Virus record (IMG/VR): IMGVR_UViG_3300033412_000014 | Span: 1-60,274 of that record | Source of the DNA: a virus | Lineage: Duplodnaviria > Caudoviricetes | Length of the DNA stretch: 60,274 bases | Direction: 5' to 3' (one strand) | Shown here: piece by piece, positions 1-60,274 of the stretch | How the letters are laid out: every line of letters starts with the position of its first letter | Numbering within the stretch: position 1 is the first letter of the stretch | Program-made: the position numbers and the translations under genes | The notes under the pieces: model-generated | Told to the model about the DNA's origin: nothing | Databases searched by the model: none | The model's input: only the letters and a program-made list of their open reading frames with translations

Positions 1-371
1 CATCAGCCACGCTCCCTGTGCTCGTCCGACACGCTTAGCGCCTCCGTGTGCCATGCACCGTCCTGCACCCAGATGCGTGGTCCCATGTCCACTAGGTCGG
101 ACACACGCTCGTCCGGCGAAGTACCCCTTCTTGACCGGCTCTCCGCATCGCTCGAGAAGAACACCCTCACATTGTTCCCACTCTTCCACGGCGAGGTCAT
201 AACCCCTCCTCTGCCAGTCGGTCAGTGTCTCAAGCAGTTCCATGATTGCACGTGCAACCTTTGCATCTGCATGTACTACGCGCGTCCGCGCGCGAGTATA
301 AGACAATCATAACCCATCATCACCCAACCAACTACACCCACTTACGCCGCCAACCTCGCCCATGATCGGGT

Positions 372-680
372 TTTGAAGACTTGAAGAATTTGAAGCGATA
401 ATTCTGCTCAGACTCCCCCGCGCGCGTCGCGCGTACAAGCGTATACGTAACTACGTACTACAAGTCTTCAAATCTTCAATTTTAGTATACGAACAGCGTT
501 CTACGATATCAAATGCAAGATCGACAGGTGTAAGCGTCGACATTTCGCCGTCTTCATTCGTCTTCAACGAAACCGCCCAACCTTTCAAGATCTAGTTTCA
601 CCATCCGCGATCTTGGCCCGAAGGCTACAAGATGTAACCTTCTTGATGATCTTCACTGCCCTAGAGCTGCATCTTCATCC
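372..680. repeat. Candidate replication origin: AT-rich region with repeated TGAAG/TCTTCA motifs and a 12-bp inverted repeat (372-383 / 461-472)
   Basis: Three TTGAAG copies at 373-395 followed by at least six inverted TCTTCA copies; low GC; immediately downstream of the primase-helicase gene. Confidence 0.55.
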
Positions 681-2157
681 ACAACGGCAGCTCGTCCGTA
701 AGGCGCCAACCCAACCAGCGAGTTCCCGCACTCGGCTTCGAGACCCAGCCCATGCTCGTCAGCGCCTGGGAGAATCCCTTGCTCCCCAGGCGGTCACGCT
801 TGTCCACGTCGTCACCGTACTTCTTCAGCCAGTGGTCGTAGAGCGTGAACAACTCGCTACTCTTAACACACGCGACCGCGGGAACGTCGTCCGCGAGCTT
901 GACGAGAAGGTTCTCCGCCTGCGCCCAGTCGAGGAACTCATCCACGTGTCCCATGCCCGCGCGTGCCGCCATTGTCGCGAGCGCGTACTTCTCCGGCACG
1001 TCTGACATGTCCCGCGCCAGTGGCTGCCGGGCACCCCAGACGAGCCGCGCGAGCAGCGCCTGCCGGACCCGCTCGTCGTTTAGGAACCGGGCGCGGATCG
1101 CCGGGTCCTCCTGCTCCGGCGGAAGCGTGACGTCCAGGTGGATGGAGATGATCCGGCGCTTCAGCGCGGTGTCGATACCGTTCACGCGTGGGAACTCGTT
1201 CGCCACGATCATCGCGGTGAACCGCGGGATCTCGTTCAGCATCGACCCGAACAGGTCACGGTATGGGAGAGTGTCCGATCCGCCCGAGAGTCGCTTGATC
1301 TGGTCCGCGTGCAGTGCCCAGGACTTCGACCCCTCCGGTGCGTACGCGATCCGGGTCATCATCGCCCTGACGAGGTCCGGGCGCGGCTTGTCGTCCAGGT
1401 TGCCACGGAAGACGGACGGGTTGATCGCGCAGATGTACGACCCGAGGATACGCTGGAGCGCCGCGAAGAGCTGTGACTTCCCGCTGGTTGTCCCGCCCCA
1501 GAACACCGGCATCAACCGCAGGTCGTTGCCGACGAACAGACAGTGTCCCAGCAGCTTGAAGACGTATGCCGCGCACTTCTCGTCGGGAATGAACGTCTGG
1601 AGAAACAGCTCCAGCTCGTCGCTGTAGCCCGGCTCCGCCGCCTCGGGTAGGTAGTCCTCGGTGCACGTCAGCGAGTTCATGTCGCTGGGTGTTCCCGTCC
1701 GCAGCTCTCCGGTTCGCAGGTCCACCGTTCCGTTGCCGACCACGAGGTGGTGTTTCACCGTGTCGAAGTCGCGGGTGAGGCAGCGGATCCGGGGGTCGGC
1801 CCGCGCGACGGCGAGCATCGACTTCCTCTTACCCTCCGACTCGAGGCGTGTGATCAGCTGCAGAAGCTGGTCACGTTCGTTTTCGCCCGCGTTCATCGCG
1901 CGCTCACGCCGGTACCGGATCACCGACTGGGTGAGCGCGAACGCACCTAGGTTCTCACCTGTGTCCTCCAGCCAGTGGCGCCCGTTCCACAGGTACCACC
2001 GCTTCTTGTCCACCGCGTACCTCACCGAGTCGCGGAACATTCGCACGAACAGCAGCCCGTTCGTCGTGTCGCTGATCGCCTCGAGGTTCGCGTCCTCGTT
2101 CAGCGCGATGTGGTCCTGCACGCCGAATGGGATCGGCTCCACCGATCCTTCGGTCAC
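661..2157 (-). CDS. P4/D5-family primase-associated SF3 helicase
   Basis: D5_N-like WYLWNGRHW, Walker A GGTTSGKS, ANEFP and ALKRR SF3 motifs; coupled to the upstream Prim-Pol gene. Confidence 0.9.
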   Translation of the reverse strand: MTEGSVEPIPFGVQDHIALNEDANLEAISDTTNGLLFVRMFRDSVRYAVDKKRWYLWNGRHWLEDTGENLGAFALTQSVIRYRRERAMNAGENERDQLLQLITRLESEGKRKSMLAVARADPRIRCLTRDFDTVKHHLVVGNGTVDLRTGELRTGTPSDMNSLTCTEDYLPEAAEPGYSDELELFLQTFIPDEKCAAYVFKLLGHCLFVGNDLRLMPVFWGGTTSGKSQLFAALQRILGSYICAINPSVFRGNLDDKPRPDLVRAMMTRIAYAPEGSKSWALHADQIKRLSGGSDTLPYRDLFGSMLNEIPRFTAMIVANEFPRVNGIDTALKRRIISIHLDVTLPPEQEDPAIRARFLNDERVRQALLARLVWGARQPLARDMSDVPEKYALATMAARAGMGHVDEFLDWAQAENLLVKLADDVPAVACVKSSELFTLYDHWLKKYGDDVDKRDRLGSKGFSQALTSMGWVSKPSAGTRWLGWRLTDELPLWMKMQL

Positions 2158-3164
2158 CAGTCACTCCTGACGATCGAGACGTTGCCCTGCTGCACGATCG
2201 TCTCCCCCTCGTTCGTCTTTCCCACCACGTTCTCCGTCGGCCTCCAGGACGGTAGCACCGGTGGCGCGACGGTCTGCCAGACACGGTCGAGCTTGTACGC
2301 CACGTGCTCCCACGGCATGTACCACTCCGCGTCCGGCGGTTGCGCACACATCTCCCACGCCGCGCGTGCGATGCGTTCTCCCGCGTCTCGCGTCTTACCT
2401 GCCTTGCGCGCACGGAAGATCAGTTCGTTGAAGAACTGGTCACGCGCGCCACCCGGGCAGCCGTCACGTAGAAACCGATGGTAGTCATAGCCGTCCACCG
2501 AGACCGTCGGTGTGTCGTGTCGTCCACCGTCACCGGTCGTGATCGCTTTACCGCGCGCCGTCGCCAGCCAGTTCAGCAGGTCCACCGGCGCCTGTGTTAC
2601 GGGAGAGTAGGCACGATCACCTCGACCGTTGATCCACTCGCGTTCTTGACGTCCCGGTGTCGGAACCGCGACGTAACCACCCTCGGCCTTCACGTCCATG
2701 TCGGGAAGTAGCCGGTTCCGGCTCTTCACCGTCACACCGGCCGGAAGCCGGTACAGCAGGTGACGACCACCCGACTGCGTGCGCTGCTGCAGTGTCGGTG
2801 GCAGATCCACGCCGGTCCACTGCTCGAACTCGTCCAGCGTTCCCAGGCCGGTGACCTCGAAGTCCAGGACGAGAAGTCGTGACGCCGATCCGGTGCGAAC
2901 CGCGAGCCAGCCGTCGGGATAGCGAGTGATCATCATGATCAGCGTTGCGGTGCTGTCGGTCGCGGCGTAGAAGCCGTGGCACGTCGGATGATCACAGGTT
3001 TCCCGATCGTGCGTCCAGTCCGCGTCCTTGCACTCGCTACAGTTCGGCAGGGGTGTCTTGTCGCGTCCGAGGACGAACACCTTCCACCCAAGTCTTACAT
3101 AACAAAGTGCCTCGGCGAGCTTGGCACGTGCCAACTCGTCGAAGTCTGGTACAGTAGAACTCAT
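2154..3164 (-). CDS. Bifunctional DNA primase/polymerase (Prim-Pol)
   Basis: GWKVFVL, CHGFYAAT, LLVLDFE, TQSGGRHLLY and DVKAEGGYV motifs; start placed at ATG 3164. Confidence 0.88.
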   Translation of the reverse strand: MSSTVPDFDELARAKLAEALCYVRLGWKVFVLGRDKTPLPNCSECKDADWTHDRETCDHPTCHGFYAATDSTATLIMMITRYPDGWLAVRTGSASRLLVLDFEVTGLGTLDEFEQWTGVDLPPTLQQRTQSGGRHLLYRLPAGVTVKSRNRLLPDMDVKAEGGYVAVPTPGRQEREWINGRGDRAYSPVTQAPVDLLNWLATARGKAITTGDGGRHDTPTVSVDGYDYHRFLRDGCPGGARDQFFNELIFRARKAGKTRDAGERIARAAWEMCAQPPDAEWYMPWEHVAYKLDRVWQTVAPPVLPSWRPTENVVGKTNEGETIVQQGNVSIVRSDW

Positions 3165-3231
3165 CAGGTAGCCTCGTTCAGTTTGAAGTCGAACCACCCA
3201 GCGGATCAGCGCCCGCTGGGTGGCTTCGTAT

Positions 3232-3423
3232 CTAGGCTGCTACCCGCTCCTTCTCGTCAGCTTCGACGAGACGCTCGAGCAGCTCGTTGATGAGCGCGTT
3301 GGTGGAGATGCCGCGCTCCTGGGCGATGTCATCTACCCGGCGCTTCAGACCCGTCTCCGTCCGCTGGACGAAGGCCAGCCGGTTCGGGACGGTCGTCATC
3401 CGGGTTCCGGTACGTGGTGCCAT
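3232..3423 (-). CDS. Ribbon-helix-helix (Arc/CopG-like) DNA-binding protein, probably leaderless
   Basis: LKRRVDDIAQERGISTNALINELLE RHH pattern; TACTAT -10 box 6 nt before the ATG. Confidence 0.75.
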   Translation of the reverse strand: MAPRTGTRMTTVPNRLAFVQRTETGLKRRVDDIAQERGISTNALINELLERLVEADEKERVAA

Positions 3424-3522
3424 AGGTATATAGTATCACTAGGCAGCTTCCGGTTCCTCCGCCGTGTGATCAACGGGACGTTGCCTGGTATGTTGGATGT
3501 AGTCGACAGGAGAGGACGAACC

Positions 3523-3999
3523 ATGACCGACACACTCGATACCGCCAAGCACAAGAACGCCTGGATCAACGTCATCGGCCCGAGCGGTGGTGTCACGTTC
3601 AAGGGACGCGAGCTCGGCGAGACGGACAGCCACCAGGACGCGCACGGTGATCACGCGGGAACGTTCGCCGCTCGTGGCGAGCGCTGCTACGCGTGTCGCT
3701 GGTCGCTCTACCGCATCTACGAGGTCTACGAGCTCGACCAGCGAAGCCGTGTCGCGTACGGCACCCGCTACGACGGCAAGTACCTCGTCTGTTCGTTCGG
3801 CATGACGATCGTGCCGGGCGAGGAGATCTACCGCCGCATGAACGCGACCGACTCCCCGTCGGAGGTCGTGGAGTTGCTCACAACGCGACGCTACGGGCAG
3901 CCACCGATACTGACCTCCGCCGCCGCTCGGCTGCTCGCCCGCGTTGGTGACCGTGATCCTGACGTCCAGGACGCCTACGACGCGCGTGCGGTATTGTGA
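3523..3999 (+). CDS. Hypothetical protein (HxxH...CxxC, possible metal binding)
   Basis: RBS AGGAGAGGA before ATG 3523; phage-like codon usage. Confidence 0.65.
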   Translation: MTDTLDTAKHKNAWINVIGPSGGVTFKGRELGETDSHQDAHGDHAGTFAARGERCYACRWSLYRIYEVYELDQRSRVAYGTRYDGKYLVCSFGMTIVPGEEIYRRMNATDSPSEVVELLTTRRYGQPPILTSAAARLLARVGDRDPDVQDAYDARAVL

Positions 4000-4035
4000 T
4001 GCGGAGTTCGTAGACCCGCCTGGTACGATGAAATC

Positions 4036-4275
4036 GTTCCTCCCGTGGTCCTCGTGCGTCGCCCCCTGACCCCCCGTTCGGGCCGGCCGTCACTCCACGG
4101 GAGGAGCACCTAAGACCTCCTCCGACCTCAAGCGTTGGGGGCGCGCGCACATGGCGTTACGCATGGCTCCATTGGTCGTCTGGGCTTACGACGACTCGGC
4201 TGCGACGAATGCCGCTTCGAACTTGAGGAATAGATCGTCGCTGTAGGGGCGGGTACTCGGCCGAGTGCCCGCCCT
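4036..4275 (+). ncRNA. Candidate structured RNA or leader
   Basis: TGGTACGAT -10 at 4021-4029; stems 4036-4048/4095-4107 and 4126-4132/4222-4228; hairpin 4247-4274; no credible ORF. Confidence 0.45.
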
Positions 4276-4300
4276 CAACAACACAGTGAGAGGACCGGAC

Positions 4301-4615
4301 ATGACATACGACCTCCGAATGGAACTTCTCCACGCTCGCCGGATCCAGGCATGGACCCAGCTCGTGGTGTCCACCGACAAGTTCACCCAGGCGGAGCTGC
4401 TGTTCGCCCAGCGAACCGCCGACTTCGCCGAGCAGTACCCCAACCACCGCGACTCCAGCGAGCTGTCCATCGAGGCGCTCAAGGCGCGAGACAGCGACGA
4501 GCAGTGGAAGAGTGCCGTCGCGGACTGCCAGTACCACGTGCAGCGCATGCAGGCGTTCGCCGCACTTCACCACGCAGCTCTCGAAGAGATGCGGCTGTTG
4601 CTCCCGAAGTCGTGA
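4301..4615 (+). CDS. Hypothetical helical protein
   Basis: GAGAGGACCGGAC RBS before ATG 4301. Confidence 0.7.
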   Translation: MTYDLRMELLHARRIQAWTQLVVSTDKFTQAELLFAQRTADFAEQYPNHRDSSELSIEALKARDSDEQWKSAVADCQYHVQRMQAFAALHHAALEEMRLLLPKS

Positions 4616-4626
4616 TGTGATACTAT
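4598..4626 (+). promoter_or_regulatory. Sigma70-type promoter TTGCTC-N17-TACTAT with extended -10
   Basis: Matches the genome-wide TGTG(A/G)TACTAT motif. Confidence 0.7.
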
Positions 4627-4657
4627 TACCCTACACGTCATAACGTAGGAGGATAGG

Positions 4658-5287
4658 ATGCAGGTGCAGTTCCACGAGCTGGAGCAGCTCGGTGATCAGG
4701 ATGACCTGGTTCGCCGTGCCGCCACGTTCGCTCGTGAGATCGCGCTCCTCAACCGGAACACGGACCGGTTCGGCAAGCCACACGTAGGCATCGAGCTGGT
4801 GACCGACCGGTTGGAGGACGTCTATGACTTTCGACCCAACATCGACCGCGAGTCGACCGACTGGCCGGACCGGTTCGTCGGAACCTGCTGGACGGGTTCC
4901 CACCATCACGGTCCCACGGCGATCTGGCTCAACCGGTACGGTGGCGCGCAGCGCAACCACGAGATCAGGCCGTACGACGACGTCGTCGAGACGTACGTGC
5001 ACGAACTTTCGCACGCGTTCACCCGTGGTCAACACGGGCAGACCTTCCGGCGCATGTTCGCACTCCTGTACCCACACGTCGCAAAGGCGTTCGGTGTGGA
5101 CTGGCAGTGGTACACGGTCTACGACATCATCAAGAAGTATGGCTATCAGGGCCTGAGCCAACGACCCGTCACCGGCACACACGGGACCACGTCCCGCTAT
5201 ACACGCTGGGATGAGGAGTTCGACGGCCACAAGGATGCGTCACTTCGAATGATGCGGCGTGTCAAGTCGAATCACCTGGTACTATGA
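4658..5287 (+). CDS. SprT-like zinc metalloprotease
   Basis: HELSH (HExxH) followed by HGQTF, the SprT HG..F motif. Confidence 0.75.
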   Translation: MQVQFHELEQLGDQDDLVRRAATFAREIALLNRNTDRFGKPHVGIELVTDRLEDVYDFRPNIDRESTDWPDRFVGTCWTGSHHHGPTAIWLNRYGGAQRNHEIRPYDDVVETYVHELSHAFTRGQHGQTFRRMFALLYPHVAKAFGVDWQWYTVYDIIKKYGYQGLSQRPVTGTHGTTSRYTRWDEEFDGHKDASLRMMRRVKSNHLVL

Positions 5288-5291
5288 ACTC

Positions 5292-5373
5292 ACGGCGAAC
5301 CGGTCATACCCACGCGTACGGTCTGACGATGATCAAGCGTTGGGGTGGGACGTAGAGGTGACCGGTTCGCCGT
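5292..5373 (+). ncRNA. Candidate structured leader or small RNA closed by a perfect 15-bp stem
   Basis: TGGTACTAT -10 at 5277-5285; ACGGCGAACCGGTCA (5292-5306) pairs with 5359-5373. Confidence 0.5.
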
Positions 5374-5410
5374 AGGGTCCCTAACAAGAGAAGATGAAAG
5401 GACAGGACAA

Positions 5411-6007
5411 GTGACGGCCAAGAAGACCCAACCGAAGAGCGCTCCCGTCGACCGCTCCACGATCAACGGTGTCGAGGTCATCTCCACCGAACCGGCTCGG
5501 GGCGTTGTGATCCCGGGACAGCCCACCCATGAGATCTCCACCGTGGAGAGGGTGCTCGACGCCGACGGCAACGAGTGGTACCGCTGCAAGGCGAAGCCCA
5601 CGGAGTGTATCTACTTCAAGCAGGATCTCAAGTCGATCCTCGCGCACCAGCGGTCGCACAGCGCCGCACTGGCGGCGAAGCGAGCGGAGGCCGAACTCGC
5701 ACGGAACCAGGCCAAGGAGGCCGCCGAGTTCGAGCGACGGAGCGCGGGCATAAACGCCGCGAACGAAGCGAAGCGCAAGCGGTATGAGACCGAGGTAACC
5801 TCCCAGGACAAGCGCATCGCGGGTCTCCAGCGTAAGATGTCGGACATCGCCGTCGGCATCGATAAGATCATCGCCGGAATTCCGTCTCTCGCTGAATCGC
5901 TTCGAGCGCTCAACGCGGAGCTCGGTGAGATCACCGCCGAGACCGATCCCGAGATCGCCCGGAAGGCCGCCGACTACGACATGCTCAAGGGAATCCTGAA
6001 CAAGTGA
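5411..6007 (+). CDS. Hypothetical protein with C2H2-like zinc finger and coiled coil
   Basis: YRCKAKPTEC...LAHQRSH; GTG start after AGGACAGGAC. Confidence 0.65.
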   Translation: MTAKKTQPKSAPVDRSTINGVEVISTEPARGVVIPGQPTHEISTVERVLDADGNEWYRCKAKPTECIYFKQDLKSILAHQRSHSAALAAKRAEAELARNQAKEAAEFERRSAGINAANEAKRKRYETEVTSQDKRIAGLQRKMSDIAVGIDKIIAGIPSLAESLRALNAELGEITAETDPEIARKAADYDMLKGILNK

Positions 6008-6068
6008 TCATTGGTCGGGTAGGATCGATCGCGATCCTGCCCGACCGTTTTCATGTGAGGAGAAGTCC

Positions 6069-6611
6069 GTGCTCAAGTTTCTGCTTCTGGTGTCGCCCAT
6101 CATCCTCATTCTCCTGTCCGCGCTGCCCAAGGTGCTCATCGAGCGGTCCCGCCGGCGGTACGTCGAGGAGTCCATCGACGAGTACCGAAGTACCCATCCC
6201 GTCGATGAGACGACGAACGTCACAGCCGACGACGTCGATCTCGACGCCAAGTGGGACGTGTACTGGTCGAACTCGCGTGCCGAGGAGAACGCGCTACGCG
6301 CGGACCTCAACGACTGGGTCGGCTGGACATCCACACTGGAGGAGCGGTTCGCGCTGGACTGCGACCGGGTCATCAAGCAGTTTGCCATCGACGCGATCGT
6401 GTTGCAGGCCGAGACCGCCAGTCGCTGTGGTGGCTGGAAGAACGACCTCGATCGTCGCTCCGATCTCATCATCGCGAACAGTGGCCACAGCATTCCTAAC
6501 CTCAACCGCGCCCTCAAGGTCGAGATCGCCGAGTGCACCGCGACCGAGTGGACCAAGGAAGACGGCGAGGCGCTGGCCGCGTACATCGACTCCGAGGAGG
6601 TGAAGGTGTAG
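6069..6611 (+). CDS. Membrane-anchored hypothetical protein
   Basis: N-terminal hydrophobic helix; GAGGAG RBS. Confidence 0.65.
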   Translation: MLKFLLLVSPIILILLSALPKVLIERSRRRYVEESIDEYRSTHPVDETTNVTADDVDLDAKWDVYWSNSRAEENALRADLNDWVGWTSTLEERFALDCDRVIKQFAIDAIVLQAETASRCGGWKNDLDRRSDLIIANSGHSIPNLNRALKVEIAECTATEWTKEDGEALAAYIDSEEVKV

Positions 6612-6706
6612 TGGATAAGTTCTTGGGTGTCATCCTAGTGGTGGCCGCCGCGTTCAGCATCATCGGCTACGGCATGCGTCGTACCGGTGCTCATCGGAGG
6701 AGGTAG
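6611..6706 (+). CDS. 31-aa single-TM peptide
   Basis: VDKFLGVILVVAAAFSIIGYGMRRTGAHRRR fills the gap exactly between neighbours. Confidence 0.5.
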   Translation: MDKFLGVILVVAAAFSIIGYGMRRTGAHRRR

Positions 6707-6708
6707 TC

Positions 6709-7659
6709 ATGCTCATCATCGTTGAGGGTCCGGACGGTTGTGGCAAGTCGACCCTCGTACAGCAGCTCACCGAGGTGATCGAGCGCGAGCAGCCCGGCGA
6801 GAAGATCGAACGACTGCACCGTCGTCCACCGACGATGCACCCACTGGATGAGTACGTCACACCTCTGCTGTCCTACCGGCCGCAGCGAGGACACCACATC
6901 ATCTGCGATCGGTGGCACGTCGGTGAGTGGGTCTACCCGTCCGTCCTCGGACGAAAGACCCTTGCCGACAAGGCGTTGTGGTACTACACGGAGATGTTCC
7001 TCGCGTCACGTGGCGCGCTGATCATCTACCCGTCCTACACGCAGGACATGCTCGTCCAGCGTGTCACCCAGCGCGGTGACGACATGATCGAGGTCGACCA
7101 GCTTGCGAAGATCGCGGGATCGTACGCGTTCATGGCCGACAAGCACCTGACCGTCAACACGCGGGTGCACGGTAAGTCACCTGAGTCCCTCGTCGCGCTG
7201 GCACGCTGGCGCGAGACCGTCACCGAGCGGTTGAACCACCTGACCACGTACGTCGGTCCGCCGAAGCCGGAGTGGGTACTTGTCGGTGAGGTTCGCAACA
7301 CCACGTACGACGGTGACCTGCGTCCCGCGTTCATGCCGTTCCGCGGTACGTCCGGCCACTACCTCATGTCGGCGCTGAGTGTTCGGCAGCTGCGCAGTGG
7401 TCTCGGCATCATGAACGCGTGTGACGTGGATGACGTTCATGAAGCGCAGTATTGGACGTTTGATGACGGTGCCGTGGTTCCTCTTGGGAGCCACGCACAT
7501 GCTAAGCTGAACGGTGCAGGACGAGCGTTCCCCGGTGTGCCACACCCTCAGTACATCCGACGGTTCCACAACAAGTGCGCCGATGACTACGCCGACGCGA
7601 TCACGAGGGCACGACAGGGACAGGAGAACATTCAGTGGCGACCTTCTTCAAGTGTGTAG
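6709..7659 (+). CDS. Thymidylate-kinase-like dNMP kinase fused to a C-terminal uracil-DNA-glycosylase-superfamily domain
   Basis: IIVEGPDGCGKST P-loop and ICDRW; C-terminal LVGE..N, PF..TSG.YL, N, VPLG..A and PHP pattern of UDG family 4/5-like folds. Confidence 0.8.
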   Translation: MLIIVEGPDGCGKSTLVQQLTEVIEREQPGEKIERLHRRPPTMHPLDEYVTPLLSYRPQRGHHIICDRWHVGEWVYPSVLGRKTLADKALWYYTEMFLASRGALIIYPSYTQDMLVQRVTQRGDDMIEVDQLAKIAGSYAFMADKHLTVNTRVHGKSPESLVALARWRETVTERLNHLTTYVGPPKPEWVLVGEVRNTTYDGDLRPAFMPFRGTSGHYLMSALSVRQLRSGLGIMNACDVDDVHEAQYWTFDDGAVVPLGSHAHAKLNGAGRAFPGVPHPQYIRRFHNKCADDYADAITRARQGQENIQWRPSSSV

Positions 7660-8471
7660 ATGGCCGTGAGGCCTACCGGAACGTGTTGCGTCAGGTTCAC
7701 GAGCAGGGTGAGGTGCGTTCGCCTCGCGGGTTGAAGACCTTCGACATCGGGTACGCAACGATCGAGCTGATGAGCCCGTACAACGCGCTCGCCGTCGGCC
7801 TGGGTCGGAAGCTGTCGAAGCGCGTCGCGGCCGCGGAGGCGATCCAGCTGATCGGTGGCTTCGCCGATCCCCAGCTCCTCCTCCAGGCGTCACCGAACTT
7901 TGCCCGGTATATCGAACCGTCGGGAGCATTCTGGGGAGCGTACGGGCGACGGATAGCCTTCGGTAACCAGCTACCGTCGGTCGTCCGCAAGCTCCAAGCG
8001 GACCCTGAGACCCGCCAGGCGATCGTGACCCTCTGGGACCCACAGCACGACAACGACCCGGGCCACAAGGACTACCCGTGCACGCTCGCACTCGGGTTCT
8101 CCCTCCAGCGGGGCAAGCTCGAGCTGGACGTCACCATGCGCTCCAACGACGTGTGGCGTGGTCTGCCGTACGACATTTTCCAGTTCACGCAGCTTCAACT
8201 GACCGTCGCGAACGTCCTTCAGCTGCAGCCCGGGCGGTACCGTCATCACACGTACTCGCTCCACTTGTACGCCGACGATCTCGATGACGCGGTGGAGTGC
8301 TACGAGAACGACGAGGACCTCGTGCCTACCTTCCTTCCCACTGGCCTTGGCCAGATCGGTGACACGATCAATGAAGTGATGAAGCAGGCGAGGCGACTTG
8401 TGGACGTCCCGTGGGGGAACTACAGCGACTCGGAGAGGTGGTACTGGGATGCGCTCCACCCGACCCAGTGA
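7635..8471 (+). CDS. Thymidylate-synthase-superfamily enzyme, probable dCMP hydroxymethylase or methylase
   Basis: YGRRI, DPETRQA, catalytic YPC, MRSNDVWRGLPYD with Asp (8172-8174) at the base-specificity position, SLHLY. Confidence 0.85.
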   Translation: MATFFKCVDGREAYRNVLRQVHEQGEVRSPRGLKTFDIGYATIELMSPYNALAVGLGRKLSKRVAAAEAIQLIGGFADPQLLLQASPNFARYIEPSGAFWGAYGRRIAFGNQLPSVVRKLQADPETRQAIVTLWDPQHDNDPGHKDYPCTLALGFSLQRGKLELDVTMRSNDVWRGLPYDIFQFTQLQLTVANVLQLQPGRYRHHTYSLHLYADDLDDAVECYENDEDLVPTFLPTGLGQIGDTINEVMKQARRLVDVPWGNYSDSERWYWDALHPTQ

Positions 8472-8982
8472 CGACGAACTGTTCTCTCGCGTCGCTAAGA
8501 TGATGGCGACGCGCAGTCTATGCGACCGTGACCGTGTCGGCGCGGTGATCGTCGACACCCAGCTTCGGATCGTCGCCACGGGTCGCAACGGTCCACCCGC
8601 TGGGTTTCCTCACGAGGAGCAGACGTGCAGCACGTGGTGTCGTCGCGCGATCAACGGTCATCCACTCAGCTCCGACTACCGTGACTGCCCGTCACTTCAC
8701 GCCGAGGTCAACGCGCTTCTCACCAGTGACCGCAGCCGTCACGAGGGTGGTACTATCTACATCACCAGCGACCCGTGCTGGTCGTGTGGCAAGATGATCG
8801 CGAACTCCGGTCTGTCGACCGTGGTCGTGATGTCCAGTTCGCAGAAGGCTGCGGAACGCAACGCGAGCGCGACCTACACGTTCATGGAGTCGTTTGGCGT
8901 CGACGTGGTGTTTCACGAGGAGAAGGAGAAGGACGATGGAGGAAACGAAGAAGCAGCCGCGAGGCACTACGACCTGGCCTGA
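8449..8982 (+). CDS. dCMP deaminase
   Basis: RSLC, VGAVIV, ATGRNG, HAEVNA and PCWSC zinc motifs. Confidence 0.92.
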   Translation: MRSTRPSDDELFSRVAKMMATRSLCDRDRVGAVIVDTQLRIVATGRNGPPAGFPHEEQTCSTWCRRAINGHPLSSDYRDCPSLHAEVNALLTSDRSRHEGGTIYITSDPCWSCGKMIANSGLSTVVVMSSSQKAAERNASATYTFMESFGVDVVFHEEKEKDDGGNEEAAARHYDLA

Positions 8983-9055
8983 TGTAGCAGTCGTCGCCAT
9001 CGTCGCGTTCTGCATGCTGGGCACGGTCGCACTACTCGTCTGGGGTTTCAAGTGA
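8936..9055 (+). CDS. 39-aa single-TM peptide
   Basis: AAGGA RBS; WPDVAVVAIVAFCMLGTVALLVWGFK. Confidence 0.5.
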   Translation: MEETKKQPRGTTTWPDVAVVAIVAFCMLGTVALLVWGFK

Positions 9056-9159
9056 GACGTGGTGATTGGAACGTCATCCTCATTTACGTAGGTCTCTTGA
9101 TCTTCTTGGTTGTGCTCTGGGCCGTACTGATCTGGGGTGGCTGGGTTGTCATTGGATGA
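9052..9159 (+). CDS. 35-aa hydrophobic peptide
   Basis: GTGA overlap with the previous ORF; VILIYVGLLIFLVVLWAVLIWGG. Confidence 0.4.
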   Translation: MRRGDWNVILIYVGLLIFLVVLWAVLIWGGWVVIG

Positions 9160-11041
9160 TGTTGAGCTCCACCTGATCGAGTCACTGGATGACGTCGCGT
9201 CGTTCACCCGGTGGCTCGGTCAGGTGCGAAACGGTCCTAAGCTCGCGTTCGACACGGAGACGACGGGGCTGAGCCTGGAGAAGGATCACGTTCGACTCTG
9301 TCAGATCGGTGACTCCGTACACGGCTGGGCGTTCTCGTGGGAACGCTGGTCGGGCATCATGGCCGACGTCGTGAAGACGTACGAGGGAACCCTCGTCGGA
9401 CACAACGCTCCGTTCGACTGGGGCTTCATGAAGAAGGCCGGAGTCGAGCTGCCACGGCGTCGCATTCGTGACACACGCCCACAGTGTCACATCATTGACC
9501 CGACGTTCTCGACCGCGCTGAAGAACAACGCGGTGCGGTACGTGGACCCGCGTGCGAAGAACTCGCAGGAGGACTTCGCCGCCACCGGCTGGACGTGGTC
9601 CACGGTGCCCATCGACTACGAACCCTACTGGTCCTACGGCGCGCTCGACCCCGTGCTGACGAACCAGCTCGACGACTACACGTGGCCGAGGATTCAGGGA
9701 ACACCCTCAGAGACGGCGTTCAACATCGAGAACTCCGTCCAGTGGGTTACCTACGACATGGAACGCTACGGTGTCCACATCGACGTGCCGTACGTTCAAG
9801 AGAGCTACGACCGGTTCACCCAGCACTGCGAGACGATCAAAGAGTGGTGTATCCGGAACTACAACGTCAACCCAGGACGCAACGCTCAGGTGATCGCGAG
9901 GCTACACGATGACGGGGTCGAGTTCAGCAAGGCCACCAAGGGCGGTTCCGTTTCACTGGACGCTGAGGTCTTGGCTGGAATCGATCATCCACTCGCGCGG
10001 CAGGTGCTCATCCGCCGTCGCTTGGAGAAGCTGGCCTCCACCTACCTCAAACACTACCTCACCGAGACTGACGAGAACGACCTTCTCCATCCGTCCATCA
10101 ACACTCTGGGCGCACGGACGTCTCGTATGTCAATGTCCAACCCGAACTTCCAGAACCTTCCGCGTGTCAGCGAGACCAATCCAGCGGCGACGGTGATCCG
10201 GAACTGTGTCTCTGCACGTGAGAATCACACACAGGTGTTCTGTGACTTCTCCCAGATCGAGATGCGGATCCTCGCGTGGCTCGCGCAGGACGAGAACATG
10301 ATCGCGGCGTTCAGGAGTGACGGCGACTTCTTTGTCAACCTCGCGCAGCAGGTGTACTCCGACCCGACGATCGACAAGGAACACCCGCTTCGGTCACGCA
10401 TCAAGAACTTCGGCTACGCGAAGATCTACGGTGCGGGTCTCGCTAAGATGGCGTGGACGGCCGGTATCGACATCGAGACCGTGCGATCGAACATGCTCCT
10501 CTTCGACGGCACGTTCCCCGGTGTTCGTCAGTATCAAGAACACACCTTCAACCTTGCGATCCAGCGAAAGCATCTCGAAGGTGTCCCGTACGCCGACTGC
10601 CCACTGTCCGGTCGTCGACAGCACGCCGAGCCGGGCAAGGAGTACGCACTCGTCAATTATGTGATCCAAGGTGCTGCAGCATCTCTCTTTAAGATGAAGC
10701 TGCTGGAGCTGGATCAGGCCGGTCTCACCCCGTGGATGATGCTCGTCGTTCACGATGAGGTCATCCTCGACGTGCCGAACGAGCACGTGGAGGACGTGGT
10801 CCATACCCTACACGCGGTGATGAACGATGATAAGATCATCGCTCCGGTGCCGGTCGAGGCAGAGATCTCGTTCGGTGCACGGTGGGGTCAGAAGATGAAG
10901 TGGAATCGAGACAGGTGGTTGAGTGGTGACTGGCGTGAACAAGCGGCCATTGGCGGTAATCGGGGTGGATCCGGGCAAGGCAACCGGCCTGACGCTGTAC
11001 TACAACCGGGCGCTCATCGCCAAGAACTCACTGCCGGCTAA
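9137..11041 (+). CDS. polA: Family A DNA polymerase with 3'-5' exonuclease
   Basis: AFDTETTG, HNAPFD and YGALD exonuclease motifs; PNFQNLP, DFSQIEMR, R..IK.F.YAKIYG and VHDEV polymerase motifs. Confidence 0.96.
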   Translation: MAGLSLDDVELHLIESLDDVASFTRWLGQVRNGPKLAFDTETTGLSLEKDHVRLCQIGDSVHGWAFSWERWSGIMADVVKTYEGTLVGHNAPFDWGFMKKAGVELPRRRIRDTRPQCHIIDPTFSTALKNNAVRYVDPRAKNSQEDFAATGWTWSTVPIDYEPYWSYGALDPVLTNQLDDYTWPRIQGTPSETAFNIENSVQWVTYDMERYGVHIDVPYVQESYDRFTQHCETIKEWCIRNYNVNPGRNAQVIARLHDDGVEFSKATKGGSVSLDAEVLAGIDHPLARQVLIRRRLEKLASTYLKHYLTETDENDLLHPSINTLGARTSRMSMSNPNFQNLPRVSETNPAATVIRNCVSARENHTQVFCDFSQIEMRILAWLAQDENMIAAFRSDGDFFVNLAQQVYSDPTIDKEHPLRSRIKNFGYAKIYGAGLAKMAWTAGIDIETVRSNMLLFDGTFPGVRQYQEHTFNLAIQRKHLEGVPYADCPLSGRRQHAEPGKEYALVNYVIQGAAASLFKMKLLELDQAGLTPWMMLVVHDEVILDVPNEHVEDVVHTLHAVMNDDKIIAPVPVEAEISFGARWGQKMKWNRDRWLSGDWREQAAIGGNRGGSGQGNRPDAVLQPGAHRQELTAG

Positions 11042-11399
11042 CGACGCGCCTCGCGAGGTTTCCCGCTGGATCGTCATCGCGCGTGAGCACCTGGAAGATC
11101 CACAGATCATCATCGGTGTGGAGCGTTACCAGACCGGTGGCAACACGGTGAAGAAGACGCGACAGGCCGACCCGGTCGAGCTGCTCGGTGCATGCCGACT
11201 GATCGCACGAGGTGACTCAGCGATCACCGTTGTCGTCTCCAACGCCTCCGATGCGAAAAAGATCGGGAGTCCTACCACGCTCAAGCGCATCGGCTGGTGG
11301 ACACCTGGACACGATCATATCAACGATGCGGCATCGCAAGTTCTTCGCGTTCTGGCACTGACGAGACCTGAAGAGTTCGCAGACGTCATCGGTTTGTGA
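10923..11399 (+). CDS. RuvC-like Holliday junction resolvase
   Basis: IGVDPGKATG, IGVERY and HINDA motifs; exact start uncertain (10923-10935). Confidence 0.8.
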   Translation: MVTGVNKRPLAVIGVDPGKATGLTLYYNRALIAKNSLPANDAPREVSRWIVIAREHLEDPQIIIGVERYQTGGNTVKKTRQADPVELLGACRLIARGDSAITVVVSNASDAKKIGSPTTLKRIGWWTPGHDHINDAASQVLRVLALTRPEEFADVIGL

Positions 11400-11441
11400 T
11401 AGGATAAACACGCAAGCCTGGGTAAACAGGGAGAGGACAGG

Positions 11442-13226
11442 ATGGCATACGCCGAGTACAACCCCACCCGTAACCGGATCGATGTGACGACCCGGTACGA
11501 GGAGAAGGAACTCATCAAGGCGATTCCCGGGTCGAAGTACCACGGTGAAGAGAAGATCTGGTCGGTTCCCGCCACGTTCGTCGCGTGCGTTCAACTACGT
11601 GGCCTCTTCAAGGATGAGCTGCACATCAGCCCACGACTCAACTCTTGGGCAACGCTTGAGCGTGTCGACCGCATCGACCAGGCGATGGCTCTTCGCACGC
11701 GGCTCGAACCTGAGACGTGGATCAACAAGCTGCTCTACCCGTTCCAAGAGGCCGGTCAGGACTTCCTCGGTGTCGCAGGTTCGGCACTTCTCGGTGATGA
11801 GATGGGCACGGGCAAGACGATCCAGCTACTTGCCACACTCAAGGACGAGGGCTACCCCGAGGTTGGGATGCTGCCCGCGCTCGTGATCTGCCCGAACTCG
11901 ACGAAGCATAACTGGGCTGACGAGGCCGCAAAGTGGTTTCCTGAGGCGAAGTCGTACGTGATCTCCGGTGGTGTGGTCCAGCGGCGAAAGCTCTTCAACC
12001 AGGCCGGTGACGACGCACTCGTGATCATCAACATCGAGGCGGTTCGCAACCACTCGCGTCTCGCGGGTTACGGGTCCATCCACCTCACCGATGCTGAGAG
12101 ACAGCCGAAGGAGCTCAACGAGATCCCGTTCCGTTCGGTCACCTTCGATGAGGCGCACCGGATGAAGGACCCGAAGTCGAAGCAGACCCGCGCTGCGTGG
12201 GCTGTCGGTCACGGTCCAACGGTGAGAAACCGGTTCGCGCTGACGGGTACACCGATCGTCAATGACCCGTCGGACCTCTGGTCCATTCTTCACTTCCTCG
12301 CTCCTGAGGAGTTCCCGACACGGTCGAAGTTCATCGACCGCTACTGCCTCCAAGCGTGGAACTCGTACGGCGGACTGAGTGTGATCGGTGTCCAGCCGGA
12401 GACCCGTGACGAGTTCCAGAAGATCATCGGCCCACGGTTTCGTCGGGTGACGAAGGACGAGGTGTTGACCCAGCTTCCGCGTAAGCAGCGGCAGCTCGTC
12501 AAGGTGCAAATGACGCCAAAGCAGGCGAAGGCCTACGGTGAGATGGAGTCACAGCTCGCGACCCGCGTCGACGGCGGTGTGATCGTTGCCGCGTCGAACC
12601 TCACGGCGCAGATTCGCCTCCTACAGTTCGCTGGATCGATGTGTGATGTTGCACCCGACGGCACGGTCACTCCCGTCGATCCGTCACCTAAGGTTGACGC
12701 ACTGCTGGACATCATCGACGCGGCGCAGGGTAAGCCGATCGTCGCGTGCGCCGTCCAGCGTAAGCTCATCGAGCTCGCCGCTAAGCGACTGGACAAAGAG
12801 AAGATCCGGTACGGTCTCATCACCGGTGCGGTCGACGAGTGGACACGGAAGCAGAACCTGAAGAAGTTCCAAGATGGTGAACTACCCGTCCTGCTCTTCA
12901 CCATTCAGGCAGGTGGCACCGGTCTCAACATGACCGCCGCCGACACCATCGTGTTCATCCAGCGTGACTGGTCGATGGTGAACAACCGGCAGGCCGAGGA
13001 CCGTGTTCACCGCATCGGCTCCGAGGTGCACGAGTCGATCAACGTCATCGATCTCGTCACCGAGGGCACCGTGGAAGAGACGGTCTTGACACGCTACCTG
13101 GAGAAGGTACACCGTCTGGATCAGATCACCCAGGACCGTGCGCGAGCCAAGGCAAACGGCCTGACGGTCACCGAGCTCGACGAGCTGGAGTCCTTCATCA
13201 TGAACGCACACCTGGGGGAAATGTGA
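11442..13226 (+). CDS. SNF2-family DNA helicase
   Basis: DEMGTGKT, DEAH, LTGTP, GGTGLNM and QAEDRVHRIG. Confidence 0.95.
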   Translation: MAYAEYNPTRNRIDVTTRYEEKELIKAIPGSKYHGEEKIWSVPATFVACVQLRGLFKDELHISPRLNSWATLERVDRIDQAMALRTRLEPETWINKLLYPFQEAGQDFLGVAGSALLGDEMGTGKTIQLLATLKDEGYPEVGMLPALVICPNSTKHNWADEAAKWFPEAKSYVISGGVVQRRKLFNQAGDDALVIINIEAVRNHSRLAGYGSIHLTDAERQPKELNEIPFRSVTFDEAHRMKDPKSKQTRAAWAVGHGPTVRNRFALTGTPIVNDPSDLWSILHFLAPEEFPTRSKFIDRYCLQAWNSYGGLSVIGVQPETRDEFQKIIGPRFRRVTKDEVLTQLPRKQRQLVKVQMTPKQAKAYGEMESQLATRVDGGVIVAASNLTAQIRLLQFAGSMCDVAPDGTVTPVDPSPKVDALLDIIDAAQGKPIVACAVQRKLIELAAKRLDKEKIRYGLITGAVDEWTRKQNLKKFQDGELPVLLFTIQAGGTGLNMTAADTIVFIQRDWSMVNNRQAEDRVHRIGSEVHESINVIDLVTEGTVEETVLTRYLEKVHRLDQITQDRARAKANGLTVTELDELESFIMNAHLGEM

Positions 13227-14233
13227 CCGTCACGATCCGTCGCATCTCCAACTCGGAGGTGCAGACCTTCAAGCGATGCCGTCGGCAGTGGTGGCTCGCG
13301 TGGCATCGCGGACTTCGTCCCACGCGACCGTCCGTCATGGGTGCGTTGCGGATCGGTGAGCGGATCCACGACGCTCTCGCTACCTACTACATTCCGGGTC
13401 TCGGTCCAGATCCACGGGAACGACTGGAAGTCCTCCTGGAGGAGGACCAGAGGTTCCTGAGCGCCAACAACGACGTGTCTCCTGAGGACCGGAAGCAGTT
13501 CAACTCGGAGGCCGACCTTCAGCGCATCATGCTCGAGGGTTACATGCAGTGGATCACTGAGACGGGTGCGGATCAGGACTTCATCATCATCGAGTCTGAG
13601 CGGTATGTGGAAGCAGCGTTCTTCCGGATCGGCGACGTTCAGGTCGTCATCATCGGTCGACTGGACGTACTCGTCGAGGACGCGTGGTCCAAGCAGCTCG
13701 CGTTCATCGATCACAAGACCACCGGTTCGATCATCGAGTCACTCAAGGGCATCAAGCTCAACCCACAGATGCGGATGTACCGGCTCATCCTACAACTCGC
13801 CGAAAAACGTGATGTGTCTCTTGCCGTCTACTCGATGCTTCGCAAGGTGAAGCGGACTGTGAAGGCAAATCCGCCGTTCTTCCACCGTGAGACGATCATA
13901 CACAATCACATCGAGACCACAACGTTCTCCGAGCAGTTGACGGGCGTCATTCACGACATCATCGAGACGGAGCATCATCTCAGTGACGTCTACACGCATC
14001 CTCGCACGGTGCATAACCGTAACGTCTACCCGACGCCTGGTGCACACTGCCGGTGGTGCCCGTTCGAGCGTGAGTGTTTGATGATGGACGACGGCTCCCG
14101 TGCCGAGGACTCACTCGCTTCACGGTTCGTCGTTGGCGAACCACTGCACTACTACGGAAGGGACGATCTTGCCCGAGTTCAACCCGGATCACGTCCTGTC
14201 GACCCTCATCCACGCCGGATCGAAGCAGGGTAA
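13223..14233 (+). CDS. Cas4/RecB-like PD-(D/E)XK exonuclease
   Basis: SNSEVQTFKRC, GRLD, IDHKT, QMRMY and CRWCPFEREC. Confidence 0.88.
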   Translation: MTVTIRRISNSEVQTFKRCRRQWWLAWHRGLRPTRPSVMGALRIGERIHDALATYYIPGLGPDPRERLEVLLEEDQRFLSANNDVSPEDRKQFNSEADLQRIMLEGYMQWITETGADQDFIIIESERYVEAAFFRIGDVQVVIIGRLDVLVEDAWSKQLAFIDHKTTGSIIESLKGIKLNPQMRMYRLILQLAEKRDVSLAVYSMLRKVKRTVKANPPFFHRETIIHNHIETTTFSEQLTGVIHDIIETEHHLSDVYTHPRTVHNRNVYPTPGAHCRWCPFERECLMMDDGSRAEDSLASRFVVGEPLHYYGRDDLARVQPGSRPVDPHPRRIEAG

Positions 14234-14936
14234 GACCACCCTCGCGTCGACGTCACCGCCTCCGCATCTCGCACTCGATGCGGAAGGTGGCTGGAAGTTC
14301 ATCGATGAGGCTGGTTACAAGACCGGTAAGAAGCTCCGGCGCATCCGCTGGAACCCTGCCACCGAGCCGATACCGCAACACGACGGCACCTGGGATCTCT
14401 GCAGTGTGACCGTCCGGAACTGGGCGACGATGACCCTCGTCTACCAGCACCTCACCCAGCGACCACACCAGTTCCGTTCGATCACCTGGGACTCGATCAC
14501 CGAGGTCCAGCGAACCTGCCGCGACGCTCTCAAGGGCACCGAGGCGATGCAGCTGCAGGACTGGGGCGTGCTGCTAATTCAGATGGACGATATGATTCGT
14601 AAGTTCCGGAACCTCACCTTGGATCCGAGCAACACGGTGCAGGTCGTCAACTTCATCGCTGAGACGAAGATGCGGGACGGTAAGTGGCGTCCCTACATGC
14701 AGGGACAGATCACCGACGCTCTACCGTATATGGTCGACGTCTGTGGGTACCTCACTACCCAGTGGGGTATGGATGACGCGGGTCAACCGACCGTGCGGCA
14801 GCCGGTCCTCAACATCTCACCAAGCGACTACTGGGAGGCGGGCGAACGTGTTCAGGGCCGCCTCCCCAACTCGATCCTTCTCCCCAACATCACCAACATC
14901 CTCAACTCCGTCTATCCCAACGCCGTCACCAACTAA
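14169..14936 (+). CDS. Sak4-like AAA recombination ATPase
   Basis: HAGSKQGKTT, DAEGG, WDSIT and DVCGYL; lies between exonuclease and SSB; TTG start inferred. Confidence 0.8.
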   Translation: MPEFNPDHVLSTLIHAGSKQGKTTLASTSPPPHLALDAEGGWKFIDEAGYKTGKKLRRIRWNPATEPIPQHDGTWDLCSVTVRNWATMTLVYQHLTQRPHQFRSITWDSITEVQRTCRDALKGTEAMQLQDWGVLLIQMDDMIRKFRNLTLDPSNTVQVVNFIAETKMRDGKWRPYMQGQITDALPYMVDVCGYLTTQWGMDDAGQPTVRQPVLNISPSDYWEAGERVQGRLPNSILLPNITNILNSVYPNAVTN

Positions 14937-14955
14937 CACACATCAGGAGTAACCA

Positions 14956-15558
14956 GTGGCTGACATGAACTTCGGTAAGATGCGTCAGGACGCGATGACC
15001 GTCCTGACGGGAGACTTCGTCGTTCGCTGCATCGAGGCCAAGCCGACGAAGAACTCGAACGGCGACGACATGATCAAGACCAAGCTGCAGATCATCGCCG
15101 GCCCGTACACCGGACGGAACCTGCCCAACAACTTCAACATCATCCCGAGCAACGTCCCGGCGCTGCAGATGTTCTTCAGCCACATGAACTGCTTCGGCCT
15201 CGACGAGGCGTATTTCGCCACGCTGCCGAACGGCGAGGCCGGTGTGTACAAGATCGCTCAGGACCTCGTCGGTCGCGTCGTCGAGGTGAAGGTCGGATCG
15301 CGGAAGTGGCAGAATGTGGATCGTGAGAACATCGAGTCCATCAAGCCGGCGCCGGCCGGTCTCAGTGGCGTGGGGCAGCCCGTCGCGTTCGCCCAGGCGC
15401 TCCCCACCGCGCTTCCGACGGCGCTTCCGACGGCGCAGCTCGTCGCGCCGCAGGTGACCGGATCGGCCACGGTGGCCCTGCCGCTCGACATCGGTTCCGG
15501 GCCGGAGAACACGGCCGCGGCGACCGGTGGTGAGCCGGAGCCGGAACCCGCGTTCTAG
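14956..15558 (+). CDS. Single-stranded DNA-binding protein (DUF669-like)
   Basis: OB-fold pattern (GDFVVRC, GPYTGR, LVGRVVEVKV), low-complexity linker, acidic/aromatic tail EPEPAF. Confidence 0.75.
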   Translation: MADMNFGKMRQDAMTVLTGDFVVRCIEAKPTKNSNGDDMIKTKLQIIAGPYTGRNLPNNFNIIPSNVPALQMFFSHMNCFGLDEAYFATLPNGEAGVYKIAQDLVGRVVEVKVGSRKWQNVDRENIESIKPAPAGLSGVGQPVAFAQALPTALPTALPTAQLVAPQVTGSATVALPLDIGSGPENTAAATGGEPEPEPAF

Positions 15559-15623
15559 TCGATCACCGAACATGATAGAGTGGGAGCAGGTCACACGGCC
15601 TGCTCCCTCACCTTAGAGAGGAC

Positions 15624-17015
15624 ATGATGGGACGTAAGATCCTGTATGGAAAAATAGGACGATCGATGCCGCTGACACTCGCGAAGTGCGGCACCCTCGG
15701 TGGTGACATCGAGATGACCGCGACACTCGTTCGACTCGCCAACGCATATCCCGACGACGAGATCATCCTCATCGGTCGGAACACTGGTGAGAACCCGCAG
15801 GACGTCGGTCTTCCTGCGAACATCACGAACCCGTGGACCGAGTGGAGTCCACGACTGCGGACGTACCTGAACGAGCAAGGACTCAACCACCCGAACCTGA
15901 CGGTGGAAGAACACATCAAGGCGCTCAGCTACATCATGCACCTAACCGTCGACACGTTCCTCAGCGCCGACGCGATGGTCATGTGGGTCGGTCAGCACGG
16001 CACCTCGAACACACCGATCCCGAAGATCGGCGACCGGTCCATCCTGACGAAGCCGCAGGATGCGTTCACCTACTACTCCGGCTTCCTCCTCCGCGGCATC
16101 AACCACTGGCGTGACGTTGATCCCATCCAGCGGGAGCCCATCTTCCTCAACGCCGATCCGCGCAACTACCTCAAGATGCGCGACATGAAGTGGCCACTCC
16201 AGCATCCGGTGCTGACCCAATACCGGTTCGGTCACCGGATCAAGCACGAGCGCTACGGTGACCCGAACAAGCCCGAGTTCATGTCGTGGACCGAGGACCA
16301 ACGGATCAGCTACCGCACGCGTGAGAACCTCGGCTACACCGATGACGGTGACGTCTGGACCGCGTGGGTCGACAACACGTACTCTCGTCTGGAACTCAAC
16401 GCGCTACTGCCCGGCACGCCGTCGGGTGATCTGCTGACGTTCGACGGTGAGTGGGCTGTTCGGGAGCCGTTCGGCGTGGTGATCAACGAGGCACGTGCGA
16501 TCGGTGTTCCGGAGCGACTTGGCCGCCTGCGTGCGATGCACGACTGGATCATGCCGTTGCGACCCGCGTTCATCCACGGGACGTGGTCCGACAAGGCGAT
16601 GACGTCACTTCGCGAGAAGTGGGGCGCGGGACTGTGCATCGAGCCGCTACCGTGGTCGCAGTACGCGGCGAAGATGCACCGCGTTCGTACGACCCTGACG
16701 ACGCCGTCCAGCGGGAGTGGCTGGGCCACGACCAAGCCGTGGGAGGCGTTCGGTCTCGGTGTGGTGTGCTTCTTCCACCCCGAGTACGACACGCAGAACA
16801 ACATCCTACGAGACGCACCCACGTTCCTCACGAACTGGCTTCGTGTGAGGACGCCGGCTGAGCTTCGCGACAAGGTCATTCACCTCAACACGACTGCCGG
16901 TCGCAAGGACTGGGAGCTCATCGTCAACGCACAGCACGATCACTTCCAGTACAACGTGCTCGGCACCCCCACCTTCATGAAGATGATCGACGACCGTCTG
17001 AACGGAGCCAAGTAG
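15624..17015 (+). CDS. GT-B glycosyltransferase resembling T4 DNA beta-glucosyltransferase
   Basis: C-terminal TKPWEA...PEYDT...V...AELRDKV..L...QHD parallels T4 BGT WET...EEFDT...V..RAELIDRV..L...QHD (recalled); ADPR parallels BGT TDIR. Confidence 0.72.
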   Translation: MMGRKILYGKIGRSMPLTLAKCGTLGGDIEMTATLVRLANAYPDDEIILIGRNTGENPQDVGLPANITNPWTEWSPRLRTYLNEQGLNHPNLTVEEHIKALSYIMHLTVDTFLSADAMVMWVGQHGTSNTPIPKIGDRSILTKPQDAFTYYSGFLLRGINHWRDVDPIQREPIFLNADPRNYLKMRDMKWPLQHPVLTQYRFGHRIKHERYGDPNKPEFMSWTEDQRISYRTRENLGYTDDGDVWTAWVDNTYSRLELNALLPGTPSGDLLTFDGEWAVREPFGVVINEARAIGVPERLGRLRAMHDWIMPLRPAFIHGTWSDKAMTSLREKWGAGLCIEPLPWSQYAAKMHRVRTTLTTPSSGSGWATTKPWEAFGLGVVCFFHPEYDTQNNILRDAPTFLTNWLRVRTPAELRDKVIHLNTTAGRKDWELIVNAQHDHFQYNVLGTPTFMKMIDDRLNGAK

Positions 17016-18083
17016 TTGAAGACAACAATCATTCTTCCGTCCATCCGCGTACCGAGTAACCTCACGAGCTGGGTGACGCAGCTCGAACCCGAAACCGACG
17101 AGATCATCGTCGCCGGCAACGAGGCGTCACCGCACGCGGCCATCACCGAGTTCCTCGGCAGCCTGACGAACCAGCACGGTGTGCGAACCACGTACCTCGG
17201 CCCGCGTGATCCTCGCGTCACCGAGCGTGCGATCTACTCGTTCATCGCACCGAATCACACCGCGCGACGAAACTTCGCGCTGCTCCACGCGCTGGAGAAC
17301 CGACCCGACGTCCTCGTCACCATAGACGACGACAACTACCCATACAAGGCCGACTGGCTGAAGGGCGTGAAGGCGCTCCTCGACCCGGAGCAGCCGAATC
17401 ACCGCATGATCATCAGCTCGGAGACGGGTTGGTGGAACGCAGGTCGTCTCTGCACGCCGTCGGTGATCCACCGTGGGTTCCCCGTGTCCGCCTGGACCGA
17501 GCGTGACACCGGGCAGGCTGCCGGGACGGGTGCAACACCGATCGGTGTCGTCGCGAGCTTGTGGCTGGATGACCCCGACATCAACGCCGTCGAGCGGATG
17601 CTGCACAACCCGCAGGTACTGAGCGTGAACTCATCCGCCACGCTCGCACCGGGAACGTGGTGCCCGTTCGACTCACAGTCCACCAGCGTGCACGGCGTGA
17701 TCGCGGACATGATGTTCATGTGGCCCGACATGGGTCGATACGACGACATCTGGTCCTCGTACCTGATGCGCGCGGTGATGGACGTCATCGGCTGGTACGT
17801 CACGTACGGCACACCGGCCGTCACCCAGGACCGCAACCCGCACACCCTCGTCAAGGACCTGCGGGACGAGCTGTTCGGCTACGAGTACACCGAGGAGTTC
17901 ACGGACTTCCTCCGTGGTCTCGTTCAGCGGGCGCCGACCGACTTCACGCACGTGTACGAGGTGTATCGCTGGTTCATGTTCGAGACGGCGAGCAACTACA
18001 AGCGCCTGCCGGGTCTCACACGCGAGTCGTTCTACGCGTGGCTGATCGACGTCGACAACGTCCGCAAGCAGACGGGACTGTGA
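17016..18083 (+). CDS. GT75/RGP (UDP-arabinopyranose mutase)/STELLO-like GT-A protein
   Basis: RRNFALL, TIDDDN, HRGFP, LWLDDPDINA, PFDSQST and GRYDDIW match RGP/STELLO signature blocks. Confidence 0.78.
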   Translation: MKTTIILPSIRVPSNLTSWVTQLEPETDEIIVAGNEASPHAAITEFLGSLTNQHGVRTTYLGPRDPRVTERAIYSFIAPNHTARRNFALLHALENRPDVLVTIDDDNYPYKADWLKGVKALLDPEQPNHRMIISSETGWWNAGRLCTPSVIHRGFPVSAWTERDTGQAAGTGATPIGVVASLWLDDPDINAVERMLHNPQVLSVNSSATLAPGTWCPFDSQSTSVHGVIADMMFMWPDMGRYDDIWSSYLMRAVMDVIGWYVTYGTPAVTQDRNPHTLVKDLRDELFGYEYTEEFTDFLRGLVQRAPTDFTHVYEVYRWFMFETASNYKRLPGLTRESFYAWLIDVDNVRKQTGL

Positions 18084-18634
18084 TGGACCGACTCGAAGAG
18101 ATCTTCACTCGGCAGCAGGTGCTGCAGGAGAAGACGTATCGTGCGCCGTTGGGATTTATGGCGCAAAGTCCCGACGTGCAAGCTGAGTACGTGCGAACCA
18201 GTGTTCTCGCGGCGACTGCTGAACTCCACGAAGCACTCAACGAGGTTGGTTGGAAGCCGTGGGCAACGGAGCGCTTCTACAACACGGACAACGTGATCTC
18301 GGAGTGCGTGGACGCCTTTCACTTCGTCATCAACATCATGCTTGCTTCAGGTGTCTCAGCGAAAGACCTCGCCGATCGATTCCATGAGAAGTACGTGGAA
18401 AAGAACGAGCGAAACGCAACGCGTCAGAAAGAGGGCTACGACGGCGTCTCGTCGAAGTGTCCTCACTGTTCGCGGGCCTTGGACGACGTCGGTGTCAACC
18501 AGGGTCGCATCCTCGACGAACTCGTCTTCGTCTGTGGCGGGTGTAACAAGGGACTCGACGCGAAGATGATCATCGGCAAGGAGAGCGTAGAGCGGATCGT
18601 GCGGATCAGCAAGATCCTCGATCAGACGGCCTAG
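18083..18634 (+). CDS. Dimeric all-alpha dUTPase/dCTPase (T4 gp56-like) with C-terminal zinc ribbon
   Basis: ELHEAL..VGWKPW, ECVDAFHF and Y..KN..N..RQ..GY; CPHC...CGGC tail; TGATG coupling. Confidence 0.85.
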   Translation: MDRLEEIFTRQQVLQEKTYRAPLGFMAQSPDVQAEYVRTSVLAATAELHEALNEVGWKPWATERFYNTDNVISECVDAFHFVINIMLASGVSAKDLADRFHEKYVEKNERNATRQKEGYDGVSSKCPHCSRALDDVGVNQGRILDELVFVCGGCNKGLDAKMIIGKESVERIVRISKILDQTA

Positions 18635-18646
18635 TACGGTTCAGCC

Positions 18647-20188
18647 ATGGATGCGATCGACGTTCTGGGGTTCGCCGGCGGTTTCACGCTTGGCATGACG
18701 CAGGCGGGTTTCAGGCTCGTCGGTAAGCGGGAGATGAAGGGCGGCTTTGGCGTCGCGAACTGCGAGGCCAACCGCCATCTCCTGGGTCACGACTGGAAGG
18801 CCGAGGCGGGCGATCCAGCGACGTGGTCCGTTCCAGTGGGAGGCGCACCTGTCGTCTTTGGTAACCCGCCGTGCTCTGGTTTCTCAGTGATGAGCTCGAA
18901 GGAGTTTCGTGGTGCCGACTCGAAGATCAACCACTGCATGTGGGCATTCGCTGAGTATGTGGCAAGAGTTCGTCCTGTGGTGGCGGTCTTCGAGTCCGTT
19001 CCGCAAGCGTTCCGATCACAAGACGGTCACGTACTCATGCAGCAGCTGCGGACGCTTGTTGAAGAGCGGACTGGCTTACTGTACACACTGCACCATGTAC
19101 TGCACAATGCTTACTCGGTTGGCGGTGCTGCGATACGCCCAAGGTATTTCTGGGTGATCTCCCAGGTGCCGTTCGGGATCGAGCGGCCGGTGATGCCGAC
19201 CTACCCGCTCTTCAAGGACGTCATCTGGGACCTGGGGATGTCACCCCAGACGTGGTCGCAGCAGCGGTACAGGCTACCTACAGCAACCGACTGGTTGAAC
19301 CCGCGAATCTCCCCTACGGGGACGTTCGATGGGCACGTAGCGGTCGACAACCCGCTGACGAACCGGCTGCGAGACCTGCTGTACGGTGTCGAGTGGCAGC
19401 CGGGCCAGCACGTCGGTCAAGTCGCTAAGACGTACTACGAGACGCACGGCACGTTGCCCACGTCGTGGCAGTCCACCCAGGAGAAGCTCGTCAAGAACAA
19501 CTTCTTCATGGGATTCACGACGCCCGTCCGCTGGAAGGCCGATCAAGCGGCACGGGTGATCACCGGTGGTGGACCCGTGATGGTCGTTCACCCGTGGCTT
19601 CCTCGAACACTGACACACCGTGAGATCGCGCGGATCCTCGGGTTCCCCGATGACTGGCTGATCGAACCACTGAAGGGCGTCCCCGGCCTGGGTATGACGT
19701 GGGGCAAGGGGATCACCGTCGACTGCGGTCGCTGGATCGGCGAGTGGATCCAGCGGGCCATCAACGGTGAACCCGGCACGTACACGGGTGAGATTATCGG
19801 TGACCGGGAAACTGTCATCGACGTTACTCACGATTGGAAACATCACGCAACCTGGTACAGTAACACGGTCGCACAAAAACATAAGACCCCTTCCCCCGTT
19901 AGAAGGAGAATCATGACCGAGCCCGAGGGTGGCGTCGTCGCCACCGAGACCGGCCCCACGCGTGCCGAGAAGATCGCTGCCCGTTCCGCCCAGGTGTACG
20001 AGCTGCTCGCCACCGGCGCCAAGACCCGTGATGAGGTCGCCACCGGCGTGGAGCCGAACCTCACCGTCGCCGAGGCCTACCTCGCGCTGGACCGCCTGCG
20101 CAAGCAGGGCACGGTCGCGTCCGAGCGGCGCGACGGCAAGAGCGTCTGGTTCCGTCCGGACGTCGTCGAGCCGGCGCCGGCCGAGTAA
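18647..20188 (+). CDS. C5-cytosine DNA methyltransferase-fold enzyme (atypical motifs I, VI and X) with in-frame C-terminal winged HTH
   Basis: GNPPCSGFS, FESV, RPRYF and RTLTHREIARILGFPDDW; motif I LGFAGG; motif X WGKGI. Confidence 0.85.
   Translation: MDAIDVLGFAGGFTLGMTQAGFRLVGKREMKGGFGVANCEANRHLLGHDWKAEAGDPATWSVPVGGAPVVFGNPPCSGFSVMSSKEFRGADSKINHCMWAFAEYVARVRPVVAVFESVPQAFRSQDGHVLMQQLRTLVEERTGLLYTLHHVLHNAYSVGGAAIRPRYFWVISQVPFGIERPVMPTYPLFKDVIWDLGMSPQTWSQQRYRLPTATDWLNPRISPTGTFDGHVAVDNPLTNRLRDLLYGVEWQPGQHVGQVAKTYYETHGTLPTSWQSTQEKLVKNNFFMGFTTPVRWKADQAARVITGGGPVMVVHPWLPRTLTHREIARILGFPDDWLIEPLKGVPGLGMTWGKGITVDCGRWIGEWIQRAINGEPGTYTGEIIGDRETVIDVTHDWKHHATWYSNTVAQKHKTPSPVRRRIMTEPEGGVVATETGPTRAEKIAARSAQVYELLATGAKTRDEVATGVEPNLTVAEAYLALDRLRKQGTVASERRDGKSVWFRPDVVEPAPAE
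19913..20188 (+). CDS. Winged-HTH protein, probably also translated from an internal start
   Basis: AGAAGGAG RBS at 19901, in-frame ATG 19913, TGGTACAGT -10 at 19853-19861; VYELLA..TRDEVA....AYLALDRLRKQG.V. Confidence 0.6.
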   Translation: MTEPEGGVVATETGPTRAEKIAARSAQVYELLATGAKTRDEVATGVEPNLTVAEAYLALDRLRKQGTVASERRDGKSVWFRPDVVEPAPAE

Positions 20189-20208
20189 CCACACGGCGGT
20201 ATCATCCC

Positions 20209-20243
20209 TCGCCACCAACCCGGTACCGTAGGGTTGGTGGCGA
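20209..20243 (+). terminator. 13-bp hairpin after the MTase/HTH gene
   Basis: TCGCCACCAACCC / GGGTTGGTGGCGA. Confidence 0.5.
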
Positions 20244-20264
20244 AAGTCGTCTTAGGGAGGCAGT

Positions 20265-20981
20265 GTGGCAACACTCGCGCACAATCTAGACGTACGCCGG
20301 AGTGGTGTGTGGCAGCGGTACCCCGGCATGACGATCTACTGGATCGGTGACACGTCACACCAAGCGGAGCAGTCCGATCACAACCCCGACTCACGTGGGA
20401 TCGTCCACGCGATCGACTGCATGTGCACTCTCGCACAGGGCGACGAGATCGTCCGCTGGGCACTCGCCGATACACGTGATCTCGAATATGTGATCTTCAA
20501 CCGAACGATCTGGTCGCGCTCGTCGAACTTTCAACCTAGGGCGTACACAGGGAGTAACCCACACGTCGATCACGTGCACGTCTCCGGCAAGCACGGCTCC
20601 ACGGGTGAGAACTCAGCCACCGGCACAGGCTATGACACGACCGCAGAGCAGATGTCTCCAAAGGGGATGAATGAAATGACAGTTCCCGATCGCCAGGCGT
20701 ACATCACCGGCATCGAGGTCGAGCAGGGACTCCTCTACCTCGCCGACAGCGTGACCGTCAAGAAGAACGACAACGTCGATCCGAAGATGACGAGCGACGT
20801 CACCATCCCGAACCAGCTCGCCGCCAAGCTCAAGACGCTCGAGGCTAAGTTCGACGGCCTCATGACCAAGGAGCAGGCGACTGAGCTGCTGCAGGCCGTG
20901 AAGAATCTCACCCTCGCCGTGGAGAACAGCACCGGAGCCGCCGGCAACTACGATGCCGTTCTCACCCGCAAGCCCGAGTAG
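20265..20981 (+). CDS. Endolysin, M15-like zinc peptidase
   Basis: WIGD..H...SDHNPD..G.VHAID, YVIFNRTIWS and YTGSNPH..HVHVS actinophage lysin signature. Confidence 0.8.
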   Translation: MATLAHNLDVRRSGVWQRYPGMTIYWIGDTSHQAEQSDHNPDSRGIVHAIDCMCTLAQGDEIVRWALADTRDLEYVIFNRTIWSRSSNFQPRAYTGSNPHVDHVHVSGKHGSTGENSATGTGYDTTAEQMSPKGMNEMTVPDRQAYITGIEVEQGLLYLADSVTVKKNDNVDPKMTSDVTIPNQLAAKLKTLEAKFDGLMTKEQATELLQAVKNLTLAVENSTGAAGNYDAVLTRKPE

Positions 20982-20990
20982 GAGCACTCA

Positions 20991-21419
20991 TTGAGCACGT
21001 CCCCTGACACCAAGAAGTGGTTCGAGAACCTCCAGTGGGTTCACGTCGCGCTGATCACCGTCCTGTGCGCGACCGTGTTCGCGCTGGTCGCGTGGGGCGG
21101 TCAGAAGCTTGACGCGATCTCCACGTTCATCATCGCCATCGCCGGTGTAGGTGGGTATGTCGCCTTGCGGCAGGTTCGTCAAGACTCACAGGACGTCAAG
21201 ACACTGGCGAACGGCAACCTGGAGCGCAAGGACAAGGAGATCGCGGACCTGCAGAACAAGCTGGCCGCGTTCCAGCGAATCCACACCCAGGAGATCGCAC
21301 AGATGGCGGTGCAGGTGCCGAGTACCGCATCTCTGCCGGAGTCGCTTCTCGCCGACCTACACGCGAACGGCGCGGACGCGACAGCCACAACCGTTCAGCT
21401 GCCCGTCATCAGGACGTAG
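20991..21419 (+). CDS. Holin-like membrane protein
   Basis: Two TM helices plus coiled coil, directly after the lysin. Confidence 0.6.
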   Translation: MSTSPDTKKWFENLQWVHVALITVLCATVFALVAWGGQKLDAISTFIIAIAGVGGYVALRQVRQDSQDVKTLANGNLERKDKEIADLQNKLAAFQRIHTQEIAQMAVQVPSTASLPESLLADLHANGADATATTVQLPVIRT

Positions 21420-21440
21420 CAACTCACGTCGCGTGGTGTG

Positions 21441-21472
21441 ACCCCGTTCAAGAAAAAAATCTTGGGCGGGGT
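21441..21472. terminator. Intrinsic terminator-like hairpin
   Basis: ACCCCGTTCAAGA / TCTTGGGCGGGGT followed by CCTTT. Confidence 0.6.
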
Positions 21473-21492
21473 CCTTTCGTTATGACATGATG

Positions 21493-21503
21493 TGTGGTAC
21501 TAT
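21493..21503 (+). promoter_or_regulatory. Extended -10 promoter TGTGGTACTAT
   Basis: Genome-wide motif upstream of a gene start. Confidence 0.65.
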
Positions 21504-21526
21504 ATAGTTAACGGCAAGAGGACAGG

Positions 21527-21955
21527 ATGAAGGAGAAGACGATGATGATCTGCGGTAAGTGCAAGAACCGCCACGAGACGGTCGCCGAGGTTAAGGCGTG
21601 CTACGCCACCGTCGCTCCCGCAGTCACGGCTGTGAAGACGGCCGTCGCGGTTCTGGAGCGGACGCCCGTGACGAAGCCGGGCATGTACGTTCACGACGAG
21701 ATCGTCTACCGCGTGAAGCGCTCCCAGAGCGGCTACCTCTACGCCCAGCGGGTGGAGCTCTTCGACGGCAAGCCGATCTACACCTACGCACCGGGTGTGT
21801 TCAACACGCTCGACGCGAGTGACAAGATGACGATCGAGGCCGCCGAGGCGTATTCGCTTAAGATCAACCACTGCTGCTGCTGCGGCAAGACGCTCACCAA
21901 CACCAAGTCGGTTACGCTGGGCATCGGCCCGGTCTGCCGCAAGAAGTACTTCTGA
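21527..21955 (+). CDS. DUF6011-like zinc-binding protein
   Basis: CCCCGKTLT...S...GIGPVC and N-terminal CGKC...H...C. Confidence 0.75.
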   Translation: MKEKTMMICGKCKNRHETVAEVKACYATVAPAVTAVKTAVAVLERTPVTKPGMYVHDEIVYRVKRSQSGYLYAQRVELFDGKPIYTYAPGVFNTLDASDKMTIEAAEAYSLKINHCCCCGKTLTNTKSVTLGIGPVCRKKYF

Positions 21956-21962
21956 TCTTATG

Positions 21963-22004
21963 GGTGCGATGCAGGTTTGCATCGCACCTACTTTGTGATA
22001 CTAT
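21963..22004 (+). promoter_or_regulatory. Terminator-like hairpin (21963-21988) overlapping promoter TTGCAT...TGTGATACTAT
   Basis: GGTGCGATGCA/TGCATCGCACC stem; motif at 21994-22004. Confidence 0.6.
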
Positions 22005-22039
22005 AGTCTCATCAGGACGAAACGGCTGGAGGACGGGAC

Positions 22040-22261
22040 ATGACCGAGTACGAGCGCACGAAGCAGTTCATTCTCAGGCAGATCGCCGAGTACAAGAACA
22101 CGGAACACCCGGGTGTTCCGCTGACCAACTTCTTGATGTCACACGGTCCGGTTCTTCGTGCCATGCTCAAGAACGGTGAACTGAAGTCGATCGAGATCAC
22201 CCGCAACTCGCCACATCACCCGGGCAAGTCCCGCACTTACACCTACATCACCAACAGCTGA
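22040..22261 (+). CDS. Hypothetical protein
   Basis: GGAGGACGGGAC RBS. Confidence 0.6.
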   Translation: MTEYERTKQFILRQIAEYKNTEHPGVPLTNFLMSHGPVLRAMLKNGELKSIEITRNSPHHPGKSRTYTYITNS

Positions 22262-22272
22262 GAGGACATGAC

Positions 22273-23217
22273 ATGACGATCACCGTAGAACCCGCCGTCA
22301 CCGCCGTGCCGACGAACCTCACCGACACGCAGTTCTCCACGCGTGAGGTATCGTGGATGAAGCTCGGCAAGCTCGTCGACGGTGCGAAGACCGCCGGCGA
22401 GGCCGCGAAGCTCGGCGGACTCGACTTTAAGATCATTCTGACCGCCATCTCGTACCTGCACAAGGACACGCGACTCATCGCACCCAAGCGCAATGCCGTC
22501 ATCCGTGAGGACACGGGCGAGTTCTTCGACCTCGTCTCCGACATCTACCAGCCGCTTCAGTACGCCGAGGCGTTCGACTTCATGGACGCCGTCGACTCGC
22601 AGTACGTCGCCGCCGGTGCGTTGCGTGGTGGACGTCAGGGCTTCATCGTTGTGAAGGCGCCGTTCGAGCTGGACAAGGTCGCCCAGGTGGACCCGCACGA
22701 CCTGTACGCCGTTCTTCGCACGTCGCACGATCGCTCGCGTGGTATCGAGGTCATGGTCATGCCTCTGCGTGACCGGTGCATGAACCAGCTGACGCTTTCG
22801 TCGTTCACCAAGGGTGTACCCCACCGCTGGTCCATCAAGCACTCGCACAACATGCACGTGAAGCTCGCCGAGGCGAAGGACTCGCTGGCGAAGATGGCCG
22901 CCTACGCGGCTCGCTTCGAGCTGCTCGTCGCGCGGCTGATCGACGAGAAGGTCGACGAGGACCGTGCGTTTGCGGTACTGAACGACGTCCTGCCGGCGCG
23001 ACCGAAGACCACCGAGGTCATCCAGAAGATCATCACCCTGCGTGACGCTGAGCAGGTCGGCTTCGCCGGTACCGGCTGGGGTCTCGTCAACGCCGTGTCG
23101 GAGTACTTCGACTGGCAGCGGTCCGGCGGCACCGCCGAGTCCCGCTTCCTCGGTGCACTGGAGGGTCAGTCGACGAAGGCCATCAACAAGACCGTGGTGC
23201 GATTACTTCACAACTGA
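22273..23217 (+). CDS. DUF932-family phage/plasmid protein
   Basis: REVSW..LG, GGLDF, YQPLQ.AEAFDF, AGAL.GG, SHD.S, RDRCMNQL and GT.WGLVNAVSEY.D. Confidence 0.85.
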   Translation: MTITVEPAVTAVPTNLTDTQFSTREVSWMKLGKLVDGAKTAGEAAKLGGLDFKIILTAISYLHKDTRLIAPKRNAVIREDTGEFFDLVSDIYQPLQYAEAFDFMDAVDSQYVAAGALRGGRQGFIVVKAPFELDKVAQVDPHDLYAVLRTSHDRSRGIEVMVMPLRDRCMNQLTLSSFTKGVPHRWSIKHSHNMHVKLAEAKDSLAKMAAYAARFELLVARLIDEKVDEDRAFAVLNDVLPARPKTTEVIQKIITLRDAEQVGFAGTGWGLVNAVSEYFDWQRSGGTAESRFLGALEGQSTKAINKTVVRLLHN

Positions 23218-23284
23218 ACACTCGATCCACTCGTCCGAGCCACTCGTAACGTGGCTCGGGCGAGTCGCATGTAGGAGTAACATC

Positions 23285-23617
23285 ATGGCGGAGGTAAAGG
23301 TACGGTTCTTGAAGGAGAACGGGATCTGTCGGGATGAACCGATCGATCTCTTCTATCCCAAGTATGATGCACCGTCATCGACCGCGGCGGCACGTGAGAT
23401 CTGCAGTCGCTGTCCCGTGAAACCGGAATGTCTTGAGTGGGCCCTCAAGCATCTCGAACAGGGCGTCTGGGGTGGCACGAGTGAGGCAACTCGCCGGTCA
23501 CTGACACGTCCACGGTCGAGAACGAAGTGCATCATCTGCGACGGCGTGAACATCGTCCCGCAGGTTGAACAACATAAGGAAATCTGCGTGGACTGCGGCG
23601 TCTCCTGGCCAGTTTAA
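23285..23617 (+). CDS. whiB: WhiB-family transcription regulator with C-terminal zinc ribbon
   Basis: C...D.F.P, AREICSRCPVKPECLEWAL and GVWGGTSEATR; extra CxxC...CxxC. Confidence 0.9.
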   Translation: MAEVKVRFLKENGICRDEPIDLFYPKYDAPSSTAAAREICSRCPVKPECLEWALKHLEQGVWGGTSEATRRSLTRPRSRTKCIICDGVNIVPQVEQHKEICVDCGVSWPV

Positions 23618-23664
23618 CTGATATTACCCGTTTGACCCAGTTCAATCACCTCCCCAGAACATAG

Positions 23665-23705
23665 AACGGTCCGTCCCTAGGTAGTTACCCTGGAGACGGA
23701 CCGTT
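23665..23705. terminator. Bidirectional terminator between the converging arms
   Basis: AACGGTCCGTC / GACGGACCGTT stem with T-tract. Confidence 0.75.
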
Positions 23706-23739
23706 TTCTTGTCTGTAAGAGCTACGCAGCCCAGACGGG

Positions 23740-24801
23740 CTAACTACGCTGAATCGCCAGTGCTCGGGTCCACGATTCGAGCCATTTGAAGGCGTTTCTC
23801 TCAATCGTGAGATGATCGATGACGACCTGCCGCCACATCTCGCTCAACGTCGCCCGCTCGCCCTCGTTCTTGAGCAATCGGGAGATCGTTCGGTACCAGT
23901 CCTTCGTCGTAGGCGCGATGAACCCGATTCCGTAGTCCCGCTGGAGTCGCACGTACTCCACCCGCTCCGATGAGATCGGAACGACCCCGACCGACGCGTA
24001 TTCCAGTGGCTTAAGCCACGACTTGGCACGGTTGAAGCGGGTGTTCGCGGTAGGTGCAACACCGACACCGATGTGATCCGCGAGACCCTTGTGCCAGTCG
24101 AGGAACTCGATCTTCCCGACGACATCGATCTTATCGGCGAGTGTTGAGCCGACGACCGTCTCGAGCCGGTCACCAGGACCGATGAGACGGAAGGTGCCGA
24201 ACTCGCGCAACACCTTGGAGATCGTCGGACCCATCTGCTGCAGGTCGTTCGGATGTGAGAAGATCGCGCCGGCCCATCCGACGAACGGCATCGGCTCCGC
24301 TGGACGATACTCGGTGAACGCACGTGGCACGTAGTTAGGCAGTACATCACCCGCGGTTCGGCGTGCGTAGACGTTCAGCAGGGACGGTGCCGACACGGTG
24401 ACCAACGTCGCGGATTCACACGCCTCCTGAACGTTCTGCCACGAGTGCTCGCTACCGAGACGTGGATGCATGATGCTAAACGCTGGATTATTCGCGTCGA
24501 TCGCCGACAGGTCGTCATCCATGTCGATGACGACGGCGACACCCTTGCTCCGCATCAACGGAATCGCCTGAATGAGGAACTTGTGCGTGGGTCGCTGCAA
24601 CACAACCACGTCGGCATCCGGAGGCATGAGCACGTTGATCATCTTGTCATGACCGGTCATCTTCGCCTGGAACATATGTGGTGAGTTCTTGTCGGTCACC
24701 ACGGTGACATCTACGCCTGCGGCAGCCAACGACTGCGCCGGCCAGATGAGGCGATAGTACCCACACCCCGTCTGATCGGCGGGGTACACGTAAACCTTCA
24801 C
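23740..24801 (-). CDS. GT-B (GT4-like) glycosyltransferase
   Basis: GCGYYRL..P, DMDDD, VGWAG and FNRAKSWLKPLEYAS.G. Confidence 0.85.
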   Translation of the reverse strand: MKVYVYPADQTGCGYYRLIWPAQSLAAAGVDVTVVTDKNSPHMFQAKMTGHDKMINVLMPPDADVVVLQRPTHKFLIQAIPLMRSKGVAVVIDMDDDLSAIDANNPAFSIMHPRLGSEHSWQNVQEACESATLVTVSAPSLLNVYARRTAGDVLPNYVPRAFTEYRPAEPMPFVGWAGAIFSHPNDLQQMGPTISKVLREFGTFRLIGPGDRLETVVGSTLADKIDVVGKIEFLDWHKGLADHIGVGVAPTANTRFNRAKSWLKPLEYASVGVVPISSERVEYVRLQRDYGIGFIAPTTKDWYRTISRLLKNEGERATLSEMWRQVVIDHLTIERNAFKWLESWTRALAIQRS

Positions 24802-24802
24802 A

Positions 24803-25408
24803 TCACCACCGGTCCGGCCGTCCCGAGGTGTTCCCGGAGTCGTGGTGCCAGAGCCACGTCTTGGCGACGAGATGCGAGATCTTCGCACCGGCGGCGAGGC
24901 AACCCAGCGTGAACTGCCAGTCCTCACCCCATCGCTGACCGTCGATCGTGTCCTCGCCCTCGGGTGGGATGAACCGCACCTGCTTGGCGAGCTCCGTCCG
25001 AACCAGCGTCGTCACGGTGGTCTGCCGCGGGTTGGCGTCGTCCCACGGGTTGAGGTAGTGTCCAGGTGGGAAGACCGGGTCGTTCTCGATGATCACACCG
25101 TCGGGTCGTACGACCTTGAACCACGAGTAGGCGTAGTCGGCGCCGGTCTGAAGTGCGTGATCGAGCAGGAGTTCCAGGTGGAGTGGCAGGAACTCGTCGT
25201 CGTCATCGAGGAACGCGACCCAGGGGGTGGTGACACCGTCCAGTGCGCGCTGCCGTGTCGGGCCGGCACCTTCCCTGTGAAGGTCTAGCGCGATCGAGAT
25301 ACCCGCGGCGGCGTGTGTCTGGTTGAGCACAGAGTACACCGCGCGTCGCAGGAGGCGAGCGCGCGGCGAGATCGACGGTATGACGACCGTCACGTCGTTG
25401 GAGGTCAT
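24803..25408 (-). CDS. GT2-family glycosyltransferase
   Basis: VTVVIPS, WVAFLDDDD and GEDW. Confidence 0.88.
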   Translation of the reverse strand: MTSNDVTVVIPSISPRARLLRRAVYSVLNQTHAAAGISIALDLHREGAGPTRQRALDGVTTPWVAFLDDDDEFLPLHLELLLDHALQTGADYAYSWFKVVRPDGVIIENDPVFPPGHYLNPWDDANPRQTTVTTLVRTELAKQVRFIPPEGEDTIDGQRWGEDWQFTLGCLAAGAKISHLVAKTWLWHHDSGNTSGRPDRW

Positions 25409-25417
25409 GCAGCTACT

Positions 25418-26083
25418 CTACCACGGTGCTCTACCCCACTTCTTGACGAACGTCTCACGGTCACGGCCGGCCTGCTCGGCCAGCTCACCGACGGTTGTGC
25501 TGTCTGGGTAGAGGTGTGCGAAGCCCTCCCACGCACCGCCGACGTGAACGACACCACCGAGATCGCGGCACCGCCAGTCGAGGTCGTTATCACCGTACCA
25601 CCAGCCAAAGTCCTCGTCGGCGAGCAGCTTCAGTGATCCGCGAAGTGCGAACGCGAACCCGAGCATGCGAAGTGTGTTTCCTCGCATGTCGACCTTGAAC
25701 GCGGTGGTGCGCATACCCGGTGCAGGGCAGGCAGCCGCTGCTTCCTCCCGCTGGATGTTCACGTCGAGCCGCTGAACGAAGCCCGGAGGGACACGCAGAT
25801 CGTCGTTCAGTACGGCGACGGTGAACTCATCACTAGGAGACATCACCTCCTGGTAGTGGTATGCGGCACGGAGGCCGGTGTTCCACCACCGCTGGATGTT
25901 GATGGGTTTCTCACGGTCCTGCAGGACGACCACGTTCGGGTGCGAGATCGTGATCCGGTCATAACCCGTGTCGACGATGATCACACGAACGCCACCGTAG
26001 TCGACGAGATCGTGTATGAGATCGGCGAGTTCCACCGGTCGGTGACCGGACGGGATGACGGCGTAAAGGTTGCGGTCCGTCAT
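25418..26083 (-). CDS. GT-A glycosyltransferase
   Basis: AVIPS, IIVDTG, WWNTG, VLNDD and WWYGDNDL. Confidence 0.8.
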   Translation of the reverse strand: MTDRNLYAVIPSGHRPVELADLIHDLVDYGGVRVIIVDTGYDRITISHPNVVVLQDREKPINIQRWWNTGLRAAYHYQEVMSPSDEFTVAVLNDDLRVPPGFVQRLDVNIQREEAAAACPAPGMRTTAFKVDMRGNTLRMLGFAFALRGSLKLLADEDFGWWYGDNDLDWRCRDLGGVVHVGGAWEGFAHLYPDSTTVGELAEQAGRDRETFVKKWGRAPW

Positions 26084-26634
26084 CGCGGCATCATCGCCAG
26101 CGCATACGCGTCACCAGGCGGGTAGGCGTATTCGACGTGAACGTCCTTGAAGTGCGTCTCTAGCTCGAACCGAAGGTGGCCCTCCGGCACGTTCTCGTAC
26201 CACTCGCCGTCCGCCGGGGACGGTGCTCCCGTCGCGCCGTGCTCCGGTCGATTAATCGATGCGCAGGTGACGATGAAGTATCCGCGCGGAGTTAGCACGT
26301 CACGTGCCGTCTGGATGATCGCTCGCCAGTTCTCGAGGTGTTCGAACACCTCGGTGCAGAGCACGACGTCGAACTTCGCACCGTCTTCAGGACGCCAGGT
26401 GGTTGCATCTGCAATCACATACTGGTTCCAGTGGTGATTGAACCGCTCAGGAGGCAGGTTGTCGGTGAAGGGTTCCGCCTCATCGATGACGGTCCAGTCG
26501 GCGTTGGGCAGCTCGGGTCGCGCGGAGCCGTTCCAGTACGCACCGCCGATGTCGAGCGCTCGCCAGGGCTCCTCCGTGTTGATGCCGCTTCGCTGGATCA
26601 TACGGCGAACGGCCAGGTACGCTTCAGCATGCAT
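26080..26634 (-). CDS. Class I SAM-dependent methyltransferase (leaderless)
   Basis: ALDIGG, FDVVLCTEVFEH and L.PRG; TACTAT -10 6 nt before ATG 26634. Confidence 0.85.
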   Translation of the reverse strand: MHAEAYLAVRRMIQRSGINTEEPWRALDIGGAYWNGSARPELPNADWTVIDEAEPFTDNLPPERFNHHWNQYVIADATTWRPEDGAKFDVVLCTEVFEHLENWRAIIQTARDVLTPRGYFIVTCASINRPEHGATGAPSPADGEWYENVPEGHLRFELETHFKDVHVEYAYPPGDAYALAMMPR

Positions 26635-26650
26635 GAGCTGATAGTACCAC

Positions 26651-27319
26651 TTAGTACATCTCGAGAAGGAGTGAGACCTCGTTGTTGGCACTTCCGTTGG
26701 ATGAAACGGCACCGCTGCCACTGGATCTCACCGCGAGTACACCGATCGAGATCTCTCCAGCACCGATCCCTGTGACCGTCTTGACGAGTGTCTCGTTCAT
26801 CGCACGTCCTGCGATGTCGATGTTGACCTGGTGCGAGGAGAACAGTGTTCCCGTGCTGTCGAGGGTGCTGCCACTCATCCAGCGGCACCGTAGCTGGACG
26901 ATGTCGCCTACGATGCCCGACTGCACGTGACCAACCCACGTGAGCTTGTAGCGAGCGTCATCAACCGCGGTGAAGGTGATCTGATCAAGGAGTGTCTCAA
27001 TCGTGGTGAATGTGCCAACCGTTGAGGTGCGAGTGACTTCATCGATAAAACCCGTGTTGACATCGGCGTACGTACCAATGATGTAGTTGCCCTGTGGGGG
27101 AACAACCATCACCATTACACGCTGGTTGATTCGCACGGGACCGATCAAGCTCATCGCTCGCGATACACCTTGGTCATCACCGTCGACGATCAACTGAACG
27201 TTGGCGATCGACGCGGCGTTGACCACAGTGGCGGGTAGCAGCCGCCAGACGAGACCTGCACGTTGTGCGTTCTCGATCACCGCGGAGAGACCTGCTACGT
27301 GTACGTCAACACCGCTCAT
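26651..27319 (-). CDS. Minor tail protein
   Basis: OB-like N-terminus and beta-rich C-terminus; last gene of the tail module. Confidence 0.6.
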   Translation of the reverse strand: MSGVDVHVAGLSAVIENAQRAGLVWRLLPATVVNAASIANVQLIVDGDDQGVSRAMSLIGPVRINQRVMVMVVPPQGNYIIGTYADVNTGFIDEVTRTSTVGTFTTIETLLDQITFTAVDDARYKLTWVGHVQSGIVGDIVQLRCRWMSGSTLDSTGTLFSSHQVNIDIAGRAMNETLVKTVTGIGAGEISIGVLAVRSSGSGAVSSNGSANNEVSLLLEMY

Positions 27320-28419
27320 GAGTAGGCCTTCCGCATCAGATGACCCATCGCAGCACCCTCCTGAAGCGGAAGAGTCCACGTCAGCTCAAGCCACTTCTCA
27401 CCCTGCCACTTAATCACGTCATAGGCGTCATGACGAGGATCCGGCGGAGTCGCCAGCTCCACCCGCTCGAAGATCGTCTGCCGAAGTGCCAGGTTCCGTG
27501 CGATGGATGCGACCTGCTGCTCCGTTCCTACCTGACGCTCACTGACACTCGGGATCACGAACCCACGGTTGACGATCGAGTGCGGTGCCGTCGTGGGCAC
27601 GTCGGCACGACCTACGATGGGAATGGCAGCGCCGTCCGTGGTGGTGCTTCCGTTCGATATGACGATGAACCGGTTCGGCGCGGTCAGCAGGTCATCCGAC
27701 TCGATGATGGAGCTACGAATCACACGGTTGCCCACGTCGAGGTCGAACGTAGGAATCACGGCCGCCGGGTCGAACGTGCGGATGAAGTGCATCTTCGTGT
27801 CGTTACCAAACCACGGTGAGAAGTAGTCGCCGTCCAGTGCGATCTGCTCCACGATCTGCCCGCGCGACGTGCCAGCGGTCCACGACCCGATCGTCGAGAA
27901 CGGTGAGGAAGCTATGTCGATGACGACGGGTAGGTTGCGCAGAAGTACCTCAATGGCATGCGCACACTGCATACCACCGCCACCCGTGTCAGCCAGGTCG
28001 GGATCACCGTGCGGTGAGAATCCCGTCTCGATCTGCTGATCTACGATGAACATCTCATCATAGAGCAGGGCGTTGATGATCTCACCGTTGGTGAACGTGA
28101 AACCCGTCCGATCGGCGAACATGTAACGACCCAACGGGAATGACTGACCACCGATCACCATGTACAGCAGAATCCGTGACTGGACGACGTTGATGAGTGC
28201 ACTTTCGTCAACACCGAATGAAAGACCTTGGATCTGTCGCTTGATCGTCCGTGTCGTGTCGTGTGACAGTGTCGGGATGGGTTCCTTGAGTGGGTGCAAT
28301 TCGATCGGGCGCTGCGCCTTAACGGCGTTGATGAGGATGAACTTGAACGTCGCCGTGCGCTGCCCAACCCAGTTCGGCATATCGAGCTGGGTTAAGATCT
28401 TTGGCGTGAGCAGGCTCAT
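27316..28419 (-). CDS. Minor tail (baseplate hub-like) protein
   Basis: Position after the large tail protein; FPLGRY and PNRFIV patterns seen in actinophage minor tails. Confidence 0.65.
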   Translation of the reverse strand: MSLLTPKILTQLDMPNWVGQRTATFKFILINAVKAQRPIELHPLKEPIPTLSHDTTRTIKRQIQGLSFGVDESALINVVQSRILLYMVIGGQSFPLGRYMFADRTGFTFTNGEIINALLYDEMFIVDQQIETGFSPHGDPDLADTGGGGMQCAHAIEVLLRNLPVVIDIASSPFSTIGSWTAGTSRGQIVEQIALDGDYFSPWFGNDTKMHFIRTFDPAAVIPTFDLDVGNRVIRSSIIESDDLLTAPNRFIVISNGSTTTDGAAIPIVGRADVPTTAPHSIVNRGFVIPSVSERQVGTEQQVASIARNLALRQTIFERVELATPPDPRHDAYDVIKWQGEKWLELTWTLPLQEGAAMGHLMRKAYS

Positions 28420-31400
28420 GACGTCACCGGTGCTGCCTCATCAGCCACCTCGGTCACCCGGATCTGTGCGAGGTAGAGTCGCCGCTTGTTGTTGACCGTC
28501 CCACTCGGGACGAGGACGTTGGCGTACCAGCGGTTGCCGAGCTCATCACGCACACAGACGTATGGTAGGTCGGCCCAAGCAAGATCACGCAAGCTGTGGA
28601 AGTTGGCGAGACTGGGTACGGGGATCGCGGCTGCCTGCACAAGCATGACTCGGTCAAACATCTCACCTCCTCGCTCCAGTGGTCGGAACGCGACCTGGAA
28701 GTCTCGCCCATACATCTTCAGCATGACCTGCGTGTCCGCCTCAGGGAAGGCAAACATTTCAATCGGTTGGCCTTCCCAAACCATTGGGTACACCAGGTTG
28801 CTCCCAGGTGCCTGGTTAGAGGTGAAGATCAGTATGCTTTCACCGGTGTTGCTACCACTACCGGTTACGCCCGGAGACGTCAACGTCGCGGCCCCAGTCA
28901 CCCAGGGACCGGCGAACGCCAGGCTGTCGAGGAATCGAGCACGGTAACGACTCTCCATCCCTACGCGTGCCTCGAAGTCCTTCATTGACGTGAAGCAGTA
29001 GTTCTGCGCCTGCAGGATGGTCTGCCAGTCGTTGCCATCCTCGTCGTCCTGACGCTGGATCTCCAGTGTCGCGTTCGTGTATCGCACATCAGCCGCGTAG
29101 AAGTTGTCCATGTACATCGTCACCGGAAGTGTGTTCGTGTTTCCGGTCTCGAGTCGTCCTTGCATGCCAGCCAGTGTACCCAGTGGAGGCGGACTCGTCG
29201 TGTCCTGGAACACGACCTGCCACGATGACGGTGGTGTGCTGTCGATGTTCCACGCGGCACCATAGACCCACGTACCGACAGCCTGAAGCATCACCGCGAT
29301 CTTCGAGTTGGCACCGTACTGTCCAATGACGTTCGTCACCGTCAAGAGGGTACCTACGCCTGCGACACGCTTACTAACCTGAAGCGTGAAGGTGCCACCG
29401 GTTCCGAGGACCACGGTCGCCGTGTAGTAGTTGGCAGAGTCAGTCACCCGGGCAAGCAGTCGCGCCGTGATCGATGAACCGATAGCGAGTGCATCAACAC
29501 TGAACTCGGCATAGGCACGCTGGTTGGCGTTGCCCACTGCGATCAACGTCGTGTAGAAGTCATTCACCGCGTTGAAGGTGATGACACCCCGTTCACCGTC
29601 GACGTACGCGGTGTTGCTAAGGCCGGTGTCAAGCGACCACGCGTCACCCGAACTGGACGTCCCAAACTCCTCGGCCGTCGTGGTCGTTCGCTCGAACTGA
29701 TCGCACGCGATCGGCATGTCCCAGGTGAGGTTCACATACTTGATGCCAGTGGGAATGCAGTTGGGTGGAAGGCTGCACTCGGTCGCGACACCCGTGACGG
29801 CCTGCGTGGCTACACCCAGCGTGAAGCTGGTTGGCGCGGGTAGACTCTGTGCGAGAACCACGGTCGCGTCGGACAGTGAGTCCACCGTCGAACTCGTCTG
29901 GTTCGGACCCTTCCACGTCAGCTCGGTGGTCGCACCACCCGGTGGATCGTATGACATGACGTTGAGGTTGGGCGTCGTGCTGTACATCTGCGCACCCAGC
30001 ACCTGCCACTGGTTACCCGCGGTTTCACCTACGGCGGACCACACCACCGTTTGAACCGAGTCACCACTGACCGCCACACTGCCGGTGAGGTCCAGCGTGA
30101 CCTCACGCCATCCGTTGATGATCTCATCGAGATCATTGAAGTCATCCACCGTGATCGACGCGGTGGCCGAGCCGATCGTCACCTTAAGCGGCACCGTTGT
30201 GTTCTCGAACCGCCGCGCATAGTAACGCACCTGGGTGTAGAACGCGGTCGTGCTGATCTCTTGACGAACGTGGATGTCCTGCGTGGCGGTGATCGCTCCG
30301 TACACGGGCGCACCGATCTGGTTCGCATACCCATGACAACCGGTGACGGCCGCTACCGCCGTCAGCAGGGTGACGTCGTTGATGACGTCCGTTTCCTCAA
30401 CACTGAAGGAGGTGTCGACGACGATGGTGGGCTTGAACACACGTCCTTCGACCGGCCAGTCTTCATTGAGCTGCTGGATCGCGGCGTATGTAGGCGGTGA
30501 CTTACCCGCGTTGAAGTTGCTCACGGGGCGGTGTGTTGCGGTTACGAGGTACGTGCCAGGTGTTAAGACCTTACCTAGTGCGTATGAGGTGTCACGCAGT
30601 GGTACGCGGTTTTCACCGATCTGCAGCGATGGGTTGGTGGCCAACGCGATCGACATCTCACGGTAGCCGCCGTAGGCGACTCGCGTTTCCTCGCAGTAGA
30701 AGATCTCAAGAGCCATGTACCCGATGTTCATCGTGCCGACTGACACGGTCCCATCGAATAGGTTGGCGGTGAGAACGATCTGCTGTTGGATGTTAATCGC
30801 GGCCGCCGTGTCAAGGTTGGCGAGTTCTTGATAGCGCCACGGGAAGATCGTCCCACCGACGAACGTCGAGACGCCGGGACCCCACACCGGGTTCCAGTCG
30901 CCGAGGTCGATGTAGTTGATCTGGTCGACGAACGCAAGTGACGTGGTCAGTGAACCGTTGCTCGTTCCACCTTCAGCACCTTGCTGCCAGAAGAAGCTCT
31001 CCGAATACGCCGCCTTACGTGCGATGCCGATCTCAAGAGCGTCGAGCGTGTTGAGTGTTTCACCACCCAGTGTGTACGCGAGCCGCATCTTAACGATGCG
31101 CTTACCCGACAGCTCGTTGGCGTACGCGGTTGTGTTGAAGTTCAGGCCAAGCACATCGCTATCGGTGGCACTACTGAGCCACGACACGAACAGGGTGTCG
31201 GAGGGGTTGCTTAAGCACTGCGCGACGGTTCCACCGATCGCCACGATGTTGCTACCGGTGATGCTGCCGGACTGCACCGGAATCGTGACCTTGCGAACCG
31301 GACCCGTGTCGTATGCGGTGATCTCGGGATAGACACTTACGCCTTCCATCGTGTTCGCGATGAGAGGCGCGGGTACGGCGTTGAGGCCGATGCTCCCCGA

Positions 31401-31532
31401 CACGACTGTGGCGGAGTGATCGAGTCGCATGATGTAGCCGTACTCGTCGAAGTTGTCCGGTAGGAAGTCCGCTTGCTTGATCGGCACCCACTCCATGCCG
31501 ATGTTCTGAGGTGACCGCGGGTTGTAGTCCAC
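28416..31532 (-). CDS. Large minor tail protein (distal tail/receptor-binding fusion)
   Basis: 1038 aa, Thr/Ser/Val-rich beta content, directly after the tape measure gene; C-terminal VCVRDELG. Confidence 0.7.
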   Translation of the reverse strand: MDYNPRSPQNIGMEWVPIKQADFLPDNFDEYGYIMRLDHSATVVSGSIGLNAVPAPLIANTMEGVSVYPEITAYDTGPVRKVTIPVQSGSITGSNIVAIGGTVAQCLSNPSDTLFVSWLSSATDSDVLGLNFNTTAYANELSGKRIVKMRLAYTLGGETLNTLDALEIGIARKAAYSESFFWQQGAEGGTSNGSLTTSLAFVDQINYIDLGDWNPVWGPGVSTFVGGTIFPWRYQELANLDTAAAINIQQQIVLTANLFDGTVSVGTMNIGYMALEIFYCEETRVAYGGYREMSIALATNPSLQIGENRVPLRDTSYALGKVLTPGTYLVTATHRPVSNFNAGKSPPTYAAIQQLNEDWPVEGRVFKPTIVVDTSFSVEETDVINDVTLLTAVAAVTGCHGYANQIGAPVYGAITATQDIHVRQEISTTAFYTQVRYYARRFENTTVPLKVTIGSATASITVDDFNDLDEIINGWREVTLDLTGSVAVSGDSVQTVVWSAVGETAGNQWQVLGAQMYSTTPNLNVMSYDPPGGATTELTWKGPNQTSSTVDSLSDATVVLAQSLPAPTSFTLGVATQAVTGVATECSLPPNCIPTGIKYVNLTWDMPIACDQFERTTTTAEEFGTSSSGDAWSLDTGLSNTAYVDGERGVITFNAVNDFYTTLIAVGNANQRAYAEFSVDALAIGSSITARLLARVTDSANYYTATVVLGTGGTFTLQVSKRVAGVGTLLTVTNVIGQYGANSKIAVMLQAVGTWVYGAAWNIDSTPPSSWQVVFQDTTSPPPLGTLAGMQGRLETGNTNTLPVTMYMDNFYAADVRYTNATLEIQRQDDEDGNDWQTILQAQNYCFTSMKDFEARVGMESRYRARFLDSLAFAGPWVTGAATLTSPGVTGSGSNTGESILIFTSNQAPGSNLVYPMVWEGQPIEMFAFPEADTQVMLKMYGRDFQVAFRPLERGGEMFDRVMLVQAAAIPVPSLANFHSLRDLAWADLPYVCVRDELGNRWYANVLVPSGTVNNKRRLYLAQIRVTEVADEAAPVTS

Positions 31533-34159
31533 TAGAGTGCCCTCACCGTCGCCTTGATGTCTCGCTTGGCCAGCACGTCGAGGATACCCATGCCGACGGC
31601 GTTGCCGACCGTCCGTGCTTCCTGTGCCGTCGGTGTCACACCCTCGAAGGTCACCGCGATCGCACCCGGCCCAAAGGTGATGTTCGTACCACCTGATACG
31701 TCCTTAATGATCGCCTTCAACTTGCTGAGAGGAGAGACAACCTCGTCCTCGCCACCTTCAGCGATCTGCGCGATCGTACCACCAGGTCGCGCTCGCACAA
31801 GAGCGCCCTTAGCGAGCTGCGGAATGCGGGGTAGGTCACCGGGGAGGAACTTATCCACCTCGGCGATGCCCTCATTGATCTTGCTGATGGCACGGTTGAT
31901 CATTCGCTTGATCGCGTCACCGATCCGACCACCGACGTCATTAACGAACCCGCCCAGCTTACTCGGCAGGTTGCGAATGAACCCGATGATCGCGTCCACA
32001 GCCGACGACGCCTTCTGCTTACCACCACTGAAGATCCGTGAGAAGAAGTTCGATATGGCGCTACCGATCGAGCTCGCGAGAGCACTGATCCGACCAGGCA
32101 GCGATCGAACGAAGTTCACGACGGTGTTGACGCCATCCAGTGTGAGCTGCTTCGCCTTCGCCCACGCGTCGATGAAGAACCGTGAGATGATGCCAGGCAA
32201 CTGCGTAACGAAGTTCGTCACGAGTGCGATGCCGTCTCGCGTGATGTCGACGACGTTGCCCCACAGCTGCGTGAAGAATGCGGCAACAGCTCCCGGGATC
32301 CTCGAGATGATCTCTGCGATCTTCTTCGGCAGAGTCGTGAACGTAAACACCACGAGGCCGATGGCAATGCCGACACGTCGAAGGAAGTCATCCAGCATCG
32401 TTTGAATGAACCCGAGAATGACACCCGGCAACGCCTGAATCGCGGCGAGGATCTTTCCAGGAAGCGACTTGAAGAAGTTGACGACCCCGTCGATGAAGTT
32501 ACCGATCTTGTCGACTATCCCACCAACGAAGTCAACGACCGTGGTGAAACCTTCCGCGACCGCGTGTCCGATTCCGACGAAGAATCGTCCAATGGCACCG
32601 GCTGCTTTGCCGACAGCCTTGGAACCCGATACAACCGCGTCGATGAGGAAGTGAAACCAGCCGATGCCGAACGCGATGGCCTTGGCGAGCAAGGTGATGA
32701 CGGTAACGGTGACCTTGATGTTGTCGATGAAGTCCTGAAGTGTGCGCTGTCCCTCAGCCGAGTTGAAGAAGTCCGCCAGCTTGTTGACCATGTCGGTCAG
32801 CGTCTGGATGAAGTCACGACCCTCGTCATCGGCGTTGCCAAAGATCGCGGCAAGGAGTCGGCCGAGAGCACCGATGAGGCCGAAGAGCTTCTTCGTGGTC
32901 GCGATCGCGTCCTCGACGAACTTGTTGAACGCACCCGACTTAATCGACGCGTTAACGAACTCGTTGACCTTGTCAAGCAGTCCAGCGAAGGCAGAGCCGA
33001 GGCGCTCGACGAACGGCAGTCCCGCCACCGCGACGTTCAGTAGCGTGTCAAGCAGGGTCACCAATGGCACATTGATCTTGTTCAGTATGCTCGCGGTTGT
33101 GTCGAAGATCGCATTGATGTTCTTGATGACGCCGTCCTGCTGGGCGAAAGCGAGGAAGTTTTCAGCGATGTGACCGAGTGCGTCGGCTACGTGGTTGATC
33201 GAGCGCTGAAGGCCGGGCAGCAGGATGCGAGCCGTCTCGCTGATGTCACCCGTAATCGGTGCAAAGAACGACTGCTGGATGTTCTTACGGAACGTGCCGA
33301 AGACCTTGTTGAGACCGGTGATCTCTTTAGCCACCTCGCGTGCCGCCGGTGACAGCTTCTTCATCGCAGCGGCGATCTTCTCAGGGTCACCCTTGTTGAT
33401 CGCGTCGATCGCGTCACCGAGTCCCTGGAACGCGAACACAAGAGGAACGACGGCCGCGACGAGCACGCCAAGGGTCGCAGGAAGTGGGCCGATCAGACCG
33501 ATAAGGTCACCCAGTGCGCCACCCAATGCGATAACCGGACCGATCGCGGCGGCGATCGCGGTGATCGTCCCGAGGATGGCGACTAGTCCAGCGGGGGTCG
33601 GCGCCGCGGCACCAAGGCCGACGAGTGCCGAGCCGAGTGAGACGATCGTCTCACCCGTCTTAGACAGCACCCTGTTGAAGAACGAGAACCGATCGTTGAG
33701 GTTGTCCGTCGCCTTCTCACCTGAGTGCTGCATGCGAAGTGATTCGATCGCGGCGACTCGCTGTGCCTCACGGAAGGCGTCTTCGATCCGTTCGCCCATG
33801 CGCTCGAACGAGTCAGCTGTCGCGTCCGCGGCGAGCTTTCCCACCTCGGCGATGAGCTCTTCGGCGCCCACGCCCTCGGCGGAGACCGCCTTGAACATCC
33901 GTTCGATCTTGTCACCGGCGGCGTTGAACGACTTCTCCAAGACGGTCGTCGTGACCTTGCCGTCCTTGGCGATCGTCGTGAAGGTTCGTTCGATCTCACG
34001 GCCCGCGGCGTCAAACGCCTTGGTGATCTTCCGTTCGAGCAGCTGGGTTTGCCGGTTGACCTTCTCGTACGCCTTCTCGACATCACTGTTGAGTTCACGT
34101 GAGAAGTCACGTGTATCGGGTTCGATCTCGACGAACGCGCGGTCAACCGGCTGGGTCAC
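31532..34159 (-). CDS. Tape measure protein
   Basis: Ala/Gly/Ile-rich helical repeats; N-terminal AFVEIEPD; C-terminal IPQLAKG...IAEGGEDEVVSPL. Confidence 0.92.
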   Translation of the reverse strand: MTQPVDRAFVEIEPDTRDFSRELNSDVEKAYEKVNRQTQLLERKITKAFDAAGREIERTFTTIAKDGKVTTTVLEKSFNAAGDKIERMFKAVSAEGVGAEELIAEVGKLAADATADSFERMGERIEDAFREAQRVAAIESLRMQHSGEKATDNLNDRFSFFNRVLSKTGETIVSLGSALVGLGAAAPTPAGLVAILGTITAIAAAIGPVIALGGALGDLIGLIGPLPATLGVLVAAVVPLVFAFQGLGDAIDAINKGDPEKIAAAMKKLSPAAREVAKEITGLNKVFGTFRKNIQQSFFAPITGDISETARILLPGLQRSINHVADALGHIAENFLAFAQQDGVIKNINAIFDTTASILNKINVPLVTLLDTLLNVAVAGLPFVERLGSAFAGLLDKVNEFVNASIKSGAFNKFVEDAIATTKKLFGLIGALGRLLAAIFGNADDEGRDFIQTLTDMVNKLADFFNSAEGQRTLQDFIDNIKVTVTVITLLAKAIAFGIGWFHFLIDAVVSGSKAVGKAAGAIGRFFVGIGHAVAEGFTTVVDFVGGIVDKIGNFIDGVVNFFKSLPGKILAAIQALPGVILGFIQTMLDDFLRRVGIAIGLVVFTFTTLPKKIAEIISRIPGAVAAFFTQLWGNVVDITRDGIALVTNFVTQLPGIISRFFIDAWAKAKQLTLDGVNTVVNFVRSLPGRISALASSIGSAISNFFSRIFSGGKQKASSAVDAIIGFIRNLPSKLGGFVNDVGGRIGDAIKRMINRAISKINEGIAEVDKFLPGDLPRIPQLAKGALVRARPGGTIAQIAEGGEDEVVSPLSKLKAIIKDVSGGTNITFGPGAIAVTFEGVTPTAQEARTVGNAVGMGILDVLAKRDIKATVRAL

Positions 34160-34162
34160 CGT

Positions 34163-34513
34163 TTACCTCCGGAGGGTGCCCTGGCGCATCTGCGTGGAGA
34201 GTAGCATGTTCGCACTCATGGACGAGTCGTGGTCGTCATCCGTCCACCAGCTCGGCACGGGAATGCCACGCTCGTCAACGCGATTACGTCCGAGGGTTCG
34301 AACGCTGCCACGTGGCGGGAGAAGTGTCCTGTTCAACTCGGCGTGCCTCTCTTCATCGACGGTTGTGAGCAGGTAGCGGTGGATCAGGTTGCAGAGGCGG
34401 TCAAGACCGAGCTCGTCAGGGTCGACACCTCGCTCGCAGCACCAACCATCGAAGAGGTTCCAGTTTCCCCCGTCGCTGAGCCATCCGAAGAGCTCGACGA
34501 CGGCGCCGTAGGG
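34163..34513 (-). CDS. Tail assembly chaperone -1 frameshift extension
   Basis: Open -1 frame PYGAVVELFGW...PSWW...LRR* ends 4 nt before the tape measure start and has no credible own start. Confidence 0.7.
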   Translation of the reverse strand, partial: PYGAVVELFGWLSDGGNWNLFDGWCCERGVDPDELGLDRLCNLIHRYLLTTVDEERHAELNRTLLPPRGSVRTLGRNRVDERGIPVPSWWTDDDHDSSMSANMLLSTQMRQGTLRR

Positions 34514-34806
34514 CGAGCACCGATCTCCTCCGTGAGGTACTCGATGATCTCGAGCGCCTGGTTGATGTCCAGCGGGTTCGTCTTACTCCGCAGCCGATCC
34601 TGCATCAGCTTGGCGGACTCATCAGTCAGCATCACGTCGAAGAACTCGCCGATCGCGAGCATCTTCTCGTCGAGGGTGGCGGCACCCTGGATCTGACCAA
34701 CGATGCCGCCTACGAGCATCGCGGCGGCGCCGGGCACGGGAGTGAACGTATCACCGTCGGCGGTGAACGGTTCGAGGTTCTTCTTCCGGGAGAAGTCTTT
34801 GGTCAT
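34384..34806 (-). CDS. Tail assembly chaperone (short form)
   Basis: Position before the tape measure gene; RPT followed by a Ser-rich tail. Confidence 0.8.
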   Translation of the reverse strand: MTKDFSRKKNLEPFTADGDTFTPVPGAAAMLVGGIVGQIQGAATLDEKMLAIGEFFDVMLTDESAKLMQDRLRSKTNPLDINQALEIIEYLTEEIGARPTAPSSSSSDGSATGETGTSSMVGAASEVSTLTSSVLTASAT

Positions 34807-34847
34807 GGAACGAACGTAACCGATCTCTCAGGTGACGTGAAACAGTG

Positions 34848-35300
34848 TCATATCGTCGTCTGTGGTCCGATCCTGGCGGCGATCAGCGCGTTGGCGAGGA
34901 ACGGGTTCGGTCGCATACCCTTGACAGCCTTAGCGAACACATACTTGTTCGATCCGTGCGGCTTGAACCGCAGGTAGCGCTTCGTCTTAGGTGTGATCAT
35001 CCGATGTTCAGGGCCGTAGAGTCCGGTGCCGTCATGCACCCAGATCGCGTAACGCACGTTGGTACCGATCTGCACCGCGAGGACACGTGAACTCTTCTTC
35101 TTAAGCTGCACCGAGATCGACGCACGCAGCTTACCCGTGTCAACACGCTTTGGTCCGGACGCTCCGCCACCGAGGTTCTTCCTCGCCTGCGCCTGCACAC
35201 GGTAACCACGCACCAGCATCGCTTTAGCGACGGGGCCGCTAGGTCCGGTCAGCACCTGCTCGATCGCGGCGGGATTGAGGTGATGTGTGACCTTAGCCAC
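34848..35300 (-). CDS. HK97 gp10-like neck/tail completion protein
   Basis: VDTGKLRASI, YAIWVHDGT and PNPFL..AL. Confidence 0.8.
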   Translation of the reverse strand: MAKVTHHLNPAAIEQVLTGPSGPVAKAMLVRGYRVQAQARKNLGGGASGPKRVDTGKLRASISVQLKKKSSRVLAVQIGTNVRYAIWVHDGTGLYGPEHRMITPKTKRYLRFKPHGSNKYVFAKAVKGMRPNPFLANALIAARIGPQTTI

Positions 35301-35308
35301 GTCACCTC

Positions 35309-35851
35309 CTAGATGATCTGGATGCTGAAGACGATCGAGACCTCACCGGCATCACCGTTCACCTGACGATCGATGGACGACACGCGGTAGTCATCAATGG
35401 CGTAGGTACGCTTCATCTGACTAAGGCAGCACATCACTGCCTCACGCATGTAGAAGCCCTCGATCGACTGCCAGAGTGCCGCCTGCGTCTGCTGCTCGGG
35501 TGACGGTGGTGTCCTACCGTCGTTGCTGGGTGACGGGTGATACTCACAGCGAACCAGCGACCCAATCACACGAACCGCCGACGGACCCATCACGCATCCC
35601 GCGTTCGGATCTTCCAGCTCCTCGACAGGGAACCGTGAGGATGCGTAAGGACCGTGCTGGAAGACGAAGCCGAGCTGCGAGCAGTTCCGTCCCTTACCGC
35701 CACCGATGTCCCAAGGCACCTCCTGCCCAGGTGCGATCAGCACACGGTCGGGTCGGCCAAGTGTGCCGTTGGAGGTGTTGTCTTCCAGCGACTGTGCGAC
35801 GCACTCGGCGACACCCGTCACCGCGATGAAGAAGGAGATCGGCGTGATCAT
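35309..35851 (-). CDS. Probable tail terminator
   Basis: Position and size in the head-tail junction module. Confidence 0.55.
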   Translation of the reverse strand: MITPISFFIAVTGVAECVAQSLEDNTSNGTLGRPDRVLIAPGQEVPWDIGGGKGRNCSQLGFVFQHGPYASSRFPVEELEDPNAGCVMGPSAVRVIGSLVRCEYHPSPSNDGRTPPSPEQQTQAALWQSIEGFYMREAVMCCLSQMKRTYAIDDYRVSSIDRQVNGDAGEVSIVFSIQII

Positions 35852-37530
35852 CAGCTGATCACCGTACCCGTCACGCGATAGCCGGGACCATCCACATCGT
35901 AGAGTCGCGGACGAGCGGGCAGCTTGTTCGGGTTGTAACGCTGGATGAACTGATCCACGTACTTGAGGCCGGTGAACCCGTTCTGCACGAGAGTCGCCAC
36001 GTCATCGATCGTGAACGACAGACCCTGACGAGTCACGTTCGTCACGTTGTCAGGAAGCGCGCAGTCATCACCCAAGACGTCTGCGATGATCTGGCAGAGT
36101 AGCTGCCCCATCGCGAACTTACCGAGCGTGGGCAGTGGGAGACCGTAGATCGCGGTGACGGACCACGTACCCGACTCGGTGATGCCCTTCGTCAAGTCGT
36201 TACAGAGAGGCCACTGGTTGCCACCGAGACGAACGAGCTTCCGGTAGTCATCCAGACGGTAGTCGGTCCCGTTGACCAGCACCTCACCGTCAACCGTGAC
36301 CTGGGCGATCTCACGCACGGGTCCAGGAAGCAGTGTCTCACTGACGATCGTGCATGAACAGTCGGTGCCACACGTTCCACACGCGATGTTGTACCACAGG
36401 CCATTGATCAGCGCCGGTACCGGTCCACCACCGTATTCCCACCAGCCGGCCGATAGCCGGGGCCAGACATCCCCGAAGCAACTTTTACGGCACGGCCGGA
36501 CAGTTACCTGGCAGGTGTCAAACTGCTGTGCTGAGGCGTAGTAGAGGATCTCGCTGGCGGCTTGAACCGCGTAGCCTGAGATCGCGGCCGACTCGATGGG
36601 AAGCGGCACGCAGAAGCCAACCCATTCATAGGATCGGCACGGACCCGGTGAGTAGAAGTCGTCAGGCAAGACTACCGGCCCTCCCGTGATCGACGACCCG
36701 CTGATCGCAAGTGCGCCTAGGTTGACGGTCGCCACACCGACGGCCGTGCGTTGTCCCACCGCTGTGATGGCGAGATCGTTCAGGTTGACGGTAGCACCAC
36801 CAAGAACCGTTACCTGGCCGGTCGCTGTAACATCCAGCGGGCCGAGGTCGACGGATGCGGAACCGGTGACGGTGGCTCCACCGATCGGGAGGAAGATGCC
36901 GACCCACGCGTTGGATCGTCCCGTGCCGGAGCAGTTCGGCTGTGGCGAGACGGTCGTCGCCGTTGGGAGCGTCTGCTGGTCGATCGTGAGCAGCTTGTTC
37001 GTCGACTCGAGAACCTCACTAAAACCCGCTGAGGGAGTCCAGTTGCCGGTCGTCCAGTTCGTCGCGACACCGACAGCGAATCGATTGGGTCCGGAGCTCG
37101 CGGCCGAGACGAGAGGTGCGTCGTTGACGTTGTCGGTTCCGCTGGTCGCACCGTCCGCCGCGTCGAACGGACTACCCGTGGTCTTCACGTCTTGAACGGC
37201 GAACGCGAAGCCCTCACAGAACGGTGTCGGTGAACCGATGCCGGGTACGACGGTGAACGTGTACGGTCCGGCACCTACGACACTACGTCGCCCGAAGAAC
37301 CCAAAGAGGCTGTGGTTCGGTGCGCCGTTAAACGCGTTGAACTGCCGCAGGTCTGGACACGCGCTGAAGCCCGTAGGAAGGGTGCTGGAGATGTCCGTCC
37401 GTGCGTCATCCTGGAACCACGCGCAGACGATCACGTCATCGGGTTGAGTTCCAGCGGGTTCCGCGAACGTGGGAGTGCCGGTGCTGCCACTAAGTGCCGC
37501 GCCTACCGCGCGAATGGACGGCGCGACCAC
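35851..37530 (-). CDS. Head-to-tail adaptor fused to an N-terminal fibre-like domain
   Basis: C-terminal AASEILY..S...F...VRPC, LPGPV and VTRQG adaptor motifs; N-terminal beta-rich domain plus three ~21-aa repeats. Confidence 0.7.
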   Translation of the reverse strand: MVAPSIRAVGAALSGSTGTPTFAEPAGTQPDDVIVCAWFQDDARTDISSTLPTGFSACPDLRQFNAFNGAPNHSLFGFFGRRSVVGAGPYTFTVVPGIGSPTPFCEGFAFAVQDVKTTGSPFDAADGATSGTDNVNDAPLVSAASSGPNRFAVGVATNWTTGNWTPSAGFSEVLESTNKLLTIDQQTLPTATTVSPQPNCSGTGRSNAWVGIFLPIGGATVTGSASVDLGPLDVTATGQVTVLGGATVNLNDLAITAVGQRTAVGVATVNLGALAISGSSITGGPVVLPDDFYSPGPCRSYEWVGFCVPLPIESAAISGYAVQAASEILYYASAQQFDTCQVTVRPCRKSCFGDVWPRLSAGWWEYGGGPVPALINGLWYNIACGTCGTDCSCTIVSETLLPGPVREIAQVTVDGEVLVNGTDYRLDDYRKLVRLGGNQWPLCNDLTKGITESGTWSVTAIYGLPLPTLGKFAMGQLLCQIIADVLGDDCALPDNVTNVTRQGLSFTIDDVATLVQNGFTGLKYVDQFIQRYNPNKLPARPRLYDVDGPGYRVTGTVIS

Positions 37531-37532
37531 GG

Positions 37533-37910
37533 CTAGCTCGCGAGGGTGACGTTACCGTCGAGCTGCCCGGCGGGAATGCGGAAGTTGTCACCTGAGGAGA
37601 CGGGGTTGGCGGTGACGGTGCCGGAACCTCCGAACACACCGCCTGCGGCGAGGGTCCAGAACGAGCAGTTCACGTAGGTCTCACTCGTCGAGACGTTCGT
37701 CCAGTCGATGTCCGCGGCGTTGTCGATGTGCCCGGCTGCGGCGGCGTTCATCAACGCGGAGACGTCGACTCGCACGGTGTTTCCCGCGACGTTGTTCGTT
37801 CCGTTCGCACCCGGCTGACCGATGTGAAGCTGCATCCACGGGTATGTGGCGAAGAAGTTGTTCAGCGCGTTGTTACCCGCGGTCGGACCCCATCCCGGTG
37901 GCATACTCAC
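37533..37910 (-). CDS. Small virion structural (fibre-associated) protein
   Basis: QLH...PG..GT.N, R...W and GD.F.IP.G.L pattern. Confidence 0.6.
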   Translation of the reverse strand: MSMPPGWGPTAGNNALNNFFATYPWMQLHIGQPGANGTNNVAGNTVRVDVSALMNAAAAGHIDNAADIDWTNVSTSETYVNCSFWTLAAGGVFGGSGTVTANPVSSGDNFRIPAGQLDGNVTLAS

Positions 37911-37924
37911 TCCCTCTACGTTAA

Positions 37925-37964
37925 ACGACCGGACGGCGTGACCTCCATCATGCCGTCCGGTCGT
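37925..37964 (-). terminator. 17-bp hairpin terminator after the major tail gene
   Basis: ACGACCGGACGGCGTGA / TCATGCCGTCCGGTCGT followed by TTT on the minus strand. Confidence 0.7.
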
Positions 37965-38011
37965 CTCTTCCCCCGGATCTTACCTCGTCTCCGACGCCGA
38001 CGTGGAGACAT

Positions 38012-38680
38012 CTACGACAGCAGCACCGCGCCACACGAGGCCGTCGGCGGCGGCGTGCTGGTGATGTTGAAGAGCCAGTGATCCCCCGCCTCGACCGGAC
38101 TCTCGATCCACGGCCCGGCACCACCCGGTCCAGTACCCCAGAACGTCGACGCGTCCTCCGTCTCGGAAACGAACGACATCGTCAGTGGACCGTTCTCGAT
38201 CGAGTAGTCCTGCACCATCGCATGGCCAACGTTCGGCCACGCCCAGTACACGTACTGCTGCTGACCCTGGGCGTTGCAGCGTCCGGCACCGGTGACCTTC
38301 TGCCAGGTCTCCATGGAGAACCGCGCGGTCACCAGACCGGTGCCGCCGGCGACGCCGGTTCCGGAGGCAGGCGTGCCGGTGGTGAGCAGCCGTTCACCGG
38401 TGACGAGGACGAACGCGTCCGGATCGAGTACACACATCTGTGTGGTGAGCTGGACGCGGGACAGCTCCGGCTCGCCCTTCTCGTTGATGCAGAATCGACC
38501 GTTCGCGTTGCGCTGCTGATAAACCTCACCCTCCTCGTACTGCGGGGAAGGTGCGATGCTGATGAAACCGTCGGTGACTACGACCGCACTCTCGGCGCCC
38601 GTCACGGGGATTCCGCACGTGTCCACCTTGACGAGCCGCATCACCGTACCCTTGATCGCGGATACGCAAAGCTCAGCCAT
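38012..38680 (-). CDS. Major tail protein
   Basis: G..MRL.KVD.CG, EEGE....NANG..C and YVYW; high-expression codon usage. Confidence 0.8.
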   Translation of the reverse strand: MAELCVSAIKGTVMRLVKVDTCGIPVTGAESAVVVTDGFISIAPSPQYEEGEVYQQRNANGRFCINEKGEPELSRVQLTTQMCVLDPDAFVLVTGERLLTTGTPASGTGVAGGTGLVTARFSMETWQKVTGAGRCNAQGQQQYVYWAWPNVGHAMVQDYSIENGPLTMSFVSETEDASTFWGTGPGGAGPWIESPVEAGDHWLFNITSTPPPTASCGAVLLS

Positions 38681-38692
38681 GTTGTTCTCCCG

Positions 38693-39619
38693 TTACGTTG
38701 CCGAGTTCGCGGTGCCGGTGACGGCACCACCGGTGGAGACTCGGACTCCGATGTGGCAGCAGTCCCAGCCGAGTAGGTAGGTTCGCTCGATGATCAGCGC
38801 GAGTGTGTTGTCCGAGCGATCCAGTGAGGACGTGCGATCCGCCACCTGCTTCGGCGCGCTTCGGTAGCCCATCAGCGCTCCAGTGGCGTACATCCACGCG
38901 GTTCCAGTGGGAGCGGCGGCTCCGGCCGGCGACGTGCCGGTGAAGCCTCCGCCGGGCACGACCTTGTTGCCCTTGGCCGTGTACCAGAGTCCGTTTCGCT
39001 GGAACACGAGCAGCTCGTTGACGAGCTCCTCGAAGACATCCAGCGTGACATAGATCAGACCCTGCGCCGAGTAGCAGTCGGACAGCTCACGCTCGAGAAT
39101 TCCGAGTCCCTCGACGACATCGACCGTTCCGGTGACGGGAACACTGGCCGCCGTCTGAAGCGTGACCATGTTGGTCGGCTGGCTCTCACCGAGGAAGATC
39201 GCGGTGTCGGCGGCAAGGTGAGGAAGTGCGATATTCGCGTCACCGTGAACGGTGCCGGTCCAGAACGCCTCCTCGACGACGTGCGCCTCGGAACGTCGTA
39301 GCGCCTCACGGACGTTGGCTTCCGCGGCGTCCCACCAGCCGACCGGCGAGCAGTCGATCTCGGTGTACACCGTGAACGGCGTCGCACCGCGCCAGTCGCG
39401 GGTGGCCTGTGCCGACTTAGTCGGGTTGGAGCCGCTCGCCGACGGCGAGAGTGTCTGGATACAGATGTCGTACGTCGTCGACGCGCCCCCACAGACGACG
39501 GGATACATGATCCCAAGTCGCCAGTGGGGATCCGTCGTATCGACCCACTGGACGTAGTCCAGCAAGGTGAAGGACTCGGGGGTGACGATGGGCGGAGCCA
39601 CCTCAAGCGGTCGTGCCAT
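38693..39619 (-). CDS. Second capsid protein (pentamer-type or minor capsid)
   Basis: Follows the major capsid gene; PFTVY...C, E...VEEAFW, WMYATG and ERTY motifs recalled from actinophage pentamer proteins. Confidence 0.6.
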   Translation of the reverse strand: MARPLEVAPPIVTPESFTLLDYVQWVDTTDPHWRLGIMYPVVCGGASTTYDICIQTLSPSASGSNPTKSAQATRDWRGATPFTVYTEIDCSPVGWWDAAEANVREALRRSEAHVVEEAFWTGTVHGDANIALPHLAADTAIFLGESQPTNMVTLQTAASVPVTGTVDVVEGLGILERELSDCYSAQGLIYVTLDVFEELVNELLVFQRNGLWYTAKGNKVVPGGGFTGTSPAGAAAPTGTAWMYATGALMGYRSAPKQVADRTSSLDRSDNTLALIIERTYLLGWDCCHIGVRVSTGGAVTGTANSAT

Positions 39620-39667
39620 TTCGTCACCTCCCTCGAATCGTCGTCTTCATTCCCTGGTAGCCGGACC

Positions 39668-41398
39668 TTAGACGTTGCAGCCCGTGGCCGACGCGGCACC
39701 CGAGATGCCGTTGACACAGTCGTCCACCGTCACGATGCGCGACTCGTGTCCGACCTTGGCGAGCAGCCAGCACTCTTCCATCCACGCGGCGGTGAAGTCG
39801 TTCGTCGCGTTGAGAACCGAGTCGCGAACGACACCGAGGTCGAGGGTCATGCCCTGACCGCGCACCCAGGTACCGGCGGGGTACATGAGGTACTGCGTGC
39901 CGGCCGACGACCAGTTGGTCGGCGGGGTAGCCGCACCCGGCTGGTTGGCCGCTCGGACCTGCCAGTCGGAGATGAACTGCGTCCGGATGTTCCGCGCGTC
40001 GAAGAAGTCGGCGAGCATGGAGTCGGTCACCGTCTGCCAGTCGCTGATGCCGGTGCGCATCGCGAAGTCGGACTTCATCTTGTCGCGGGCGAACCGCGGG
40101 TAGACGGCCTCGATGATCGCGTCGTCGCACATGTTGTACTTCTCGATGAGGTCCCGGCGCTCGAAGGTGGCCGAATTGAGCAGCCCCCACGAGGACGAGA
40201 CGTCCGAGCCGGCGGTGGTGACCGCGGTCGAACCGGCCACGGTGGCCGCGATGAGCCGCATGTTCATGTAGTGGTAGTGGATCGCCTCGACCAGCCGCAG
40301 GTGGTTCTGGATGAGCTCCGGGAACGCGTCCTGCGTCAGGTTGCCGACGGTGACGCACATACCGTCACAGGCCAGCGTCGCGTCGTTGTACGCGGGGCAG
40401 GGAACGCGAACACACGGCTTCACGCCGGACTGCGCGGTGCCGGTGGCGGCCGCGATGTCCATCGTGTTCGTCCAGGTCCAGACCACGCCCGGCAGAGCGG
40501 CGATGTCACCATACGACGGCGAGGTCGGCCACTGGATGCCACCACGGTTGATACCGATCGTCGGCAGGTCGAACGTGCCGTCCTGGCAAACGATGTTGTA
40601 GAAGTCGTACGAGATCTCGTGCGGGGAACACCAGCCACCGGCGGCGACCAGCGCGGCGGGGTCACTGGCCACGTCGATGATCTCGGACATGTCCTGTAGC
40701 GACATCTTCTCGCCAAGCGTGTAGCGGAAGTCACGCTGGAGCTGCGCGACCGGTACACGCTGACCGACGCCGTTGTTCGTCACGGCCATCGTGCGCGCCT
40801 TGGAGCTCATCGCCTTGGCCAGCGCGGCCATGTCCGGGATGTTACCGTTGTGCGTGAAGCCCGGGATGTCGGCGGACGCGACCAGGACCGGCATGTTGCG
40901 CTCCGGCGCATCACCGATCTTGGAGAGCGACTGTGCGCGACCCAGGTCGACCTCGCTGGTCGTCAGTGCGCGCTTCACGCCACGAAGCGACGGGTTCAGG
41001 CTGCGCTTCGGACCGTCGAGGCCACCGAGCTCGCGCAGCGCGGCCTTCACGCCACCCTGCTTCTTCGGGGCCGGCGTCTCCGCGGCAGGTTCGTCGACGG
41101 CGGGCGCGACCGGTTCCACCGATGCGGCGACCTCGCCACCCTTGAGGCGAGCCATGATCGCGTCCCGCGACGCCGCGTTCTGCGTCGCCTCGGTCTCGCG
41201 ACGGCTCCGCTCGGCGCGAACTCGGTCGACCTCGCCGGCCAGGAAGCCTCCGCGCTCCACGTGCTCCGATGTCACGTTCTCGGAGCTGAACATCTGGTCG
41301 ACCTCGGCATGTGCCGCGGTCTCGTACGCGTCCAGGTCCTCGGCCGAGAGGCTGCGAATCTCATCGCCCTCAGGCAGAACCAGTTCGTTTTCGTCCAC
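39668..41398 (-). CDS. Major capsid (hexamer-type) protein with N-terminal scaffold region
   Basis: Acidic coiled-coil N-terminus, LVAAGGWCSP.E..YD, KPC..VPCP and LDLGVVRDS.LNA.NDF. Confidence 0.9.
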   Translation of the reverse strand: MDENELVLPEGDEIRSLSAEDLDAYETAAHAEVDQMFSSENVTSEHVERGGFLAGEVDRVRAERSRRETEATQNAASRDAIMARLKGGEVAASVEPVAPAVDEPAAETPAPKKQGGVKAALRELGGLDGPKRSLNPSLRGVKRALTTSEVDLGRAQSLSKIGDAPERNMPVLVASADIPGFTHNGNIPDMAALAKAMSSKARTMAVTNNGVGQRVPVAQLQRDFRYTLGEKMSLQDMSEIIDVASDPAALVAAGGWCSPHEISYDFYNIVCQDGTFDLPTIGINRGGIQWPTSPSYGDIAALPGVVWTWTNTMDIAAATGTAQSGVKPCVRVPCPAYNDATLACDGMCVTVGNLTQDAFPELIQNHLRLVEAIHYHYMNMRLIAATVAGSTAVTTAGSDVSSSWGLLNSATFERRDLIEKYNMCDDAIIEAVYPRFARDKMKSDFAMRTGISDWQTVTDSMLADFFDARNIRTQFISDWQVRAANQPGAATPPTNWSSAGTQYLMYPAGTWVRGQGMTLDLGVVRDSVLNATNDFTAAWMEECWLLAKVGHESRIVTVDDCVNGISGAASATGCNV

Positions 41399-41503
41399 CC
41401 TTTAGTTCCTCACGGTGAGAAAGTCTAAGATCTGTTCACATAGTACAACACGGTTGCACAGACAAGCTAGCGATCTGGCAACCGTGTTTATCGAGCTGGT
41501 TGA

Positions 41504-43555
41504 CTACCCGCGACTCGCGAGTCGGGTGTTCGCGATGGCGTTGGATGCCGACGTCTGCGCGATCTCCTCGGCGTTCCCGTCACCGATTCCCGGCACCTGC
41601 TGAACGGGTGGAGTCTGTGCGGATGTCTGCTGTGATTCAGCGCGGCGCTTGGCGCCACAAGGTCCACATGCCACGGTCTTCTTCTCCTTCTTTGTCGGCG
41701 TCATGGTCGCCGCAGATGCGGTAAGACCACCGTTCATTCGCAGTCGAATCGCCTCGAGGTTCTGGCGGTTCCGACGATCTCCTCCAAGCTGCTGACGAAT
41801 GTGAGCCAGTGCGGTACGATTCGCATCGTCGGAAACGACGTCACCTACGTACGCGTGCTCACTGATGTGGATCGGCACCGAGCTGGCGACCACGACCGCG
41901 TTGTCATCTACGCGTACGGCCGCGACGTCGGTCGATCGCGCGAAGCCCGGAACGGGAACCGCGAGAGAGGCGACGAATTCCTTCCAGCCGCGACGATCAC
42001 GATGAGGCGCCCAATCACCCGACAGCTGACACGCCTGGAACCGCTGGAAGTCCGCGGCGGACATCGGCATGATCGTACCCGAGACCCACGGCGCCTTGTG
42101 CGTCCTCGACTCACCGACACGAACGACGGCCGCGATGGAGCACGAGTTGTCGTAGTGGCTCATACGCGCTTCGGGGTCGGTCGACGCGTATGGGTTGAGG
42201 TGACCACAGTTCATCGTGATCACGCCCGTGCGAATCTTCAGCACCTCACCGTCCGGACCCTCGACGAGCGTCGGCCGGTTCATCCAGGCGGTGTAGTCGA
42301 CGTTACCCATCGGAATCGTCACCCGCTTGTTCTGGAACGCACGGTGTGCCACGTTCGACGGACCGACGAGACCCCAGATGTGCCCGTTCGGTTCGATCCA
42401 GACGGCACCGATCGGCGGCAGGTCCTTGGGCTCCTGGAAGTACTCCAGTGGAGGTAGCTCCGGGATCTCGATCGTGAACCCACGACGCTTCGTCGTTGCC
42501 GCCGCGGTGATCACGTGCGTGTCAGGCTCGGGTTCCACGTTGATCACAGCACCGGCCGTAACCACCTCATCCAGCGTCGACAGGTCACCGGTGAGGTTCA
42601 GCGACGCCTCCACGAACGCGGGGAGGTTGACCATCGTCGCTCCTCGAACCCGGCCGTTGTGGAAGATGGTCTTGTCCGGCGTGAGCGGCATCATGCTCGG
42701 ATCCGCCTCGGGATCATCACCCTGACTGAAGACCAGTTCGATGTCACCGGCCTTGACCGAGTCGGCGTCGATCGAAACACCTCGCAGGTACTGACCCTTG
42801 ATCTTCCGCGCGGCCTGCATACCGTATGGGTCACCGAGGTCGATCGTGCCCTTGCCCATGATCCGGTTACCGTCACGCCACACGTGCGTGATGTTGCCGA
42901 CGTTCACGGACTTGTCGGTGGTACCACCGTGGCTGGTCTCATACTGGTACATCAGCGGGATCGGCAGCTCAGGCCAGGTGAGTGAGTTCGGCGCGAACTC
43001 ACGTCCGTCGCCCGTCTCCACACCTTCGACCGCGAGAACTCCGTCCCACCCTATCGAACGTGACGATGGTGTCACGTCACCGGCGCCGACACGCCGAACG
43101 GGTGCGTTACCTGTCCTCACCGCAAAGCTCTCCGTTTCACCGCTGTGACCCTTACCGGGCGGGGCTCCGACCGCCTCCGTGTGGTACTCGTTGCAGAGTC
43201 CCTGTGGATCACGAACGTACTTACCCAGGTGACGGACGCAGCGGTTGAAATCACCGTCGGTTCCCCAACGGATCTTCGCAGCTCCCTCACCATGGGTCCA
43301 GTACTCCCGCAGACCACGATCACTTCCGTACGCCTCCGCCGAGATCTTGATTACTCCTGGATCATCGTACAACGTCTCGGTGGTGTTGTCGGTGATCGCA
43401 CTGGCCGTCAGCACCGACCCAGGCGTGTTAAGTATGACGTTGAGTTCGTCGTCGGTGAACCCGTCCGTGTCGGTCGATTCATCGTCATCGACGACGTGGA
43501 ACTGTGGGTCGTTGGCCGGGTCGGTCAACGGCGTAAGTTCGGTCTTGTCAGCCAT
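41504..43555 (-). CDS. Capsid maturation protease with extra N-terminal domain
   Basis: GVLAVEG..TGDGR, H...VG.I, GVSID.D and GATMV..PAF.EA; N-terminal YWTHGEGAAKIRW..GDF.RC module. Confidence 0.8.
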   Translation of the reverse strand: MADKTELTPLTDPANDPQFHVVDDDESTDTDGFTDDELNVILNTPGSVLTASAITDNTTETLYDDPGVIKISAEAYGSDRGLREYWTHGEGAAKIRWGTDGDFNRCVRHLGKYVRDPQGLCNEYHTEAVGAPPGKGHSGETESFAVRTGNAPVRRVGAGDVTPSSRSIGWDGVLAVEGVETGDGREFAPNSLTWPELPIPLMYQYETSHGGTTDKSVNVGNITHVWRDGNRIMGKGTIDLGDPYGMQAARKIKGQYLRGVSIDADSVKAGDIELVFSQGDDPEADPSMMPLTPDKTIFHNGRVRGATMVNLPAFVEASLNLTGDLSTLDEVVTAGAVINVEPEPDTHVITAAATTKRRGFTIEIPELPPLEYFQEPKDLPPIGAVWIEPNGHIWGLVGPSNVAHRAFQNKRVTIPMGNVDYTAWMNRPTLVEGPDGEVLKIRTGVITMNCGHLNPYASTDPEARMSHYDNSCSIAAVVRVGESRTHKAPWVSGTIMPMSAADFQRFQACQLSGDWAPHRDRRGWKEFVASLAVPVPGFARSTDVAAVRVDDNAVVVASSVPIHISEHAYVGDVVSDDANRTALAHIRQQLGGDRRNRQNLEAIRLRMNGGLTASAATMTPTKKEKKTVACGPCGAKRRAESQQTSAQTPPVQQVPGIGDGNAEEIAQTSASNAIANTRLASRG

Positions 43556-46500
43556 TAGCCGACCACCTCCAGGTGAACTTCTGTCGAGTAACTGCTCGGC
43601 ACTACCTTCTTGATCCGATACTTAAGCCCGGGTGCCAGCAGCAGTTCATTCTCCGACTTGTGCAAGCTGATCTCTTTTACCCACGCGGCCGGCGTTCCCA
43701 CAGGGACGTCGATCGTCAGTTTAAGTTCACCACTGAACGCCGCCGTTCCACCCGCTGACGTGCTGAGGAAACCGTCCTCTTGTACGGTCTTTCCCTCTAG
43801 GTCCTGAAGCAGCTTGATCCGCTCAGATGTGGACAGCTTCTCAGCACCCAATCCAAACGCCGACCAGCCAGAGCCACGGTGCACCCGAACCGCCTTGGTG
43901 ATCGGTCGCATACCGTCGATCGCGTTCTGGTTGGTCTTCTTTATGGACTCCGTGCACGTAGACGGCTTCCGAAGACATCCGTTCATACTGGAGTACGTAC
44001 CACCGGTGTACGTCCGCAACGCCGACGACTGCGAAGCCGTCCACGCGCCGTGCTGCGCGTGCATCTCCTCCTGGATCTTCTTCATCGTCAACGGCGTACG
44101 AATGGGGAAGTCCGTCGACGGCTCGATGTTGACGACCGGAAGCGTCGGTGTACCGGGTGAGTACTTCACACCAGCCTTGGTGAGCGGCTGCAGTGTCGGG
44201 CCGATGCTAAGCGTGTACGACAGCTTAGACTTACCCGCCAGTGTCTTGCCGTACTTCTGCAGCTTGTCGGTGAAGGGTGTCTTCGACGTCTTGGTGCTCG
44301 TCGTTTCATCCATCGCCGCAAGGATCTGAAGAGGCGTGAACTCTGGATGAGCCTTGATCGCCTTTGCGAGTGCGTCCACCATGTCCGACGCGTTGGTGTG
44401 CCACTTCACACCGTCGTCGCTGAAGATCTTCTTGATCGCGGCGGCCTTTGCCGGTGTCATCACCGCGGCGGGCTTAGGCGTGAATCCTGCCTTGATGCCA
44501 CCCGACGGTTCGTCTACCTTGGACCATATGCCAGATCCGGCGGCCATGGCGGCGATGACGTGGTTCTCGTCATCATACGTCTTTGCATGTTGCCACGTAC
44601 CCGTGGAGGTCTTCGTCTGCTTGACGAACTTTCCGTTGTTAAAGATGATACGTGTTAGTGGCGTGCCAGCGATCGACTTGTTGTACATCGCGACGACGTC
44701 GTCGTCCTTGTACACACCCTGCTTGATCGTCTCTTCCAGGGAGAGTCCCGAGGTCGGGTTGGCGGCCTTCGTCGTCAGCAGATCCACGGCGCTGAGCGTG
44801 GGTGCCGGCATCGCGGACGGAGTCGCGGACGGCACATCAACACCGAACTTCGGTTCGTCGCCCTTAACCCACTTCGACGTCTTAGCGGCCGTTAACGAGT
44901 CGACGACCTTCTGTGGATCACTGGTCGTCACCTTAACCTGCCAGACACCGCCGGTGAGTCCCGACTTAGTCCGCTTCACGTACTTCTTGTTCATGTCGTC
45001 CCAGATCCACTGGGACTCACCCGCGGAGTTCTTGAAGCGAGCGATCACCTGGCCGTCGGCGTACTTACCGTGCAAGATCGTCGTGGGGAGATCCAGCGGG
45101 GCGGCCGGTGGCGTAGCACTCGTCGTCGACGGAACGTCAACACCAAGTGACGGTTCCTCACCCTTGTACCACCCACCCGCGTTGAAGACCGGCGCGGTGA
45201 TGTTCGACGCGACGGTCTCAGCACTAGGTGAGGAGTTCTTCGTCTCCCAGACACCGGTCTTCTTAGACTTGACCTGCGAGAGGTACATCTTGCTGTTGGC
45301 GTCCCAAACCCAACGTGCCTCGATGTCATTGTGCTTGTAAAACGCGATGACCTGACCGTCCGCGTACTTACCGTGTATGACGGTGTTGGCGTAGTCGTTG
45401 TCCATCGGTACAAGCTCGGTCATCGTCTTAACGACGATCGGCGCACTCGTCGGTGGTGCCGCCGGAGTCAGTTCACCGAGGTACCAGCCGGAACCCGCGT
45501 CGATACCTTGGAGCTTCTTGTACGCCTCAGCCTTGCCGTACGGTGCACCACTCCATGTGCCGTCGTCCTTCTTAAATTCGATGTGAATCTTGTTGTTCTT
45601 GTAGATGGCTCGCCACTCATCGTTACCTGACGTCGCGATGACCTCGCCGTCCTGGTACTTCCCGTAGATGATCGCGTTGGTGAGCTTCGGCACCTTCTTC
45701 GGTAGCGGCTTCGCAACCGCGGACGGTGTCGTAACGGACTTGATTGGCCCAGGTGGCGTCATCGGCTTGCCGACACCCATCCAGCTGTAGTCCGCCTGCT
45801 GGAACTCATCGAGGCTGGTGTACTTATCTACGGTGAAGAACTTACCGTCCGCACCTTCGACCTGATCGTGAAGAACCCATTCACCGTCCGCGTTCAGCTT
45901 GCCAACGAGACGATGATAGTCACCGGTTACCGGATCCTCGCCACCTGCAATGCCTTCACCTATAGCGAAGATGCCCTTTGACATCTGATCCCACAGCTTG
46001 CTGTGAGGAGCGCCGGTGTCGGAGAACTTATCCGGGTGAACCGGGTCCATCGCCGTCATCGTGGGCGCCTTGGGCGTGGGAACAGCGGACTTCTTGTTGA
46101 CGTCGTACTCTTCCAGGTACGCCGCGTCGAACTCGTCCTTGCTTTCCCACGTCCGATCGAGGTGCCAGTCACCGTCCTCGAACTGGTACTCTGCGAGCTG
46201 CTGACCCGTGTCGTAGTCCTGAACGATGATCTTAAGTGGCATCTCTTTTCCATCGAGTGACGTGCCCTTAAGGATCACATCACCGTCATTGAACATCTTA
46301 CTCGTAACGACAAGGTCCCAGATGTTCTCTTGCAACTCAGCGGCGTAGTCATACTCCTCACCGCTGAAGATGGATCCTTGATCGATTGCGGTCGGAGCGT
46401 TCTTCTTGTCCGCCATGTGCTTCTTGAACGCGTCGGTCGGTGAAAGTGACTCATCGATCGATGGTTCGTCGCCGAACATTGCCTTGTTGTGAAGCGCGGT

Positions 46501-48123
46501 TGCCTCGGCCTCAGACAGCTCACCGTCATCATCGAGGTCGCCTGGTAGGTGTGCGTCGATCGGGTGGAAGCCGATGTCACTGGGCAGGTCGGGCGAAACA
46601 CCTTCCTGCTGGGCGAGCTTGAGAAGGCTCTCACGCCGAGCGACCAGCTTATCGGCGAGCTTCTTGTCCTTGATGATCTCACGGATCTTCTCAGGCGTGA
46701 GATCCTCTACACGCTTGACCGACTCCTTGAGCTCATCGGTCGTCATTCCCTTGAAGATCTTCGCGGCGAAGGGATTCTGTGTCGTGCTGCGCAGACTCGA
46801 CCACTCGCCGACATCGGTGCCGAACGCACCACCCTTCGCTGTACCCTGTGCGCGGTACGCCAGCGCACCACCGACGTCGATCCGATGTGGCTTACCCTGC
46901 GCGTCAAAGACGATGTTGTCGAACCCGGTACCCGCGACGTCCCAGTTGGCGAGAAGTGCGTCGACCGCGAAGCCCTCACGAATCGCGTGAATCTTCGCTG
47001 TGTCATTGCCGTTAACGGCCGACGACAGCGTCGTTTCACCCACGTCGACGAGCCGTGTCGCGGTATGCGTTCCCGAGCTGAGACCCGGCGCACCCTCGCC
47101 GATGATGACCTCAGGTACGTCGATACCAGCGGCACGGTAGAGCAGTGACGCATCGCGCTCGTTCTGCGCGTGCTTCGCGGTCTTCTGCTTCTTCACATAC
47201 CAGCGTGATCCGTCTGGCGCCTCGTAGAACCCGCCCTCATTGGAGCCGGCCTTGCCACCGACCTTCTTCAGCCCAGAGAAGTCACCCGACTGGATCTTCT
47301 TGATGACATCCGATTCGACCGGCCCGGCGGAACCCGGTGACAGGTCGATCTCAGGCGGGTTCGACGGGCCAAGGTCATCGAACGGCAACACGTCGGTGTC
47401 ACCCTTGAGGAAGTCAACGATTCCCTTGGTACCCGGAACCTTGGCGAACTTTCCGTCGGCATCTCGCGGGTGTTCGGACGGCTTGAACTGCTTCTTACCG
47501 GCGGCGACGACCGGATCGTCAGCATCCTGCGCGCCGAGAGGGAAGTCGGTGATCTCACCGGCGAACACGACACGGATCCGGTCGAATGTCACGGGTCCGA
47601 GCTTCTTCATCGCCTGCTTGACGACGCTCATCTCGTCGGAGTACGCGAGCGTGATGTGCGGAACCCAGGGGGTGTGCTGCTCAGGAACCTCGTCATCGAA
47701 GACGTCGACGACGTTGCCGGTGATCGCCTTGTGCAGGGCAACCAGCAGGTCGGAGCCGCGAACACCCAACACCACCGCGGTGTCGAAGTCGTCACTGGAT
47801 GGGTTGAAGATGTTCACCGAGAACGTCTCGGTCGTGATCGCAACATATCGCTCGACGATCTCTTCGACGACGCGTCGCAGTAGGTCACGCCCCTCCTCAC
47901 CCCACAGGTTCGCGTCACCGAGGAACAGAAGTGTGGTGTGCAGCTCAGACGCGGGTTCGGCACCGTCGACGTCCAGCGCGAGGGCGTTCGCGTCCTCAGC
48001 CGTCGGCATCAGTGCGATCATGCCGCCGAGGTTAACCTCACCGGCAGCCGTGAGGGACTCTTCGATGATGTCGACGAAGCCGTCATCGAAGAGTCGTGTG
48101 ACATCCATCTCGTCGGTCTTCAT
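43555..48123 (-). CDS. Polyvalent head-module protein: 2H phosphoesterase + HipA/PI3K-like kinase + repeats + ADP-ribosyltransferase
   Basis: HTTL/HITL 2H motifs; GSNEGG..WYVK, DALLANWD and RIDVGG kinase motifs; YT...Y..MN..LR, HRG, FLSTS and ENELLL ART motifs. Confidence 0.85.
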   Translation of the reverse strand: MKTDEMDVTRLFDDGFVDIIEESLTAAGEVNLGGMIALMPTAEDANALALDVDGAEPASELHTTLLFLGDANLWGEEGRDLLRRVVEEIVERYVAITTETFSVNIFNPSSDDFDTAVVLGVRGSDLLVALHKAITGNVVDVFDDEVPEQHTPWVPHITLAYSDEMSVVKQAMKKLGPVTFDRIRVVFAGEITDFPLGAQDADDPVVAAGKKQFKPSEHPRDADGKFAKVPGTKGIVDFLKGDTDVLPFDDLGPSNPPEIDLSPGSAGPVESDVIKKIQSGDFSGLKKVGGKAGSNEGGFYEAPDGSRWYVKKQKTAKHAQNERDASLLYRAAGIDVPEVIIGEGAPGLSSGTHTATRLVDVGETTLSSAVNGNDTAKIHAIREGFAVDALLANWDVAGTGFDNIVFDAQGKPHRIDVGGALAYRAQGTAKGGAFGTDVGEWSSLRSTTQNPFAAKIFKGMTTDELKESVKRVEDLTPEKIREIIKDKKLADKLVARRESLLKLAQQEGVSPDLPSDIGFHPIDAHLPGDLDDDGELSEAEATALHNKAMFGDEPSIDESLSPTDAFKKHMADKKNAPTAIDQGSIFSGEEYDYAAELQENIWDLVVTSKMFNDGDVILKGTSLDGKEMPLKIIVQDYDTGQQLAEYQFEDGDWHLDRTWESKDEFDAAYLEEYDVNKKSAVPTPKAPTMTAMDPVHPDKFSDTGAPHSKLWDQMSKGIFAIGEGIAGGEDPVTGDYHRLVGKLNADGEWVLHDQVEGADGKFFTVDKYTSLDEFQQADYSWMGVGKPMTPPGPIKSVTTPSAVAKPLPKKVPKLTNAIIYGKYQDGEVIATSGNDEWRAIYKNNKIHIEFKKDDGTWSGAPYGKAEAYKKLQGIDAGSGWYLGELTPAAPPTSAPIVVKTMTELVPMDNDYANTVIHGKYADGQVIAFYKHNDIEARWVWDANSKMYLSQVKSKKTGVWETKNSSPSAETVASNITAPVFNAGGWYKGEEPSLGVDVPSTTSATPPAAPLDLPTTILHGKYADGQVIARFKNSAGESQWIWDDMNKKYVKRTKSGLTGGVWQVKVTTSDPQKVVDSLTAAKTSKWVKGDEPKFGVDVPSATPSAMPAPTLSAVDLLTTKAANPTSGLSLEETIKQGVYKDDDVVAMYNKSIAGTPLTRIIFNNGKFVKQTKTSTGTWQHAKTYDDENHVIAAMAAGSGIWSKVDEPSGGIKAGFTPKPAAVMTPAKAAAIKKIFSDDGVKWHTNASDMVDALAKAIKAHPEFTPLQILAAMDETTSTKTSKTPFTDKLQKYGKTLAGKSKLSYTLSIGPTLQPLTKAGVKYSPGTPTLPVVNIEPSTDFPIRTPLTMKKIQEEMHAQHGAWTASQSSALRTYTGGTYSSMNGCLRKPSTCTESIKKTNQNAIDGMRPITKAVRVHRGSGWSAFGLGAEKLSTSERIKLLQDLEGKTVQEDGFLSTSAGGTAAFSGELKLTIDVPVGTPAAWVKEISLHKSENELLLAPGLKYRIKKVVPSSYSTEVHLEVVG

Positions 48124-49598
48124 CGAACCACCCTCACGTCAAGCTGACGCACGCCGTGTTCATCAACTCCGTGGTCAGCGACGATCTGATAGCGAAGACC
48201 ACGATCGAGTGTTACCTCGTAGATACGCTCCAGTGGCGCCATCGCAGGCGTGCCCCGTGGTGTAAGAATGCGCATCTTGGCCGGCTGCGCCCACGAACCG
48301 ACACCACCGTTCTGGAACTCGGTGGCCAGCCGTTCAACACGTCCCGGCTCGGCGGTCGTGGAGACGAAGCCGTGGTCAACGTACTCGACGCCCGTCATGT
48401 CACCGTTGGCAACATCACCAAACATCGCACCGAGGTCACCAATGCCGCGCTCTGTTATGATGTCATCCTCCACATGTGAAGATGCCATGATCTCATCCAG
48501 TGTCGCGATCGTGGCCCGGGTCTCTGGATCAGCGATCTTGCTGGGATCACCGTCACTCGCACGGAGGCCGTCATTGATCTGCTTCGCGTTGGCGACACGG
48601 ATCCACGCCTGCGCGGCATCGATGTACTTCTGACGCGACTTGTCGTAGTCACGCTGGTTGCGCGCCGCGTACTCGCGACCGGTGCTGAACGGCACCTTGG
48701 CGAACGCACCCTTGCCACTAATGGCGTTCTTGAAGTCGTCGCCTGCCGTCTCGGCGAACCGACCGTGCGTGTCACGGACGTATTCACGGTCGGCTGCGAC
48801 GAGAGGTTCATCGGGCATCTCCAGGTCGAACGCGACGGAGCAGCGACACTGAATGATCTCACCCGGTGGTGCCGTCGGGTCACCCGGTACGAGCAGGTAC
48901 GAGACACCGGTGCCACACTCGGGGCCACCCAGCGTGAACCACTCACGCAGGTCGACGGTCTGACCACCGGCCATCTTGTGTGTGCAGCGGGTTCGCTCGT
49001 CGTTGGTGTCGAGCCACTCCTTGGTGCCGATGAGACCTGAGACGAGGACCTGCTGGAACGACCCGGCGTTGGCCGCCATGTTCGCCTCGGTGCGAGCGAT
49101 CACGTTGGCACGCGGCATACCCGTCTTTCCCGCGGTGTCGATCCGTGTTGCGAGCTGCTGGGTGGTCTCACCCAGCGAGAACCCGACGAGCAGTTCCTCA
49201 CGGATCTTCATCCACACGTGGTCACCGATGCCGACCAGCCGGTTCGTCGCCTTGGCGAGGTACTCGACGGCGAAGTCATCCGAGACCGGGTCCGATGTCA
49301 ACTCATCGAAGGCATCGTCGATACCCTGCCAGATGACGCCCGCGGACTCGAGGTAGATGTCACTTAGCGCGGGGAGCAGCTCGGCCTGAACGTGCCCCTT
49401 CCACATGGATGTGATCACCCCGAGGTCACCGATGTCGACCGGTGCCGCAGGTACGCCCGCCGCGGTGATGACCTTGTTCTGCTTGAACACGGTGATCGCG
49501 TTCTTCGTAAGGAGCGCCACCTTGCGGTCGATGAGGTCCGCGAACGCGTCCTCGCGCTCACGCATCGTGGTCGGGTCCCACCCGAAGATCTTCGTCAC
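48120..49598 (-). CDS. MuF minor head protein fused to a C-terminal ADP-ribosyltransferase-like domain
   Basis: RA.VIARTE, KEW....D.RTR.TH and PGDP....E.IQCRC MuF motifs; IN..LR, ERG, GFVSTT and YEV ART-like motifs. Confidence 0.85.
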   Translation of the reverse strand: MTKIFGWDPTTMREREDAFADLIDRKVALLTKNAITVFKQNKVITAAGVPAAPVDIGDLGVITSMWKGHVQAELLPALSDIYLESAGVIWQGIDDAFDELTSDPVSDDFAVEYLAKATNRLVGIGDHVWMKIREELLVGFSLGETTQQLATRIDTAGKTGMPRANVIARTEANMAANAGSFQQVLVSGLIGTKEWLDTNDERTRCTHKMAGGQTVDLREWFTLGGPECGTGVSYLLVPGDPTAPPGEIIQCRCSVAFDLEMPDEPLVAADREYVRDTHGRFAETAGDDFKNAISGKGAFAKVPFSTGREYAARNQRDYDKSRQKYIDAAQAWIRVANAKQINDGLRASDGDPSKIADPETRATIATLDEIMASSHVEDDIITERGIGDLGAMFGDVANGDMTGVEYVDHGFVSTTAEPGRVERLATEFQNGGVGSWAQPAKMRILTPRGTPAMAPLERIYEVTLDRGLRYQIVADHGVDEHGVRQLDVRVVR

Positions 49599-49601
49599 CG
49601 A

Positions 49602-51161
49602 TCAGTCCCGTCCGGAGTCGTTGGACGACGTCCCGCCACGATCAGGTGGTTCCTCGTCGGTAGCCGACTCAGAACCTCCCTCGATCGCTTGGGACCCTGA
49701 GTCCTCCCCTGGCATGACCTGATCCTGCCCCTGGTTGGACAGCTCGATTGCCTTTCCGGTGAGCTCCTCGAGGTATACAGGATCCGCTCCGGGGGACAGC
49801 GCCTGCCGCAGGAGGATCATCTCGATCCGTTCCCGCGTGGTCGGTGCGTCGGAGTCCTCAAAGCCGAGGTAGCGCAGGTACGCCAGTGGTCCGAGCTCAC
49901 CGTTGAGGTACGCCTTCTCGGCGTTCTCACTGAGGTCCGGCTTCTGTGTCAGTTCACCCGCGTCGTACCACGCGATGATCTCGTCCCCACCGGAATCGTT
50001 CAGGTCCTCGCCTGCGGCGGCCAGCATGGGTCGCAGGTACGTCTTCGTCAGTGCCTGGCAGACGAGCTCGACCGGCGGCACGACGTGTTGCGAGACCTCA
50101 TCGTCCTTGATCTCCCAGGCACCCCAGTGGTTCACCTCGCCAAGACCAGTGATGCGTTCCTTCGAGATGTTCATCGTCGTGGCGAGCCGTTCGATCGCCT
50201 GTCGCCGGTTCTCGATGATGTACTGGTCCATCGGCGTGAAGAACGTCAGGTGCTTGATCTTGTCGAGGAAGGCGCCGTTCACCCGCATGGGATACGGCAT
50301 CGCCGCACCCGCGGTGCCGGGGTTCTTGATGTTCCGCGACATGATCTCGACGAGTTCGGCGATCCACGGGTCGGCCGCGTCCTTGAAGTCCGGGTTCACG
50401 GGGAAGGTGAGCTCGTCCGGAAGTAGCAGGATGCCGTTCATCGCGATGCGAGACACCAGCGTCGCGATGATGTGCTTATCGTAGAGCGTGATCTCACGCA
50501 GGATCGGAATCGCCGACTTGGACTGCGAAACGGACAGCCAACCGAAGCGCGGGTGTGGGTGACGAATCTCTGCGACGAACCCGTCCACGGTTTCCCACTG
50601 GCCAGGCATCAGCTGGATCTCCCAGCGACCGACCTGCGGAGGTCGTACCATGCCGGTGCCGATGCCGAACAGCTGGGTGATTCGTCCTCGCTTGGAGCTG
50701 GACAGCGACGGCCGGATCTCGTCACCCGACTTAACCGACCACGACACGCCACCGAAGTCACGGACACCGACGAGGTAACACTTGCCAACCAGCGGGATGT
50801 GCAGCCCAAAGGCACCGTTGTTCTCCGGGTTCGAGATCTCGGCCATGAGGTCTGCCGCGGGACCGTCCTGCAAGATCTTCGGTTCGGCCTCGCCTCGCAC
50901 CCGCACGGCCGCGACGAGTCGCACGCGAGAGATCGTCTGTGAGAGCCACCAGTGGCCGTAGCCGAACTCACCGACGGTGTCGAGGTAGTCCCAGACCTCG
51001 TCTTGCCACCGTTCATACCGGAATAGGATGTTCGCACGTGGATCGTCGGGCATCATCCGGCCGGCCGCCGTCAGTGCCGCACTGTCGTCGTAGACGTTCG
51101 CGCGAACCGGGTACGGTGCGACCGACGTATCCGTAAGTGTGGTGCGTCGGCGGTCTGCCAC
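49602..51161 (-). CDS. Portal protein
   Basis: WQDEVW...D.VGE, SRVRL, SRI..NGIL..P.E and G.GEVNHW.AW; GTG start after GGAGG. Confidence 0.85.
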   Translation of the reverse strand: MADRRRTTLTDTSVAPYPVRANVYDDSAALTAAGRMMPDDPRANILFRYERWQDEVWDYLDTVGEFGYGHWWLSQTISRVRLVAAVRVRGEAEPKILQDGPAADLMAEISNPENNGAFGLHIPLVGKCYLVGVRDFGGVSWSVKSGDEIRPSLSSSKRGRITQLFGIGTGMVRPPQVGRWEIQLMPGQWETVDGFVAEIRHPHPRFGWLSVSQSKSAIPILREITLYDKHIIATLVSRIAMNGILLLPDELTFPVNPDFKDAADPWIAELVEIMSRNIKNPGTAGAAMPYPMRVNGAFLDKIKHLTFFTPMDQYIIENRRQAIERLATTMNISKERITGLGEVNHWGAWEIKDDEVSQHVVPPVELVCQALTKTYLRPMLAAAGEDLNDSGGDEIIAWYDAGELTQKPDLSENAEKAYLNGELGPLAYLRYLGFEDSDAPTTRERIEMILLRQALSPGADPVYLEELTGKAIELSNQGQDQVMPGEDSGSQAIEGGSESATDEEPPDRGGTSSNDSGRD

Positions 51162-51171
51162 CGGCTGCCTC

Positions 51172-51552
51172 CTACTCGGGCTCGTGTGTTGCGATGAGAC
51201 CGGTGACCGTGGAGGCGGCCAGCCAGATGAGGAACGGCATGGGAACACTGACGAAGTGTGTCAGGGCCGTGACCAGTCCACCGGAGACCCAGACTGAGAC
51301 GCACCAGTCGCACTCCCACAGGTACGCCAGGCTCTGCCCGACGATTCCCCAGTGAGGCTTGGGTGGGTGCTGCTCGATCGGTCGTCCCGCGTGCTTCGCG
51401 CGCCACTGAACGATGTACTCGTCGGAGGGGTCGAGCCAGTTCGTCACGTGATAGCGCGGAATCGCGATGAGGGGGAACTTGTCACGCGTGATGAGACGCG
51501 TCAGGCGGTGAACCGCGAGCGCTATGAGAAGGTAGAGCAACCACGTCGGCAT
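51172..51552 (-). CDS. DUF1360-like membrane protein
   Basis: RLTRLIT.D and C.WC.SVW; TM helices. Confidence 0.75.
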   Translation of the reverse strand: MPTWLLYLLIALAVHRLTRLITRDKFPLIAIPRYHVTNWLDPSDEYIVQWRAKHAGRPIEQHPPKPHWGIVGQSLAYLWECDWCVSVWVSGGLVTALTHFVSVPMPFLIWLAASTVTGLIATHEPE

Positions 51553-51571
51553 GATGCTACGGTACTACGAA

Positions 51572-51628
51572 ACCTAGGTGGGTCATTAGTGACACAAAAA
51601 CGGCACCTAGGTGGGTACCTAGGTGCCG
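51572..51628 (-). terminator. Palindromic terminator with repeated ACCTAGGT(GGGT) units
   Basis: CGGCACCTAGGT/ACCTAGGTGCCG stem followed by T5 on the minus strand; third copy at 51572. Confidence 0.65.
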
Positions 51629-51646
51629 GGTTGAAGTCGAACTTCT

Positions 51647-51832
51647 TCAGATGTTGGTCGGACTGATCCTGATAATCACGAACCCTCGTGCGAGCAGGTG
51701 CTGCTCGATGGCTTCAGCGGTTACGAGCTCATCGATGTCATCAAGAACCTCTTCGATGATCGCGCTACGAAGCGCAGCACGAAGTGCGTTGAACGCGACA
51801 TGCTCTTTGTCGTTCCGTTCGATCTTCTCCAC
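51647..51832 (-). CDS. Hypothetical protein
   Basis: GGAGAAGG RBS. Confidence 0.55.
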   Translation of the reverse strand: MEKIERNDKEHVAFNALRAALRSAIIEEVLDDIDELVTAEAIEQHLLARGFVIIRISPTNI

Positions 51833-51841
51833 GTCCTTCTC

Positions 51842-52354
51842 CTACCGCCAGTTGAGGTGCGGGTACTTGTCCTCGAGCCGCTGGGTGATCTCGTCGTCGG
51901 ACGGGTAAGTCACATCCTCCCAACCCGCCCAGATGTCGCCCGTGTAGGAAGTAGAGACGGTGGAGGTGCTCTTCTTGATCTTCTTACCCTTCTTACTCGT
52001 CCAGATGTACTTGTTCGTCGCGAGCGTGTCGTACAGCGCGTTCCACACCCGGAGGTACGCGTTGTGCAGCTGCCGGTCCCTCACGGAGTTCTTGAAGTTC
52101 TGGTAGTCGACATCCTGCGCCATCCGAGCCAGCGCGAGTGCCCACTCGTCATGGGAGCAGAACACCCGGAACTCGTAGTCGGCGTGCTGCAGACGAACGA
52201 TGTCGCTCGCCTCCGGCAGGTAGCGCTCCTTGAGCGTTCGCAGGTCTTGCGCGCGTCGCGCACGGATCTGCAGCAGCTGTGTGTCACCCTTGGGAATGTA
52301 CCTCTCGTCACGAAGTGTCGCTGAGAACATTCCGAAGTTCGTCATGGTCCACAT
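51842..52354 (-). CDS. Conserved-looking hypothetical protein
   Basis: MW..TNFG.FS, IRAR, ADYEFR and DY.NFK.SV pattern; good RBS. Confidence 0.7.
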   Translation of the reverse strand: MWTMTNFGMFSATLRDERYIPKGDTQLLQIRARRAQDLRTLKERYLPEASDIVRLQHADYEFRVFCSHDEWALALARMAQDVDYQNFKNSVRDRQLHNAYLRVWNALYDTLATNKYIWTSKKGKKIKKSTSTVSTSYTGDIWAGWEDVTYPSDDEITQRLEDKYPHLNWR

Positions 52355-52374
52355 GTCTTGTCCTCTCCTCTTAC

Positions 52375-52635
52375 CTAGATGTTCTCTCGCTTGACCGTGA
52401 TGATCTCGTCCGGCATCGCGTAGTAGGACTCCTCGCCGTCGTAGTGGCGTTGGAAGTACTTGTCCGCCGAGTCACCGGTCAGGTTCACCCAGCCACCCGC
52501 GTCGCGAATGTCTTGAGGAACACCGTCGTGTGACACACGGTCGATCGTCCTGACGATGTAGTCGACCTCGGAGCAGCCGACGACGTCGCCGACCCGCACA
52601 TCGGTAGCCTTGATCATCATGAGTGAAAGTGGCAT
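52375..52635 (-). CDS. Hypothetical protein
   Basis: GAGAGGACAGGAC RBS before ATG 52635. Confidence 0.65.
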   Translation of the reverse strand: MPLSLMMIKATDVRVGDVVGCSEVDYIVRTIDRVSHDGVPQDIRDAGGWVNLTGDSADKYFQRHYDGEESYYAMPDEIITVKRENI

Positions 52636-52662
52636 CGTCCTGTCCTCTCTTAGATTCCTACG

Positions 52663-52733
52663 TGCTCCACGGGAGAATCGAACTCCCGCCCCCAGGTTGA
52701 GAGCCTGGCGTCCTACCACTGGACGAGTGGAGC
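52663..52733 (-). tRNA. tRNA-Glu(CTC)
   Basis: Full cloverleaf GCTCCAC/GTGGAGC, GTCC/GGAC, CCAGG-CTCTCAA-CCTGG and GGGAG-TTCGATT-CTCCC; no encoded CCA. Confidence 0.92.
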
Positions 52734-52770
52734 GGTGCGGGCTACTAGGCCACCCGCCGGGCTTTTGTGG

Positions 52771-53049
52771 TCACTTCGAGCGAAGCGCGTTGCGCATGTG
52801 CTCGATGTTCGTCTTGACCATGATCGTCGCCTGCGTGAGCTCGATGTTCCAGGTCGCCATCGCCAGCTCGACGAGCATCCACTCGCCAGTCGCGCGAACC
52901 GTCGCGACGTGATCCGGGTGCGCCGTGAGCTTCAGGGCCTTCACCCGAGCTACGAACTGCGCGAGCATGTGCAGAAACACCGTGTCTGCAGTGGTGTTGC
53001 CCATGTTCGCTGCGATCTCCGCAAACGCCGCCTTCTCTTCCGCGTTCAT
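52771..53049 (-). CDS. Hypothetical protein
   Basis: GAGGAGGACAGG RBS and its own promoter. Confidence 0.7.
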   Translation of the reverse strand: MNAEEKAAFAEIAANMGNTTADTVFLHMLAQFVARVKALKLTAHPDHVATVRATGEWMLVELAMATWNIELTQATIMVKTNIEHMRNALRSK

Positions 53050-53076
53050 CCTGTCCTCCTCGTTACCGTTGACTAA

Positions 53077-53105
53077 ATAGTATCACACGTGGTGCGGTGG
53101 TGCAA
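53077..53105 (-). promoter_or_regulatory. Promoter TTGCAC-N17-TACTAT
   Basis: Near-consensus boxes with TGTGA extension. Confidence 0.75.
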
Positions 53106-53109
53106 CGAG

Positions 53110-53319
53110 CTACTTCGCGATCACATGACGACGCGTGATCTCGACGTCAACATCACCGTCCATGGAGTGCTTCCACGTGCCGTCGGGCCACTCCATCCAG
53201 ACACCCCGATACCCGTCCTCGAGAGTGTCATCGTAGTGCTTCATCGCGACCTGAGCCGTCAGAAACAGACCCAGGTCCTGGTCCTCGTCCACGCTCACCA
53301 TGTGCCAAACATACACCAT
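53110..53319 (-). CDS. Hypothetical protein
   Basis: ATG 53319 downstream of the promoter at 53359-53387. Confidence 0.6.
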   Translation of the reverse strand: MVYVWHMVSVDEDQDLGLFLTAQVAMKHYDDTLEDGYRGVWMEWPDGTWKHSMDGDVDVEITRRHVIAK

Positions 53320-53358
53320 CGTCTTGTCCCATCCTTCGTTGTCCTTGCTTATAGTACC

Positions 53359-53387
53359 ATTATACACCACAGTGGGTCACTGTGCAA
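53359..53387 (-). promoter_or_regulatory. Promoter TTGCAC-N17-TATAAT
   Basis: Consensus -10; a second TGGTACTAT lies at 53351-53359. Confidence 0.75.
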
Positions 53388-53415
53388 CCGTAACGTGATG
53401 TGAAGTGTGCCGTTC

Positions 53416-54990
53416 TTAGAACGGACCGGACCGCGATCCCGCGAAGATGTCGTCGGCGCCACCGGCGTAGGGCTGCCACACATCGGTGGGGCTAGTGCCC
53501 GCGAGCAGGTCGGTGGTCATGAGGTCCAGCGGAGGTAGGATCGCCTCGTGGTTCATCTCGGTGAAGGCGAGTAGGAGTGCGTCGGACTTGTCGGGCGACA
53601 TGCCGGTGCGCTTGATGATCTCGTCCTTACGCTCGATCTTTACCTTACCCGCGGAGTCCATGATCTCATAGTGTGACGCGGTGAGCTCGGCGATCGTGTC
53701 GTCGTCCACGCGTGTTAGGTCCCAGCTGCGCAGCCGACACGCCTCACGCCCGATGATCCAGTGCATGTAGGCGCGCATGTTGAGGACCTTCGCCTCGAAC
53801 CCAGGCGGTGGAGACTGCGCGAAGTTGATCGCGGTGACCTCGGCGTCGTGCTGCCAGTCCTTGTCCGATCCAGCGGGATTCGACCGGCTGCTGAGCTCCT
53901 TCAGTCGTCCGCAGATGCCCCAACCGATTCCGGTCGAGTCGACCTTAACGCGGCGGATCCCCTCCTCCCGGAGGATGTTTGCGAGCTTTCCGACCGTTCG
54001 CATCGGGTCACTGTCGATGAACACGTACTCGTCCAGTGCGACACGTCCCTGCCGAACCCGCAGGATCGTACGGTCACCGCCGCCACCGACGTCGATGCCC
54101 GCCTCCTTGTCGAGAGCCGTGTTGAGCGGCAGTTCGTTGGACTTGCAGGCGATCGCCCACGCGTACGGGATCGTCGAGTACGGGTCACCGACGGTCGGGA
54201 ACTCTCCGTCACACTTGGACTGAAAGATCGCGGACTCCGGGCCCCAGTGCTTCTTCCGGTCCTCGTACCACACCTCGTGGATGAGGACGTCGCGGACGTG
54301 CTGTGGAACCTCCTCGCCCGTGTAGTTGGGTGTATCCTTGAACCCGATCTTAATGACGTTCCAGTCACTGGTCGGCTTACACACCGTTCCGAACTCGGTG
54401 AGGACGTCGTCGGGGTTGCCGATCGCGAGGATGCGCGAGTGTTCGTTGGCGGCCAGCGTCGACGCGGCGTCCCACATCGTCCGGACGACACCGCAGGCCT
54501 CGTCGAGTACGACGAGCAGCTTACGTGCGTGAAGGCCCTGGAACGCGTGGGTGTTGTAGTCGCTGGGCTTACGCCCGAACGCGACGAGCTCACGGCCGAT
54601 GTACCACTCCGTCAGGTTCGTTCGTCCTGGGAGTCCCGCGGACGTGTGGAGTCGGTTGATCTCGCGCCAGAGAATCGCCTCGACCTGCGGTGCCGTAGGC
54701 GCCGTCGTTACGACGAAGGCCTCACCCGGGAGATGGCAGTCCAGCCACCAGCAGACGGTCGTTGCGGCGACGAAGGACTTACCCGTCTCGTGACAGCTGT
54801 GGACGGCGGTCTTACGGTGGTCCCGCACCGATCGGATGATCTCCTGCTGCTTGGACCAGAGGTCAAGATGCGCCCGCTCCCTCGTCCACAGCACCGGATC
54901 ACGCTGGTAGCGACGCCCAGGCGGGTCCGCTCGCTGGAGCATCGCCTGCCCGGGCGTTCCGATCGTGGGTACCGTTGCGAGCTTAGCCAC
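53416..54990 (-). CDS. Terminase large subunit
   Basis: WSKQ, SCHETGKS, TAPT..QV, VLDEA, IGNP, GIDVG.GGD and SPDKSDA. Confidence 0.93.
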   Translation of the reverse strand: MAKLATVPTIGTPGQAMLQRADPPGRRYQRDPVLWTRERAHLDLWSKQQEIIRSVRDHRKTAVHSCHETGKSFVAATTVCWWLDCHLPGEAFVVTTAPTAPQVEAILWREINRLHTSAGLPGRTNLTEWYIGRELVAFGRKPSDYNTHAFQGLHARKLLVVLDEACGVVRTMWDAASTLAANEHSRILAIGNPDDVLTEFGTVCKPTSDWNVIKIGFKDTPNYTGEEVPQHVRDVLIHEVWYEDRKKHWGPESAIFQSKCDGEFPTVGDPYSTIPYAWAIACKSNELPLNTALDKEAGIDVGGGGDRTILRVRQGRVALDEYVFIDSDPMRTVGKLANILREEGIRRVKVDSTGIGWGICGRLKELSSRSNPAGSDKDWQHDAEVTAINFAQSPPPGFEAKVLNMRAYMHWIIGREACRLRSWDLTRVDDDTIAELTASHYEIMDSAGKVKIERKDEIIKRTGMSPDKSDALLLAFTEMNHEAILPPLDLMTTDLLAGTSPTDVWQPYAGGADDIFAGSRSGPF

Positions 54991-55008
54991 CGTTTCACGG
55001 TAGCACGT

Positions 55009-56010
55009 TTAGATCAGCTCAGCGGCGGTGATGAACAGCTCGAGCAGCATCAGCACGACGGCGAAGAAGAAACACCGCAAGCGGGTCCTCCCGCTGAGCC
55101 GGTGGTCGAACGCCATCAGCCACAGGATGAAGCTGACCGCTCCGATGAACGTCATGGCCAGTACGTGCAGAGTTGACACGTCGTATCCTCTCTTGTTCAC
55201 GGCGTGCGTCGCAGAACCACAACCCACGTAGCAGGTTGATGGTCAGGTACGCACAGCCGAATATGATCAGTCCTCGGTGCTCGAAGGTCGTAAACATGAA
55301 GCCAGGGTAGCGGCTTTGTGCAAACGAAAGCGGCACGCACCTTGTGGGTCCGTGCCGCCTTCTGCCCATTCCGAAACCTCAGAACCGTTCTTATCGTAGC
55401 AGGTCGTGACCAAGCAGTCCCGCGCAGAGGTACGCGAACGTGATGATCACGCCCAGTACGCCTAGGATGAGAAGCGACCACATCATGCGATCCAGGTTGG
55501 GTGGCTTCTCATCACCCGTCATTCGAACACCCGCAGGGCGCCCAGGATCATCACAACTGCGATGGCCCCGATGACACCTAGGACGAAGACCTTGACCCAC
55601 GGTACACGGTTGAACATCTCATCCTCCGATCGTCTGACACGCCGCGAACAGGCCGCAGCCGACGGCGCAGATCACAATGATGACCGCGAGGCAGCCGATC
55701 ACGGCCGCACGTGAACGTGCGCGGAGTTCACGCTGGAAGTTCGCGTGCGACCGGATCATCACCGTCACTTGTCCTTGTCGTCGAAGGTCTTGATGATCGC
55801 GATGAGGAACAGGCCGACGACTGCGCCGCCGGCGATCCACGGAAGGTACTCACGCAACATGACGCGTTACTTCCGCTTGAAGAGAGACGCGACGCCTCCC
55901 ACGATCATGAGCACGATGAGGGCGAGCCACGCGTAGCCCCACCCGTCCACCGCCTGCCAGCCACCGTCGCCACCGACGTTCTCGGCCACGGTCTGTACGA
56001 CTCCCTGCAT
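55009..56010 (-). CDS. Array of at least six tiny TM-protein genes (55009-55179, 55391-55522, 55519-55617, 55619-55768, 55765-55860, 55867-56010)
   Basis: Manually translated 31-56 aa ORFs, each hydrophobic, mostly linked by overlapping or abutting stop/start codons. Confidence 0.6.
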
Positions 56011-56043
56011 CCTGACTTCTCCCTACGTTGATGAACACTTACG

Positions 56044-56153
56044 TGGGCAGGCGAGGACTCGAACCTCGCGCTCCTCCCTCACCCGGTGCCCCAGGTGTCG
56101 ATCGCCGGCGCCGACGATCGAACGGGTGCTCTGTTCCGTTGAGCTATCTGCCC
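56044..56153 (-). ncRNA. tRNA-like RNA with the anticodon arm replaced by a ~40-nt structured insertion
   Basis: GGGCAG/CTGCCC acceptor, TA-GCTC..GAGC D-arm and CGAGG-TTCGAGT-CCTCG T-arm. Confidence 0.7.
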
Positions 56154-56177
56154 GTGAGCCGCCTTGCGGCGGCCATC

Positions 56178-56384
56178 TTACCCAACGATCTTGAAGTGCG
56201 GACCGTCCTCGTCGGTGCCAACGAACTTCTGGATCTCCTCCGCGCGCTTCATACGCGCCTCGAACTCCTCCGCGGTCTCGTGCTCGTCGCAGAGGTCGCG
56301 GTAACCCTGGTCAACCGCGTCCTTCAGCTCCTGCCACCGGCGATCCTCGTCCTGCTCAATTCGCAGGTCATCTGCCTCGGCCAT
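56178..56384 (-). CDS. Small acidic hypothetical protein
   Basis: GGGAGAG RBS and its own promoter. Confidence 0.65.
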   Translation of the reverse strand: MAEADDLRIEQDEDRRWQELKDAVDQGYRDLCDEHETAEEFEARMKRAEEIQKFVGTDEDGPHFKIVG

Positions 56385-56431
56385 CGTGCTCTCCCTTCAG
56401 TCGTCCTCCAGGTGTTCTCGTCGTTGAGATT

Positions 56432-56461
56432 ATAGTACCACACATCACGCGCTTGGTGCAA
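56432..56461 (-). promoter_or_regulatory. Promoter TTGCAC-N18-TACTAT
   Basis: TGTGGTACTATAAT motif. Confidence 0.7.
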
Positions 56462-56753
56462 CCTCGCGCCCGTAGAGCGTCTCACGCCGGTCGCGTCCGT
56501 TCCGGCAGAGTCCCAGCTCGACCAGTCGCTGTGGTGGCTGCGGACGTCGATCGTAGTGGTTGATCCAGTGGTTCCACGCGCGGTAGCACCGACCGCACAT
56601 ACCACGTGCGTGCATCTCTTGATCGGGATGACAGATCGCGAACCGTGGACGCGAGTCCTCACCCCGCTGGTATCCGATGTGGTGATGATGAATGAGGTCA
56701 TCGTAACCGAGACGTCGGCCGATCCCCATGTCGATGTCGAGGTAGACAGGCAT
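56445..56753 (-). CDS. Hypothetical protein with CHPD...HARG.C..CY zinc motif
   Basis: Motif resembles the N-terminal zinc module of phage endonucleases; no nuclease domain seen. Confidence 0.5.
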   Translation of the reverse strand: MPVYLDIDMGIGRRLGYDDLIHHHHIGYQRGEDSRPRFAICHPDQEMHARGMCGRCYRAWNHWINHYDRRPQPPQRLVELGLCRNGRDRRETLYGREVAPSA

Positions 56754-56778
56754 CACGTCATCTCCGGTCCTCAAACGA

Positions 56779-56855
56779 TGGTAGCGGGAGATGGATTTGA
56801 ACCACCGACCGTCGGGTTATGAGCCCGATGCGCTGCCGAGCTGCGCCATCCCGCT
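56779..56855 (-). tRNA. tRNA-Met(CAT), initiator-like, with encoded CCA
   Basis: AGCGGGA/TCCCGCT, TCGGG-CTCATAA-CCCGA (three G-C pairs), TTCAAAT T-loop and ACCA. Confidence 0.92.
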
Positions 56856-56951
56856 TCGGCGCAAGGTGAGCCGTACGTCTCCCTCACGCCTATCCGGTTC
56901 TTCCCTCCACGCATCTTGCCGTACGACTCATCGCTTCAGTTCTCCGGCTCG

Positions 56952-57024
56952 TCCCCATCCCAGGTATCGGGCCTGGCTTCGTCCCCAGAACGAGGGGCCG
57001 CATGCACCTGCATGCTCGATAGGG
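56952..57024 (-). ncRNA. Degenerate tRNA-like cloverleaf (loop TCGTTCT, T-loop CCCGATA)
   Basis: CCCTATC/GATGGGG, GCAT/ATGC, CCCC/GGGG and CCAGG/CCTGG stems at canonical spacing. Confidence 0.55.
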
Positions 57025-57158
57025 TAGGCCCGGGAGGTCCTCCAGCTTCACGGGACATTGACTTTTCAGGCCGCTCTCCTCCACTGGACCGCGTGCACAC
57101 GGTCCCTCCCTTGAACGATCCATGGCCACCCTTGCGGATGCAACCACTTCACGAACCG

Positions 57159-57287
57159 AGGGGCACCGTGGGATCGAACCACGCCGATGAACATCAGTCT
57201 CTACTCGCCGTGCGGGTCGCCGGATCCGAAGAACCTACCGCTGCTTTCGAGGACGTATAGTCACCCATCACCTTGAAGGTGCGCCCC
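57159..57287 (-). ncRNA. tRNA-like RNA with long central insertion and variable arm
   Basis: GGGGCGC/GTGCCCC acceptor, CGTGG-TTCGATC-CCACG T-arm, CTGATG/CATCGG arm and a cUUCGg hairpin in the insert. Confidence 0.6.
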
Positions 57288-57378
57288 GCACTCGGCCATC
57301 CGATGACCATTCCCGTGGAACCGAACGGCCGAGCAGGTCTATTCTACCACACGCGGGGTCTCGGCGCGTGGCTCCGTG

Positions 57379-57810
57379 CTACTTGGCGTGGTCGACGACG
57401 AAGATGAGGACCGCGCCAACGATCGCACACCAGATGAGGAAGATCAGGACATCGAAGCGTGAGGGTCCTCGCATCATCGACGTCCTCGTCGCCACACGCG
57501 GTAGATGTCCGCGATGATGTAGCCAAGGACGACGCCGGCGATGATCCAGAACAGTGCCGCCGGCGTCGTCATCCCCGCCCCCGGTACATGATGGTCACAC
57601 CGATCAGCATACCGATCGGGATCCCGATGATGATGCCGACGATGAGATCGTGAGTCATCGCTTGCTCACGTTCACCTTCGGCAGGTGCACCGGGTTGGAC
57701 GGATCGATCATCCGCGGGCCGTTCGGGTCACGCAGCTGGAACTGCGTTCCGAAGATGGCCAGGAGCGTGAGGACGCCGATCGTGAAGATGAGAATCTTGA
57801 GCAGCTTCAC
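57379..57810 (-). CDS. Four coupled tiny TM-protein genes (57655-57810, 57569-57658, 57474-57572, 57379-57477)
   Basis: 29-51 aa hydrophobic ORFs joined by ATGA/GTGA overlaps. Confidence 0.6.
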
Positions 57811-58298
57811 TTCGGGTCCTCCTCGCCGTCCATCTCCTCGCCGATGGCGTGGGACAACGGCGACGGTCGCGGACCCACCTGGGTGAACGTGCCGCGCGCC
57901 TGCCGGTTGAAGTCGCGCAACGGCGGGTTCATGATCTCGGTGTCCATCTTGATGTAGTCCGGCGGCGACACCTTCAGCGACGCCGACGGGTAGAGCAGCT
58001 CGAAGTTCTCGAAGCCGAGCTTCTCGGCGAGCAGCTCCTCGAACTCACCGTTCGTCAGAGCACCCCTCCGGTTGGTGACGTACCACCGGTCCATGCCGAT
58101 GCCGTCGATAATGTCGTGCGTCTTCAGCGCCAGGAAGGTGTACTCCTTGCTGCCGCTGAACTTCTTGACGAACGACACCCGGACACCCACCGACATCTCG
58201 TCGACGTGCAGGTTCTTGACCCGCTGGACGATCTCAGCGGCCCGCGCCTTCGACGCGCTCTCGTCCTGCTCACGCAGCATTTCCAGTGCGTAGTCCAT
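57807..58298 (-). CDS. Hypothetical protein
   Basis: GGAAAGGAAG RBS; promoter at 58337-58365; high GC3. Confidence 0.7.
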   Translation of the reverse strand: MDYALEMLREQDESASKARAAEIVQRVKNLHVDEMSVGVRVSFVKKFSGSKEYTFLALKTHDIIDGIGMDRWYVTNRRGALTNGEFEELLAEKLGFENFELLYPSASLKVSPPDYIKMDTEIMNPPLRDFNRQARGTFTQVGPRPSPLSHAIGEEMDGEEDPK

Positions 58299-58336
58299 GT
58301 GCTTCCTTTCCTCTCCACTCGGTTGCTTACGTAATA

Positions 58337-58365
58337 ATAGTATCACACACGCACGTCGCGTGCTA
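58337..58365 (-). promoter_or_regulatory. Promoter TAGCAC-N17-TACTAT
   Basis: TGTGATACTAT motif. Confidence 0.65.
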
Positions 58366-59432
58366 CTCGTGGATCGCGAGGACGGCGGCGACGTCGTCGG
58401 GACGAATGTACTTGAGCTTCACCTTCTCGTCCTCGTTGAACTCCCACTTCAGCTCGTACAGATCACCCGTGACGAGGTTTCGCCCGGTCGAGAACTCCGT
58501 CACGTCGACGTCGATGATCGCGCCGGAGCGTAGGATCACACGCATCTTCACAGCGAATCACTCCAGTGCTGCACGGCGTCGATGATGCCTGGAAGTGCCG
58601 TGAACACCAGTATGATCAGGGCCATGAGCACCACCCAGACGAGGCAGCCTAGACCTTCTTTGATGTCTTCCCAGTCCACTAGTCTCTCCGATCCAGAACG
58701 GCGAGAATCGCCTTTGCGACACACTTACGGGAACACGCGAACCAGTCGCCACCCAGGCCGCCTGCGGTATCCGTGGTCTCCATCACGTCACCAATGAGAC
58801 CCATGACCTCGGATTCATCCAGCTCGACATACACGACCTTACCGCAGGCGTCGCAGGTGTAGCGGAGCACCTCGATCAACTGCTTCACCGGACGACCTCC
58901 CCCTTGCCGGTGAACCGGACCGGGTACGGTCCGTCCACCACCTCGCCCTGGTCGACGGCGTGCTTGAAGTGCAGCCACTCCTCGTCCTGCCGCTCAGCGA
59001 TGATGCTGTAGGCGAGGAGACCGACGATGTCCTGCGCCGCGTCAAGCACCTGCTTGATGAAGAGGTCGAACGTATCGGTGGATACGTTCTTCAGTTCAGG
59101 AACGGTGGTGTGATCGACGTTCTCGATCCACGTCCGGACCGCACGGACGGCGTACTCCTGCGGTGTCACAGCGCCTCCAGAAGGTTGAGCGCGGCACCCG
59201 CTTGAACCGGTGACTCCGTCTTGAGCATGACGTACTCGCCGGTTGTCTCGTTGAAGACGCGTAGTCGTGTGTTGGGTGGCCCATAGTTGCCGTCGTCCCA
59301 CTTACCTGTGTCCATCTTGAACACTCCGTTCGGCGTCGTCCAGCGAGCCTCGAAGTGGTCACCACCCTTGACCTCGACGAACACGTGCTCCGGGAGGAGC
59401 TTGAGCAGGGCATCACGCTGTTGCTTGTTCAT
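58363..59432 (-). CDS. Five coupled small hypothetical genes (59166-59432, 58885-59169, 58679-58888, 58548-58679 with TM helix, 58363-58551)
   Basis: Overlapping stop/start codons throughout. Confidence 0.6.
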
Positions 59433-59462
59433 ACATCCTGTCCTCTCATCATTCTTATCGAG

Positions 59463-59585
59463 TCGGTCACCGAGGAGTCGAACCTCGTCCGTCCTGGTCA
59501 CCCCAGGCATGCTAACCCCCGGACGTTTGCATCAGAGCACTCACCCCGCGCGAGGCGGCTGCTGGACGTCCTACACCAGAGACCG
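59463..59585 (-). ncRNA. tRNA-like RNA with a ~50-nt hairpin inserted in the D-loop and a 5-nt anticodon loop
   Basis: CGGTCTC/GTGACCG, TG-GTGT-A...GGTTA-GCAT, CCTGG-GGTGA-CCAGG and CGAGG-TTCGACT-CCTCG. Confidence 0.7.
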
Positions 59586-59769
59586 TTTGGTGGAGCGCTG
59601 GCCGTACTGCTTTGACGATGACTGGCTTCAGCACCCGCGCCCCGGGGCTCATCGTCTCACGCCGGTGTCGGAGGGTAGGATCCTCACGGCTGTGGCCTCG
59701 TCCTCTACGTGTTGCGTCGCCGAACGTGTCAGTAACTGGTATGTCCTACCTGAGGCCTGCGTGTCTATT

Positions 59770-59910
59770 TTACCAGGCGTACGACGGCGAACCGTCGTCA
59801 CCGGGACACTTGAACCGCGCGACGTCGCCCATGCGGGTGATCGTCCAGCGGTGTGGACCGTGCTGACCTGCGTGGTAGCAGCGCTTCCGCTGTGCGAACC
59901 ACCATCTCAT
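59770..59910 (-). CDS. Small Cys/His-containing hypothetical protein
   Basis: C.H.G.HGPH.W...CPG. Confidence 0.45.
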   Translation of the reverse strand: MRWWFAQRKRCYHAGQHGPHRWTITRMGDVARFKCPGDDGSPSYAW

Positions 59911-59911
59911 C

Positions 59912-60154
59912 TTAGTCCTCCAACTCGTCGTTGATGAACGTCTTGACGACGCGAACGATCTCTTTACCCACGTACGTAAGGACCTCACCACGCCCCTTAC
60001 AGGTCGGACAGTCCTCGTCTGTGATGACGGCGGTGTTGCCGTTGAAGTCCATGATCTTCCCGCCGCGACACTCCTTCATGGTCTTGTAGTTGATCCGCGA
60101 ATCCGGGCAGATCTTGGTGATGTCAATCTGGAAGTCACCGATGTAGATGCTCAT
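59912..60154 (-). CDS. Hypothetical protein with DnaJ-like CxxCxGxG zinc motif
   Basis: CPTCKGRGEVLT..GKEI. Confidence 0.6.
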   Translation of the reverse strand: MSIYIGDFQIDITKICPDSRINYKTMKECRGGKIMDFNGNTAVITDEDCPTCKGRGEVLTYVGKEIVRVVKTFINDELED

Positions 60155-60170
60155 CTCGTCTCATCCTTTC

Positions 60171-60274
60171 TTAACGCTTTCGTAGGTTGCCGGGTAGGTG
60201 GCCGACGTGCCAGTGGCGCTTACCGTCGCGCTCGCCGAACTTGCAGTCGTACACGTTGTAGGCGTCTTGCAAGG
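60171..60274 (-). CDS. Partial small protein (3' part only)
   Basis: ...YNVYDCKFG...HWHVGH... runs off the window end. Confidence 0.5.
   Translation of the reverse strand, partial: LQDAYNVYDCKFGERDGKRHWHVGHLPGNLRKR

What the first reader, a model, noticed from the sequence alone, without database searches (positions are those of the whole stretch)
59463..59585. tRNA-derived RNA with a ~50-nt hairpin inserted in the D-loop and no usable anticodon loop
Seen: canonical TGGTGTA...GGTTAGCATG D-arm flanks split by a GGACGT...ACGTCC hairpin, an intact T-arm and acceptor stem, and a 5-nt anticodon loop lacking U33. The insert is too short for a group I intron. Inference: a tRNA mimic (decoy for tRNA-targeting defences or elbow-binding proteins) or a tRNA scaffold carrying a cargo domain. 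Standard tRNA finders would likely miss it.
Basis: partly seen in the sequence, partly recalled or inferred. Interest (0 to 1): 0.78.

Follow-up and report, generated by a model that had tools for sequence, protein, structure and literature searches.

The report
Non-decoding tRNA-shaped module in phage leader RNA
A phage carries a tRNA-shaped RNA that cannot read codons, has an extra hairpin in its D-loop, and sits directly behind a conserved structured RNA ending in CCA, so it most likely marks a cutting site for tRNA-processing enzymes rather than acting as a tRNA.

Summary
The element has a 7-bp acceptor stem, a 4-bp D-stem, a canonical T-arm and a 5-bp stem with a 5-nt loop where the anticodon arm should be. 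A 51-nt hairpin sits in the D-loop. ARAGORN and Rfam miss it. With the hairpin removed in silico, ARAGORN calls a tRNA at default settings.

The element is not free-standing. It is the last module of a ~300-nt leader behind a conserved extended -10 promoter. It starts 2-3 A after a ~110-nt domain ("module 1") that ends in GCGCUCC-ACCA.

I found five sequence variants of this leader, in a small clade of soil actinophage-like viruses. In three of them the same slot holds an unrelated, insert-free minimal tRNA-like module. That module keeps its stems through compensatory changes and has a 5- or 8-nt loop. What is conserved is therefore "any tRNA shape, no anticodon, right after CCA".

My best reading (about 45%) is an RNase P/Z processing signal, like mascRNA, that releases module 1 with a CCA end. 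A decoy, a cargo scaffold or a decaying tRNA remain possible. No expression data were available. I rate it a new variant of a known kind, of moderate interest.

The parts
59763..59775 (-). Extended -10 promoter-like motif TGGTAAAAT followed by AGAC; the presumed transcription start lies a few nt downstream.
   Evidence: TGnTAnnnT followed by AGAC/AAGC is kept in 6 of 6 sequences although the upstream gene differs. The exact motif TGNTANRNTAGAC occurs only twice in the window, here and at 57337-57349. The generic sigma-70 scan does not call it.
59697..59762 (-). Variable 5' part of the leader, about 55-70 nt and largely unalignable between variants.
   Evidence: It shows no significant complementarity to the 3' tail.
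59586..59696 (-). Module 1: a conserved ~110-nt structured domain ending in GCGCUCC-ACCA-AA.
   Evidence: It is 88-92% identical to relatives. The terminase gene is 82-86% identical, and terminase third codon positions 63-69%. The RNAalifold consensus is a three-way junction. There is no Rfam family at E<=10. It is not coding, because a 1-nt deletion in L005 breaks the only ORF.
59649..59656 (-). 5' strand of helix P, GACGAUGA. Its partner is UCAUCGUC at 59614-59621.
   Evidence: The 8-bp Watson-Crick helix appears in the consensus fold. It is invariant in 5 of 5 variants, so there is no covariation. A helix of 8 bp or more arises in 9% of shuffles.
59637..59643 (-). GGGGCGC, the candidate 5' strand of an acceptor-like helix. 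It lies inside the loop of helix P.
   Evidence: It pairs with GCGCUCC (59592-59598) as G-C, G-C, G.U, G-C, C-G, G-C, C-G. In L005 one G here and the U opposite are both missing, giving GGGCGC/GCGCCC. A 7-nt complement arises in 7% of shuffles.
59588..59598 (-). GCGCUCC plus ACCA, the 3' strand of the acceptor-like helix with an encoded discriminator A and CCA. Two A (59586-59587) follow.
   Evidence: CCACCAA is present in 5 of 5 variants and is directly followed by the first base of module 2.
59463..59585 (-).
   Evidence: It differs from the L006 copy at only 3 places over 123 nt.
59521..59571 (-). 51-nt hairpin inserted in the D-loop after A14.
   Evidence: It is single-copy in the window. 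Its similarity to the module 1 hairpin is not above shuffles.
59493..59507 (-). Anticodon-arm substitute: a 5-bp stem with the 5-nt loop GGUGA.
   Evidence: The loop is GGAA (4 nt) in L006, 5 nt in L005 and 8 nt in L004, counting both module types.
59464..59487 (-). T-arm CGAGG-UUCGACU-CCUCG followed by the acceptor 3' strand GUGACCG.
   Evidence: The same T-arm, at 94% over 17 nt, occurs in the other long tRNA-like at 56052-56068.
59166..59432 (-). First downstream gene (88 aa, no family), preceded by a GAGAGGA ribosome-binding site 31 nt after module 2.
   Evidence: No terminator-like site is called anywhere above 55903, so none lies between module 2 and the gene.

Best explanation
The 123-nt element is a real, selected, tRNA-shaped RNA that cannot decode. 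It is the last module of a ~300-nt leader RNA transcribed from a host-type extended -10 promoter at the head of a block of small early-looking genes.

Inferred mechanism:
- The module folds into a tRNA-like L-shape, with an acceptor/T-arm stack and a D-loop GG meeting the T-loop at the elbow.
- Host RNase P recognises this shape and cuts at its 5' end, between A59586 and C59585.
- RNase Z or another 3' nuclease probably cuts after A59463.
- This frees the conserved upstream domain (module 1) with a ...GCGCUCC-ACCA(A) 3' end and separates it from the downstream mRNA.

This is how the mascRNA element defines the 3' end of MALAT1, and how tRNAs punctuate mixed tRNA-mRNA operons. The 51-nt D-loop hairpin is a lineage-specific addition. 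It may carry a function of its own, but the slot does not require it.

Shown: the structure, its conservation, the junction and the interchangeability of the module.
Inferred: transcription, cleavage and what module 1 does.
For: 1. The tRNA shape is real.

2. It is part of a larger unit.
- Conservation starts at the -10 motif and runs through module 1 and module 2 to the ribosome-binding site.
- The gene upstream and the gene downstream differ between relatives.

3. The junction is fixed. In 5 of 5 variants the tRNA-like module starts 2-3 A after CCACC-A.

4. The module is interchangeable.
- The window (identical to L017) and L006 carry type A.
- L004, L005 and L018 carry an unalignable type B of 68-72 nt without insert.
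- The flanks on both sides stay homologous.
- L018 combines a window-like module 1 with an L004-like type B, which shows recombination exactly at the junction.

5. Type B is under selection for the fold.
- Between L004 and L005, 3 of 16 pairs changed on both sides.
- 93.5% of cells are paired, against 55% or less when the partners are slid.
- A fourth compensatory pair, G-C to C-G, can be read from the sequences of the anticodon-like stem in a shifted register.

6. All versions lack a 7-nt anticodon loop (4, 5, 5 and 8 nt). All keep the 7+5-bp acceptor/T stack, a U...A T-loop and a D-region GG.

7. There is nucleotide-level constraint.
- Module 1 is 88-92% identical to relatives and type A about 98%.
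- Terminase third codon positions are 63-69% identical.
- The coding tail just upstream shows synonymous changes.

8. A second copy of the same promoter motif (57337-57349) is also followed by a leader with a long tRNA-like RNA.

9. Known precedents, from passages read (PMC4919922, section 5.4):
- RNase P processes tRNA-like structures at the 3' ends of MALAT1 and MEN-beta.
- It also processes t-elements, polycistronic mRNAs and phage regulatory RNAs.
Against: - There is no expression or end-mapping evidence of any kind.
- The generic promoter scan does not call the promoter.
- Only five variants exist, and two of them share type A almost unchanged. Type A itself therefore shows only one pair-preserving change.
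- Its near-identity between the window and L006 could reflect recent transfer rather than constraint.
- A 51-nt hairpin next to the elbow could hinder RNase P, which reads the elbow.
- The acceptor stem has a U.U mismatch and an unusual C1-G72.
- A pure processing signal does not explain why the type A D-loop and T-loop stay so canonical.
- It also does not explain why other tRNA-like RNAs of these phages carry extra hairpins of about 40-50 nt. That pattern fits a cargo or scaffold idea.
- The function of module 1, which the model serves, is unknown.
Confidence: 0.45

Rival explanations
1. Stand-alone tRNA mimic or decoy. Once released, the tRNA-shaped RNA titrates a host factor that recognises tRNA shape. 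Candidates are a tRNA-targeting defence nuclease, a toxin acting on acceptor or CCA ends, or a modification or elbow-binding protein.
For: - The fold is kept although decoding is lost.
- The type A D-loop and T-loop elbow residues are canonical.
- The phage carries at least two further long tRNA-like RNAs.
Against: - No defence or anti-defence gene is linked. 48 ORFs searched in Pfam and 10 neighbours in PHROGs gave nothing relevant.
- Anticodon-loop nucleases could not be decoyed by a 4-8-nt loop.
- Types A and B share no sequence beyond the shape, so any partner must read shape only.
- The strict abutment to CCACCAA is not explained.
Confidence: 0.2
2. tRNA scaffold carrying a cargo. The 51-nt hairpin is the functional part, for example a protein- or RNA-binding domain. 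The tRNA body provides processing, stability and defined ends.
For: - The insert sits in the part of the D-loop that tolerates extra nucleotides.
- It is conserved with 1 change in 51 nt between the window and L006.
- Other tRNA-like RNAs in this clade carry extra hairpins of about 37-50 nt in place of the anticodon loop: window 56044-56153 and L006 6655-6771.
Against: - Three of five variants have no insert in this slot.
- The insert is single-copy, and no partner or repeat was found.
- With only two near-identical copies there is no covariation evidence for its internal fold.
Confidence: 0.15
3. Decaying tRNA gene. It would be a former phage tRNA that lost its anticodon loop and picked up an insertion, persisting without function.
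For: - ARAGORN reads the insert-free core as tRNA-like.
- The acceptor has a mismatch and the D-stem has two G.U pairs.
Against: - Type B shows compensatory changes.
- Type A is about 98% identical between genomes whose third codon positions are about 63% identical.
- The slot is always filled and always abuts CCACCAA.
Confidence: 0.1
4. A true tRNA whose D-loop insert is removed as an intron.
For: Removing the insert restores a 72-nt cloverleaf that ARAGORN accepts.
Against: - After removal the anticodon loop is still 5 nt, or 4 nt in L006, and lacks U33.
- 51 nt is far below group I intron size.
- No splicing endonuclease or ligase family appeared among the 48 ORFs scanned.
- Type B has no insert and is equally non-decoding.
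Confidence: 0.03

Closest known systems
mascRNA/menRNA tRNA-like elements at the 3' ends of MALAT1 and MEN-beta
   Same: A tRNA-shaped module without a working anticodon loop lies directly 3' of a structured noncoding RNA. In the known case, cleavage by RNase P and RNase Z makes the upstream RNA's 3' end and releases a small tRNA-like RNA (PMC4919922 section 5.4, passages).
   Different: - The known case is eukaryotic and nuclear; this one is in a bacteriophage leader upstream of protein genes.
- Here the upstream RNA ends in an encoded ACCA.
- Type A has a 51-nt D-loop hairpin.
- The Rfam mascRNA model gives no hit at this locus.
tRNAs and tRNA-like t-elements as punctuation in mixed tRNA-mRNA transcripts (bacterial operons, plant mitochondria)
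   Same: A tRNA shape embedded in a longer transcript serves as an RNase P site (passages).
   Different: Those are mostly functional tRNAs or short t-elements. Here the module is non-decoding, is exchanged between unrelated types, and is tied to an upstream CCA end.
Phage T2/T4 gene 32 mRNA leader pseudoknot followed by ACCA, and plant-virus tRNA-like structures (TYMV type)
   Same: Module 1 can form a helix between a hairpin-loop segment and a 3' strand that is followed by ACCA. That gives a pseudoknotted acceptor-like end in a viral leader. Such pseudoknot-plus-RCCA RNAs are RNase P substrates (PMC12710915, introduction and concluding remarks, passages).
   Different: - The pseudoknot here is only inferred, from one paired deletion.
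- The linkers are long, at 5, 15 and 15 nt.
- The element is not at a genome 3' end.
- No T-arm equivalent was identified.
tmRNA tRNA-like domain
   Same: The module 1 acceptor-like helix has G1-C72, G2-C71, G3.U70 and A73-CCA in 4 of 5 variants, and it has no anticodon. That G3.U70 is the alanine identity element is recalled knowledge.
   Different: ARAGORN and Rfam find no tmRNA. There is no T-arm in module 1 and no conserved tag reading frame. L005 lacks the G.U.
YrlA (bacterial Y RNA-like) tRNA-like domain
   Same: It is a non-decoding tRNA mimic, also reported from phages (PMC4201824, listing and abstract only).
   Different: In YrlA the tRNA-like part is closed at the acceptor end and joined to a Ro-binding stem (recalled). 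Here the acceptor ends are open. There is no Rfam hit and no TROVE/Rsr protein among the 48 ORFs.
P1/P7 C4 antisense RNA
   Same: It is a phage regulatory RNA cut out of an operon leader by RNase P (reference 206 of PMC4919922; the original paper was not held).
   Different: I found no significant complementarity between this leader and its downstream ribosome-binding region.

Membership tests
Canonical tRNA (Rfam RF00005 / ARAGORN) | 7-bp acceptor stem stacked on a 5-bp T-stem with a UUCRANY T-loop | tested here: met
   CGGUCUC/GUGACCG pairs at 6 of 7 positions, and the T-arm is CGAGG-UUCGACU-CCUCG.
Canonical tRNA (Rfam RF00005 / ARAGORN) | D-arm of normal size (4-bp stem, 7-11-nt loop) | tested here: not met
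   The stem and the loop residues A14, GG and A21 are present, but a 51-nt hairpin interrupts the loop.
Canonical tRNA (Rfam RF00005 / ARAGORN) | 7-nt anticodon loop with U33 | tested here: not met
   The loop is GGUGA (5 nt) in the window and GGAA (4 nt) in L006.
Canonical tRNA (Rfam RF00005 / ARAGORN) | Score at or above the family threshold | tested here: not met
   Rfam gives no hit at gathering score or at E<=10. ARAGORN gives none on the native sequence. It calls a tRNA only after in-silico removal of the insert.
tRNA-like RNase P/Z processing element (mascRNA type) | tRNA-like fold without a functional anticodon loop | tested here: met
tRNA-like RNase P/Z processing element (mascRNA type) | Placed directly 3' of the RNA whose end it defines | tested here: met
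   It starts 2-3 nt after the conserved ...ACCA in 5 of 5 variants.
tRNA-like RNase P/Z processing element (mascRNA type) | Cleavage by RNase P at its 5' end and by RNase Z at its 3' end | not testable with these tools
   No RNA run was listed.
tRNA-like RNase P/Z processing element (mascRNA type) | Sequence or structure homology to RF01684 | tested here: not met
   No hit at the locus at E<=10.
tmRNA | tRNA-like domain plus tag reading frame and pseudoknots, detected by ARAGORN or the Rfam tmRNA models | tested here: not met
   No reading frame is conserved in module 1.
tmRNA | G3.U70 acceptor with an ACCA end | tested here: inconclusive
   It is present in the inferred module 1 helix in 4 of 5 variants and absent in L005. 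The helix itself is supported only by one paired deletion.
Viral tRNA-like structure with pseudoknotted acceptor (TYMV type) | Acceptor helix formed by a pseudoknot and ending in CCA | tested here: inconclusive
   The complementarity is present, with a paired indel in L005. A 7-nt complement arises in 7% of shuffles. The nested consensus fold leaves the tail single-stranded.
Viral tRNA-like structure with pseudoknotted acceptor (TYMV type) | Aminoacylation | not testable with these tools
   -
YrlA / Y RNA-like | Rfam model match and a linked Rsr (TROVE) gene | tested here: not met
   No Rfam hit and no TROVE domain among the 48 ORFs.
tRNA intron (group I or bulge-helix-bulge) | Intron of group I size and core, or a BHB motif with a splicing endonuclease | tested here: not met
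   The insert is a 51-nt simple hairpin. No intron family matches in Rfam and no endonuclease domain was found.

The most novel reading that the evidence does not exclude
The tRNA-like module is the maturation handle for module 1. Module 1 would be a phage-encoded, pseudoknot-built acceptor mimic with a tRNA-Ala/tmRNA-type end (G1-C72, G2-C71, G3.U70, A73-CCA). RNase P cutting at the downstream tRNA-like would expose its CCA end, and cutting before its own G1 may also occur. The released RNA would be charged, or bound by CCA- or acceptor-reading host factors, early in infection. That would make it a tRNA-like structure of the plant-virus kind in a DNA phage.
Probability: 0.12. Interest if true: 0.85.

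Novelty: new variant of a known kind. Interest (0 to 1): 0.55.

Why it matters
Phage tRNA genes are usually read as codon-usage helpers or as spare parts against tRNA-cleaving defences. Here a phage clade keeps tRNA shapes that cannot decode, swaps unrelated versions into one fixed slot, and couples that slot to a conserved structured RNA with a CCA end.

If the processing model holds, it is a bacterial-virus counterpart of the MALAT1/mascRNA arrangement. It would also be a natural example of tRNA-guided maturation of a leader RNA.

It further shows that standard tRNA finders miss a class of tRNA-derived phage RNAs. The window holds three of them.

Tried and rejected
Expression and earlier notes
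- RNA-seq support: no RNA holder was listed for 59440-59790.

Search for more homologues
- 'Phages' collection with blastn on 59400-59950: no match.
- The neighbour protein 59166-59432 in viral contigs: none.
- Exact or gapped patterns in viral contigs returned only the same four contigs.
- The metagenome pattern scan returned six contigs. They gave one new leader variant (L018) and one with a new promoter region (L017). The other four repeated known sequence.
- The single genome-contig hit, L019 in Geodermatophilus, is a chance match.
- The 15-mer from the D-arm gave 22 stretches, of which 21 are chance.
- A covariance model of module 1 (R1) found nothing credible in the 15 more distant terminase-related loci searched with it (L007, L009, L041-L049, L054, L062, L067, L094), out of about 80 fetched.
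- It also found nothing in 5 whole related records. The 13-bit L043 hit lies in what looks like coding sequence.

Ideas tested and dropped
- Insert as a duplicate of the module 1 hairpin: alignment score 18 against a shuffle mean of 19.
- Pairing of the variable 5' region with the CCA tail: not above shuffles in any of 5 variants.
- Antisense pairing of the leader with the downstream ribosome-binding region: not above shuffles (one search timed out).
- Tail acting as a guide for RNase P on a phage target: 18 near-matches against 15.65 expected, and the only exact one is its own complement.
- Insert as a repeated mini-element: it is single-copy.
- Small ORF in module 1: broken by the L005 indel.
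- Hammerhead or C/D-box kink-turn reading of the GAUGAG...GAA words: the only database trace is a 9.6-bit sR32 hit at E=7, and the hammerhead core is incomplete.
- Origin of the tRNA body by BLAST against one actinobacterial genome: only short partial matches.
- Neighbour gene functions: no informative Pfam or PHROGs hits.
- Literature: searches listed no paper on phage tRNA-like RNAs with D-loop insertions or on such leader cassettes. This rests on listings and abstracts only. Supplements were not consulted.

Full report
**Source.** The window is a complete-looking (97%) linear IMG/VR virus record of 60,274 bases at 61% G+C. Its genes are phage-like:
- primase-polymerase, family A DNA polymerase, SNF2 helicase, thymidylate synthase and a C5 methylase
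- a podophage fibre protein
- a MuF-like protein
- a 1522-aa protein with 2H-phosphoesterase and ADP-ribosyltransferase domains

The ORF at 53416-54990 is a large terminase. It is about 35% identical to terminases of Streptomyces and Arthrobacter phages. The host is therefore probably an actinobacterium, but this is an inference.

**The observation.** The element lies on the minus strand, from 59585 to 59463.

The sequence reads, in order:
- acceptor CGGUCUC, pairing with GUGACCG at six of seven positions, with one U.U
- U8, G9
- D-stem GUGU/GCAU
- A14
- a 51-nt hairpin closed by GGACGU/ACGUCC (59571-59521)
- GGGGGUUA, which completes a normal 9-nt D-loop
- G26
- a 5-bp stem with the loop GGUGA
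- a 5-nt variable loop
- T-arm CGAGG-UUCGACU-CCUCG
- discriminator A

No CCA is encoded.

Detection and chance:
- ARAGORN and Rfam do not report it, natively or at E<=10.
- With the 51 nt removed by script, ARAGORN accepts the 72-nt core at default settings.
- A pattern combining T-arm, acceptor, U8, A14, D-stem, GG and A21 arose in 1 of 100 simulated 60-kb sequences, against four times in the window.
- Thermodynamics alone is uninformative. The z-score is +0.27, and the cloverleaf lies 3 kcal/mol above the MFE.

**Context changes the picture.** A 28-mer from the T-arm found one related virus contig. Terminase-based and pattern-based searches found more. Together they give five distinct versions of the region:
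- the window, identical to L017 over the RNA
- L006, identical to L002, L013 and L014
- L005, identical to L010
- L004, identical to L003, L011, L012, L015 and L016
- L018

Conservation does not start at the tRNA-like element. It starts at an extended -10-like motif (TGnTAnnnT plus AGAC), which is kept in 6 of 6 sequences although the upstream gene differs. The order along the transcript is:
- a variable stretch of about 55-70 nt
- a ~110-nt conserved domain, which I call module 1 (59696-59586)
- the tRNA-like module, which I call module 2
- about 30 nt further on, a ribosome-binding site and a small gene

No terminator-like site is called anywhere above 55903. The unit therefore looks like the leader of an operon of small genes of unknown function.

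The exact promoter motif occurs only twice in the window. The second copy (57337-57349) also precedes a leader with a long tRNA-like RNA.

**Module 1.**
- It is 88-92% identical between relatives. Their terminase genes are 82-86% identical, and terminase third codon positions 63-69%.
- The coding tail just upstream shows synonymous differences.
- It matches no Rfam family.
- It is not coding, because L005 has a frame-breaking deletion.
- RNAalifold proposes a three-way junction. This consists of a short closing helix GGCC/GGCC, an arm whose tip varies and keeps pairing through changes on both sides, and an 8-bp helix GACGAUGA/UCAUCGUC. The tail AGCGCUCCACCAA is left free.
- The tail's GCGCUCC is complementary to GGGGCGC inside the loop of the 8-bp helix. 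That pairing would give G-C, G-C, G.U, G-C, C-G, G-C, C-G followed by ACCA.
- In L005 one G of the first strand and the U of the second are both missing. This is the only covariation-type support.
- Either helix alone could arise by chance in 7-9% of shuffles, and the rest is invariant.
- I therefore treat the pseudoknotted, acceptor-like end as a hypothesis.
- Phage gene 32 leaders with a pseudoknot followed by ACCA, and plant-virus tRNA-like structures, are known RNase P substrates (passages of PMC12710915).

**Module 2 is a slot, not a sequence.**
- In all five versions the tRNA-like module begins 2-3 A after CCACC-A.
The two copies differ at three places: GCAU to GCAC in the D-stem (G.U to G-C), the loop GGUGA to GGAA, and one base in the insert.
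- L004, L005 and L018 carry type B, of 68-72 nt, which cannot be aligned with type A although both flanks remain homologous.
- Type B has a 7-bp acceptor, a reduced D-region with GG, a 4-bp stem with an 8- or 5-nt loop, and a T-arm with the loop UGCGAGA. ARAGORN sees it only at a relaxed threshold.
- Between L004 and L005, three of 16 pairs changed on both sides. 93.5% of cells pair, against 55% or less after sliding.
- A fourth compensatory pair is visible in the anticodon-like stem in a shifted register.
- L018 joins a window-type module 1 to an L004-type module 2, so exchange happens exactly at the junction.
- The constant features are a tRNA shape, no anticodon loop, and a position right after CCA.

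**Mechanism.** The most economical reading is a processing signal:
- RNase P recognises the acceptor/T-arm stack and the elbow.
- It cuts at the 5' end of module 2.
- This leaves module 1 with an (A)CCA(A) end and detaches it from the mRNA.
- A 3' nuclease frees the tRNA-like piece.

This is what the mascRNA element does for MALAT1. RNase P also acts on t-elements, polycistronic mRNAs and phage regulatory RNAs (PMC4919922 section 5.4, passages).

Transcription, cleavage and the role of module 1 are all inferred. No RNA run was listed. I put this reading at about 0.45.

**Rivals.**
- Decoy or mimic (0.2) would explain the canonical elbow of type A. It has no linked evidence and does not explain the junction.
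- Cargo scaffold (0.15) gains from other tRNA-like RNAs in this clade that carry extra hairpins of about 37-50 nt where the anticodon loop should be: window 56044-56153, with an Rfam tRNA score of 32.4 bits, and L006 6655-6771 at 45.9 bits. It loses because type B has no insert and because the insert shows no repeat or partner.
- Decaying tRNA (0.1) conflicts with the compensatory changes and with the constraint.
- Intron-containing true tRNA (0.03) fails because the loop stays 4-5 nt after removal of the insert.

**Limits.**
- The RNA is confined to a small clade. The covariance model of module 1 found nothing in the more distant terminase relatives searched with it, nor in five whole related records.
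- Covariation statistics are therefore weak.
- The near-identity of type A between the window and L006 could reflect recent exchange rather than selection.

**Novelty.**
- Non-decoding tRNA-like processing elements and viral tRNA mimics are known kinds.
- A phage leader that couples a CCA-ending structured domain to an exchangeable tRNA-like module, one version of which has a large D-loop hairpin, was not found in my two literature searches (listings and abstracts only).
- I rate it a new variant of a known kind, with interest 0.55.

Noticed in passing
window 57160-57287 (-), promoter-like motif at 57337-57349 (-): A second copy of the TGGTAGAATAGAC promoter motif is followed by a hairpin leader and a ~128-nt tRNA-like RNA. 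That RNA has acceptor GGGGCGC/GUGCCCC, T-arm CGUGG-UUCGAUC-CCACG and no canonical D-arm. The syntenic element in L006 (6655-6771) is instead a canonical tRNA body with a 49-nt insertion in the anticodon loop (Rfam tRNA, 45.9 bits).
   Followed up: partly
window 56044-56153 (-): A 110-nt tRNA-like RNA with intact acceptor, D-arm and T-arm, and a structured ~37-nt insertion replacing the anticodon loop. It scores 32.4 bits on Rfam tRNA in a local search but was missed in the whole-window gathering run and by ARAGORN. Its T-arm is 94% identical to that of the finding.
   Followed up: partly
window 56856-57159 (-): About 300 nt with no convincing ORF lie between the 128-nt tRNA-like RNA and tRNA-Met(CAU). 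Parts resemble the corresponding stretch of L006 (6780-7210) by eye. This is probably further structured RNA. L006 7032-7114 holds another weak tRNA-like (18.5 bits to tRNA-Sec, below threshold).
   Followed up: no
window 56779-56855 (-): The phage tRNA-Met encodes its CCA and has three consecutive G-C pairs at the base of the anticodon stem, which is initiator-like, but an A1-U72 acceptor end. It and module 1 are the only CCA-encoding RNA ends I saw in this region.
   Followed up: no
window 43555-48123 (-) and 48120-49598 (-): A 1522-aa protein combines an N-terminal 2H phosphoesterase (2'-5' RNA ligase superfamily) domain with a C-terminal ADP-ribosyltransferase domain. The adjacent MuF-like protein also carries an ADP-ribosyltransferase domain. 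Both are probably virion-delivered enzymes.
   Followed up: no
window 59773-59910 (-): A small 46-aa ORF ends inside the -10 motif of the RNA promoter. Its C-terminus, CPGDDGSPSY(A/S)W, is conserved in L006 with mostly synonymous differences. This gives a useful contrast to the near-invariant RNA just downstream.
   Followed up: partly
L018 (metagenome contig, 1676 b), minus strand 1-164: This is a mosaic leader. Its 5' hairpin is unlike all others, its module 1 core is identical to the window, and its module 2 is of the L004 type. It is direct evidence for recombination between leader modules.
   Followed up: partly
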